From contig NZ_BMFU01000016.1 in assembly GCF_014639235.1 (NCBI RefSeq), positions 1 to 32,000 of the forward strand: 32,000 bases of DNA, given 5' to 3'. The position numbers and the translations under genes are program-made. The notes under the pieces were generated by a model. That model searched no databases. It was not told the origin of the DNA and saw only the letters and a program-made list of their open reading frames with translations. The DNA comes from Paenibacillus silvae. GTDB taxonomy: Bacteria > Bacillota > Bacilli > Paenibacillales > Paenibacillaceae. Of the stretch, positions 1-32,000 are shown one piece after another. Within the stretch, counting starts at the first letter, position 1, and each line of letters opens with the position of its first letter.

Positions 1-197
1 GCGAAGAAAACAAGTATTCGGTATTAGCTACCGTTTCCGGTAGTTGTCCCAAGCTTGAGGGCAGGTTGCCTACGTGTTACTCACCCGTCCGCCGCTAAGT
101 ATCAAGGAAGCAAGCTTCCTATCCACTCCGCTCGACTTGCATGTATTAGGCATGCCGCCAGCGTTCGTCCTGAGCCAGGATCAAACTCTCCAATAAA
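1..197 (-). rRNA. rrs: 16S ribosomal RNA, 5' end only (gene continues off the left edge)
   Basis: Reverse complement of 1-197 reads TTTATTGGAGAGTTTGATCCTGGCTCAGGACGAACGCTGGCGGCATGCCTAATACATGCAAGTCGAGCGGAGTGGATAGGAAGCTTGCTTCC...GGGTGAGTAACACGTAGGCAACCTGCCCTCAAGCTTGGGACAACTACCGGAAACGGTAGCTAATACCGAATAC. This is the universal 5' end of bacterial 16S rRNA, with V1/V2 regions of Paenibacillus type. Confidence 0.97.
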
Positions 198-513
198 GTA
201 TTGAAAAGAGCGATAAGCTCATTTTGAATCTGACGAGATTATAAATCTCATTGTTGTTCCAGTTTTCATACAGCCAGATGGCTTGCACCAAAAACCTTCA
301 CGTTCATTCTGCAAGCAGAATGATTACTCACTCGTTGTTCAGTTTTCAAAGATCAAACTTTTCTCCGTTACCGAAACTAGTTCGTTTCAGCAACTTTTAT
401 ATCTTATCATATCCGAACCAACTTTGCAAGCTCTTTTTTTCAAGCTTCTTTGGAAGCTCTTTTGTAAGCTGCTTGCCGCACCGTGTAAACCGTGTTTTCT
501 TGGCCGGAATTAG

Positions 514-542
514 AATATACCATGTACAGATTTAGAATACAA
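514..542 (-). promoter_or_regulatory. candidate sigma-A rRNA operon promoter
   Basis: Minus strand reads TTGTAT (542-537), a 17-nt spacer, then TATATT (519-514). An A/T-rich UP-like tract (AATATTTCAAAAAAAGGA) precedes it. It lies ~320 nt upstream of the mature 16S 5' end. Confidence 0.45.
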
Positions 543-852
543 GTCCTTTTTTTGAAATATTAAAAGCGATCTAAATGAAAAGAACCAATGTAATACGTTA
601 GACTATTAACAGCATCACAACAACGTGATGGGTCATCTTGAAACTTATATCGCACAAAAGGTTGTTTTCAAACTGTGTGTCTTTATTGATTAACTGTTAC
701 TGAAGTTATCTCTTGAATATCTGTTGCGCTGCTTGCTCGGCAAGCTTAGCCCCTTCTATTTTCTCAACGTATATTCCCATATATAGATGAAACGATGTAT
801 CTGGATTGTAGCTCTTTGTTTTTTTCGCACAGGAACACTTTATAATAGAAGA

Positions 853-893
853 AATAAAAAAGCGGAACCTCGATATCGTATCGAAGCTCCGCT
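853..893 (-). terminator. rho-independent terminator downstream of the purine permease gene
   Basis: Minus strand: AGCGGAGCTTCGATA-CGA-TATCGAGGTTCCGCT imperfect hairpin followed by TTTTTTATTT, 50 nt after the permease stop codon. Confidence 0.6.
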
Positions 894-944
894 TGCATTA
901 TTAATGCGATCAGTCAATCCAGTCGATCTAAGTTATGCCTCCAC

Positions 945-2321
945 TTACTCTCCGCCAATAAATACGTAACGGCAAACGACGATAATAGCCAGTACCCACA
1001 TTAGCCAGTGTATTTTTACTTTGCGCTCTGTAACGAGGTTGCTGAACACGGCCAGAATGACGTAGGATACGATACCTGCGGAAATCCCGTTTGCAATCCC
1101 GCCTGTAAATGGCATCAGTACAATTGTAAGAAATGCAGGGAAAGCTTGAAGAAAGTCATCCCACTCAATGCTGCGAACCTGACTCATCATAAGCACACCC
1201 ACAATGATCAATGCCGGTGCTGTTGCAGCAGAGGGAACAACCAATGCGAGCGGTGCAATAAACAAAGCCAGAATGAACAGCAGACCTGTTGTTACCGAGG
1301 TCAAGCCTGTACGTCCGCCAGCTTCTACACCAGAAGCACTTTCAACATAAGCTGTAATCGTACTTGTACCCAGTGCCGCACCTGCGCTGACGCCGACTGC
1401 ATCGACGAGCATGGCTTTACCAATTGTTTTCTCACCTTTGGCTTTATCCTTCATGATGCCCATACGTGTCGCCGTACCAACCATCGTACCGAACGTATCA
1501 AACAACTCAACGAATGTGAAAATGAAAATAATTTCGAACAATCCAAGGCTGATGGCGCCTTTCAGATCAAGCTGTCCAACAGCCAGATCGCTGAAGTTAG
1601 GCAGCCAGCTTGCGCTGGACAGGCCACTCAGATTCGTTACCCCCATCGGAATACCGATCAGTGTTGTAGCTACGATCCCGATCAACAAAGCACCTTTTAC
1701 ACGCATAACCATAAGGATCGCGATCAGAAGCAAACCAATCAAAGCCAGTAGTGCGTCATGATGTGTTATAAAGTTGCCGAGGGACAGATTAAAGCTGCTG
1801 CCTGGAATCGGCTGGCTCAAATCTGCATCAGGTGCAACATTAACAGTTACTGCCACAAGGTTGGCGAGTTTGAAGCCGATGATAGTAATAAACAGACCGA
1901 TACCTACGGTTATCGCCATTTTAATGGATTGCGGAACTGCGACGAGCAGCATTTGACGAACTCGGGTTACCGTCAGAATAATGAATACGATACCGGAAAG
2001 GAATACAGCACCGAGTGCCGCCTGCCAGCTAATTGCACCATTGGAACTCAGAACCACAGTCATAAAGTATGCATTCAATCCCATACCCGGAGCGAGTGCG
2101 ATCGGAACGTTTACGAACAACCCCATAATAATAGTCATTAATCCGGCACCAACGGCTGTTGCAAAGAATACTGCATTGTCGGACATACCCGCTCCAGCTG
2201 AACCCAGGAACAATGTGTTTACAAAAAGAATGTAAGCCATTGTCATAAAGGTAGTCAGACCCGCAACAATCTCCGTTCTAACATTTGTTCCGTTTTCTTT
2301 GAGTTTAAAGAAACGATCCAT
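945..2321 (-). CDS. pbuG: NCS2/AzgA-family guanine/hypoxanthine permease
   Basis: 458-aa polytopic membrane protein. The N-terminus MDRFFKLKENGTNVRTEIVAGLTTFMTMAYILFVN is the AzgA/PbuG-PbuO signature. It is preceded by a guanine-class riboswitch and sits near guaA as in B. subtilis. The symbol is assigned by synteny and family; a PbuO-type paralogue cannot be excluded. Confidence 0.88.
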   Translation of the reverse strand: MDRFFKLKENGTNVRTEIVAGLTTFMTMAYILFVNTLFLGSAGAGMSDNAVFFATAVGAGLMTIIMGLFVNVPIALAPGMGLNAYFMTVVLSSNGAISWQAALGAVFLSGIVFIILTVTRVRQMLLVAVPQSIKMAITVGIGLFITIIGFKLANLVAVTVNVAPDADLSQPIPGSSFNLSLGNFITHHDALLALIGLLLIAILMVMRVKGALLIGIVATTLIGIPMGVTNLSGLSSASWLPNFSDLAVGQLDLKGAISLGLFEIIFIFTFVELFDTFGTMVGTATRMGIMKDKAKGEKTIGKAMLVDAVGVSAGAALGTSTITAYVESASGVEAGGRTGLTSVTTGLLFILALFIAPLALVVPSAATAPALIIVGVLMMSQVRSIEWDDFLQAFPAFLTIVLMPFTGGIANGISAGIVSYVILAVFSNLVTERKVKIHWLMWVLAIIVVCRYVFIGGE

Positions 2322-2442
2322 AATTCACTAACTCCTCCTTAGAGATGTTGAAGCTATATTGAAAAACGACAAATGACCCTGAGAAGTATTTTCCCCAGAG
2401 TTCAGCTTGACCAGAAGCAGGCACATTGCCTGTGAACCAAGA

Positions 2443-2497
2443 ACAAAAAAAATTCTAATGTGCGCGGGTGATGTTCCACCGCAGTCATGTAGAATTC
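2443..2497 (-). terminator. intrinsic terminator (expression platform of the purine riboswitch)
   Basis: Minus strand: GAATTCTACATGACTGCGGTG-GAACAT-CACCCGCGCACATTAGAATT long imperfect hairpin running directly into TTTTTTTTG. It lies between the aptamer and the permease start. Confidence 0.6.
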
Positions 2498-2517
2498 ATG
2501 TGCTTAGCCTGCTCCTC

Positions 2518-2583
2518 TTCGTAGCCAGATCATTAGGGTGATCTCGTAGAGACTCCCGGGCCATATCCCCAGGATTATACGAA
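2518..2583 (-). promoter_or_regulatory. purine riboswitch aptamer, guanine/hypoxanthine class
   Basis: Minus strand: UUCGUAUAAUCCUGGGGAUAUGGCCCGGGAGUCUCUACGAGAUCACCCUAAUGAUCUGGCUACGAA. P1 is UUCGUA/UACGAA, P2 is CCUGGG/CCCGGG with a GAUAUGG loop, J2/3 is AGUCUCUAC, and P3 is AGAUCA/UGAUCU with a CCCUAA loop. The specificity position in J3/1 (GGCU) is C, as in the xpt guanine riboswitch. Confidence 0.9.
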
Positions 2584-2616
2584 TTAGTATGCGCTATTTG
2601 TTTGTTTCCCATCACC

Positions 2617-2645
2617 ATTTTAGGAGCGGGCTTCTATTTTGTCAA
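2617..2645 (-). promoter_or_regulatory. sigma-A promoter of the riboswitch-pbuG transcript
   Basis: Minus strand: TTGACA (2645-2640), 17-nt spacer, TAAAAT (2622-2617), about 35 nt upstream of the aptamer. Confidence 0.6.
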
Positions 2646-2912
2646 CGATAAAAACGAATGTTATATTCAAAACCTCCAAACAACGTTCGTATTATTTAAC
2701 AAATCAAACCATTACAGCGATTTACCACCCAATAAATTTAGGAGGTTCGTGATAGGTTCTCGTTAGCGAGAATAGAAGAAAAACTGTATAAATTCACCTA
2801 ATCACCTGAGAATGTAATATATGAAAAACCTTTCTATTACATTTCTCTGAAAGCGGTGTTATTATATATTATATATAATTTATAATATTTCATTTAAAAT
2901 GGAGGAATACAC

Positions 2913-3677
2913 ATGAATCGTTTATCAGGGAAAGTGGCTATTATTACTGGAGCAGGTAGTGGTATGGGTGCCGAGCAAGCTCGTTTATTTGCCAAAGAAG
3001 GTGCAAAAGTAATCGGTGGCGATATGAATACGGAAGGACTTCAAAACGTTATTGCTGAAATTAAAGCTGCTGGTGGTGAGGCGATCGGTGTCAAACTGAA
3101 TATTTCATCCCCCGAAGATTGGCAGTCCACAGTCAAAACAGCAGTCGAAACGTACGGTAAAGTGAATGTATTAGTAAATACCGCAGGGGTTGCCGGACCA
3201 TTTATAGCAAAAGCAGCCGAACATGATCCCGATGAATGGGATAAACTTCTGGCGATTAACCTCAAGGGCGCATTCCTGGGCAGTAAGTATTCTATTCCTG
3301 AGATGCTCAAAGCTGGTGGGGGTTCTATCGTAACGATCTCTTCAATCGCAGCTGCACTTGGGGGACAAGGTGGCACTGGATACGCCGCTGCCAAAGCTGG
3401 TCTGAGTGGTTTAACCAGAAATATTGCTGTAGATTACGGTAAAGATAATGTAAGGGCGAATGTTATTTTACCAGGCCAAATCAAGACGCCAATGTCTGCT
3501 GTACTTGAAACGGAAGAAGCTAAGGAAAGCAAACAGTACTACCTTAATAAAACTCCGCTGGGTCATTTCGGTGATCCAAGTGATGTCGCATATGCTGCTT
3601 TGTTTCTCGCCTCAGATGAATCCAAATTCATCACAGGTATTGAACTTCCTGTCGATGGCGGCGTAATGGCCAACTAA
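2913..3677 (+). CDS. short-chain dehydrogenase/reductase (SDR) family oxidoreductase
   Basis: 254 aa. It has the TGAGSGMG cofactor-binding motif, NTAG, and catalytic Ser...YAAAKAG (YxxxK). A GGAGGA Shine-Dalgarno sits 7 nt upstream of the ATG. Confidence 0.9.
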   Translation: MNRLSGKVAIITGAGSGMGAEQARLFAKEGAKVIGGDMNTEGLQNVIAEIKAAGGEAIGVKLNISSPEDWQSTVKTAVETYGKVNVLVNTAGVAGPFIAKAAEHDPDEWDKLLAINLKGAFLGSKYSIPEMLKAGGGSIVTISSIAAALGGQGGTGYAAAKAGLSGLTRNIAVDYGKDNVRANVILPGQIKTPMSAVLETEEAKESKQYYLNKTPLGHFGDPSDVAYAALFLASDESKFITGIELPVDGGVMAN

Positions 3678-3687
3678 CATCAAATCA

Positions 3688-3739
3688 AAAAGAGGATATC
3701 CCATTTCAACATATGTTGGAATGGAATCTCCTCTTTTTT
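3688..3739 (+). terminator. rho-independent terminator after the SDR gene
   Basis: AAAAAGAGGATATCCCATTTCAAC...GTTGGAATGGAATCTCCTCTTTTTTC: imperfect long hairpin followed by a T-run. Confidence 0.6.
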
Positions 3740-3805
3740 CGTAGTAAGCAACTGTATGTTGGTAGCATGCACCTTATTAATGACACATATCGTCAGTACC
3801 CTATA

Positions 3806-4459
3806 CTAGAGACTTAGGGATTCTCTTGTCAGAACATCAAACGTTTTTTTGGCTAGCTCAAAGTTTGAGTTTAATAAAGCATCCACCATGTCGCCCACGT
3901 AACTATTACGTTTTCTGGTTTTTTCAATTTCTCCCCACATAATTTGAGAATATGCGTTGGTAATAAAGGTAATGTCGTAATAAAATTTTATAAAAGCTTT
4001 ATTATCAGCAACTTCAAATACATAACCACATAGTCGATGCAACTTCACAATATATTCAAGCAGATTTTCTCGTTCTAATTGTTCGTTTGTTTCCTGATAA
4101 TACTGCTTCAGGTTGTTGCGCTTGTTGTCATCCCATTTCGACATAGAATAATCCACAGCCAAGGCAAACAAATCAATTAAGGCATCGGTGTAATCATGCA
4201 ACTCTTTCGAGGAGATTGATTTTACTCTTACTCCTTTTCTAGGAAGCTTCTCTAACACACCAGTATTGAGCAAAATGTAGAACGCTTCTCGAACAGGAAT
4301 ATTACTCACATTCAATTCTTTGGCGATATTGGATTCAATTAGTCGAGTTCCTTGAGGCAGCTCTCTAGTAAATATTTTTTTAAAAATAAAATTAGCGATC
4401 TGATCAGGCAACGAATCCTTGTTACCTTTAATCATTGAAGAAAAATTGAAATTTTCCAT
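3806..4459 (-). CDS. GntR-family transcriptional regulator (FadR/FCD-like C-terminal domain)
   Basis: 217 aa. The N-terminal winged HTH is LPQGTRLIESNIAKELNVSNIPVREAFYILLNTGVLEKLPRKGVRV, followed by an all-helical C-terminal domain. The gene is very AT-rich. The Shine-Dalgarno is weak, so the start is uncertain. Confidence 0.82.
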   Translation of the reverse strand: MENFNFSSMIKGNKDSLPDQIANFIFKKIFTRELPQGTRLIESNIAKELNVSNIPVREAFYILLNTGVLEKLPRKGVRVKSISSKELHDYTDALIDLFALAVDYSMSKWDDNKRNNLKQYYQETNEQLERENLLEYIVKLHRLCGYVFEVADNKAFIKFYYDITFITNAYSQIMWGEIEKTRKRNSYVGDMVDALLNSNFELAKKTFDVLTRESLSL

Positions 4460-4866
4460 CGTCTATTTTGCTATCCCTTCCACATATAACAATGAATTCA
4501 AAAGCTTATTCTTTGCTTAATACTATAGGTAGAAAATTGGATCACGTCAAATTTCATCCAACACATTGGTGTGCACATGATCTATGGTCAGTCGTTTTTA
4601 TGCGTATATAAAAAACACTGCCAGCTTTATGCAAACAATGTTTCCAGATTTAACTGTAATATGAACTTCGGATTATAGGCTGGATCTGTACCTTTAAAGT
4701 AGCTTTATATTTGAACGTATGCCTCATTATTTTCAATCAACCGTCCTCCGGATCTACATCTCGGTTGCTACACGTCCTGTAGTTGTGCCTTCTGGTCGCT
4801 GGTTCGCACAGTGCTTGTAGTTGGTTCCGGAACTATAGGTTTGGTCGGAAGCTGAATCAGATGCAA

Positions 4867-4916
4867 TAAAAAACTCTCTTTTATCTGCAAAACAACGCAG
4901 ATAAAGAGAGTTTTTT
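4867..4916 (-). terminator. bidirectional hairpin terminator, probably the original guaA terminator
   Basis: AAAAAACTCTCTTTTATCTGC-AAAACAAC-GCAGATAAAGAGAGTTTTTT has an A-run on one side and a T-run on the other. It lies 45 nt downstream (minus-strand sense) of the stop codon of the displaced guaA fragment. Confidence 0.65.
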
Positions 4917-4961
4917 ACTATCTAACTTTAAATTGATTAATGACAATAAAACTTTAACTCC

Positions 4962-5151
4962 CTACTCCCACTCGATCGTTGCAGGTGGTATGGAGGTTAC
5001 GTCATAGACAATACGGTTTACGTTGTCTACTTCGTTAACGATACGTACAGAGATTTTCTCCAATACGTCCCAAGGGATACGTGCCCAGTCGGCAGTCATA
5101 CCATCGATGGAAGTCACGGCGCGAATACCTACAGTGTAGGAGTAGGTGCGT
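4962..5151 (-). pseudogene. guaA: displaced 3'-terminal fragment of guaA (last 62 codons plus stop); distal att-type direct repeat of the islet
   Basis: Aligns without gaps to 9822-10011 at a constant offset of 4860 nt. It translates to [62 protein letters not shown], one residue different from the intact guaA C-terminus. There is no upstream coding continuation. Confidence 0.88.
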
Positions 5152-5240
5152 ATTATAGAGTTAATTACTATTCATTTTCCACGTTGTTCGGTATTTCAAT
5201 TGTAGCGGGTGAAATGACCAATTTCAATAGCTATTTAGAT

Positions 5241-5264
5241 GAAAATCCTCGTCATATGACGAGG
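5241..5264 (-). terminator. candidate terminator of the thsB'-thsA-thsB operon
   Basis: Perfect palindrome CCTCGTC-ATAT-GACGAGG (5247-5264), followed on the minus strand by ATTTTC, 47 nt after the thsB stop. Confidence 0.45.
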
Positions 5265-5310
5265 CAGATGCGGCTGTATACTTACAAAATGTTCTTCATG
5301 TCAAAGAGGT

Positions 5311-5943
5311 TCACCAGAACGAAAATAAATCTTTTTTTACAGTCTTGGTGATGTTAAATTCATTTATTCGCTTACTTTTCTCATAAGCATTTTCAATATA
5401 TTTTTCGGGTTCGGACAAAAAATCCTTTTCGTTGATTAAAGCTATATACGATCCTTCTAAACTATTTACAGTCTCACATTGTGGACATGTAAATTCCGGG
5501 TCTTTGCGGTTAAATCTATTGTTGTTGATTATTTCGTACATCAAATCTTTATCTAGGTACCTATACCGGCAACCATCCGATGTAGTTATATATTTTTCAA
5601 TCCAATTAGTACTTCCATTGACCTCCTGAATTACACCTACAATTCCATTACTTCCCGAGGTACGGTCTTCTCTAGTAGTATTCTTGAGAGAATATTCAAG
5701 TTCCCAATCAATCCATTTACTCAGCTTTATATTCGGGGATATAACAACAATAGTAACAGAAGTATCAAAAATCATTTTTTTTAAATGATTTTTGATTGTA
5801 TCCGTCTTTCTATCTGTCAAGTCAGGCGAAGCACTGGTTTCCCCTTGATAAAAACGAGCATCATCACCAAGTGCTTTGATAATTCGATCTCTCGTTCCCT
5901 TCGCTTCACTGTATTTGTACGAAACAAATGTCTTTCGTGCCAT
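5311..5943 (-). CDS. thsB: Thoeris ThsB-type TIR-like protein (DUF1863/MTH538 TIR-like fold)
   Basis: 210 aa. MARKTFVSYKYSEAKGTRDRIIKAL...SVTIVVISPNIKLSKWIDWELEYSL matches the hallmark layout of ThsB (compare B. cereus ThsB MAKRVFFSFHY...RWVRYEIMKS), including the conserved Glu after the W-x-x-W/Y element. A GGGGGTG Shine-Dalgarno lies 7 nt upstream. The gene starts 18 nt downstream of thsA. Confidence 0.8.
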   Translation of the reverse strand: MARKTFVSYKYSEAKGTRDRIIKALGDDARFYQGETSASPDLTDRKTDTIKNHLKKMIFDTSVTIVVISPNIKLSKWIDWELEYSLKNTTREDRTSGSNGIVGVIQEVNGSTNWIEKYITTSDGCRYRYLDKDLMYEIINNNRFNRKDPEFTCPQCETVNSLEGSYIALINEKDFLSEPEKYIENAYEKSKRINEFNITKTVKKDLFSFW

Positions 5944-5961
5944 GTATCACACCCCCTGCTA

Positions 5962-7416
5962 TTACTTTTTTCTTTTTTCAAGCATATTCACAATTTCAAT
6001 TACAGTGTTAATCAATGCTTCGTCAGTCTGATTCACATCGCCCAGCAATTGATATTTATCTTTCAGCTCAGCATCTGGAACATACCGGTCAAAATCATTA
6101 AAAACAGTCTCCCATATTTTTTTAGCAGTAAAGTCCGTCGCACCAATGGGAATAGGTATTACGCCGTGATTCACGCTTATTTCAAACTCTTCAATCATGC
6201 CATTTGCTTCTATTACAGCACCTGTTGAACCATCGATTTTATTGCCAAACATGAAGACGGAAATCCCAACGTTTTGAATCATGTTATTTCTGTGTTTAGT
6301 CCATAATTCCTTTATAGGGATTTGACCAGTAGTATTTTGAGGAAAAGGTCTCGAAATCAGACGTTCTTCTACCCGCTGACTTCTCGTTTTATAGATTTCC
6401 TCCAGCGCACCCGAGATTACACAACTGCCGACTCCAAGACCAAAACCAGTTACAATATTGTTCCCGTTTTTGATTACCGCTTTACTGAGGTTGCTCGCGA
6501 ACTCTAAGCAGCGCTGCTCTCCCCAATTTCCATAGTCAGAGGCACTACCGGAAATAAATAAATTTCTTCTCTTATATTGCTGTTCCACTTCCTTGAGTAT
6601 GGCCGTTATATCCTCATATTGATTTACCAATAGCACTTTAATGCTATATCTTTTCAGATCATTCACTTTTAACTTCTGCTTTATCTCAGCATATAAAAAG
6701 TCCGACTCTTCCTTGAAATCACCTCGTTGCACTTGCTTCATAAAACAATAATGTGTGCGTTGATTCTGACCCAATAGGATTCTTATACGACTCAAAATAT
6801 ATTCCAAGTTGGGATCATCAAAACTAAATCCAATAAACAACATTGTTTTTGAAACGAGGTCTCCTTGAAGAGCCGTTGTAAATAACTGCCGCTTGTTGTT
6901 GTAATTTTCATAATCATCTTTAGTTAAAACGGCTTCATGAGGCAATGAAATATCCCCATGCATTTTATAAATCTTGGCATCACTATTCGGTTTTGTTACC
7001 GCTAGGTTTTCGGTCGTTATTTTCGAGTCGATTCTTTTTCCTTCAATCTTCAAGGCTTCCTCGATTAGATCATCATAGTTGGTTGTCCAATATGTATCTA
7101 TAGGCAGCCTTGCTAAAATTTTATGATTTTCGGTGATTTCGGCATCCTTTGTAAATTCGTCAATTAATGCTTGATTTATTTTCCCTCTATTTCCACCGTT
7201 CTCATTAACATGGTACTGCGCTACTGCTATAAGGTCACTTTCTTTATCAATATTTAAATTAATTTCTTCAGCGATATCTCGAAGCAGTTCCTTCCAGTTC
7301 ACAAATCCCGCAGGTTTAGACAATCCTGCGCCCGCAAATACAGCCGCATTAGACTCCTCAATAGCAGTTTTAAAAGTTTTCAGAAACTCCGCTATTTCTT
7401 TGCTCACCAGTTTCAT
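5962..7416 (-). CDS. thsA: Thoeris ThsA: N-terminal SIR2-family NADase plus C-terminal SLOG signal-sensor domain
   Basis: SIR2 motifs are AAVFAGAGLS, ENHKILARLPIDTYWTTNYDDLIE, KMHGDISLPHEAVLTKDDY and LFIGFSFDDPNLEYILSRIR. SLOG motifs are LFISGSASDY...IVTGFGLGVGSCVISGALEE...RPFPQ. By recollection it is collinear over its full length with Bacillus cereus MSX-D12 ThsA. The start is ambiguous: TTG 7431 (ORF track), ATG 7416 (matches homologue length), or GTG 7407 (best spacing to GAGGAGG). Confidence 0.9.
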   Translation of the reverse strand: MKLVSKEIAEFLKTFKTAIEESNAAVFAGAGLSKPAGFVNWKELLRDIAEEINLNIDKESDLIAVAQYHVNENGGNRGKINQALIDEFTKDAEITENHKILARLPIDTYWTTNYDDLIEEALKIEGKRIDSKITTENLAVTKPNSDAKIYKMHGDISLPHEAVLTKDDYENYNNKRQLFTTALQGDLVSKTMLFIGFSFDDPNLEYILSRIRILLGQNQRTHYCFMKQVQRGDFKEESDFLYAEIKQKLKVNDLKRYSIKVLLVNQYEDITAILKEVEQQYKRRNLFISGSASDYGNWGEQRCLEFASNLSKAVIKNGNNIVTGFGLGVGSCVISGALEEIYKTRSQRVEERLISRPFPQNTTGQIPIKELWTKHRNNMIQNVGISVFMFGNKIDGSTGAVIEANGMIEEFEISVNHGVIPIPIGATDFTAKKIWETVFNDFDRYVPDAELKDKYQLLGDVNQTDEALINTVIEIVNMLEKRKK

Positions 7417-7427
7417 CCTCCTCAAAT

Positions 7428-7940
7428 TCAAGATTCAAACCAATTGGCTAAATGAACCCCTCGTGATTCCCCTTGTTTTATAACATACCAGTTGCCATCA
7501 TATGATTGTTCAATATAGTTGTAGATTCCATAGTATTCTCGCTCGTCCCATGTTCCTTCATTTTTCACAAGCGGAAGAATTGCAATTTTATTTAGACCCT
7601 TTACACCATCGGCTAGCCCAAGCTCCCATGGTATCCAAATTGATCGAATACTCCCTGGTGTCGCCAGCAGTACAAATTTATTAGAGCGGTTGATTCTTTG
7701 TTTCAGCTTCTGGGCCGTCTCAGACGATGTTTGGCTAGGCATACTATGGTCAAGCCAGTCAACATAAGTTCTTTGGCCGAATTGCGCCAAAAAACCTACT
7801 GCCTGTTTTACTTCCTGCTCGTCATCATGACGATGGGACAAGAAAACCGTATTTGAAGTACTGAATTGGTAATTTTCATTAAGAGACTTTTGAATCGACT
7901 GAGACATATTGTTCAACTTATTGAATGTTAGGTACGACAT
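7428..7940 (-). CDS. thsB: TIR-domain protein, second and divergent Thoeris ThsB
   Basis: 170 aa. It has canonical bacterial TIR motifs: VFLSHRHDDEQEV (start of beta-A), KFVLLATPGSIRSIWIPWELGLA (conserved W-x-W-E catalytic-Glu element). A GAGGAGG Shine-Dalgarno lies 6 nt upstream. Its stop is 11 nt before the thsA ATG and overlaps the alternative TTG. Confidence 0.82.
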   Translation of the reverse strand: MSYLTFNKLNNMSQSIQKSLNENYQFSTSNTVFLSHRHDDEQEVKQAVGFLAQFGQRTYVDWLDHSMPSQTSSETAQKLKQRINRSNKFVLLATPGSIRSIWIPWELGLADGVKGLNKIAILPLVKNEGTWDEREYYGIYNYIEQSYDGNWYVIKQGESRGVHLANWFES

Positions 7941-7981
7941 AGAAATCCTCCTCTTTTCGACTGTTGGCTATACTTACTCAA

Positions 7982-8011
7982 ATGATATTGTTCATTGGAA
8001 AGTCATTACAA
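7982..8011 (-). promoter_or_regulatory. candidate sigma-A promoter of the Thoeris operon
   Basis: Minus strand: TTGTAA (8011-8006), 18 nt, TATCAT (7987-7982), about 40 nt upstream of the thsB' start. Only moderately close to consensus. Confidence 0.3.
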
Positions 8012-8165
8012 TTCTATTATCGCTAATCACCTTATCTTTGAAAAGGGCAAAAGTATTACGACATTTGATTCTCTTGGTCCATAAATAGTGCTAAAACTGA
8101 CTCCATATAGATTAAGGATTAAAATAAAAGTATGTAAAAATACATTCTTTTATGGGGTGCACTTC

Positions 8166-8717
8166 ATGCAAAGACTAAGTGTTAACGAAAGGTCAAACCA
8201 TCTGTTCAATTTACTGAGCTTTGCCGTGAGTGAACATGATATTGCCCGAATCCTTCGCGCCAACGTATCCCTCATTTTCAAAGAAGTGGTCAACCAGACG
8301 AACGAGATTGCCATCCCCTATGTCGGCAAGTTTACCTTTAAGGAGTTTACGGGAAGGAAAATTAATGCGGTACACGGCGAAACGGTGAAGCAGCGGGATT
8401 TTGTGAAGACAAAATTCGAGCTTGGTAAATATATCAAACGACTGAATGTGAATCGGGATTTTTTTAACCGCATTGAAATTGATGCTGATTCTTTGAAACC
8501 CTGCATCGTGTTCAATACCAAAGCAGTCGCAATTCGTTCCGGCCAAGAGGACTTGATCGGCTGTATAGCACCGTCTACCAGAGTCGAGTTGTTCAATGAG
8601 GAGCAACTGTCAACCTTCACTACCGATATGCAACAGCTCTCTTCATCGAATCCTAAAACCTATGACGACATTAAGCCATTCATTCAAACCATACTCACTT
8701 TCGAGGAGTGGATTTAA
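8166..8717 (+). CDS. hypothetical protein with an N-terminal HU/IHF-like DNA-binding fold
   Basis: The N-terminal ~90 aa (NHLFNLLSFAVSEHDIARILRANVSLIFKEVVNQTNEIAIPYVGKFTFKEFTGRKINAVHGETVKQRDFVKTKFELGKYIK) follow the HU/IHF pattern: helix-helix, then I-x-G-F-G-x-F...R-x-x-x-N-P-x-T-G-E-like arm, then K-F-x-x-G-K. The C-terminal ~95 aa are unrecognised. The ATG at 8166 has a GGGGTG Shine-Dalgarno 6 nt upstream; the ORF track starts at GTG 8088. Confidence 0.5.
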   Translation: MQRLSVNERSNHLFNLLSFAVSEHDIARILRANVSLIFKEVVNQTNEIAIPYVGKFTFKEFTGRKINAVHGETVKQRDFVKTKFELGKYIKRLNVNRDFFNRIEIDADSLKPCIVFNTKAVAIRSGQEDLIGCIAPSTRVELFNEEQLSTFTTDMQQLSSSNPKTYDDIKPFIQTILTFEEWI

Positions 8718-8720
8718 GCA

Positions 8721-8828
8721 ATGAAAACCAAAAACAAATCCGAACAGCAAATCAAACAGGAGCAAGCGTACCAAGCATTTATGCTGCGAGCAGCCGATTT
8801 ACTGAAGGCATATCATCAGGGAGGATAA
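8721..8828 (+). CDS. possible 35-aa micro-ORF (MKTKNKSEQQIKQEQAYQAFMLRAADLLKAYHQGG)
   Basis: The ATG lies 3 nt after the stop of the HU-like gene. The nearest GGAG is 13 nt upstream, which is a long spacing. No recognisable family. Confidence 0.22.
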   Translation: MKTKNKSEQQIKQEQAYQAFMLRAADLLKAYHQGG

Positions 8829-8834
8829 CCGGAA

Positions 8835-8924
8835 ATGACGAACGAAACAACAGTAAAAATTAAACGCCAACTGCTTACCCTGCATTACAATGTCATGAAT
8901 GCAACGCAAAGTGGGGACATTTGA
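8835..8924 (+). CDS. possible 29-aa micro-ORF (MTNETTVKIKRQLLTLHYNVMNATQSGDI)
   Basis: A GGAGGA Shine-Dalgarno lies 9 nt upstream of the ATG. No recognisable family. Its end coincides with the truncation point of the integrase remnant on the other strand. Confidence 0.3.
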   Translation: MTNETTVKIKRQLLTLHYNVMNATQSGDI

Positions 8925-9662
8925 GCGTCCCTGCGCTCCATAAACTAATGTCGGACAAACGCCCTCTGAACGCTTTGTACAAAGCGACAAGAGAGTTTAG
9001 TGGTATGGGGTTGGCTCGATTGTGTAGTAGACAAGCGGAAAAACAAGATTTTTGCATTAACCTCCCGCGTTTGATCTTCAACCCGTTCAGCGGACTATTT
9101 AGCCGTCCAATATTCAGGATGTCCTCCTGCTCAAGCCCCTTAAATATTTTGAAGTGATCTGTGTATCGAAATGCCCCTCAGGCGACTAGGCTGTAGACAT
9201 CAATTCCATTAACCCCTGTATCGAAGAGCATAATGAGAATCAGCTTGTCCCTGACATTGGAATAAGTCTCTTCTTTCAGGTCATTGATAATCCGCGACAC
9301 TTTTCGTCGTTGAATGTAACAATAACGGTCTTCTCTTCCTTGAGATTCCTAATACGGCGCTTCGGATTACTTTGCTCGTCGATAAATTCTTCGTTAACAA
9401 TGTACTGGAAAAATACCTTCAGGGTCGCAAGGTTGTTATTCAATGTTCGGTTGACTTCACGCCCTAAACGTTGCCGCTCCTGAATATACTTTTTGATGTG
9501 AAGCTGACTTACATCCTCCACTTCTACAATCCCTAATTCTTTCTCCATTAACCTTTCCCAACGTTATAAGCGGAACATCCACAAATCAACATACTTCTTC
9601 ACACGACCCAAAATCTCTTGATTGAGCCTGAAATCCTGAAGCAATTCCTTAATTTTAGTCAT
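8893..9662 (-). pseudogene. int: tyrosine recombinase/integrase, frameshifted and 3'-truncated
   Basis: Minus-strand pieces lie in three frames. They are MTKIKELLQDFRLNQEILGRVKKYVDLWMFRL*; then MEKELGIVEVEDVSQLHIKKYIQERQRLGREVNRTLNNNLATLKVFFQYIVNEEFIDEQSNPKRRIRNLKEEKTVIVTFNDE (SAM-like N-terminal core-binding domain); then SRIINDLKEETYSNVRDKLILIMLFDTG (start of the catalytic domain with the first Arg region); then stops; then ...GTLKCPHFALHS* (H-x-L-R-H-like box). The C-terminal His/Tyr region is absent. Confidence 0.75.
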
Positions 9663-9763
9663 AAAAAATACTCCCTTCTATTTGCTGAACAACGCAGATA
9701 AAAGAGAGTGATTTTTAGCACTCTATAGTTGCACGTCAACTGGAAATCATTATGTAGCTAACA

Positions 9764-9794
9764 CCGAAAATCCTTATGTATCAAGGATTTCCGG
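9764..9794 (-). terminator. hairpin downstream of intact guaA
   Basis: Minus strand: CCGGAAATCCTT-GATACAT-AAGGATTTTCGG, 28 nt after the guaA stop. Only a weak T-tract follows. Confidence 0.4.
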
Positions 9795-9821
9795 CATTTG
9801 GCTACATCATTTCAATCCAAT

Positions 9822-11360
9822 TCACTCCCACTCAATAGTTGCAGGTGGTTTGGAAGTTACGTCATAGACGATACGGTTTACGTTGTCTACTTCGTTAACG
9901 ATCCGTACGGAGATTTTCTCCAGTACATCCCAAGGGATACGTGCCCAGTCGGCCGTCATGCCATCGATGGATGTTACAGCACGAATACCTACTGTGTAGG
10001 AATACGTACGTGCGTCACCCATAACACCAACACTCTTCATGTTAGGCAGGGCTGTAAAGTATTGCCAGATTTCGCGGTCAAGACCGGCTTTGGCAATTTC
10101 TTCACGCAGGATGTAGTCGGAATCACGCACGATTTTCAGCTTCTCTTCCGTTACTTCGCCAAGCACACGGATCGCAAGACCCGGACCAGGGAAAGGCTGA
10201 CGGTGTACAATTTCGTCCGGCAAGCCGCATTCCGTACCTACTTTACGCACTTCGTCCTTGAACAGTGTGTTCAAAGGTTCGATTAGCTTGAAGTTCATGT
10301 CTTCTGGCAGACCGCCCACGTTGTGGTGGGATTTGATCGTCTGTGCTGTAGCTGTACCACTCTCTACGATGTCTGTATACAGCGTACCTTGCGCCAGGAA
10401 TTCAAAATCATCGAACTGCTTGGACTCTTCATCAAATACGTAAATAAACTCGTTACCGATAATTTTACGTTTTTGCTCTGGATCATCCACGCCAGCTAGT
10501 TTGGACATGAAGCGTTCTTTGGCATCGATTTTGACAACCTTCATATCGAATTTGCCAACAAATGTCTCCATAACACTCTCTGCTTCGCCTTTACGCAGCA
10601 GACCATGGTCGATGAACATACATGTCAGCTGATCCCCGATTGCTTTATGCAGCAATGCCGCAACAACGGAGGAATCCACCCCGCCGCTGAGAGCACACAG
10701 CACTTTGCCGTCGCCCACTTTTTCACGAATATCTCTAATCGTATCATCAATGAATGTTTCCATCGTCCAGTTGCCTTCGCAACCGCAGATTTCAAACAGG
10801 AAGTTACGAATCATATCGTTACCGCGAACAGAGTGACGTACTTCCGGGTGGAACTGAACTGCATACAATTTGCGCTCGTCATTGCTCATTGCAGCGATTG
10901 GCGCACTTTCCGTGCCTGCATCCAGTTTGAAGCCCGGAGGCAATGTAACAACGTGGTCACCATGACTCATCCATACGGTATGTTCGCCTTCAATGCCTTT
11001 AGCCAGTACAGCACCTTCAGCAAACGCCAGATCAGCTTTACCATATTCACGCTTCTCGGAGCGCTCTACTTTACCGTCAAGCTGTTGAGCCATCAGCTGC
11101 ATTCCATAACAAATGCCGAAGATTGGCAAGCCCAGGTCATAAACACCCGGATCAACGTGTGGTGCATTTTCAGCATATACGCTGGATGGGCCGCCGGAGA
11201 ATACAATCCCTTTTGGTGCAAGCTCCGCAATTTTCTCCGCTGGTGTGTTATACGGCAAAAGCTCGCTGTATACGCCAAGATCCCGGATTCTTCTGGCGAT
11301 TAACTGGTTGTATTGGCCTCCAAAGTCAAGGACAACCACAATTTCATTCTGCTTATTCAT
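9822..11360 (-). CDS. guaA: GMP synthase (glutamine-hydrolysing)
   Basis: 512 aa. N-terminal class-I glutamine amidotransferase ([33 protein letters not shown] nucleophile Cys), ATP-pyrophosphatase P-loop SGGVDSS, and C-terminal dimerisation domain ending PPATIEWE. Confidence 0.97.
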
Positions 11361-11389
11361 TACCGTGCCTCCCTCAATTAATGAAACTA

Positions 11390-11419
11390 ATTATACGCAA
11401 CGACAAAACCTACCGTCAA
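11390..11419 (-). promoter_or_regulatory. sigma-A promoter of guaA
   Basis: Minus strand: TTGACG (11419-11414), 18 nt, TATAAT (11395-11390), about 30 nt upstream of the GGAGG Shine-Dalgarno and ATG. Confidence 0.55.
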
Positions 11420-11856
11420 GGAAAGACGAAACTCCATTTTTCGGGCAAGGAACGAGCAGATGTGACATAGGACGACAACCCTTGATAATCCCCGAGCCCC
11501 GTGTATAAGCTGCAAATATGTTCAATGGACTATGCACATTTGCTCCGACTCTCATGTCCTATGATACCCTCTCACTTTGGTCCCTGACTTTCATCTCGAT
11601 CTCGATATCGATATTCCCTTTGCACATCCGTCTCGATATCCATTTTACACATCCGTCCTTGCATCCCTCTTATAATCCGATAAAAGCACCGATCTCATCC
11701 GTTGGATGCGCAAAATCAAAGTGATACGTACCACCTCCAGGGTGGATGTGAAAACAAATCATGCGAAGGACTTTCGCAAAGTAACCAGGCAAGCTGCTTT
11801 TACCTCCAAGGCAGTTGTGCAAATCGCCGCTCACTTCCCTTGTCATGAAGCAACGC

Positions 11857-11936
11857 ATCATGTGCCGGGAGATGCACCAGTTTGACGAACATGCACTGAT
11901 TGCTATCATGTGCGGGAAATGCACCCGTTTGACGAA
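11857..11936. repeat. two direct copies of a ~32-nt unit
   Basis: ATCATGTGCCGGGAGATGCACCAGTTTGACGAA (11857-11889) and ATCATGTGCGGGAAATGCACCCGTTTGACGAA (11905-11936), 48 nt apart, in non-coding DNA. Confidence 0.7.
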
Positions 11937-12060
11937 ATAAACTGAGTGCTTCTTCCCGCAAGCGTTGTAACGAGCTTCAGTTCTAAGCCACATGAAATGG
12001 AGGGATATTCCGTGTTTTACCCCCGCGCTTTACCTCTATACTGCGCTCACGTATAACACG

Positions 12061-12256
12061 CTAACGATCCCAAACAACCTTATTTCTACCTTTTGACGGG
12101 GTTTGAAAATCTAACGAATCGTAGAAACGCTATTGGAACGAAAACTCACCATTTTGGGCTAAAAACACGGCATTTCAAGTAAATAAGGTTTCTGGGAATC
12201 GTTACGTCTGCAGCATGTCCAAAAAGAGTTAAATAGCGTCACTAGGAATCGTTAAC
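12061..12256. repeat. four copies (two forward, two inverted) of a ~25-nt motif, TAACGAWTCC-N-AGAAAC-N-TATT
   Basis: Forward copies: CTAACGATCCCAAACAACCTTATTTCTAC (12061) and CTAACGAATCGTAGAAACGCTATTG (12111). Inverted copies: AGTAAATAAGGTTTCTGGGAATCGTTACG (12179) and TTAAATAGCGTCACTAGGAATCGTTAAC (12229). Copies of like orientation are 50 nt apart. Each forward copy lies 118 nt from the corresponding inverted copy. Confidence 0.7.
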
Positions 12257-12412
12257 CGTAATAAGGCCCAAACTCTTGAACCTTTCCTGCACAAGCTCTA
12301 CCCACTCGTTAAAATTCAACATATGTTCCAACTTTCTGTGCCACCCTCCACCTGCAGGCTGTAAAAGTATGAGGCAGGCCCCTTCTCTTTCAGACATGTT
12401 AGAACGGTGTAG

Positions 12413-12526
<114 letters not shown>

Positions 12527-12667
12527 GCAGCCTGTCTCGGTGAGATGTTGTAAAAGCCGCGGAGGCTGGAGACATTGGAAAGATTCAACTAACAAGCGCA
12601 TTCCTTGTTTGTCGTTGATCGTATTATGGCGGGAGGTTGAGACTATACGGTATTTCATGCTTATATG

Positions 12668-12707
12668 TTGAAAAGGGTCCCGCTCACCCTTTGGGCAAGC
12701 GGGACCC
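12668..12707 (-). terminator. rho-independent terminator of the MoxR-DUF58-transglutaminase operon
   Basis: Minus strand: GGGTCCCGCT-TGCCCAAAGGGTG-AGCGGGACCC (10-bp perfect GC-rich stem) followed by TTTTCAAC, 64 nt after the stop at 12771. Confidence 0.75.
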
Positions 12708-12770
12708 GTTGCTCTGCCAGCGCTGTTTTGCACGCTGGCAACAGGTTATTATGAGACGCTGGCGCAGGGA

Positions 12771-15674
12771 TTAGCGCTGGCGTCCGGGGATGCGCCGGGT
12801 CAGGCGAAGCGCCCGGCGCAGGAAGTCGAGACTGTCCGCGCGCAGCGGACGGTCAGGGCCATACAGCAGCCGCTCCCAGTCGGCTGCAAAGCGCGCGATG
12901 TCCGCGCCGTCCGTGCCCGCGGCCACGGCGGGTGACGCTGCGTATTCCCGCAGCGTCATGCCCGGCGGCCGCGGGCCGTACCGGCGCGCAAGCGCGTGCC
13001 AGACCGGAGCGGCAGCCTGCAGCAGCCGCTCGCGGTCCGGGAAGCTGCTGCGCGGCCATGCCAGCAGCAGCCTGAGCCGCAGCGCAGGGCGAAGCCGCCT
13101 CGCGCTGGCCCATGCAGCGGCGCACAGCATCGCCGCTGCGGCTATTGCCGCGGCAGGCCATGGCGCCGCGGCCAATCCCCGTGCGCGCGCAGCCAGCCAC
13201 GCGCCCGCACGGTCCATTCCGCTGCCTGCACCCGGCAGCGGGGACCCATCGCCGGGCTGCAGCCCGGCGGAAGCCGTAGCGCTGGCATCACCCGCCTGCG
13301 CTGCATCAAACCCCGGCGTAGCCTCAAAAGGCATCCAGCCCACGCCGGGAAAATACACCTCCACCCAGGAATGGGCATCAGCCTGGGTGACAATGACACG
13401 CCCGGGGACCTGCGGGTCCGCTTGTCCGGGGGCGTAACCCTTCACCCAGCGTGCCGGAATGCCTTCAGCACGCAGCAGCACAACCATGGCGGTAGAGAAA
13501 TGGTTACAATATCCCGCCCGGGTTACAAACAGAAAATCATCAACAAAATCCCTGCCTCGCGGCGGCATCCGGGTATCCAGCGAGTAACGGGCATGCGCTT
13601 GCAAATAGCTGCGTACAGCTTGTACAGCGTCGTACCGCGTTTCACTCGTACCCATAATCTCGGCAGCCAGGTCCTTAACACGCTGCGGAAGCGTATCCGG
13701 CAGCTGCAAATCCTTTCTGCGGATGGAAGCCGGATCGACTAAATTCCCTTTGTTCCCGCCACTACCCTCCTGCACGCCTAGGCCGCCATCCTTCTTATCC
13801 GAGCCGGTGCTGCCTGTATCAGCGAGTACAATATCCATCTTCGCGTTCAAACCTGCATGCTGCTGTTCTTCCCCGCCATCGCCCCATTTCTCTGAACCCG
13901 CACGTTTTGTCTCATCATTCCTACTTTGCTTCTTATCCAAGCCCATGCTTCTTGTCGCAGCGAGCGTAATATCCACATTCTCGTTCAAACCAGCATACTG
14001 ACGTTCTACCCAACTCTCGCTCCACTTCTCTGTACCAGCACGTTTGGCCCCATCATAATCAATACTTTCCTCCTGAACCATACTCGCAGTTTGCTGTTCT
14101 TTAGCACCATTACCACTTAGGCCAACGTACTTTTCATCCCCACTAACGTAAATCCCGTCCACGCTAGTGCTCTTTGTCCTGTCTGAACCCGCATTTTTCA
14201 TTCTGTCCATACCCGCGCTCTGCCGAAGCACGTCTGGAGTTACATCCGGCACCATCACATCGACGGTGTAGTGCTGTACACGGGTCTGCCGATCCCCACC
14301 ACCCGCAAGCCACAAGGTACCTGTATCTTCACTCGACAGCAGTCGTTTCTCATTCTTGCCGTTAAGCGCGTTGCCATCTTGAAAAGACAAGCTTACCGGC
14401 AGACCTCCCGCAAACAGCGGATTAGGTGCTCGCCATTCCCTCTCCATCGTGATGATCTGACGAACCCTCTTCCAGTGCGGGTGCTCCTCCCATCCATCCG
14501 ATCGCAGCATTCCCGAGGAGTCTGCATAATGGAATCGCTGCTCCACATCACTCCATGCACTTCCGTTGTAATACGAGCGGGTTTCCCCGCGCCAATACGT
14601 AGATACAGGGGTGCTTGCGGTAAACACCGGCTCATTCCCCTGTACCAGCGGAGCCCCCATTGGTGCATCGACCGTGCTGTAGCCCGTCATACTCAAGGAG
14701 GCAGGGATACTTCCCGAAGGTGTATATCCTGCCCATTTAGCCAAACGTTCGACCGTGTCCATGACAGAAATATGCCTCGCAGGCGACACAACATTCATAC
14801 GTGCCGGAAGCATGGATATGAGGACCAGACAGGCAGTAGCTCCTAATGACACAGCAATCCAAGCCATACGTACCCTTCTTCGCATTGGACGGGAATTGTT
14901 CTTTTCACTTCTCGCCATCTTCCGATGTGTTCGATGAACAGCCCCATGTATATCCTGCGATTCCCTTACTGCTGCATCTCGCACCGCCGCTTCATGACCT
15001 GTCCCTTCAGAAAGCCGCAGCAGATACAGCAGACCTTGAATGGACAAGAGCCAGCATACAGAGCGCAACACCGAGCCATATGCCTCATATCCGACCAGAC
15101 TTTCCAGTAGAATCAGATAAACTAATGTGCCTGTACCAAACAACGAAATGCTGCGGCGCAGCAATACAAGGTACTGCACCGAAGCAAGCAGCATACTCCA
15201 GCCGCACAGCATAAACAAACCTCTCGTCTCACGGCTCATGACACGAAAACGGCCTTTGTCGATCCATTCGCCAAGATCGGCATTAAGCATGCCAGGGTAG
15301 GCTGTGCCCCACTCGAACGGATGACTGGCTCCATACATCAGACACAACGCAGCATAGATGAGCGGAAGGCGAATAAGAATACTGGCAACCCAGCCGGTTC
15401 TGTACAGGCCAACCGACAGCAAAACTGCCGAATAACCCGCCATTACCGCAGCGAATCGCTCACTGCCAATCTGACCGGAAGAAGTAACAGGATAGATCCA
15501 TTCCATGCATAAAAGGAACAGCCCCGCTGTAATCAGCCACAGATACAGAGCAGGTGCAGTTCCCTGGGCGGAGGAAGATAATGGCGATATCCCCTCCATA
15601 CGGTGGCCCTTGATCGTCTGCCCGGTAAAAGATACTGAGTCAGCTTCGTTCCTCTTGTTACGCTCCCACATCAA
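12771..15674 (-). CDS. transglutaminase-like membrane protein (YebA/TgpA-like, with DUF4129-like Ala/Arg-rich C-terminus)
   Basis: 967 aa. It has an N-terminal multi-TM region and a transglutaminase core: GYCNHFSTAMVVLLRAEGIPARWVKGY...DAHSWVEVYFPGVGWMPFEATPG (Cys-His-Asp triad context). It overlaps the DUF58 gene by 17 nt. Its position after MoxR and DUF58 and before guaA matches B. subtilis yebA. Confidence 0.9.
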   Translation of the reverse strand: MMWERNKRNEADSVSFTGQTIKGHRMEGISPLSSSAQGTAPALYLWLITAGLFLLCMEWIYPVTSSGQIGSERFAAVMAGYSAVLLSVGLYRTGWVASILIRLPLIYAALCLMYGASHPFEWGTAYPGMLNADLGEWIDKGRFRVMSRETRGLFMLCGWSMLLASVQYLVLLRRSISLFGTGTLVYLILLESLVGYEAYGSVLRSVCWLLSIQGLLYLLRLSEGTGHEAAVRDAAVRESQDIHGAVHRTHRKMARSEKNNSRPMRRRVRMAWIAVSLGATACLVLISMLPARMNVVSPARHISVMDTVERLAKWAGYTPSGSIPASLSMTGYSTVDAPMGAPLVQGNEPVFTASTPVSTYWRGETRSYYNGSAWSDVEQRFHYADSSGMLRSDGWEEHPHWKRVRQIITMEREWRAPNPLFAGGLPVSLSFQDGNALNGKNEKRLLSSEDTGTLWLAGGGDRQTRVQHYTVDVMVPDVTPDVLRQSAGMDRMKNAGSDRTKSTSVDGIYVSGDEKYVGLSGNGAKEQQTASMVQEESIDYDGAKRAGTEKWSESWVERQYAGLNENVDITLAATRSMGLDKKQSRNDETKRAGSEKWGDGGEEQQHAGLNAKMDIVLADTGSTGSDKKDGGLGVQEGSGGNKGNLVDPASIRRKDLQLPDTLPQRVKDLAAEIMGTSETRYDAVQAVRSYLQAHARYSLDTRMPPRGRDFVDDFLFVTRAGYCNHFSTAMVVLLRAEGIPARWVKGYAPGQADPQVPGRVIVTQADAHSWVEVYFPGVGWMPFEATPGFDAAQAGDASATASAGLQPGDGSPLPGAGSGMDRAGAWLAARARGLAAAPWPAAAIAAAAMLCAAAWASARRLRPALRLRLLLAWPRSSFPDRERLLQAAAPVWHALARRYGPRPPGMTLREYAASPAVAAGTDGADIARFAADWERLLYGPDRPLRADSLDFLRRALRLTRRIPGRQR

Positions 15675-17154
15675 CGATCCCCGCCTTCCCGCCGAGCAAA
15701 GTGCTGTTTGTCGCGATGGCTTCCTGACAGATCACACGTACACCCTTGGCTGCGAGACGGTCAGTCCATACTTGCAGCTGCTGCGCCCTTGCGGACGAAC
15801 CAGAAGCAGCCGAAGATGTATAGCCTGCGTTTATACCCGCTTCTGTTCGGAGTCGCTCTATCGTTTCCCCTTGTTCTGTCGGCCGTTTCCCTTCAAGCCG
15901 ATCTGTTCGCAAGGAAAACGCCAATCTCCCCTCGGCATGTTCTGAAGCTCCATAAGTGACGACAGGATGCTGCACTGCTTGACTTCCCGTTAGATGTACA
16001 CTGACCTGAAAGCCAAGCGTAGCAGCGTGTTCAAGCCAGCCAACCAGCCTTTCATCCAGCTGTCCAGTGAAAATAACGATGCTTGAACCGTACGAAAGCT
16101 GCTCCAGCCTGCTAACATCCAGCATAGATGAAGCCTCCGGCTGCTCTTTGCACAATCGGGCATACGCCAGTCGCCGTAATGCGTCGGCCATACCTTCATC
16201 AGCGCCACCATACCCTCGTCGCACGTCACCCGCAGCAGAGCTATGATTCGTACTGCCTTGTTTCCTTGACAGCTCTCCCCGCTCCACAGTTCTGTTTGCT
16301 CTGCTGCTCAGCTCATCTCCACTTAACCAGAGTTGGCAAGGCATCTGCGCATCGTCCGCCTCTTTGAGCCAGCTGGCAGCGCCACGCACTGCCTGTTCAA
16401 ATGCTTCATGCGCCTGACCCTCCGACTCGTTGTCTTCGTAACCCGAGCTTTCCTCGTAAACGATAATGGCCAGCGAGGTGCGCTGTGAAATTTCGGGAAT
16501 CAGCGTGTGCAGTCTTCCGGTCCGGGCGGTGCTCTTCCAATGGATCCGGTTAAATGCATCTCCCTGCTGATATTCCCGAATTTCTAGTCCAGGCGGTCCC
16601 AGCAGCTGTGAATGCACCACCCTACCTTCTCCATGGCTCCCCCAACTCTCAGGCCAGATCGATACCTCGCTATATCCGCCATCTGGTACGACTACAAGCG
16701 GCTCTTCACCTTCCAGAAGGGCACAGGCCTTGCTCCATCCAAAAACGTCGCCCCAATATATTCGTCCTTCCTCCCACACATGCACGCCACGAGCAAGCCC
16801 CGTGATCTCGTATTGATAAGACCATTGTCTCTTCATGCCGGGAAAAAGCAGCTTGCGATGCACCCCTGCGGGTGTATTGTCGCAAACGACCAGCCATAGC
16901 AGCGGAAGGGCACAGCGGAATTCCAGATGCACCTGAACCCGCAAGCTCTCACCTGCCACAATATGCCCCGGACGTCTATGCCGTTGTATATGAACTTGAC
17001 GAGGACCGAAGAGCTGCAGAACAATTCCGTATATTACAACCAGAACCGATATGGCAGCCAGGAATAAAGTGGATTTTCCTCCGTGCCACAGATACACGCC
17101 GATTAGAAGAATCGCTATCAGCACTTGAGCTGCGCTTCCGCGAATGCCACTCAT
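15658..17154 (-). CDS. DUF58-domain protein (YeaD-like, vWA-related partner of MoxR)
   Basis: 498 aa with two N-terminal TM helices and the DUF58 signature LEIREYQQGDAFNRIHWKSTARTGRLHT. A 4-nt ATGA overlap with the MoxR stop indicates translational coupling. Confidence 0.85.
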   Translation of the reverse strand: MSGIRGSAAQVLIAILLIGVYLWHGGKSTLFLAAISVLVVIYGIVLQLFGPRQVHIQRHRRPGHIVAGESLRVQVHLEFRCALPLLWLVVCDNTPAGVHRKLLFPGMKRQWSYQYEITGLARGVHVWEEGRIYWGDVFGWSKACALLEGEEPLVVVPDGGYSEVSIWPESWGSHGEGRVVHSQLLGPPGLEIREYQQGDAFNRIHWKSTARTGRLHTLIPEISQRTSLAIIVYEESSGYEDNESEGQAHEAFEQAVRGAASWLKEADDAQMPCQLWLSGDELSSRANRTVERGELSRKQGSTNHSSAAGDVRRGYGGADEGMADALRRLAYARLCKEQPEASSMLDVSRLEQLSYGSSIVIFTGQLDERLVGWLEHAATLGFQVSVHLTGSQAVQHPVVTYGASEHAEGRLAFSLRTDRLEGKRPTEQGETIERLRTEAGINAGYTSSAASGSSARAQQLQVWTDRLAAKGVRVICQEAIATNSTLLGGKAGIVDVGA

Positions 17155-18143
17155 GCCCTGCGTCCCCTTCCTTGTCCGCCCATCTGTACAGGCACCGGCA
17201 CGGAAGATAATACTTCACGGATGACCTGCTCCTGTACCTCACTGCTGTCGGCTCTGTTTACCAATTTCAGCTGGATCCGATGAGATAGCACTGGCACGGC
17301 GAGGGATTGCACATCATCCGGTACAACGTAGCTGCGTCCCTGCGCATAGGCATATGCCTGCGCTGCTGTCATCCATGCCAGCGTTCCCCTTGGACTGATA
17401 CCCAGCCGTACCGCATCATGTGCTCTCGTAGCTACAGCTACACCTACAAGATATTGCTTGATCACTGTATCCACGTGCACCTGCCTGACTTCACGCTGCA
17501 TCGCCACAACTTCCTCGGCCAGCATTATCGGATGCATATTCTCCAGCATCTCCTGGCTCCGCACTCGAGACAGCAGCTCTACTTCCTGCTCAGGCTCAGG
17601 ATATCCCAGCGTGATCCGCATCATAAACCGGTCCAGCTGCGCTTCAGGCAGACGATATGTGCCTTCGAATTGAAGCGGGTTCTGCGTTGCCAGCAGCAGA
17701 AACGGTCTGGGCAATGTATGGGTCGTACCATCCACAGTCACGCTGCGCTCCTCCATCGCTTCCAATAAAGAAGACTGCGTCCGCGGGGAAGCACGGTTAA
17801 TCTCATCTGCGAGCACAATATTGTTCATCAGCGGCCCGGGTCTGAATCTGAACTCTCCTGCCTGTACATGATATATGGATACTCCCGTTACATCGGCTGG
17901 CATCACATCTGGCGTGCACTGGATACGCCCCATAGCACAATTTAACGAAGAAGCCACCGTACGGATCAGCATCGTTTTGCCAGTGCCCGGCACATCCTCA
18001 AGCAGCACATGACCTTCACTAAGCATAGCGGCGATAATATATTGAATTTCCTGTTTCTTGCCGATGATGACATCGGCAATTCGATTGCCAAGCCTGTTCA
18101 ACAGTTCAACAGCATATTCATGCTCTATTCGAATCTTGCTCAT
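17151..18143 (-). CDS. MoxR-family AAA+ ATPase (YeaC-like)
   Basis: 330 aa. Motifs: HVLLEDVPGTGKTML (Walker A), VLADEINRASPRTQSSLLEAMEE (Walker B/sensor), and the LATQNP motif typical of the AAA_3/MoxR family. Confidence 0.92.
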   Translation of the reverse strand: MSKIRIEHEYAVELLNRLGNRIADVIIGKKQEIQYIIAAMLSEGHVLLEDVPGTGKTMLIRTVASSLNCAMGRIQCTPDVMPADVTGVSIYHVQAGEFRFRPGPLMNNIVLADEINRASPRTQSSLLEAMEERSVTVDGTTHTLPRPFLLLATQNPLQFEGTYRLPEAQLDRFMMRITLGYPEPEQEVELLSRVRSQEMLENMHPIMLAEEVVAMQREVRQVHVDTVIKQYLVGVAVATRAHDAVRLGISPRGTLAWMTAAQAYAYAQGRSYVVPDDVQSLAVPVLSHRIQLKLVNRADSSEVQEQVIREVLSSVPVPVQMGGQGRGRRA

Positions 18144-18246
18144 TGGACTGAACTCTCCTTCCCTGCTACTGAATCCTGATTATCTTAATCTATGATTCAT
18201 TGTTGCCCGGAAGTAGAGAGAATAGTCAGAAGATTGGCCGTTTCTT

Positions 18247-19545
18247 TCAAAGAAATGAAAAGGAATGCCTGTAATCCATAGACGTCCAGGGCGGGTCCAC
18301 GGTGATTACCCACTCGCTGTCTCCGGACTGCACCATATACTGCTTCGCTCCAAGCTGCTCCATCAAATCGCCCGCAGCTACCCAGATCGTGCCTTCATTA
18401 CTCTCCATTAAGGCATGTACCGAGTGTCCACTTTGCTCATGCAAACGCTTGGACGTCATTGTGCCCATGGCTGGATTGATCTGCACGATTCGATCCTTCC
18501 ACCAGGTGGTAGCGGTACCTGCAGCCTGATCCCAACTAATGCTTCCTCCCAGCTTGTTGATATAAGTGCGTAGAGGAACAAGCACATTCTGGTCTTTAAC
18601 GCGATATTCATCCGGCTGAAGGTTGACGGTCATGTATCCCAGCTCGATCTTCAGCGGTTTGGCTGAAGCCCACTGCGATGCGTTTGCGTCCACGTGTTTG
18701 GCAATCCAGGCAGCATCTGGAGAAGGTCTATTTTTAAATTTCGCCGCAGGTTTGACCTGGAATTGCACAGGCTCATCCGAAGACTGCATGACTTCAAAGC
18801 GATACCCCTGCTGCTTGTAATATTGAATAACATCCGGCAGAGCCTTCACCGTTTCGGCATGTGCTCCTCCGTCATGCATCAGAACCAGTGCATTTGACGT
18901 TCCTGCCGGGACCGCTGTAGCATGAGCGACAATTTCGGCAGCAGGCACATTTCGCCGCTTGGAGTCGCCGCTGTCCACGTTCCAGTCCATGACAGCGTAT
19001 CCTCCCCTTTTTAACAGGTCAAAATAAGTATAGTCAAAGTGGCCATAGGTTCCTCCAGGTGCTCTGACCAGTGCAGGCCGAATGCCAATAATGCTGTGAA
19101 TGATATCCTCCGTGCGTTTGATCTGCTGCCAGAAGGATGGATAATTCCGATACAGCTCGCTATATTCATGGTTATATGTATGATTGCCGATAGCATGTCC
19201 TTCCCGGTGAATTCGTTTTATCATTTCAGGCTTCCGCTCCGCTTGCTGTCCCAACACAAAAAAGGTGGCCTTCACCCCGGCATCACGTAAAATATCCAGC
19301 ACCTCCGGCGTATGTTTGCCGGGTCCATCGTCAAAACTCAGGTAGACCACCTTGTGTGTCTTATCGTTTTTTGCCGCCGCTGCGGCAGATGATGCGCCAG
19401 CTCCAAGCATGCCTGTCAACAGTATTACAGTGAGTAAACAGCCTATGGACAGACGCTGCCACATGCGCACTTTTTCACAGACAAATGAAGCATGTTGATC
19501 AAGCTGCCCGTTCCGTTCCATCCACAATTGCGACCCGTACGCCAT
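18247..19545 (-). CDS. secreted polysaccharide deacetylase (NodB domain) with C-terminal copper-amine-oxidase-N-like stalk domain
   Basis: NodB motifs VYLSFDDGPG, GNHTYNH and LVRAPGG. A signal/TM segment is LSIGCLLTVILLTGMLGAGASSAAA. The C-terminal ~110 aa resemble the Cu_amine_oxidN1 repeat (LVPLRTYINKLGGSISWD). The ATG at 19545 follows a GGAGG; the ORF track starts 21 nt further upstream at a GTG. Confidence 0.85.
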   Translation of the reverse strand: MAYGSQLWMERNGQLDQHASFVCEKVRMWQRLSIGCLLTVILLTGMLGAGASSAAAAAKNDKTHKVVYLSFDDGPGKHTPEVLDILRDAGVKATFFVLGQQAERKPEMIKRIHREGHAIGNHTYNHEYSELYRNYPSFWQQIKRTEDIIHSIIGIRPALVRAPGGTYGHFDYTYFDLLKRGGYAVMDWNVDSGDSKRRNVPAAEIVAHATAVPAGTSNALVLMHDGGAHAETVKALPDVIQYYKQQGYRFEVMQSSDEPVQFQVKPAAKFKNRPSPDAAWIAKHVDANASQWASAKPLKIELGYMTVNLQPDEYRVKDQNVLVPLRTYINKLGGSISWDQAAGTATTWWKDRIVQINPAMGTMTSKRLHEQSGHSVHALMESNEGTIWVAAGDLMEQLGAKQYMVQSGDSEWVITVDPPWTSMDYRHSFSFL

Positions 19546-19790
19546 GTATGAATCAACCTCCAGCACTCTAGTGATTTTGCTGATAGACTTCAGCAGATTT
19601 GTTAGAATTATATGGAGGCGGATCGCAAAAAAGACTCATTTGAACGATAATTTTGCAATATTTGTTGCCGCTTGCTGCATACAGGAATTGATTCTTGTCC
19701 AACATTTCGGTAGCATTAGAAAATAACGAACATATAGGGGCGCGGGGCAGTGAATAGCGCCTGTCTGATGTATTTGAGGACGCCGGGAGT

Positions 19791-20456
19791 GTGAACCTAT
19801 TGGAACTACTTGAGAAGATCCAGCAGTTGTTCGGGTCTTACGGATATAGCGTAATGTTTTTTGGTCTGCTGCTGGAGTTTATCGCCCTCCCCTTTCCTGG
19901 AGAAACGACAATGGCATATGCAGGATATTTATCGTACAGAGGACAGCTGGACTTCGGCACACTTGTTATACTCGCCTTTCTTGGAACGACCATAGGCATG
20001 ACGATTACGTATTTCATCGGAGCCCGAACGGGGCTTCCCTTTATTATGCGATATGGCAAATGGTTTTTCTTCAAGCCGGACAAGCTGGACAAAACACAGA
20101 AATGGTTTGCCAAATACGGCAACGGATTGATTTTTATCGGATACTTCATCCCCGGTGTTCGTCACTTCACGGGATACTTCTCTGGCATTGCTGCAATTCC
20201 GTTTCGCAAGTTTGCTCTCTATGCCTACTCTGGCGCCCTGTTCTGGGTGGTGCTGTTCCTTGGCATCGGCAAACTGTTCGGCCCTGGCTGGAGTGCAATA
20301 TTCCAGCTGGCTCACCAGTATACTGCTGTCATTCTTGCAGTCATTGGTGTAGTGCTGATCATCGCCGTGATCTATCGTTATCGTCGCAGCTTGTCTAGAA
20401 GCAATACTCGCAAAGCGGTAACCGTTCGCCAAAGACAAAAGCAAAATGCAGACTAG
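19791..20456 (+). CDS. DedA-family (SNARE-associated) membrane protein
   Basis: 221 aa. YGYSVMFFGLLLEFIALPFPGETTMAYAGYL...GYFIPGVRHFTGYFSGI is the typical DedA core. GTG start. Confidence 0.85.
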   Translation: MNLLELLEKIQQLFGSYGYSVMFFGLLLEFIALPFPGETTMAYAGYLSYRGQLDFGTLVILAFLGTTIGMTITYFIGARTGLPFIMRYGKWFFFKPDKLDKTQKWFAKYGNGLIFIGYFIPGVRHFTGYFSGIAAIPFRKFALYAYSGALFWVVLFLGIGKLFGPGWSAIFQLAHQYTAVILAVIGVVLIIAVIYRYRRSLSRSNTRKAVTVRQRQKQNAD

Positions 20457-20487
20457 AAAGCACCTTATAGTCTGCTTCTTCCTGAAA

Positions 20488-20517
20488 GAAGTCGTGCTCT
20501 CACGGCTTCTTTTTTTT
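20488..20517 (+). terminator. rho-independent terminator after dedA
   Basis: GAAGTCGTG-CTCT-CACGGCTTC followed by TTTTTTTT. Confidence 0.7.
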
Positions 20518-20577
20518 GTGGATTCATGACATACTGCGACCCCAGGCTCCCGCCAGAAAAGTAAACATTCTTTTTTT

Positions 20578-20607
20578 TCATAAACTGGAACACTCCCGGT
20601 CATACTA
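20578..20607 (+). promoter_or_regulatory. candidate forespore (sigma-G/F-type) promoter of the ger operon
   Basis: TCATA (20578-20582), 18 nt, CATACTA (20601-20607), resembling the sigma-G consensus GnATA-17/18-CATnnTA, 35 nt upstream of gerA-type ATG. Germinant-receptor operons are classically sigma-G dependent. Confidence 0.35.
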
Positions 20608-20641
20608 CTTGCAAATATAGGATGATTGAGGAGGGAAGCCC

Positions 20642-22156
20642 ATGGCTGCGGATACACAGATTCAGCACGATACACAGCTTATTCACCCGAACCTGGAAGA
20701 AAATACAAAATACTGCAAAACGATATTGGGGAATAGCAATGACCTGATGATCCGCCCGCTGCAAAGCCTGCATAAGTGGCCCTCTGTATTGTTATACATC
20801 GACGGTCTTGTGGATGTACAGATTCTAAACCTTGCCATTCTGCAACCTCTGCTGCAGGAGCGCAGCTTGCCTGATTTTTCTGCAGATGACGAGCATCTGT
20901 CCTACATTCAGAATGATATTCTCACGGCCAGTGAAGTGCTCTATATCGACAATATGGATGATGTTACGGAGGCGCTATTGGCTGGTGATGCGATTCTGCT
21001 GCTGGAGGGCTCCTCGCGGGGACTCAAGATTGGAGCTGCGGGCTGGGAGGACCGTCCGGTTGGCGAGCCCATTTCACAAACGGTTGTACGTGGCCCGATG
21101 GAGGGGTTCACTGAAAACCTGCGCACGAATACCGCTCTGCTTCGTAAACGGATTCGTGACCCTCAATTGTGGATTGAAGAGCGAATCATTGGACGTGTTA
21201 CAAAGACTCGTGTAGCTGTTGCCTATCTGGAGCACACCGTTAACGTGGAGGTTGTAGAGGAGCTTCGCAGAAGACTGGACCAGATTGATATTGATGGCAT
21301 TTTGGAGAGCGGCTATATTGAGGAGCTGATTCAGGACAAAACGATGACCATTTTCCCAACGGTGTATAATAGCGAACGCCCCGATACGGTATCGGCTGCC
21401 CTGCTTGAAGGGCGAGTTGCCATTATCGTGGACGGAACACCGTTTGTTCTGTTGGCCCCTGCCCTCTTCGTGCATTTCTTCCAATCTCCCGAAGACTATT
21501 ACCAAAGGGCTGACATCAGTACACTCGTTCGCATGCTGCGATATTTATCCTTTCTGATCGCCATGCTCGCACCTTCCTTTTATATTGCCATTACGACCTA
21601 TCATCAGGAGATGCTGCCCACCAACCTGTTGATCAGCCTGGCTGCCCAGCGTGAAGGTGTGCCCTTTCCCGCCTTTATTGAAGCGGTTCTGATGGAATTA
21701 ACATATGAAATTTTGCGAGAAGCAGGCATTCGTATTCCGAAAACGGTCGGGCAGGCTGTATCCATTGTCGGAACACTGGTCATCGGACAGGCTGCCGTTG
21801 ATGCAGGTGTTGTCTCGGCAGCAATGGTGATTATCGTGTCCATTACGGCAATCTCCAGTTATGTCATTCCGGAGAACGGATTATCGATTTCCGTGCGCAT
21901 TTTACGTTTTGTTCTAATGATGCTTGCCGCTGCCTTTGGATTCTACGGTATTTTGCTTGTATTGCTCATTACGCTGACTCATCTTTGCAGCTTGCGGTCT
22001 TTTGGTGTCCCCTACATGTCGCCATTTGCACCATTCATTCAAAATGATCTGAAGGATACGCTGTTCCGTGTGCCTTGGTCCCATATGAAAACACGTCCAT
22101 TGTCCTCCGGCACATCCAACGTCACTCGACAAGTAACTAAAAAAACGAAGCGATAG
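20642..22156 (+). CDS. spore germinant receptor A subunit (GerA/GerKA family)
   Basis: 504 aa. An N-terminal soluble domain (NSNDLMIRPL...LLYIDGLVD) is followed by 5-6 TM helices, the typical GerA family layout. A GGAGGG Shine-Dalgarno is present. Confidence 0.9.
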   Translation: MAADTQIQHDTQLIHPNLEENTKYCKTILGNSNDLMIRPLQSLHKWPSVLLYIDGLVDVQILNLAILQPLLQERSLPDFSADDEHLSYIQNDILTASEVLYIDNMDDVTEALLAGDAILLLEGSSRGLKIGAAGWEDRPVGEPISQTVVRGPMEGFTENLRTNTALLRKRIRDPQLWIEERIIGRVTKTRVAVAYLEHTVNVEVVEELRRRLDQIDIDGILESGYIEELIQDKTMTIFPTVYNSERPDTVSAALLEGRVAIIVDGTPFVLLAPALFVHFFQSPEDYYQRADISTLVRMLRYLSFLIAMLAPSFYIAITTYHQEMLPTNLLISLAAQREGVPFPAFIEAVLMELTYEILREAGIRIPKTVGQAVSIVGTLVIGQAAVDAGVVSAAMVIIVSITAISSYVIPENGLSISVRILRFVLMMLAAAFGFYGILLVLLITLTHLCSLRSFGVPYMSPFAPFIQNDLKDTLFRVPWSHMKTRPLSSGTSNVTRQVTKKTKR

Positions 22157-22177
22157 TGTAGTCAGGAGAAAAAAGTG

Positions 22178-23380
22178 ATGAAGAAATATCTGCTCATGCT
22201 GCTGTCTATTGTGATCATCATGCCGATGTTAAGCGGCTGCTGGGATCGTCAGGAGTTAAATCAGCTCGGGATTGTGCTGGGTCTTGGGGTAGACAAGGAC
22301 GGAGACCGGATCAAAGTCAGTGCGCAGGTGGTGGTGCCCAACGAGGTTTCCTCCAGAGCTCGGGGTGGCAAGGGGACTCCCGTGACCCAATATCAAGCCA
22401 CCGCCCGTACGCTGCTTGAGGCGATTCAGAAGCTTACCGAGACCAGTCCGCGCGCTATTTTTCTTTCCCATGTACGGGTACTCGTTTTCGGTGAGGCGTT
22501 CGCACGAGAGGAAGGCATTTATGACATTGTTGAGGCACTGATGCGAGAGCCTAGTGCAAGACCAGACTATTATGTCATGGTTGCACGCAAAACAACTGCT
22601 TCGCAAATACTGGATATGTTGACACCGCTGGATAACCTTCCTGCGGAGAAGCTGTTCAATGCACTCGATATTTCATCCAAAAGCTGGGCTCCGACAACGA
22701 CCGTAACAACCGATAAGCTGATGCAATACATTCTCACTCCCAGCATGTCCCCGGTTATTACCGGAGTCGAGATTAACGGAGATCCTGTGATTGGTGGAGA
22801 AGCGAAAAATATCGAATCCATCAAGTCCCCAGCTACTCTTCATTTCAGCGGCCTGAGTGTGTTTAAGAAGGATAAGCTTGTTGGATGGCTTGATGAGAAC
22901 CATTCGAAAGGATATAACTACATTCGCGACAATGTGAAATCAACCATTGGTGCCGTGAACTGCCCGGGAGGGGGATATGTCACCTTAAAAACACTTCGTA
23001 CCTCTACCAAACACAGTGTCAAAATGGTCAATGGCGAGCCTCAAATCAGGATTAAGGTTGACAATGTATCTACTGTCGGCTCCGTCGAATGTGATATGGA
23101 GATTGGCTCGATGACAGCCATTAAGGAAATAGAGCAGATTGCGCAGGAAAGAATCGTTGAACTGATGAAAGAAACCGTCAGTCAGGTGCGCAGAAAATAC
23201 CATGTCGATATTTTCGGTTTTGGACAGGATATCTATCATAAATACCCCAAGCTTTACAAAAAAGAAGAACAATCCTGGGACGACTATTTTATGAATCTGG
23301 ATATCAAGTACGAGTCTAATGTGCAGATTCGGCGGATCGGTACGCTGGATAACTCATTTAACAAAAAAGCCAAGGAGTGA
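22178..23380 (+). CDS. spore germinant receptor C subunit (Ger(x)C lipoprotein)
   Basis: Signal peptide with lipobox MLSGC followed by WDRQELNQLGIV, the canonical Ger(x)C N-terminus. About 400 aa. Confidence 0.9.
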   Translation: MKKYLLMLLSIVIIMPMLSGCWDRQELNQLGIVLGLGVDKDGDRIKVSAQVVVPNEVSSRARGGKGTPVTQYQATARTLLEAIQKLTETSPRAIFLSHVRVLVFGEAFAREEGIYDIVEALMREPSARPDYYVMVARKTTASQILDMLTPLDNLPAEKLFNALDISSKSWAPTTTVTTDKLMQYILTPSMSPVITGVEINGDPVIGGEAKNIESIKSPATLHFSGLSVFKKDKLVGWLDENHSKGYNYIRDNVKSTIGAVNCPGGGYVTLKTLRTSTKHSVKMVNGEPQIRIKVDNVSTVGSVECDMEIGSMTAIKEIEQIAQERIVELMKETVSQVRRKYHVDIFGFGQDIYHKYPKLYKKEEQSWDDYFMNLDIKYESNVQIRRIGTLDNSFNKKAKE

Positions 23381-23386
23381 GGACAA

Positions 23387-23623
23387 GTGCTGCTTTCCAT
23401 TACAGTTGTGGTTGTTGGGTGCCTTATGGGGGTGATTGATTTACCCAAGCTGTTTAAGCGCAAGGAATGGAAAGAAGTGATTGTGTATTCTGTCCTGCTG
23501 CTAACCGGCGTTTTTTTTGGGATCATTGCCGTTAATTTATGGGAGTTTCCAAGCCCCCTCTACATTATTATCTGGATCTACAAACCCGTTAATCAATTAC
23601 TCGCCTATATCACAGGAAGCTAG
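23387..23623 (+). CDS. small two-TM membrane protein inside the ger operon (possible D-type germinant-receptor subunit)
   Basis: 78 aa with two hydrophobic helices (LLSITVVVVGCLMGVI; VIVYSVLLLTGVFFGIIAVNL). GTG start with a GGAGTGAGG Shine-Dalgarno. Packed 6 nt after gerC-type and 20 nt before gerB-type genes. Confidence 0.55.
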   Translation: MLLSITVVVVGCLMGVIDLPKLFKRKEWKEVIVYSVLLLTGVFFGIIAVNLWEFPSPLYIIIWIYKPVNQLLAYITGS

Positions 23624-23643
23624 CTCAAGGGAGTTGACACACT

Positions 23644-24753
23644 ATGCCGGAGCATGGGCGGCTCGGAATAAGACAACTAACGATCCTAACCATTATGACC
23701 ATTGTTGGCGACATGATGATGATCTACCCTTCGGTCATCGCGAACTATTCCGGCCAAAATGCCTGGCTCAATGCATTCATAGGTATTCCGCTTGGTATGG
23801 GATTAATGTATCTGTATGTGAAACTGGCGGATACCTACCCAGGCGAAAATCTGTTTGGCATTTTGCGGAACATCCTCGGGTATTGGCCAGGAACCCTCGT
23901 ATCGCTGTTTTACCTTATGTATTTTATATTTGGCTCGTCGACACAAGCACGAGTTGTCGGGGATTTTATGACCAGTGAGATATTTTTGCTTACTCCGATT
24001 CGCGTTGTGCTTCTTATTTTTTTCATTGTCATTGGATGGGGGATATTCAACGGTCTGGAGACGATTGGACGAAGCGGTGAGATTTTATTGCCAATTGTGA
24101 CCGTATTTATGTTTATTCTGGTCATCTGCTTGCTTCCGCAGACTGACCACAAACAGCTCCTGCCATTTACAGATACAACCATGAAGCAAATTACGGAAGG
24201 GCTTCTGGTCAGTTTCATCTATCCCGTTGGTGAAGCGATCCCCATTCTGATGCTTATACCCTACGTTAACCAAGAGGCCCATCGTACACGCGACCTTGTC
24301 ATAGGCGCAGGCTTCGGCAATTTCCTAATGGCTGTTCTGGTTACGACATCTATGCTGGTTATGGGCCTTTTCCTTACCCAGCACAATATTTTTGGCTCCT
24401 TTGTGTTATCCCAGAAGATCAACATCGCAAACTTTTTTCAACGTATTGAGGTGCTGATGGCCTCATCCTGGCTGATCTCTACCTATTTTAAAAGCACCAT
24501 CTACCTCTATGCCTTCATCATCGGTACGGCAGAACTGTTTGGCTTCAAAACCTCAAGGTTTCTCGTTTTACCTTCGGTTCTGATCGCCTTTGCTCTTTCT
24601 AATATTGTATCACCTACGATAACCTTTATCGTTACTCTCGTCATTCCATACTGGCTGGATTGGGACATCACAATGTGTCTGATTTTCCCGGTTATGCTAT
24701 TAATCATTCACCTGATCAAAAACAAGGTACGCTTCAAAAAAAATACGGTTTAA
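23644..24753 (+). CDS. spore germinant receptor B subunit (GerAB/spore permease family), copy 1
   Basis: 369 aa, ~10 TM. IRQLTILTIMTIVGDMMMIYPS and FFQRIEVLMASSWL are typical of the Spore_permease/APC-related B subunits. Confidence 0.88.
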   Translation: MPEHGRLGIRQLTILTIMTIVGDMMMIYPSVIANYSGQNAWLNAFIGIPLGMGLMYLYVKLADTYPGENLFGILRNILGYWPGTLVSLFYLMYFIFGSSTQARVVGDFMTSEIFLLTPIRVVLLIFFIVIGWGIFNGLETIGRSGEILLPIVTVFMFILVICLLPQTDHKQLLPFTDTTMKQITEGLLVSFIYPVGEAIPILMLIPYVNQEAHRTRDLVIGAGFGNFLMAVLVTTSMLVMGLFLTQHNIFGSFVLSQKINIANFFQRIEVLMASSWLISTYFKSTIYLYAFIIGTAELFGFKTSRFLVLPSVLIAFALSNIVSPTITFIVTLVIPYWLDWDITMCLIFPVMLLIIHLIKNKVRFKKNTV

Positions 24754-24780
24754 AGACTTTACACAAAGGAGCTCACCATC

Positions 24781-25905
24781 ATGCTTATTCAGGAGAAGCT
24801 TACCATTCGGCAATTGTCAATCATTGCTTTTCTGGGCATCATTGGCGATATGATGTTGATCTATCCCACACTCATTGCCTATTCAGGCCATCAGGATGCC
24901 TGGATCTGCTCTCTCCTCTCACAAGTTTTGGGGTTGGGCATCTTATGGCTGATCTACAAAATGCATCAGATGTACCCCGGCCTCAGTCTGATTGAGATAT
25001 GTTCGGAAGTGCTTGGTAAATGGATTGGTGCCATTTTGGCAGCAGGATACTTATTTTACTTTCTTATAGGGGCTGCAGTATGCATACGTGAAGTCGGTGA
25101 TTTTATGACCACTCAGGTTTATCTTAGAACCCCGATACGGGCTATTATCCTTCTTTTTGTTGTCACATTAGGGTGGGCTGCACTTAAAGGACTAGGCACC
25201 TTCGGTCGAAGTGCTGAAATTCTTGCACCGTTCATTGTTCTAAGCCTGATTATACTGATCTGCTGTTTGCTGCCTAAGGCCGATTCTTCGAATCTGAAGC
25301 CTTTTCTCAATACTCCGCTCTTCTCATTTATTAACGGGATTGTACGGGGGGCCACCGTCTCTTATGGAGAACTTATCGTCATATCGATGTATCTCCCCTA
25401 TGTTGCACATGGTGTACACAAACGTCGGGATATGTTCCTGGGAACATTACTCGGAGGGATTATGCTTACCTCATTTCTTCTCATCGGACTGCTGGTAGTG
25501 GGAGCTGAGCAGACACAGCATAACATCTACATATCGTATATTCTCGCGCAAAAAATAAATATCGGTGACTTCATTCAACGAATTGAAGCCCTGATCGCGA
25601 CAGCCTGGCTTGCCTCCACCTTCATCAAAACGTTCCTTTACAGCTTCGGGTTCATTCTTGGCCTTGCGCAACTAACACGGATGAATTCCTACAAGCCACT
25701 GATCCTGCCAACCATGTTATTGTTATTTGCAATGTCTGTTGTCATTTCTCCAAATGCAATCTTCTACACCCTCACCATTATGTATGCGTGGTTCGATTGG
25801 GATTTTACGGTTAGCATCATCATTCCTGTCTTCCTGCTGCTTATCTCGCTTTTGAAAAGACGGTCCAAGCAGCAGCGCAGCGGCAAAGCCCTTTCTCATA
25901 AATAA
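24781..25905 (+). CDS. spore germinant receptor B subunit, copy 2 (paralogue)
   Basis: 374 aa, collinear with copy 1 (IRQLSIIAFLGIIGDMMLIYPT...FIQRIEALIATAWL) but clearly diverged. Confidence 0.88.
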   Translation: MLIQEKLTIRQLSIIAFLGIIGDMMLIYPTLIAYSGHQDAWICSLLSQVLGLGILWLIYKMHQMYPGLSLIEICSEVLGKWIGAILAAGYLFYFLIGAAVCIREVGDFMTTQVYLRTPIRAIILLFVVTLGWAALKGLGTFGRSAEILAPFIVLSLIILICCLLPKADSSNLKPFLNTPLFSFINGIVRGATVSYGELIVISMYLPYVAHGVHKRRDMFLGTLLGGIMLTSFLLIGLLVVGAEQTQHNIYISYILAQKINIGDFIQRIEALIATAWLASTFIKTFLYSFGFILGLAQLTRMNSYKPLILPTMLLLFAMSVVISPNAIFYTLTIMYAWFDWDFTVSIIIPVFLLLISLLKRRSKQQRSGKALSHK

Positions 25906-25956
25906 ACAGGCTGCATCGGAATGGACTCTGTCTCTGTCCATAGATGCAGCCTGTTT
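25904..25956. terminator. bidirectional terminator between the ger operon and bcp
   Basis: AAACAGGCTGCATC (25904-25917) pairs perfectly with GATGCAGCCTGTTT (25943-25956). The flanking A-run and T-run allow function in both directions. Confidence 0.7.
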
Positions 25957-25965
25957 GTCAGAAGT

Positions 25966-26430
25966 CTAGAGCCCTTTTACTGTCTCCAGTGCTTCTTCAA
26001 TATGCCCCTTCACACGTACCTTGGTCCACTGCTTGATCAATTTGCCCTCTTCGTCCAGCAGGAAGGTTGAACGAACAATGCCCATGTATTCCTTGCCATA
26101 CATCTTCTTCAGCTGCCACGCTCCAAACTGCTCGGCAACGACATGTTCCTCATCCGACAACAGGATGAAAGGTAATCCGTACTTGGCAATAAACTTGTCA
26201 TGCTGCTTCATCGGATCGGTGCTGATGCCCAGAATGACCGTGTTCAGTCCTTGGAACTCCTCATGACGGTCACGGAAGTCACAGGCTTGCTGCGTGCAAG
26301 AAGAAGTCATGTCTTTCGGATAGAAGTAGACCAATACTCGTTTACCACGAAAATCGGATAATCTCACGGACTCTCCGGTGCTGGATGGCAGTTCGAAATC
26401 AGGAACTTGTACGCCTTCAGTTAAAGTCAT
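25966..26430 (-). CDS. bcp: thioredoxin-dependent thiol peroxidase (Bcp/PrxQ peroxiredoxin)
   Basis: VLVYFYPKDMTSSCTQQACDF carries the peroxidatic Cys and the resolving Cys five residues later. The ATG at 26430 (MTLTEGV...) follows a GAAGGAGG Shine-Dalgarno; the ORF track starts 18 nt upstream. Confidence 0.9.
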   Translation of the reverse strand: MTLTEGVQVPDFELPSSTGESVRLSDFRGKRVLVYFYPKDMTSSCTQQACDFRDRHEEFQGLNTVILGISTDPMKQHDKFIAKYGLPFILLSDEEHVVAEQFGAWQLKKMYGKEYMGIVRSTFLLDEEGKLIKQWTKVRVKGHIEEALETVKGL

Positions 26431-26545
26431 TTTCAGATCCTCCTTCATATTTCTCGGTATGAAACCTTCGGAATTAACGTTTTGAAATCCTTTAAGTTCA
26501 CTCTCTGAAAAATCCAGATATTCACGTTACGTTACCTGTCGGTGG

Positions 26546-27331
26546 TTATGAGCCCGCTCCCCGATACCGTTTCACTCCAAAGTTCCATAAGGTAAGCCCA
26601 ATCGTTGCAAACACCAGTCCCATGACTGGGGTCAGCAGTGCCATGCGATGCATCTCGGCTCGATCCAGGAACAGAGCTGCTGGATAGATGCCAACAAAGG
26701 CAAACGGGATAATCCAGGTGAGCAGCACCTGAATCGCCCGGTTATAGATCGTTACAGGGTAACGTCCATATCCTTGAATGTTATACATCAGCGGCAAAAT
26801 GCCAGTCGGCGCATCCGAATAAAAGGATAGCGATGTCAGTGTAGTGTAAATCCCCGCGTAGATCAGAACTGAACTGATCGCCAGAATGATTAATGCTGGA
26901 ATATGCCACCATTCAAGCACCAGCCCCATCTCCGCACCGCTGATGATCATAATGATCAGACCGATGAATGAGCCCACAAGGGAGGGCGGGTCCACATTTT
27001 CCAGCAAAATCTGAAACAGATTGTGTGCCGGACGAGTCAGAATGCGATCCATCTCCCCTTTGACGATATACCGCTCACTGAACCCCCACAAATTGATGAA
27101 GCAGCTGAAGATACCGTATGGCACCATAAAGTACCCGTAAACAAACAACACTTCTGCCTCACTCCACCCGCCAAGATTGTCTGTATGACGGAAAACCACA
27201 AAGATAAAGATCAAATTGGTTGCCTGAAACAACAGATCCGAGATGATCTCCACCCAGAAGTCGGCACGGTACGTCAGACGTGTCTTCATGTAATTTTTTA
27301 AATATTCCCAGATCAGACCCATATAGTACAT
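26546..27331 (-). CDS. ABC-2-type transporter permease
   Basis: 261 aa with six predicted TM helices. Last gene of a three-gene ATPase-permease-permease operon. Confidence 0.72.
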   Translation of the reverse strand: MYYMGLIWEYLKNYMKTRLTYRADFWVEIISDLLFQATNLIFIFVVFRHTDNLGGWSEAEVLFVYGYFMVPYGIFSCFINLWGFSERYIVKGEMDRILTRPAHNLFQILLENVDPPSLVGSFIGLIIMIISGAEMGLVLEWWHIPALIILAISSVLIYAGIYTTLTSLSFYSDAPTGILPLMYNIQGYGRYPVTIYNRAIQVLLTWIIPFAFVGIYPAALFLDRAEMHRMALLTPVMGLVFATIGLTLWNFGVKRYRGAGS

Positions 27332-27335
27332 TCTC

Positions 27336-28130
27336 TTATCCCCCTTGCACGAACAGACGCTTGCGCGCCTGCCGCCAGATCAGTACCATCGGCAGCAGCA
27401 AAAGGACAAACCAGAGCACCTGAATACCGAGTACATTCCAGATACCCGTGCCCTCCACTCTGCCAGTGAAAACCGAGCCGGGCAAATACGTGATCGCCTG
27501 AAACGGCAGCACCTTCATGATCATGGACAACCAGTCCGGGTACAAGCTGATTGGAATGATGAGGCCCGAGAACAGATCGACTACCACACGTTTCATGCGC
27601 ATCATGCCTTCGTTATTTTCTACGAAAAACGCGGCCAGTCCCGTAATGACATTAATCTGGGAATTAATAAGGAAACTGAAAAACAGCATGACCAGGAAAC
27701 CAATCCACGCCGAAGGCGCTGTTGGAAGCTGCACAGGGAAAAGCAGAATCGCAATGAGCATGCCTGGAATCATCAGCAGCAGGAATCGGAAGATGCCTTC
27801 CCCAAGCCCCTGCATCATTTTGACCATCACATAGTTAATCGGTCGTATAAACTGAATCGCAATGGAGCCATCCCGAATGTCAGCTGCAATTTCCCGATCC
27901 AGGTTGTTAAAATAAAACGCACGCGCCATCCACGAGACAGCAACATACGTTGTCATCTGTGCCGCGGTAAAACCGCCAATCTCCCCGCTGCTTCCATAAA
28001 TAGCTTGCCATGTAAAGTAATACACGCCAATATTCAGCGTATATATCAAAATGCCGGAATAATAATTGACTCGATACGCAAGCATCGTCAGAAAACGAAT
28101 GCGCATGAAATCGATAAATGCACTGTTCAT
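27336..28130 (-). CDS. ABC-2-type transporter permease
   Basis: ~264 aa with six predicted TM helices. The ATG at 28130 lies 1 nt after the ATPase stop; the ORF track uses an upstream GTG at 28142. Confidence 0.72.
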   Translation of the reverse strand: MNSAFIDFMRIRFLTMLAYRVNYYSGILIYTLNIGVYYFTWQAIYGSSGEIGGFTAAQMTTYVAVSWMARAFYFNNLDREIAADIRDGSIAIQFIRPINYVMVKMMQGLGEGIFRFLLLMIPGMLIAILLFPVQLPTAPSAWIGFLVMLFFSFLINSQINVITGLAAFFVENNEGMMRMKRVVVDLFSGLIIPISLYPDWLSMIMKVLPFQAITYLPGSVFTGRVEGTGIWNVLGIQVLWFVLLLLPMVLIWRQARKRLFVQGG

Positions 28131-28131
28131 C

Positions 28132-29178
28132 CTAGGTAGCACCTACCGCTTCTTTATCTGCCGACACAATCTCCGGGCGCTCTGCCGAACCCGACTGGTA
28201 AATGCTGCGCACAATCTCATCCGTATTCGTCTCAATAATCTGAATGTCTGTAATATCTGCCTGACCCACCACACGTCCCAGCACATCTGACACGTTCAGC
28301 TCCAGCGGAATCCACACGGAAGCCGACAACTCATTCTCCACGGTCCAGCGAACAGGCATTGCAGCTGTCCATTCCTGCATCTGCGTGATGCTGTGGCCTG
28401 TGCCAAATTTGAAGCGAACCTCCCTCTCTGTGCCCCACTGGGACTTGAGATGATCCAGGCCACCGTCATAGATGATGCTGCCTGCATCCAGCATGATGAC
28501 ACGCGAACACAAGGCTTCGATATCCTGCAAGTCATGTGTCGTTAACAAAATGGTTGTACCATGCTGTTCATTCATGTCTTTCAGGAACTCGCGGATTTCA
28601 GACTTTACCACGATATCCAGCCCAATGGTCGGCTCATCCAGGAACACGATACCCGGGTTGTGCAGCAAGGCTGCCACCAGTTCACAGCGCATGCGCTGTC
28701 CAAGACTGAGCTTGCGCACCGGGCGATTCAGCAGCTCCTGCAGCTGCAGACGCTCAACGAGCTCATCCAGACGTTTGCGGAAATCCTGCTCTCCTACCCG
28801 GTACACTTTGCGCAGCAGATGGAAGGATTCAATCACGCCGATATCCCACCATAGCTGGCTGCGCTGCCCAAATACCACACCAATATTTTTGACAAACTTC
28901 TCACGTTCCTGATATGGAACATATCCACCTACTGATATATGCCCGGATGTAGGCACCAAAATGCCGGTTAACATCTTGATCGTTGTTGATTTGCCGGCAC
29001 CGTTCTCTCCAATATATCCGCATATTTCGCCCTGCGGTATCTGAAATGAAATATCATTCACAGCCAATACTTCCTGGTATTGACGTTTGAACAGATCCTG
29101 AAACGCGCCCTTTAGCCCGCCACGGCTTTTCTGGACGTTAAACGACTTACGCAAGTCTTTGACATCAATCGCCAGCAT
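28132..29178 (-). CDS. ABC transporter ATP-binding protein
   Basis: Walker A GENGAGKST, Q-loop, signature LSLGQRMR, Walker B IVFLDEPTIGLD, H-loop TTHD. An extra ~100-aa C-terminal domain is present. Confidence 0.92.
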   Translation of the reverse strand: MLAIDVKDLRKSFNVQKSRGGLKGAFQDLFKRQYQEVLAVNDISFQIPQGEICGYIGENGAGKSTTIKMLTGILVPTSGHISVGGYVPYQEREKFVKNIGVVFGQRSQLWWDIGVIESFHLLRKVYRVGEQDFRKRLDELVERLQLQELLNRPVRKLSLGQRMRCELVAALLHNPGIVFLDEPTIGLDIVVKSEIREFLKDMNEQHGTTILLTTHDLQDIEALCSRVIMLDAGSIIYDGGLDHLKSQWGTEREVRFKFGTGHSITQMQEWTAAMPVRWTVENELSASVWIPLELNVSDVLGRVVGQADITDIQIIETNTDEIVRSIYQSGSAERPEIVSADKEAVGAT

Positions 29179-29418
29179 GATTATACCTCACTTGGATTTT
29201 GTTGAAATTGCTTGTAGCCCAAAAAGAAATTATAATAGTAACAGTCAAAATTCAGCAAGCTATAAAAATAGTTCGAAGCGGCCTCCTCTGCCTTGTGTCT
29301 GGAGGGGAAGCGAACGGAAAGCTTCGACTGAACCGCAGCATCACATGTTTTGATGATCCGCAACTTTACACGTTCTGAACTCGTTTATTTTTTATCTCAA
29401 ATACAAAGGAGCGCTAGC

Positions 29419-30459
29419 ATGACCAGAAAGACGAAGAGGACCATATGGATCTCTCTCGCCGCCTTCGTGTTAATTGTCGGTGGTGTCGTGTCCTACTATT
29501 TCGGTTCTATTCTTAATCAGTTGGATGGTTTGCAGAAAAAAGGCGAGGACTCGCCATTTGCCAATATTGAAAATGTGGAGAAAGTGAACACACCTGATCC
29601 GCCAAAATGGGAAGGCACCGAAACCGTTAATATATTGGTGATGGGTGTCGATGCACGCGGTCTGAAAAAGGGTGAAGTGCCCCGTTCCGACAGCATGATG
29701 GTGGTTTCGCTTGACCCGTTGACCAAAAAAATCAATCTTTTCTCCATTCTGCGTGACACTTACGTGAATATCGACGGATACGGTAAAGACCGGATTAATA
29801 CAGCGATTACGCATGGCCCAAATGTCGCAATGGAGGCGGCGAGCGACCTGCTCGGTATCCCTGTCCAGTATTATGTGTATACCGATTTCCAAGGATTCAT
29901 CAAATTGGTCGATGCCGTTGGCGGTGTAGACTTTGATGTCGAGAAGGACATGCATTATACAAGTAAAGCGGACAACAACGAGTATGATATTGATCTGAAA
30001 AAAGGATACCAGCATCTCGACGGCAAAACAGCCTTGATGTACGTTCGTTTCCGTCATGATGCGATGTCTGACTTCGCTCGTTCCGAGCGTCAGCGTGAGC
30101 TGCTGAAAGCTGTAACAGCGAAGATGCAGTCTACCACAACGATCGCAAAGCTGCCTTCCATTCTTGAGCAAGTAAGCCCGTATGTAGACACCAACCTTAC
30201 GCTTTCCGACATGTGGAAGCTGGGCGGACTTGGGTACCAAAGCAGCATGAATGGCAGTGAACAGGTTCCACCAATGAATCTGTTAAAAGAAGAGCGTACA
30301 CCTGGCGGTGCTCAAGTGTTGTCTGTAACCAGTGAAGAAAAGCTGAAACAGCATGTGCAGGATATCATTCACCCGCCAGCCCAGACAGAAGAACCGCAAA
30401 GCAAGGAAGACAAAACAGCCAGCGGGGATGAAAAAAATTCACAGCAGCCGGCGCAATAG
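29419..30459 (+). CDS. LytR-CpsA-Psr (LCP) family cell-wall glycopolymer ligase
   Basis: An N-terminal TM anchor (IWISLAAFVLIVGGVVSYYF) is followed by the LCP core NILVMGVDARG...PRSDSMMVVSLDP...DRINTA...RFRHD...SDFARSERQRELL. The ATG at 29419 follows an AAAGGAG Shine-Dalgarno. Confidence 0.88.
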   Translation: MTRKTKRTIWISLAAFVLIVGGVVSYYFGSILNQLDGLQKKGEDSPFANIENVEKVNTPDPPKWEGTETVNILVMGVDARGLKKGEVPRSDSMMVVSLDPLTKKINLFSILRDTYVNIDGYGKDRINTAITHGPNVAMEAASDLLGIPVQYYVYTDFQGFIKLVDAVGGVDFDVEKDMHYTSKADNNEYDIDLKKGYQHLDGKTALMYVRFRHDAMSDFARSERQRELLKAVTAKMQSTTTIAKLPSILEQVSPYVDTNLTLSDMWKLGGLGYQSSMNGSEQVPPMNLLKEERTPGGAQVLSVTSEEKLKQHVQDIIHPPAQTEEPQSKEDKTASGDEKNSQQPAQ

Positions 30460-30656
30460 ACACCTCATGTGAAACATCATTTTTTTGAGTAAGAGTCTAT
30501 GTCCAAGCTAACTTGGTAATTGTAATTATTGTTTCAACTATTCCTGTAAGTCATGCTCCAAACCTATATTAAGGCAGCACTAAACGTAATCATGAACAGG
30601 TAGTTATCGTCTGTAACGATATCGTTTATAACACAGCCATGAACGGATTCAATCTC

Positions 30657-30684
30657 GAAAGGGCAGCCTAGATGCTGCCCTTTC
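30657..30684. terminator. GC-rich hairpin in the LCP-gsaB intergenic region
   Basis: GAAAGGGCAGC-CTAGAT-GCTGCCCTTTC perfect 11-bp stem. No strong T-run follows, so function (terminator or regulatory) is uncertain. Confidence 0.3.
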
Positions 30685-30783
30685 GCTATGCCAGAACGCA
30701 AAAGTATGCGAAAATAATCATATCCTTCCAATGTGATGATCATATAAACTTTGGAACTACAAAAGGAAAGGAAGTTATCTTTT

Positions 30784-32000
30784 ATGAATCCACGTACGAA
30801 CTCTGAGTTGTTATATACAGAAGCCCTGCAGCATATTGTAGGCGGCGTAAACAGCCCGTCCCGCTCGTTCAAGGCAGTAGGCGGCGGTGCACCCGTTTTT
30901 ATGAAAAAAGCACAAGGTGCTCACTTCTGGGATGTTGACGACAACAAGTACATTGATTATCTCGCGGCGTATGGTCCGATTGTGACTGGACATGCTCACC
31001 CTCATATCACCAAAGCCATTGCCGAGGCTGCTGCAAATGGTGTGCTGTACGGTACACCAACCGAGCTTGAAATCAAACTTGCCAAAATGCTCAAAGAAGC
31101 CATTCCGTCCATGGACAAGGTTCGATTTGTCAACTCGGGTACGGAAGCCGTTATGACAACGATTCGAGTGGCGCGCGCCTATACGAAGCGTAATAAGATT
31201 GTAAAATTTGCCGGATGTTATCACGGTCACTCCGACCTTGTTCTCGTAGCCGCCGGTTCCGGTCCTTCTACGCTTGGCATTCCCGACAGCGCCGGTATCC
31301 CGACCAGCATTGCGCATGAGGTCATTACCGTTCCGTATAACGATCTCGAAGGTTTGAAGGAAGCGCTCGAACGCTGGGGTGACGATGTGGCTGCCGTTAT
31401 GGTGGAGCCGATTGTGGGCAATTTCGGCATGGTTATGCCGGAGCCTGGCTTCCTTGAAGGTCTCTGTGCAATGACACGTGCGAACGGCTCTCTCGTCATC
31501 TATGACGAGGTTATTACCGCGTTCCGCTTCCATTACGGTTCCACGCAGACCTATGCAGGACTGGCTAATCATGCGGAGATTGAACCCGACCTTACGGCAC
31601 TGGGCAAAATCATTGGCGGCGGCTTGCCGATCGGCGCGTATGGCGGCCGTAAACATGTGATGGAGCAGGTTGCTCCGCTCGGCCCGGCATATCAAGCCGG
31701 AACGATGGCAGGTAACCCTGCGTCCATCTCGGCAGGTATTGCCTGCCTTGAGGTGCTGCAAGGCGCTGGCGTATATGAAGAGATGGAACGCCTCGCCATT
31801 GATCTGACGGCTGGCCTCCAGGCTTCGGCCGACCGGCATGGCATCGATCTGACGATCAACCGCATTCGCGGTGCGTTCTCCACGCATTTCTGCAATCATC
31901 CCGTGACGAACTACGATCACGCTCAAGATACGGATGGCGAACGCTTCGCGTCCTTCTTCCGCCACATGCTGAACCGCGGCATCAACCTCGCACCATCGAA
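30784..32000 (+). CDS. gsaB: glutamate-1-semialdehyde 2,1-aminomutase (partial, runs off the right edge)
   Basis: Not in the ORF track because no stop lies in the window. Translation from ATG 30784: [79 protein letters not shown]...[21 protein letters not shown]...[30 protein letters not shown]...[10 protein letters not shown]...[16 protein letters not shown] (PLP Lys in LGKIIGGG). It matches the standalone GsaB type and is a neighbour of bcp as in B. subtilis. Confidence 0.93.

Follow-up and report, generated by a model that had tools for sequence, protein, structure and literature searches.

Integration at the extreme 3' end of guaA, the GMP synthase gene, is already well documented, and the island described here is a further instance of it. 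The staphylococcal pathogenicity island SaPIbov1 integrates directly after guaA, and the direct repeats of the staphylococcal islands are shorter than 20 nt, against 189 nt at the locus studied here. SpPI-181 likewise lies directly after guaA, with a tyrosine integrase adjoining the gene (PMC8297860), and Tn5801-like islands and streptococcal ICEs and IMEs enter the extreme guaA 3' end through a tyrosine recombinase while preserving the gene (PMC4844618; PMC4701971). GIsul2 and the epsilon15/CMGI-3 cluster, whose integrases belong to the IntSXT subgroup, differ in having hosts among the Proteobacteria, and for GIsul2 the crossover has been shown. The idea of a substitute gene end is familiar from phage 21 and e14, whose element-borne icd 3' end of about 165 nt differs from that of the host mainly at synonymous sites; the integration site of both lies in E. 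coli icd (PMC12803456). Our literature searches returned no paper joining guaA, Paenibacillus and an integrase, no paper joining SaPIbov1 with 'GMP synthase', and no match for the SaPIbov1 core sequence.

Here we analyse a 32,000-nt stretch of a Paenibacillus silvae contig (NZ_BMFU01000016.1, positions 1 to 32,000; hereafter the window), in which a 4.86-kb island of 35-41% GC, compared with 46-50% across guaA, lies between two copies of the guaA terminus. We conclude, with a probability of about 85%, that decay has left here only part of an integrative element, which a tyrosine integrase specific for the guaA 3' end had inserted.

Results

A duplicated guaA terminus encloses the island

Direct repeats derived from the target gene are present at both ends of the island (Table 1). 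The distal repeat is a gap-free second copy, in the same orientation and at an offset of 4860 nt, of the last 62 guaA codons and the stop, as an earlier reading of the letters alone (the sequence-only reading) had claimed, and alignment bears this out; at 189/190 nt the pair is the largest repeat within positions 4000-11500, where the next largest family measures 38 nt. That reading had counted about 20 substitutions with one amino-acid change, and we find 21 in the 189 nt that make up the 62 codons and the stop. Of these, 18 are silent, one replaces Lys by Ile (AAA to ATA in the distal copy, codon 4989-4991) and two fall in the stop codon, which is TAG distally and TGA proximally. The two longest exact runs it had listed, of 32 nt (5011-5042) and 26 nt (5068-5093), are both present. 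A Nei-Gojobori comparison of the copies gives dS = 0.58 and dN = 0.007, and at least 18 synonymous changes among 19 would arise by random placement with P = 1e-10, so that the substitutions are enriched at synonymous sites. Homology extends past the stop into a terminator copy (9665-9702 versus 4868-4905, 84% match, offset 4797), and the distal spacer is about 61 nt shorter than in the empty-site relative L081, introduced below. The good terminator noticed at the distal copy is the bidirectional hairpin of Table 1; the proximal hairpin, within 9665-9821, folds at -28.3 kcal/mol (z = -3.4) and holds the int ribosome-binding site GGGAG in its 3' arm.

Table 1. Features of guaA and the adjoining island, in window coordinates
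Feature	Position	Strand	Basis or remark
guaA, GMP synthase, intact, 512 aa	9822..11360	-	ORF; Pfam GATase and GMP_synt_C
Proximal repeat (attL-like), working guaA 3' end	9822..10011	-	Native-like over at least gene positions 1-102; TGA from element
Spacer and terminator downstream of guaA, element-supplied	9665..9821	-	Unlike L081 spacer; conserved in elements of four genera
Tyrosine integrase pseudogene	9064..9662	-	tblastn search of the window with the 318-aa integrase reconstructed from L060
Segment without match to related 18-kb element, across large internal deletion	8733..9063	.	blastn against L089 and L090
Gene of unknown function, in right-hand module of element	8166..8717	+	183 aa from ATG; 209 aa from GTG at 8088
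thsB (TIR), second copy, 170 aa	7428..7940	-	Pfam TIR_2/ThsB_TIR; PADLOC ThsB 3e-50
thsA (SIR2 and SLOG/STALD), 484-489 aa	5962..7431	-	Pfam SIR2_2 2e-31, STALD 1e-73; PADLOC ThsA1 1e-207
thsB (TIR), 210 aa	5311..5943	-	Pfam ThsB_TIR; PADLOC ThsB 2e-81
Terminator-like hairpin past Thoeris genes	5247..5264	-	Consensus scan
Conserved element arm adjoining distal repeat	5152..5235	-	Alignment of window, L005, L007 and L088
Distal repeat (attR-like)	4962..5151	-	Element-borne guaA-like over at least gene positions 1-102; native TAG stop
Native bidirectional guaA terminator	4867..4917	-	Perfect 15-nt arms; -34.7 kcal/mol, z = -6.9; follows guaA in L081

By domain content and gene adjacency the cargo is a type I Thoeris system with nothing unusual about it: two thsB genes flank thsA, and Thoeris loci with several ThsB genes are known. 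The gene of unknown function (8088-8717) had no match in Pfam, PHROGs or PADLOC; it has eight homologues, every one with a source name coming from Paenibacillus, and one of them adjoins thsA in the element of Paenibacillus sp. 1_12. An exact-protein look-up found no identical protein on record for this gene or for ThsA, the latter looked up from two alternative start codons. In the conserved arm, a promoter scan picked out an invariant outward-facing TTGAAA-17-TACAAT site (5227-5199). A blastn-short search with the 85-nt arm gave no match, its conservation being seen instead in MAFFT alignments, and the arm of sp. 1_12 is about 92% identical to that of the window.

The empty site and its other occupants

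The sequence-only reading had anticipated relatives with an empty site, and L081 is such a genome: it encodes an identical GuaA, has guaA followed by the terminator with a single copy of the terminus, and lacks the island, with the order guaA, terminator, GntR, SDR, riboswitch, pbuG. Its guaA body has 97% DNA identity to that of the window (3.0% different) and the wider flanks about 96% (blastn), while third positions of guaA are 8% different. The same reading had expected other occupants, and we found occupied guaA sites in four further Paenibacillus genomes (L005, L007, L088 and sp. 1_12). L005 and L007 hold different cargo and have the 85-nt arm in common with the window, L088 carries a complete element with both repeats (189 nt with 13 mismatches), and in five islands the guaA-like segment starts at the same codon. 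On each of the three points on which the sequence-only reading had staked itself the outcome went its way: the relative lacking the island has one terminus rather than two, its guaA runs uninterrupted into the terminator, and the divergence between the copies is concentrated at synonymous sites.

In sp. 1_12 the element is also complete, with repeats 18,259 nt apart (an 18.3-kb element), and encodes an integrase, a divergent HTH repressor, an HTH_17 protein and a DUF3987 primase. Window positions 4963-8732 are 85% identical to it, whereas the host guaA bodies are only 73% identical, a disparity that points to horizontal transfer. The window island is a cut-down version of the 18.3-kb element.

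A dead integrase from a guaA-linked family

The integrase that the sequence-only reading placed beside the proximal copy does adjoin it, beginning 160 nt past the guaA stop at the island end next to the target, but the gene is a dead pseudogene. It has an in-frame stop at codon 33, a frameshift near residue 120, a deletion of residues 152-262 (the catalytic core) and a frameshifted C-terminus, and relative to L090 it carries a 333-nt deletion; lacking residues 152-262, its product is not expected to work. A full-length relative contains the Pfam Phage_integrase and SAM_1 domains that mark a tyrosine recombinase. It has 707 homologues at E <= 1e-20, and in 7 of the 7 genomes examined intact ones follow guaA on its own strand at a distance of about 160 nt; these genomes span four genera, Paenibacillus (four genomes), Oceanobacillus, Exiguobacterium and Lysinibacillus. 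Intact integrases are present in Paenibacillus sp. 1_12 (GCA_900114475.1) and in P. caseinilyticus (CP003422.2). The integrase is guaA-linked even in Exiguobacterium, where no more than about 53 nt of guaA homology precede the stop. These contexts, together with the empty site and the other occupants, sustain the earlier proposal of a site-specific insertion at the guaA 3' end that left the gene intact.

Searches of phage genomes yielded no close homologue (best match below 32% identity), and IMG/VR contained one contig (L085) related to the integrase. As far as our searches went, this is a family specific to guaA, widespread in Bacillales and apparently undescribed within the literature searched. 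Its members, of about 318 aa with Pfam Phage_int_SAM_1 and Phage_integrase domains, are labelled XerD by their sources.

Both copies are chimeric

The sequence-only reading had assigned the proximal copy to the element and the distal copy to the displaced native gene end, and this assignment is largely reversed. Using L081, which is 3-4% different from the window, as a proxy for the pre-insertion sequence, we found that the proximal copy differs from it at 8/187 positions (P = 0.21 against the 3.0% divergence of the gene body) and the distal copy at 17/187, 16 of them synonymous (P ~ 1e-4). At positions 3, 6, 9, 18, 30, 36, 39, 57, 84, 88 and 102 the proximal copy equals L081 and the distal copy differs, and the otherwise unique distal alleles at 3, 9, 30 and 39 also occur in the sp. 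1_12 element, again on the distal side. The first ~100 nt or more of the proximal copy are native-like, whereas at least positions 1-102 of the distal copy are foreign. What stood of the earlier assignment concerns the region beyond the coding sequence: the distal stop and downstream spacer match L081 and the proximal ones do not, and the proximal ending GAGTGGGAGTGA also occurs in the proximal copy of sp. 1_12. Each copy is a chimera, and element origin on the proximal side is shown for the TGA stop, spacer and terminator only. A crossover within the terminator was considered and rejected, since the stop and spacer of the distal side, and not those of the proximal side, are those of L081.

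The earlier suggestion that the crossover core is one of the identical blocks fares unevenly, as the 26-nt block receives a posterior of about 1-2% (about 1-3% with everything 5' included, that is, position 83 or earlier) and the 32-nt block a possible 12-17%, the last ~50 nt being favoured. Within the 3' half of the repeat, the crossover possibly took place at GAGTGGGA (window 9826-9833 / 4966-4973), a placement to which we give slightly under an even chance. In the window, as in every pair that has an intact integrase, the two copies agree throughout this octamer and differ on either side of it, while L007 has a mismatch inside it; it equals the published GIsul2 core (PMC9376610), and its identity could also reflect nothing more than the coding of Glu-Trp-Glu. 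A crossover elsewhere in the last 50 nt would be a serious but somewhat less probable candidate, and one at gene positions 103-140 would be rather improbable. With L081 alone, the best intervals between 102 and 187 are tied and the remainder of the range is slightly worse, and L081 and L001 as references both yield tied optima. The four-way comparison with sp. 1_12 was blurred by the low identity of the hosts (73%) and by the lack of any difference between the sp. 1_12 copies at positions 52-140; gene conversion between repeats may also have blurred the allele pattern.

Discussion

We propose that the incoming element carried an attachment region that mimics its target, in which a guaA-like segment of 189 nt and a stop precede a spacer and a terminator, with int immediately beyond. 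Recombination inside the last part of guaA would have produced the two chimeric repeats, the proximal one running from native guaA up to the crossover into the TGA, spacer, terminator and int of the element, and the distal one running from the guaA-like segment of the element into the native TAG, spacer and terminator, an arrangement that leaves guaA intact and with a terminator. That an integrase catalysed this event would follow from the behaviour of its relatives, the integrase of the window being dead. The element would have brought in the type I Thoeris anti-phage system, thsB-thsA-thsB, and would later have lost about 13 kb of backbone and suffered destruction of its integrase gene, leaving homologous recombination between the repeats as the only remaining route of exit. 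Such a history accounts both for the acquisition of Thoeris by this Paenibacillus strain and for a guaA that still works.

Purely synonymous divergence classically reads as the mark of a replacement gene end supplied by an element, and the TGA and TAG stops and both spacers fit a proximal copy from the element and a distal copy displaced from the host, with a crossover inside the 26-nt block or else at, or close to, the 5' boundary of the repeat. We regard this reading as very improbable: it is the proximal copy that matches L081 at the 11 positions from 3 to 102, four of the distal alleles recur in the distal copy of sp. 1_12, and a crossover so far 5' has the small posterior given above. Had the guaA terminus been duplicated locally and unrelated DNA then been inserted between its two copies, gap-free copies in the same orientation would be accounted for, but such a history is scarcely credible, given a dS of 0.58 between the copies against the 8% third-position difference between the window and L081, a distal copy that adjoins an arm common to elements of other species, and an integrase remnant beside the proximal copy.

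Two further accounts, both of which we consider unlikely and to much the same degree, concern the means and the place of integration. A circular element could have entered by RecA-mediated, Campbell-type recombination through 189-350 nt of guaA homology, independently of integrase catalysis; the homology is long, with the exact runs of 32 and 26 nt, and the identity of the sp. 1_12 repeats over positions 52-140, like the small number of differing sites (4-5) between the copies in L005 and L007, suggests that homologous exchange is frequent. Against it stand the linkage of integrases to guaA across genera, which holds even with the short homology of Exiguobacterium, and the edges of the island, which are the conserved arm and the terminator-int junction of the family. 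Alternatively, integration might have taken place in a related strain, from which a larger fragment containing the island then took the place of the guaA-pbuG region through homology in its flanks. That interval is highly variable (439 to 7840 nt among 71 Paenibacillus loci) and the integrase is dead, both of which suit such an arrival; however, the proximal repeat, like the flanks on either side, resembles L081 as closely as the remainder of the gene does, right to where the repeats begin, and arrival of this kind would alter only where integration happened and not the nature of the structure. Insertion at this site by a guaA-specific integrase remains our preferred reading.

Set beside the described systems, the 18.3-kb element resembles the staphylococcal guaA islands in its order of integrase, repressor, HTH_17 protein and primase. 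In contrast to SaPIs, no packaging or capsid-remodelling genes were seen here, and the window island lacks the regulatory and replication module (repressor, excisionase, primase-replicase) of which sp. 1_12 retains a similar order; Pfam families of the terS, cpm and ppi type were absent from the gene tables of the island relatives, in which many ORFs carry no annotation. Tn5801 and the streptococcal ICEs have direct repeats of 11 bp and 12-54 bp, respectively, and carry conjugation or mobilisation modules and resistance genes, whereas the window has a 189-nt repeat plus a terminator copy and a defence system as cargo; its ORFs and Pfam matches include no conjugation or mobilisation module, and an FtsK/SpoIIIE gene is all that the sp. 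1_12 element shows in this respect. The icd case differs in that the segment of the element is translated, while here the element segment contributes nothing to the rebuilt guaA over its first ~100 nt or more. Where an element imitates so much of its target, the repeats cannot be sorted plainly into 'native' and 'foreign', and most of the integrase-proximal copy may be native.

More speculatively, and with considerable doubt, we suggest that the Bacillales-wide family of guaA-specific integrases might constitute a docking system for defence cargo, in which the attachment region is a target imitation of about 350 nt whose 5' part (about 100-177 nt) is not needed to rebuild guaA and is kept guaA-like by repeated homologous exchange with host guaA. 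If so, this exchange would explain the purely synonymous divergence and would provide an integrase-independent way into and out of the chromosome, even after decay of the integrase. The guaA-linked integrase family could serve to find new defence cargo. At the guaA sites, PADLOC confirmed Thoeris and, in a locus without an integrase (L009), a dGTPase, and Pfam domains alone suggested an OLD-type nuclease, an nSTAND3 NTPase and a Schlafen-like protein.

Structure and contents of the island

Alignment bore out the sequence-only reading that a gap-free second guaA terminus lies 4860 nt from the first, with 4962-5151 (the distal copy) matching 9822-10011 (the proximal copy, the 3' end of the working gene). 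Where that reading had put the differences at about 20, nearly all synonymous, we count 21 over 62 codons plus stop, 18 of them synonymous and one replacing Lys with Ile in the distal copy, with TAG as the distal and TGA as the proximal stop codon; the identical blocks of 32 nt and 26 nt are as it described. A formal count gives dS = 0.58 and dN = 0.007 between the copies, and under random placement at least 18 of 19 changes would be synonymous with P = 1e-10. Homology extends beyond the stop codon with a shifted offset, as 9665-9702 holds a terminator copy with an 84% match to the native one at 4868-4905, and both fold into strong predicted hairpins.

Features of the guaA region and island, in guaA direction
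Feature	Position	Strand or direction	Remark
guaA, GMP synthase, 512 aa	9822-11360	minus	ORF; proximal copy is its 3' end
Spacer (100 nt) and terminator after guaA stop	9665-9821	guaA direction	first island segment
Tyrosine integrase pseudogene	9064-9662	guaA direction	next after terminator
Gene of 183-209 aa without family assignment	8088-8717 (183 aa from 8166)	opposite guaA
thsB	7428-7940		predicted type I Thoeris
thsA, SIR2 and SLOG domains	5962-7431		predicted type I Thoeris
thsB	5311-5943		predicted type I Thoeris
Small predicted terminator	5247-5264		after Thoeris genes
85-nt arm	5152-5235		adjoins distal repeat
Native guaA terminator	4867-4917		after distal repeat
Purine riboswitch	2502-2602		upstream of pbuG

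The island between the repeats has a GC content of 35-41%, against 46-50% in guaA. Its terminator holds the ribosome-binding site of the integrase gene in the 3' arm, and the integrase pseudogene is disrupted by a stop in frame at codon 33 and by frameshifts near residue 120 and in the C-terminus; residues 152-262, and with them the catalytic core, are deleted. The next 330 nt gave no blastn match to the contigs bearing the related element of Paenibacillus sp. 1_12. By gene content, thsB-thsA-thsB is a predicted type I Thoeris system. The 8088-8717 product has no family match in Pfam, PHROGs or PADLOC; its 183-aa form is 100% identical to the P. silvae hypothetical protein GCM10008014_54330. 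An outward-facing promoter-like site in the arm (TTGAAA-17-TACAAT, 5199-5227, minus), invariant in the arms of L005, L007, L088 and L089, is directed at the distal repeat; were the element excised as a circle, transcription from this site would cross the attachment site toward int, with the terminator at 9665-9724 intervening.

The guaA site in relatives

An exact-match search with the GuaA protein found one further contig, L081 (GCA_003248275.1), with flanks 96% identical to the window and the order guaA, one spacer, one terminator, GntR, SDR, pbuG; it has neither the island nor a second guaA terminus, and so provides an empty site. Other occupants of the site were also found. In 80 Paenibacillus guaA loci, guaA and pbuG lie 439-7840 nt apart. 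L005 and L007 bear a second full terminus together with remnants of an integrase and other cargo, the second copies in L008 and L070 are partial, and the integrase of L060 is interrupted by an insertion sequence. P. caseinilyticus (L088) holds a complete element of 9 kb, whose 189-nt repeat contains 13 mismatches. The arm beside the distal copy is common to the window, L005, L007 and L088, whose guaA-like segments begin at the identical codon; an Exiguobacterium repeat comprises only ~53 nt of guaA and ~60 nt downstream.

Judged by Pfam domains only, genes behind guaA in relatives encode an OLD-type nuclease (L083), a Schlafen/AlbA_2 protein (L084), an nSTAND3 NTPase of 1214 aa with a DUF3800 protein (L086) and HNH nucleases (L082, L086, L088). 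L009 has a PADLOC-confirmed dGTPase without an integrase, and in L005 a protein of 527 aa matches NsnA only weakly. Five elements have a serine resolvase of ~185 aa, and three a YonV_C protein.

The closest kinship is with the 18,259-nt element of sp. 1_12 (FOTE01000017.1; L089/L090). Window 4963-8732, spanning the distal repeat, arm, thsB, thsA, thsB-2 region and 8088-8717 gene, is 85% identical to its right-hand end, where the thsB-2 region holds only short ORFs of 104 and 45 aa; window 9211-10100, spanning the guaA terminus, spacer, terminator and integrase, is 84% identical to its left-hand end. Because the host guaA bodies are only 73% identical while the element is 84-85% identical, we conclude that it has spread by horizontal transfer. 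Its sp. 1_12 version has further genes, among them those for an HTH repressor, an HTH_17 protein, a DUF3987 primase, an FtsK/SpoIIIE protein and a second recombinase, and all of this backbone is gone from the window island.

Native copy and crossover

We took L081 as the reference for native sequence, its guaA body differing from that of the window at 41/1350 sites (3.0%). The proximal repeat differs from it at 8/187 sites, consistent with native sequence (P = 0.21), and the distal repeat at 17/187 (P ~ 1e-4; 16 synonymous). Distal differences concentrate at positions 3-102, and proximal-specific ones fall at 108-189, stop codon included. The sp. 1_12 element has the distal alleles at 3, 9, 30 and 39 in its own distal copy and the proximal ending GAGTGGGAGTGA and spacer in its proximal copy; the distal GTAG ending and spacer of the window are those of L081. 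Since allele sources switch along both copies in these comparisons, each copy is a chimera. Site-specific insertion at the guaA 3' end, the general interpretation of the sequence-only reading, is supported, but over the first ~100 nt or more its assignment of the proximal copy to the element and the distal copy to the host must be swapped, and its candidate core, an identical block, is corrected as well.

A likelihood profile over gene positions gave the crossover a posterior of about 62-71% at 141-187, about 16% at 84-107, 12-17% at 108-140 (the 32-nt block) and about 1-3% at 83 or earlier. The short Exiguobacterium repeat points to a crossover in the last ~50 nt of guaA. At positions 178-185, GAGTGGGA is identical in both window copies and in all pairs with an intact integrase, bracketed by differences, and it is the published GIsul2 core (PMC9376610); Glu-Trp-Glu coding could explain this identity equally well.

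Integrase family and proposed mechanism

The 318-aa integrase reconstructed from L060, a tyrosine recombinase with Phage_int_SAM_1 and Phage_integrase domains, retrieved 707 homologues at E <= 1e-20 from Paenibacillus, Cohnella, Brevibacillus, Bacillus, Lysinibacillus, Oceanobacillus, Exiguobacterium and other genera, and none close in sequenced phages. Intact genes start ~160 nt past guaA on the same strand in 7/7 contexts examined, and the stretch from the spacer through the terminator to the start of int is conserved among genera. We found no paper on a guaA-linked integrase family in Paenibacillus.

Most likely, the integrase recombined the element's imitation of its target with the guaA end, the element supplying a stop codon and terminator with int directly behind, so that guaA expression would have been preserved. 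Later deletions and frameshifts immobilised the island, whose loss would now require homologous recombination between the two copies. Restoring guaA does not call for the element's guaA-like 5' segment, which has nevertheless diverged from native guaA only synonymously. In sp. 1_12 the two termini are identical at positions 52-140 and different on both sides, which suggests gene conversion between repeats; because of this identity, and because the copies in L005 and L007 differ at only 4-5 sites, the segment may have been refreshed from host guaA time and again through homologous exchange.

Phage 21 and e14 likewise carry a long substitute icd terminus with synonymous differences from the host copy. 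Their integration site is icd (PMC12803456). Insertion into the guaA 3' end is already documented for several element types: Tn5801-like islands with 11-bp repeats (PMC4844618), streptococcal ICEs with repeats of 12-54 bp (PMC4701971), GIsul2 (PMC9376610), staphylococcal pathogenicity islands (PMC8297860) and the epsilon15/CMGI-3 integrase cluster. The window island is unusual in how long its imitation is and in that the greater part of this stretch goes unused.

Surroundings of guaA

Beyond the native terminator lie GntR, SDR, the purine riboswitch and pbuG, and the 5' end of a 16S rRNA gene follows at the window edge (1-196, minus), which may be why many relatives' contigs end a few kb past pbuG. 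The GntR regulator and short-chain dehydrogenase (2913-4459, between the guaA terminator and riboswitch-pbuG), found elsewhere only in L081 among 90 loci, are a second, lineage-specific insert in the guaA-pbuG intergenic hotspot. The native spacer from distal stop to terminator (window 4919-4925 vs L081 2663-2717) has lost ~55-60 nt relative to L081 (~53 nt by blastn coordinates, ~61 nt by MAFFT alignment and repeat offsets). On the other side, a 967-aa ORF (12771-15674, minus), whose position is taken by a transglutaminase-core protein in relatives, ends in an Ala/Arg/Pro-rich tail of ~210 aa where GC reaches 0.75 (12751-13500; genome roughly 45%). It contains a 138-nt unit repeated 1.9 times (13791-14056), and 19 tandem GTTTGG hexamers (12412-12527) separate it from the guaA upstream region.

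What the first reader, a model, noticed from the sequence alone, without database searches (positions are those of the whole stretch)
5311..7940. TIR / SIR2-SLOG / TIR-like three-gene operon: a Thoeris-type NAD+-depletion anti-phage system with two unrelated TIR sensors
Seen in sequence:
- Three co-directional minus-strand genes have 11-nt and 18-nt gaps. Each has its own Shine-Dalgarno. There is one candidate promoter upstream (7982-8011) and one hairpin downstream (5247-5264).
- The middle protein has a SIR2-family domain (AAVFAGAGLS, WTTNYDD, KMHGDIS, FIGFSFDDPN) fused to a SLOG-type domain (LFISGSA...GFGLGVGS...PFPQ). By recollection it is collinear with Bacillus cereus MSX-D12 ThsA. The Asn of TTNYD and the His of MHGD, which are catalytic in characterised ThsA, are both present.
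- The flanking genes encode two different TIR folds. One is a canonical 170-aa TIR (FLSHRHDD...WIPWELG). The other is a 210-aa DUF1863/ThsB-type TIR-like protein (FVSYKYS...WIDWELEYS) with a Cys-containing C-terminal extension (FTCPQCE).

Established knowledge: in Thoeris, a TIR protein senses infection and makes a cyclic ADP-ribose isomer. That signal binds the ThsA SLOG domain and switches on the SIR2 NADase, causing abortive infection. Multiple thsB genes per locus are thought to broaden phage recognition.

Inference: this is a functional defence module carried as the only intact cargo of a small integrated islet. The bracketing arrangement thsB'-thsA-thsB with two very dissimilar TIRs, and the translational coupling of thsB' to thsA, are the unusual points. 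If Thoeris is set aside as already described, this is still the one locus in the window that looks like a dedicated conflict system.
Basis: partly seen in the sequence, partly recalled or inferred. Interest (0 to 1): 0.85.

Follow-up and report, generated by a model that had tools for sequence, protein, structure and literature searches.

The report
Ordinary type I Thoeris defence operon
This is a standard type I Thoeris anti-phage system (an NAD-destroying enzyme flanked by two TIR sensor genes) on a decayed mobile islet in a Paenibacillus genome, and its gene layout is common rather than unusual.

Summary
The three minus-strand genes exist exactly as described. They are thsB' (7940-7428), thsA (7407-5962) and thsB (5943-5311).

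Profile searches identify a type I Thoeris system. ThsA has SIR2 and STALD/SLOG domains (PADLOC ThsA 1e-207) and is 50% identical to crystallised B. cereus ThsA. All catalytic and 3'cADPR-pocket residues are conserved. Both flanking proteins are TIR proteins with the W-x-x-x-E catalytic motif.

The operon lies in a 4.7-kb islet inserted into the 3' end of guaA. The evidence is a 188-nt direct repeat, an integrase remnant and an empty site in a related genome.

The claimed unusual feature, TIR-ThsA-TIR bracketing, is not unusual. It occurs intact in 14 of 43 related loci across Bacillota and Bacteroidota. The B. cereus model system also has ThsB' next to thsA.

The one extra observation is that the operon is a recombinant. 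Its thsB'/SIR2 half matches one Paenibacillus lineage and its thsB half matches another.

Verdict: a correctly identified, ordinary member of a well-characterised system, of low interest.

The parts
7428..7940 (-). thsB' gene: a 170-aa bare TIR protein (TIR_2 type) with putative cyclisation Trp W102 and catalytic Glu E106.
   Evidence: The ORF is. Pfam TIR_2 scores 5.9e-09 and PADLOC ThsB PDLC00436 scores 3.2e-50 over the full length. PDB 8btn scores 2.6e-18, and identity to B. cereus ThsB' is 31%. F33, L34, S35, H36, W102, W105, E106 and G108 are invariant in 16 family members. dN/dS is 0.05-0.13.
5962..7407 (-). thsA gene: a SIR2-SLOG/STALD NADase effector of 481 aa from GTG 7407. Alternative starts are ATG 7416 and TTG 7431.
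   Evidence: Pfam SIR2_2 scores 2.4e-31 and STALD 1.1e-73. PADLOC ThsA scores 1.4e-207. PDB 6lhx scores 2.5e-148 and identity to BcThsA is 50%. The equivalents of N112 and H152 and of pocket residues G289, S290, L326, Q359, R371, K388, G399 and E403 are all conserved (read). dN/dS is 0.07-0.13.
5311..5943 (-). thsB gene: a 210-aa ThsB_TIR (DUF1863-type) protein with a variable C-terminal half, Trp W77 and catalytic Glu E81.
   Evidence: Pfam ThsB_TIR scores 3.8e-10 and PADLOC ThsB PDLC00428 scores 2.1e-81. PDB 9vyl 'TIR1' scores 8.8e-20 over the full length. E81 is invariant and F6, S8 and W77 are near-invariant in 21 members. dN/dS is 0.09-0.11.
7947..7953 (-). Shine-Dalgarno GAGGAGG of thsB', 6 nt before the ATG.
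   Evidence: Read directly from the sequence.
7417..7423 (-). Shine-Dalgarno GAGGAGG of thsA. It lies 9 nt before GTG 7407 and directly abuts ATG 7416.
   Evidence: Read directly from the sequence.
5952..5956 (-). G-rich Shine-Dalgarno-like run (GGGGG) 8 nt before the thsB ATG.
   Evidence: Read directly from the sequence.
5247..5264 (-). Terminator-like hairpin (7-bp stem with 5 G-C pairs, followed by ATTTTC) downstream of thsB.
   Evidence: Found by the terminator scan. It is the local stem in the MFE fold, but the fold z-score is only -0.72.
7982..8011 (-). Candidate sigma-70-type promoter at 9 of 12 matches. It is unverified and promoter-like hits here are not above chance.
   Evidence: 13 promoter-like sites found against 11.0 +/- 3.1 in shuffles.
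5152..9823 (.). Integrated islet of about 4.7 kb with low G+C (about 0.37-0.42) that carries the Thoeris operon. It is absent from the empty site of a related genome.
   Evidence: L001 has an identical GuaA protein, and guaA is followed directly by the GntR gene with no islet. The island terminus 5152-5231 is conserved in L003, L005 and L006.
9824..10011 (-). The present 3' end of guaA (last 61 codons), brought in by the island. It is copy 1 of the direct repeat.
   Evidence: It is 90% identical over 188 nt to 4964-5151. Its downstream sequence differs from the empty site.
4964..5151 (-). The displaced native guaA 3' end, now a pseudogene fragment. It is copy 2 of the direct repeat.
   Evidence: The repeat is. 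The fragment hits Pfam GMP_synt_C at 2.2e-23. Its downstream flank matches empty-site L001.
9178..9662 (-). Frameshifted and truncated remnant of a tyrosine integrase (N-terminal SAM-like part only).
   Evidence: The 90-aa ORF at 9276-9548 hits Phage_int_SAM_1 at 2.6e-4 and PHROG_1 integrase at 1.2e-6. The neighbouring short ORFs are listed.
8088..8717 (+). Intact 209-aa ORF of unknown function, divergent from thsB'. It is island cargo, not part of Thoeris.
   Evidence: It is 87% identical at the protein level to its counterpart in L002-L004 and 71% in L005, and it is absent from L007 and L008. Its only family hit is a sub-threshold HU-like match (Bac_DNA_binding 1.1e-3). It has no PADLOC or PHROG hit.

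Best explanation
This is a type I Thoeris abortive-infection system.

Proposed mechanism:
1. On phage infection, one or both TIR proteins (ThsB' and ThsB) become active.
2. The active TIR converts NAD+ into the cyclic ADP-ribose isomer 3'cADPR.
3. The signal binds the conserved pocket of the ThsA SLOG domain.
4. ThsA tetramers assemble into filaments, which switches on the SIR2 NADase.
5. The cell is drained of NAD+, so the phage cannot replicate.

The two TIRs most likely act as independent sensors that add to each other's phage range.

Shown here: the domain architecture, the conservation of every catalytic and ligand-contact residue, purifying selection on all three genes, and the genomic context as cargo of a decayed island that targets guaA.

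Inferred from characterised homologues: the identity of the signal, filament activation, NAD+ depletion and sensor independence.

The confidence of 0.85 is for the type I Thoeris identity and mechanism. The independence sub-claim alone is about 0.65.
For: Domains and family membership:
- SIR2_2 plus STALD; PADLOC ThsA 1.4e-207; PADLOC ThsB 3.2e-50 and 2.1e-81.
- end-to-end alignment with BcThsA 6lhx. N112 and H152 are conserved (their roles). All 3'cADPR contacts (G289, S290, L326, Q359, R371, K388, G399, E403) are conserved (listed).
- each TIR has a solved-structure relative (9vyl 'TIR1' at 8.8e-20; 8btn ThsB' at 2.6e-18).
- a W-x-x-x-E motif is present, with invariant Glu E106 in ThsB' and E81 in ThsB.
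- dN/dS is 0.05-0.13 for all three genes.

Support for independent sensors:
- B. dafuensis TIR1 or TIR2 each works alone with ThsA, and their phage ranges are additive.
- In close Paenibacillus relatives, one thsB or the other has decayed while thsA and the remaining thsB stay intact. L005 has a stop codon in thsB', L006 has a truncated thsB', and L008 has a thsB riddled with stops.
- The two sensor genes reassort independently.
Against: - No experiment exists for this locus.
- The promoter is only a weak consensus match, not above chance.
- The carrying islet is decayed.
- In S. aureus type I Thoeris the two ThsBs cooperate: ThsB1 binds capsid protein and recruits the cyclase ThsB2. Independence therefore cannot be assumed.
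- In the 43-locus sample, the ThsB' type never appears as the only intact TIR where the contig allows a judgement. The ThsB_TIR type often appears alone. This asymmetry is not statistically significant.
- NCBIfam has no ThsA or ThsB model that these proteins reach.
Confidence: 0.85

Rival explanations
1. ThsB' and ThsB form an obligate sensor-cyclase pair, as in S. aureus Thoeris. One binds a phage protein such as the major capsid protein and recruits or activates the other, which makes the signal.
For: Roberts et al. 2025 describe this for Sau-ThsB1/ThsB2, and a ThsB1-ThsB2-capsid complex for S. equinus. The TIR_2-type plus ThsB_TIR-type pair recurs around thsA across phyla. ThsB' is never the sole intact TIR in the sample.
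Against: - The streptococcal ThsB1 is a long protein with its catalytic Glu at residue 336. The streptococcal homologues in my sample are 310-388 aa. ThsB' here is a bare 170-aa TIR.
- Both TIRs here keep the catalytic Glu and Trp.
- Single-gene decay in L005, L006 and L008 leaves the partner intact.
- The two genes reassort between lineages.
- A relative of ThsB (9vyl, deposited as 'TIR1', presumably the B. dafuensis TIR1) works alone with ThsA in B. dafuensis.
- The co-occurrence asymmetry is compatible with chance, with a probability of about 0.15 under independence.
Confidence: 0.2
2. The operon is a silent or non-functional remnant carried along with a dead mobile element.
For: The integrase is reduced to a frameshifted N-terminal remnant and the island interior is deleted compared with L003. 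The promoter is not verified. Relatives carry thsB or thsB' pseudogenes.
Against: All three ORFs are intact with Shine-Dalgarno sites. Every catalytic and ligand residue is conserved. dN/dS is 0.05-0.13. ThsB' is 100% identical in three other assemblies.
Confidence: 0.07
3. One of the TIR proteins makes a different signal or acts as a stand-alone NADase effector, not as an activator of ThsA.
For: TIR domains of other Thoeris types make His-ADPR or N7-cADPR. ThsB' has a weak NCBIfam hit to a type III Thoeris TIR protein (5e-05, far below the cut-off).
Against: The only effector in the islet is a SIR2-SLOG ThsA with the complete 3'cADPR pocket. The solved relative 8btn is the ThsB' encoded beside B. 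cereus thsA. From my own recollection of Tamulaitiene et al. 2024, which is not in the library, that protein synthesises 1''-3' gcADPR in vitro.
Confidence: 0.05

Closest known systems
Bacillus cereus MSX-D12 type I Thoeris (ThsA 6LHX/8BTO, ThsB 6LHY/9B7D, ThsB' 8BTN). It is represented here by the essentially identical locus on B. thuringiensis plasmid pSCG61 (L051).
   Same: ThsA has the same SIR2-SLOG architecture and is 50% identical. All catalytic and 3'cADPR-pocket residues are conserved. A ThsB'-family TIR lies on the 5' side of thsA and a DUF1863/ThsB_TIR-type TIR lies on the 3' side.
   Different: In B. cereus, ThsB' is transcribed divergently from thsA and sits about 490 nt away. Here it is co-directional and 20 nt (or 11 nt) upstream. 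ThsB' is only 31% identical. The downstream ThsB belongs to a different ThsB subfamily, with 27% identity over the TIR core only (E 0.006).
Bacillus dafuensis FJAT-25496 Thoeris (ThsA with TIR1 and TIR2; Ofir et al. 2021)
   Same: One thsA is accompanied by two mutually very divergent TIR genes that were shown to be independent and additive specificity determinants. The window's ThsB aligns over its full length with PDB 9vyl, named 'Putative cyclic ADP-D-ribose synthase TIR1' (8.8e-20).
   Different: The gene order there is thsA-TIR1-TIR2, with both TIRs downstream. Here the TIRs bracket thsA. That 9vyl is the B. dafuensis protein is inferred from its name only.
Staphylococcus aureus 08BA02176 and Streptococcus equinus type I Thoeris (ThsA-ThsB1-ThsB2; Roberts et al. 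2025)
   Same: It is a type I system with two ThsBs of different types. Streptococcal loci in my sample have a ThsB'-related TIR upstream of thsA and a homologue of the window's ThsB, about 28% identical, downstream.
   Different: ThsB1 there is long (catalytic Glu at 336 in Seq-ThsB1) and binds the phage capsid protein, and the two ThsBs cooperate. ThsB' here is a 170-aa bare TIR.
Other SIR2 NADase defence proteins (DSR1, DSR2, SIR2-HerA, KomC)
   Same: They share the SIR2 NADase fold. The ThsA N-terminal domain hits them at 1e-12 to 1e-14.
   Different: They lack the SLOG signal-receptor domain and TIR partners. They are activated by direct protein sensing, not by a TIR-made nucleotide.

Membership tests
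Type I Thoeris | The effector ThsA has an N-terminal SIR2 domain and a C-terminal SLOG (STALD) domain. | tested here: met
   Pfam SIR2_2 covers residues 113-235 (2.4e-31) and STALD covers 274-482 (1.1e-73). PADLOC ThsA1 matches over the full length at 1.4e-207. 6lhx scores 2.5e-148.
Type I Thoeris | The SIR2 catalytic Asn and His (BcThsA N112, H152) are present. | tested here: met
   They align with the N of TTNYD and the H of KMHGD, which are N110 and H150 in the 481-aa numbering. Their roles are described.
Type I Thoeris | The SLOG pocket residues that contact 3'cADPR (BcThsA G289, S290, L326, Q359, R371, K388, G399, E403) are present. | tested here: met
   All eight are identical in the alignment. 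The residue list comes from Manik et al..
Type I Thoeris | At least one TIR-domain thsB gene lies adjacent to thsA. | tested here: met
   There are two: TIR_2 (5.9e-09) upstream and ThsB_TIR (3.8e-10) downstream. Their PADLOC ThsB scores are 3.2e-50 and 2.1e-81.
Type I Thoeris | The TIR catalytic Glu is present, together with the Trp four residues upstream that is linked to cyclisation. | tested here: met
   ThsB' has WIPWE (W102, E106) and ThsB has WIDWE (W77, E81). The Glu is invariant in both family alignments.
Type I Thoeris | Phage-triggered 3'cADPR synthesis, ThsA filament formation, NAD+ depletion and phage protection occur. | not testable with these tools
   This needs cloning, phage challenge, LC-MS and NADase assays.
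Type I Thoeris (NCBI curated naming) | The proteins reach an NCBIfam ThsA or ThsB model above its curated cut-off. | tested here: not met
   No NCBIfam Thoeris type I model was hit. The only hits were sub-threshold Dsr2, Dsr1 and ThcB4 matches. This reflects the library's coverage and is not evidence against membership.
Cooperative ThsB1/ThsB2 Thoeris (S. aureus type) | ThsB1 has a large region N-terminal to the TIR domain that binds the phage capsid protein. | tested here: not met
   ThsB' is 170 aa with only about 30 residues before the TIR domain. Seq-ThsB1 has its catalytic Glu at 336, and the streptococcal homologues in my sample are 310-388 aa.
Site-specific integrative island at the guaA 3' end | There is a direct repeat of the target gene's 3' end, an empty site in a relative, and an integrase next to the target. 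| tested here: met
   The 188-nt repeat is 90% identical. The empty site is L001. The integrase is present only as a truncated remnant, so the element is no longer autonomous.

The most novel reading that the evidence does not exclude
The bracket layout may be functional, not incidental. With the conserved thsA in the middle acting as a homology anchor, recombination inside thsA lets the two flanking sensor genes reassort independently between lineages. That would generate new combinations of phage specificities.

The window's operon is such a recombinant:
- thsB' and the SIR2 half are 97-100% identical to the CP045802.1 lineage, with dS 0.04.
- thsB is 92-95% identical to the Paenibacillus sp. 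1_12 lineage, but has dS about 2.2 against CP045802.1.

The recombination event itself is well supported. That it reflects a general, selected design principle of Thoeris loci is speculative.
Probability: 0.35. Interest if true: 0.35.

Novelty: new member of a known kind. Interest (0 to 1): 0.13.

Why it matters
It matters little beyond annotation. The locus adds an uncharacterised Paenibacillus example to a thoroughly studied defence system that tools such as PADLOC detect automatically.

Three points are modestly useful:
- It gives a clean natural example of sensor-gene reassortment around a conserved effector gene.
- It shows that the 3' end of guaA and the region downstream of it form an insertion hotspot for defence cargo in Paenibacillus.
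- It shows that the ThsB'-type TIR, which is usually ignored in the 'two-gene' description of the B. cereus model system, is a frequent third component.

Tried and rejected
- **E. coli genome search.** A search with the operon found nothing, so the host is not E. coli. The host was identified as Paenibacillus through related loci.
- **Exact-protein look-ups.** ThsA and ThsB were not found. ThsB' and GuaA were found and proved very useful.
- **NCBIfam.** It gave no Thoeris type I hit.
- **Co-occurrence test for dependence of ThsB' on ThsB.** All 23 evaluable ThsB' loci also have a ThsB_TIR gene, but 34 of 37 evaluable loci have one anyway. The probability under independence is about 0.15, so the test is uninformative.
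- **Promoter scan.** Hits were not above chance.
- **Zinc-finger idea for the FTCPQCE region.** Only three Cys are present, and they are conserved only in close relatives. I did not pursue it.
- **Tamulaitiene et al. 2024 (ThsB' biochemistry).** The paper is not in the searchable library. Statements about ThsB' activity rest on my recollection.
- **A role for the 209-aa neighbour in Thoeris.** I rejected this because the gene is absent from L007 and L008 and has no PADLOC or PHROG hit.
Full report
**1. Observation**

The quoted motifs are present.

The gap between thsA and thsB is 18 nt, as stated. That ATG directly abuts the GAGGAGG Shine-Dalgarno at 7423-7417. GTG 7407 lies 9 nt downstream of the Shine-Dalgarno and is the start chosen by gene callers in two related contigs. 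The likelier protein is therefore 481 aa, and the gap is 20 nt.

The hairpin at 5264-5247 is recovered by the terminator scan. The promoter-like site at 8011-7982 is a 9-of-12 match in a region where such matches are no more frequent than in shuffled sequence (13 against 11.0 +/- 3.1).

**2. Identity**

Pfam gives SIR2_2 (2.4e-31) plus STALD/SLOG (1.1e-73) for the middle protein. It gives TIR_2 (5.9e-09) for the upstream protein and ThsB_TIR (3.8e-10) for the downstream protein.

PADLOC gives full-length matches to type I Thoeris ThsA (1.4e-207) and to two different ThsB subfamilies (3.2e-50 and 2.1e-81).

Against solved structures:
- ThsA aligns end to end with B. cereus ThsA 6lhx (2.5e-148; 50% identity).
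- The upstream TIR matches 8btn (2.6e-18; 31% identity).
- The downstream TIR matches 9vyl, 'cyclic ADP-D-ribose synthase TIR1', over its whole length, including the C-terminal extension (8.8e-20).

In the ThsA alignment, the SIR2 residues N112 and H152 are conserved; they are essential for NAD+ cleavage. All eight residues that contact 3'cADPR in the BcThsA SLOG crystal structure (G289, S290, L326, Q359, R371, K388, G399, E403) are also conserved.

Both TIRs carry W-x-x-x-E (W102/E106 and W77/E81). The Glu is invariant across 16 and 21 family members respectively.

The two TIRs are very divergent but not unrelated, with BLASTP E 0.003 over the TIR core. dN/dS is 0.05-0.13 for all three genes.

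The locus is a bona fide type I Thoeris system.

**3. Genomic context**

Related loci show that the host is a Paenibacillus.

A contig from a closely related genome (L001) has flanks 96% identical in DNA and an identical GuaA protein. There, guaA is followed directly by the GntR regulator, SDR and permease genes, with no Thoeris. It is an empty site.

In the window, the last 188 nt of guaA (9824-10011) are repeated at 4964-5151 with 90% identity. The guaA terminator hairpin is repeated as well.

The sequence downstream of the lower copy matches the empty site. The lower copy is therefore the displaced native guaA end, and the currently functional guaA end arrived with the island.

Next to guaA lies a frameshifted N-terminal remnant of a tyrosine integrase. 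The island interior is deleted compared with a larger version in chromosome CP045802.1 (L003).

The islet spans about 5152-9823, is a decayed guaA-targeting element and is no longer autonomous. Apart from Thoeris, it retains one intact 209-aa ORF of unknown function (8088-8717). This ORF is not consistently linked to Thoeris.

**4. Is the bracket arrangement unusual?**

It is not. I fetched 43 loci, one per species, that encode relatives of this ThsA and classified the neighbouring ORFs.

- A TIR_2-type gene directly upstream plus a ThsB_TIR-type gene directly downstream of thsA is intact in 14 loci. These come from Paenibacillus, Bacillus, Streptococcus, Zobellia, Arenibacter, Porphyromonas, Flavihumibacter, Prolixibacteraceae and Dysgonamonadaceae.
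- The same arrangement is present in partly decayed form in 4 more loci.
- Pfam confirms that 15 of 16 upstream neighbours are TIR_2 and 21 of 21 downstream neighbours are ThsB_TIR.

The sample is biased towards relatives of this ThsA, and several loci are from the S. mitis group. The counts therefore show recurrence, not population frequency.

The model system has the same gene content. Plasmid pSCG61 of B. thuringiensis encodes proteins essentially identical to crystallised BcThsA, BcThsB and ThsB'. There, ThsB' sits immediately beside thsA, although it is transcribed divergently.

The literature already states that thsA is often accompanied by multiple, mutually divergent thsB genes.

**5. 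Mechanism**

The mechanism is established for homologues and inferred here. It has four steps:
1. Infection activates a ThsB TIR.
2. The TIR makes 3'cADPR from NAD+.
3. The signal binds the ThsA SLOG pocket.
4. This triggers filament assembly and SIR2 NADase activity, which depletes NAD+ and aborts infection.

The open point is how the two TIRs relate. In B. dafuensis, two divergent TIRs act independently and additively. In S. aureus, ThsB1 binds the capsid protein and recruits the cyclase ThsB2.

I favour independence here, at about 0.65, for four reasons:
- Both proteins retain the catalytic motif.
- ThsB' is a bare TIR that lacks the long N-terminal region of the staphylococcal and streptococcal ThsB1.
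- In close relatives, one sensor or the other has decayed while thsA and the remaining sensor are intact. L005 has an in-frame stop in thsB', L006 has a truncated thsB', and L008 has a thsB full of stops.
- The two sensors reassort between lineages, as described in the next section.

A co-occurrence test for dependence was uninformative.

**6. An added observation: the operon is a recombinant**

Against L003, DNA identity is 97-100% across thsB' and the SIR2 half of thsA. It falls to 86-94% in the SLOG half and to 52-83% in thsB.

Against L005 the pattern is reversed: 65-83% on the left and 92-95% in thsB.

Synonymous divergence between the window and L003 is 0.04 in thsB' but about 2.2 in thsB, while dN/dS stays near 0.1. 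This points to exchange of a pre-existing allele, not to accelerated protein evolution. The crossover lies within thsA.

This fits the view of ThsBs as exchangeable specificity modules. It is of modest interest.

**7. Verdict**

The claimed unusual features are common, and the system is one of the best-characterised signalling defence systems. The locus is an ordinary new member of a known kind and the interest is low.

Noticed in passing
window 4964-5151 and 9824-10011; L007 3715-10773; L030 1-8056: The 3' end of guaA and the region downstream of it look like a recurrent landing site for defence cargo. In P. hunanensis (L007), Thoeris follows an intact guaA directly, and GIY-YIG and Mrr-like nuclease genes lie further downstream. 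In a Clostridia MAG (L030), thsA-thsB also sits just after guaA, with a second guaA fragment nearby.
   Followed up: partly
window 8088-8717 (+): An intact 209-aa ORF is transcribed divergently from thsB'. It is conserved at 87% (L002-L004) and 71% (L005) protein identity beside the same Thoeris module, but it is absent from L007 and L008. Its only family hit is a sub-threshold HU-like (Bac_DNA_binding) match, and it has no PADLOC or PHROG hit.
   Followed up: partly
L005 5471-5983; L006 5685-5983; L008 7440-8150: Close Paenibacillus relatives carry single-gene decay within the operon. L005 has an in-frame stop at codon 46 of thsB', L006 has lost the 5' half of thsB', and L008 has multiple stops and frameshifts in thsB. 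thsA is intact in all three. Sequencing errors were not excluded.
   Followed up: partly
L012 190-561; L031 1820-2191; L032 3488-3859; L039 5619-5990; L040 5618-5989: A conserved 123-aa ORF lies immediately upstream of thsA in Bacteroidota, Campylobacterota and other loci. It scores weakly (56-72 bits) against my iterated ThsB profile. It could be a small TIR-like third component or an artefact of profile drift.
   Followed up: no
window 2502-2602 (-): A purine riboswitch aptamer (Rfam RF00167, 66.7 bits) lies upstream of the xanthine/uracil permease gene at 945-2321. The same element is conserved upstream of the permease in L002 and L005.
   Followed up: partly
window 1-196 (-): The 5' end of a bacterial 16S rRNA gene (Rfam RF00177, 134.9 bits) runs off the window start.
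   Followed up: no
window 12242-18143 (-): An operon-like run on the minus strand contains a MoxR-like AAA ATPase (17151-18143), a DUF58 protein (15658-17154) and a 967-aa transglutaminase-like/DUF4129 protein (12771-15674). It is followed by a Pro-rich ORF with a weak TonB-like match (12242-12733). G+C rises sharply to 0.62-0.67 at about 12.5-14 kb.
   Followed up: no
window 5484-5627 (thsB residues about 105-155): The middle and C-terminal part of ThsB is the most variable segment of the whole operon, at 50-58% DNA identity to L003, L006 and L008. It contains three Cys (DGC...CPQC) that are conserved only among close relatives. It is a candidate specificity region, and there is no evidence for a full zinc site.
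   Followed up: partly
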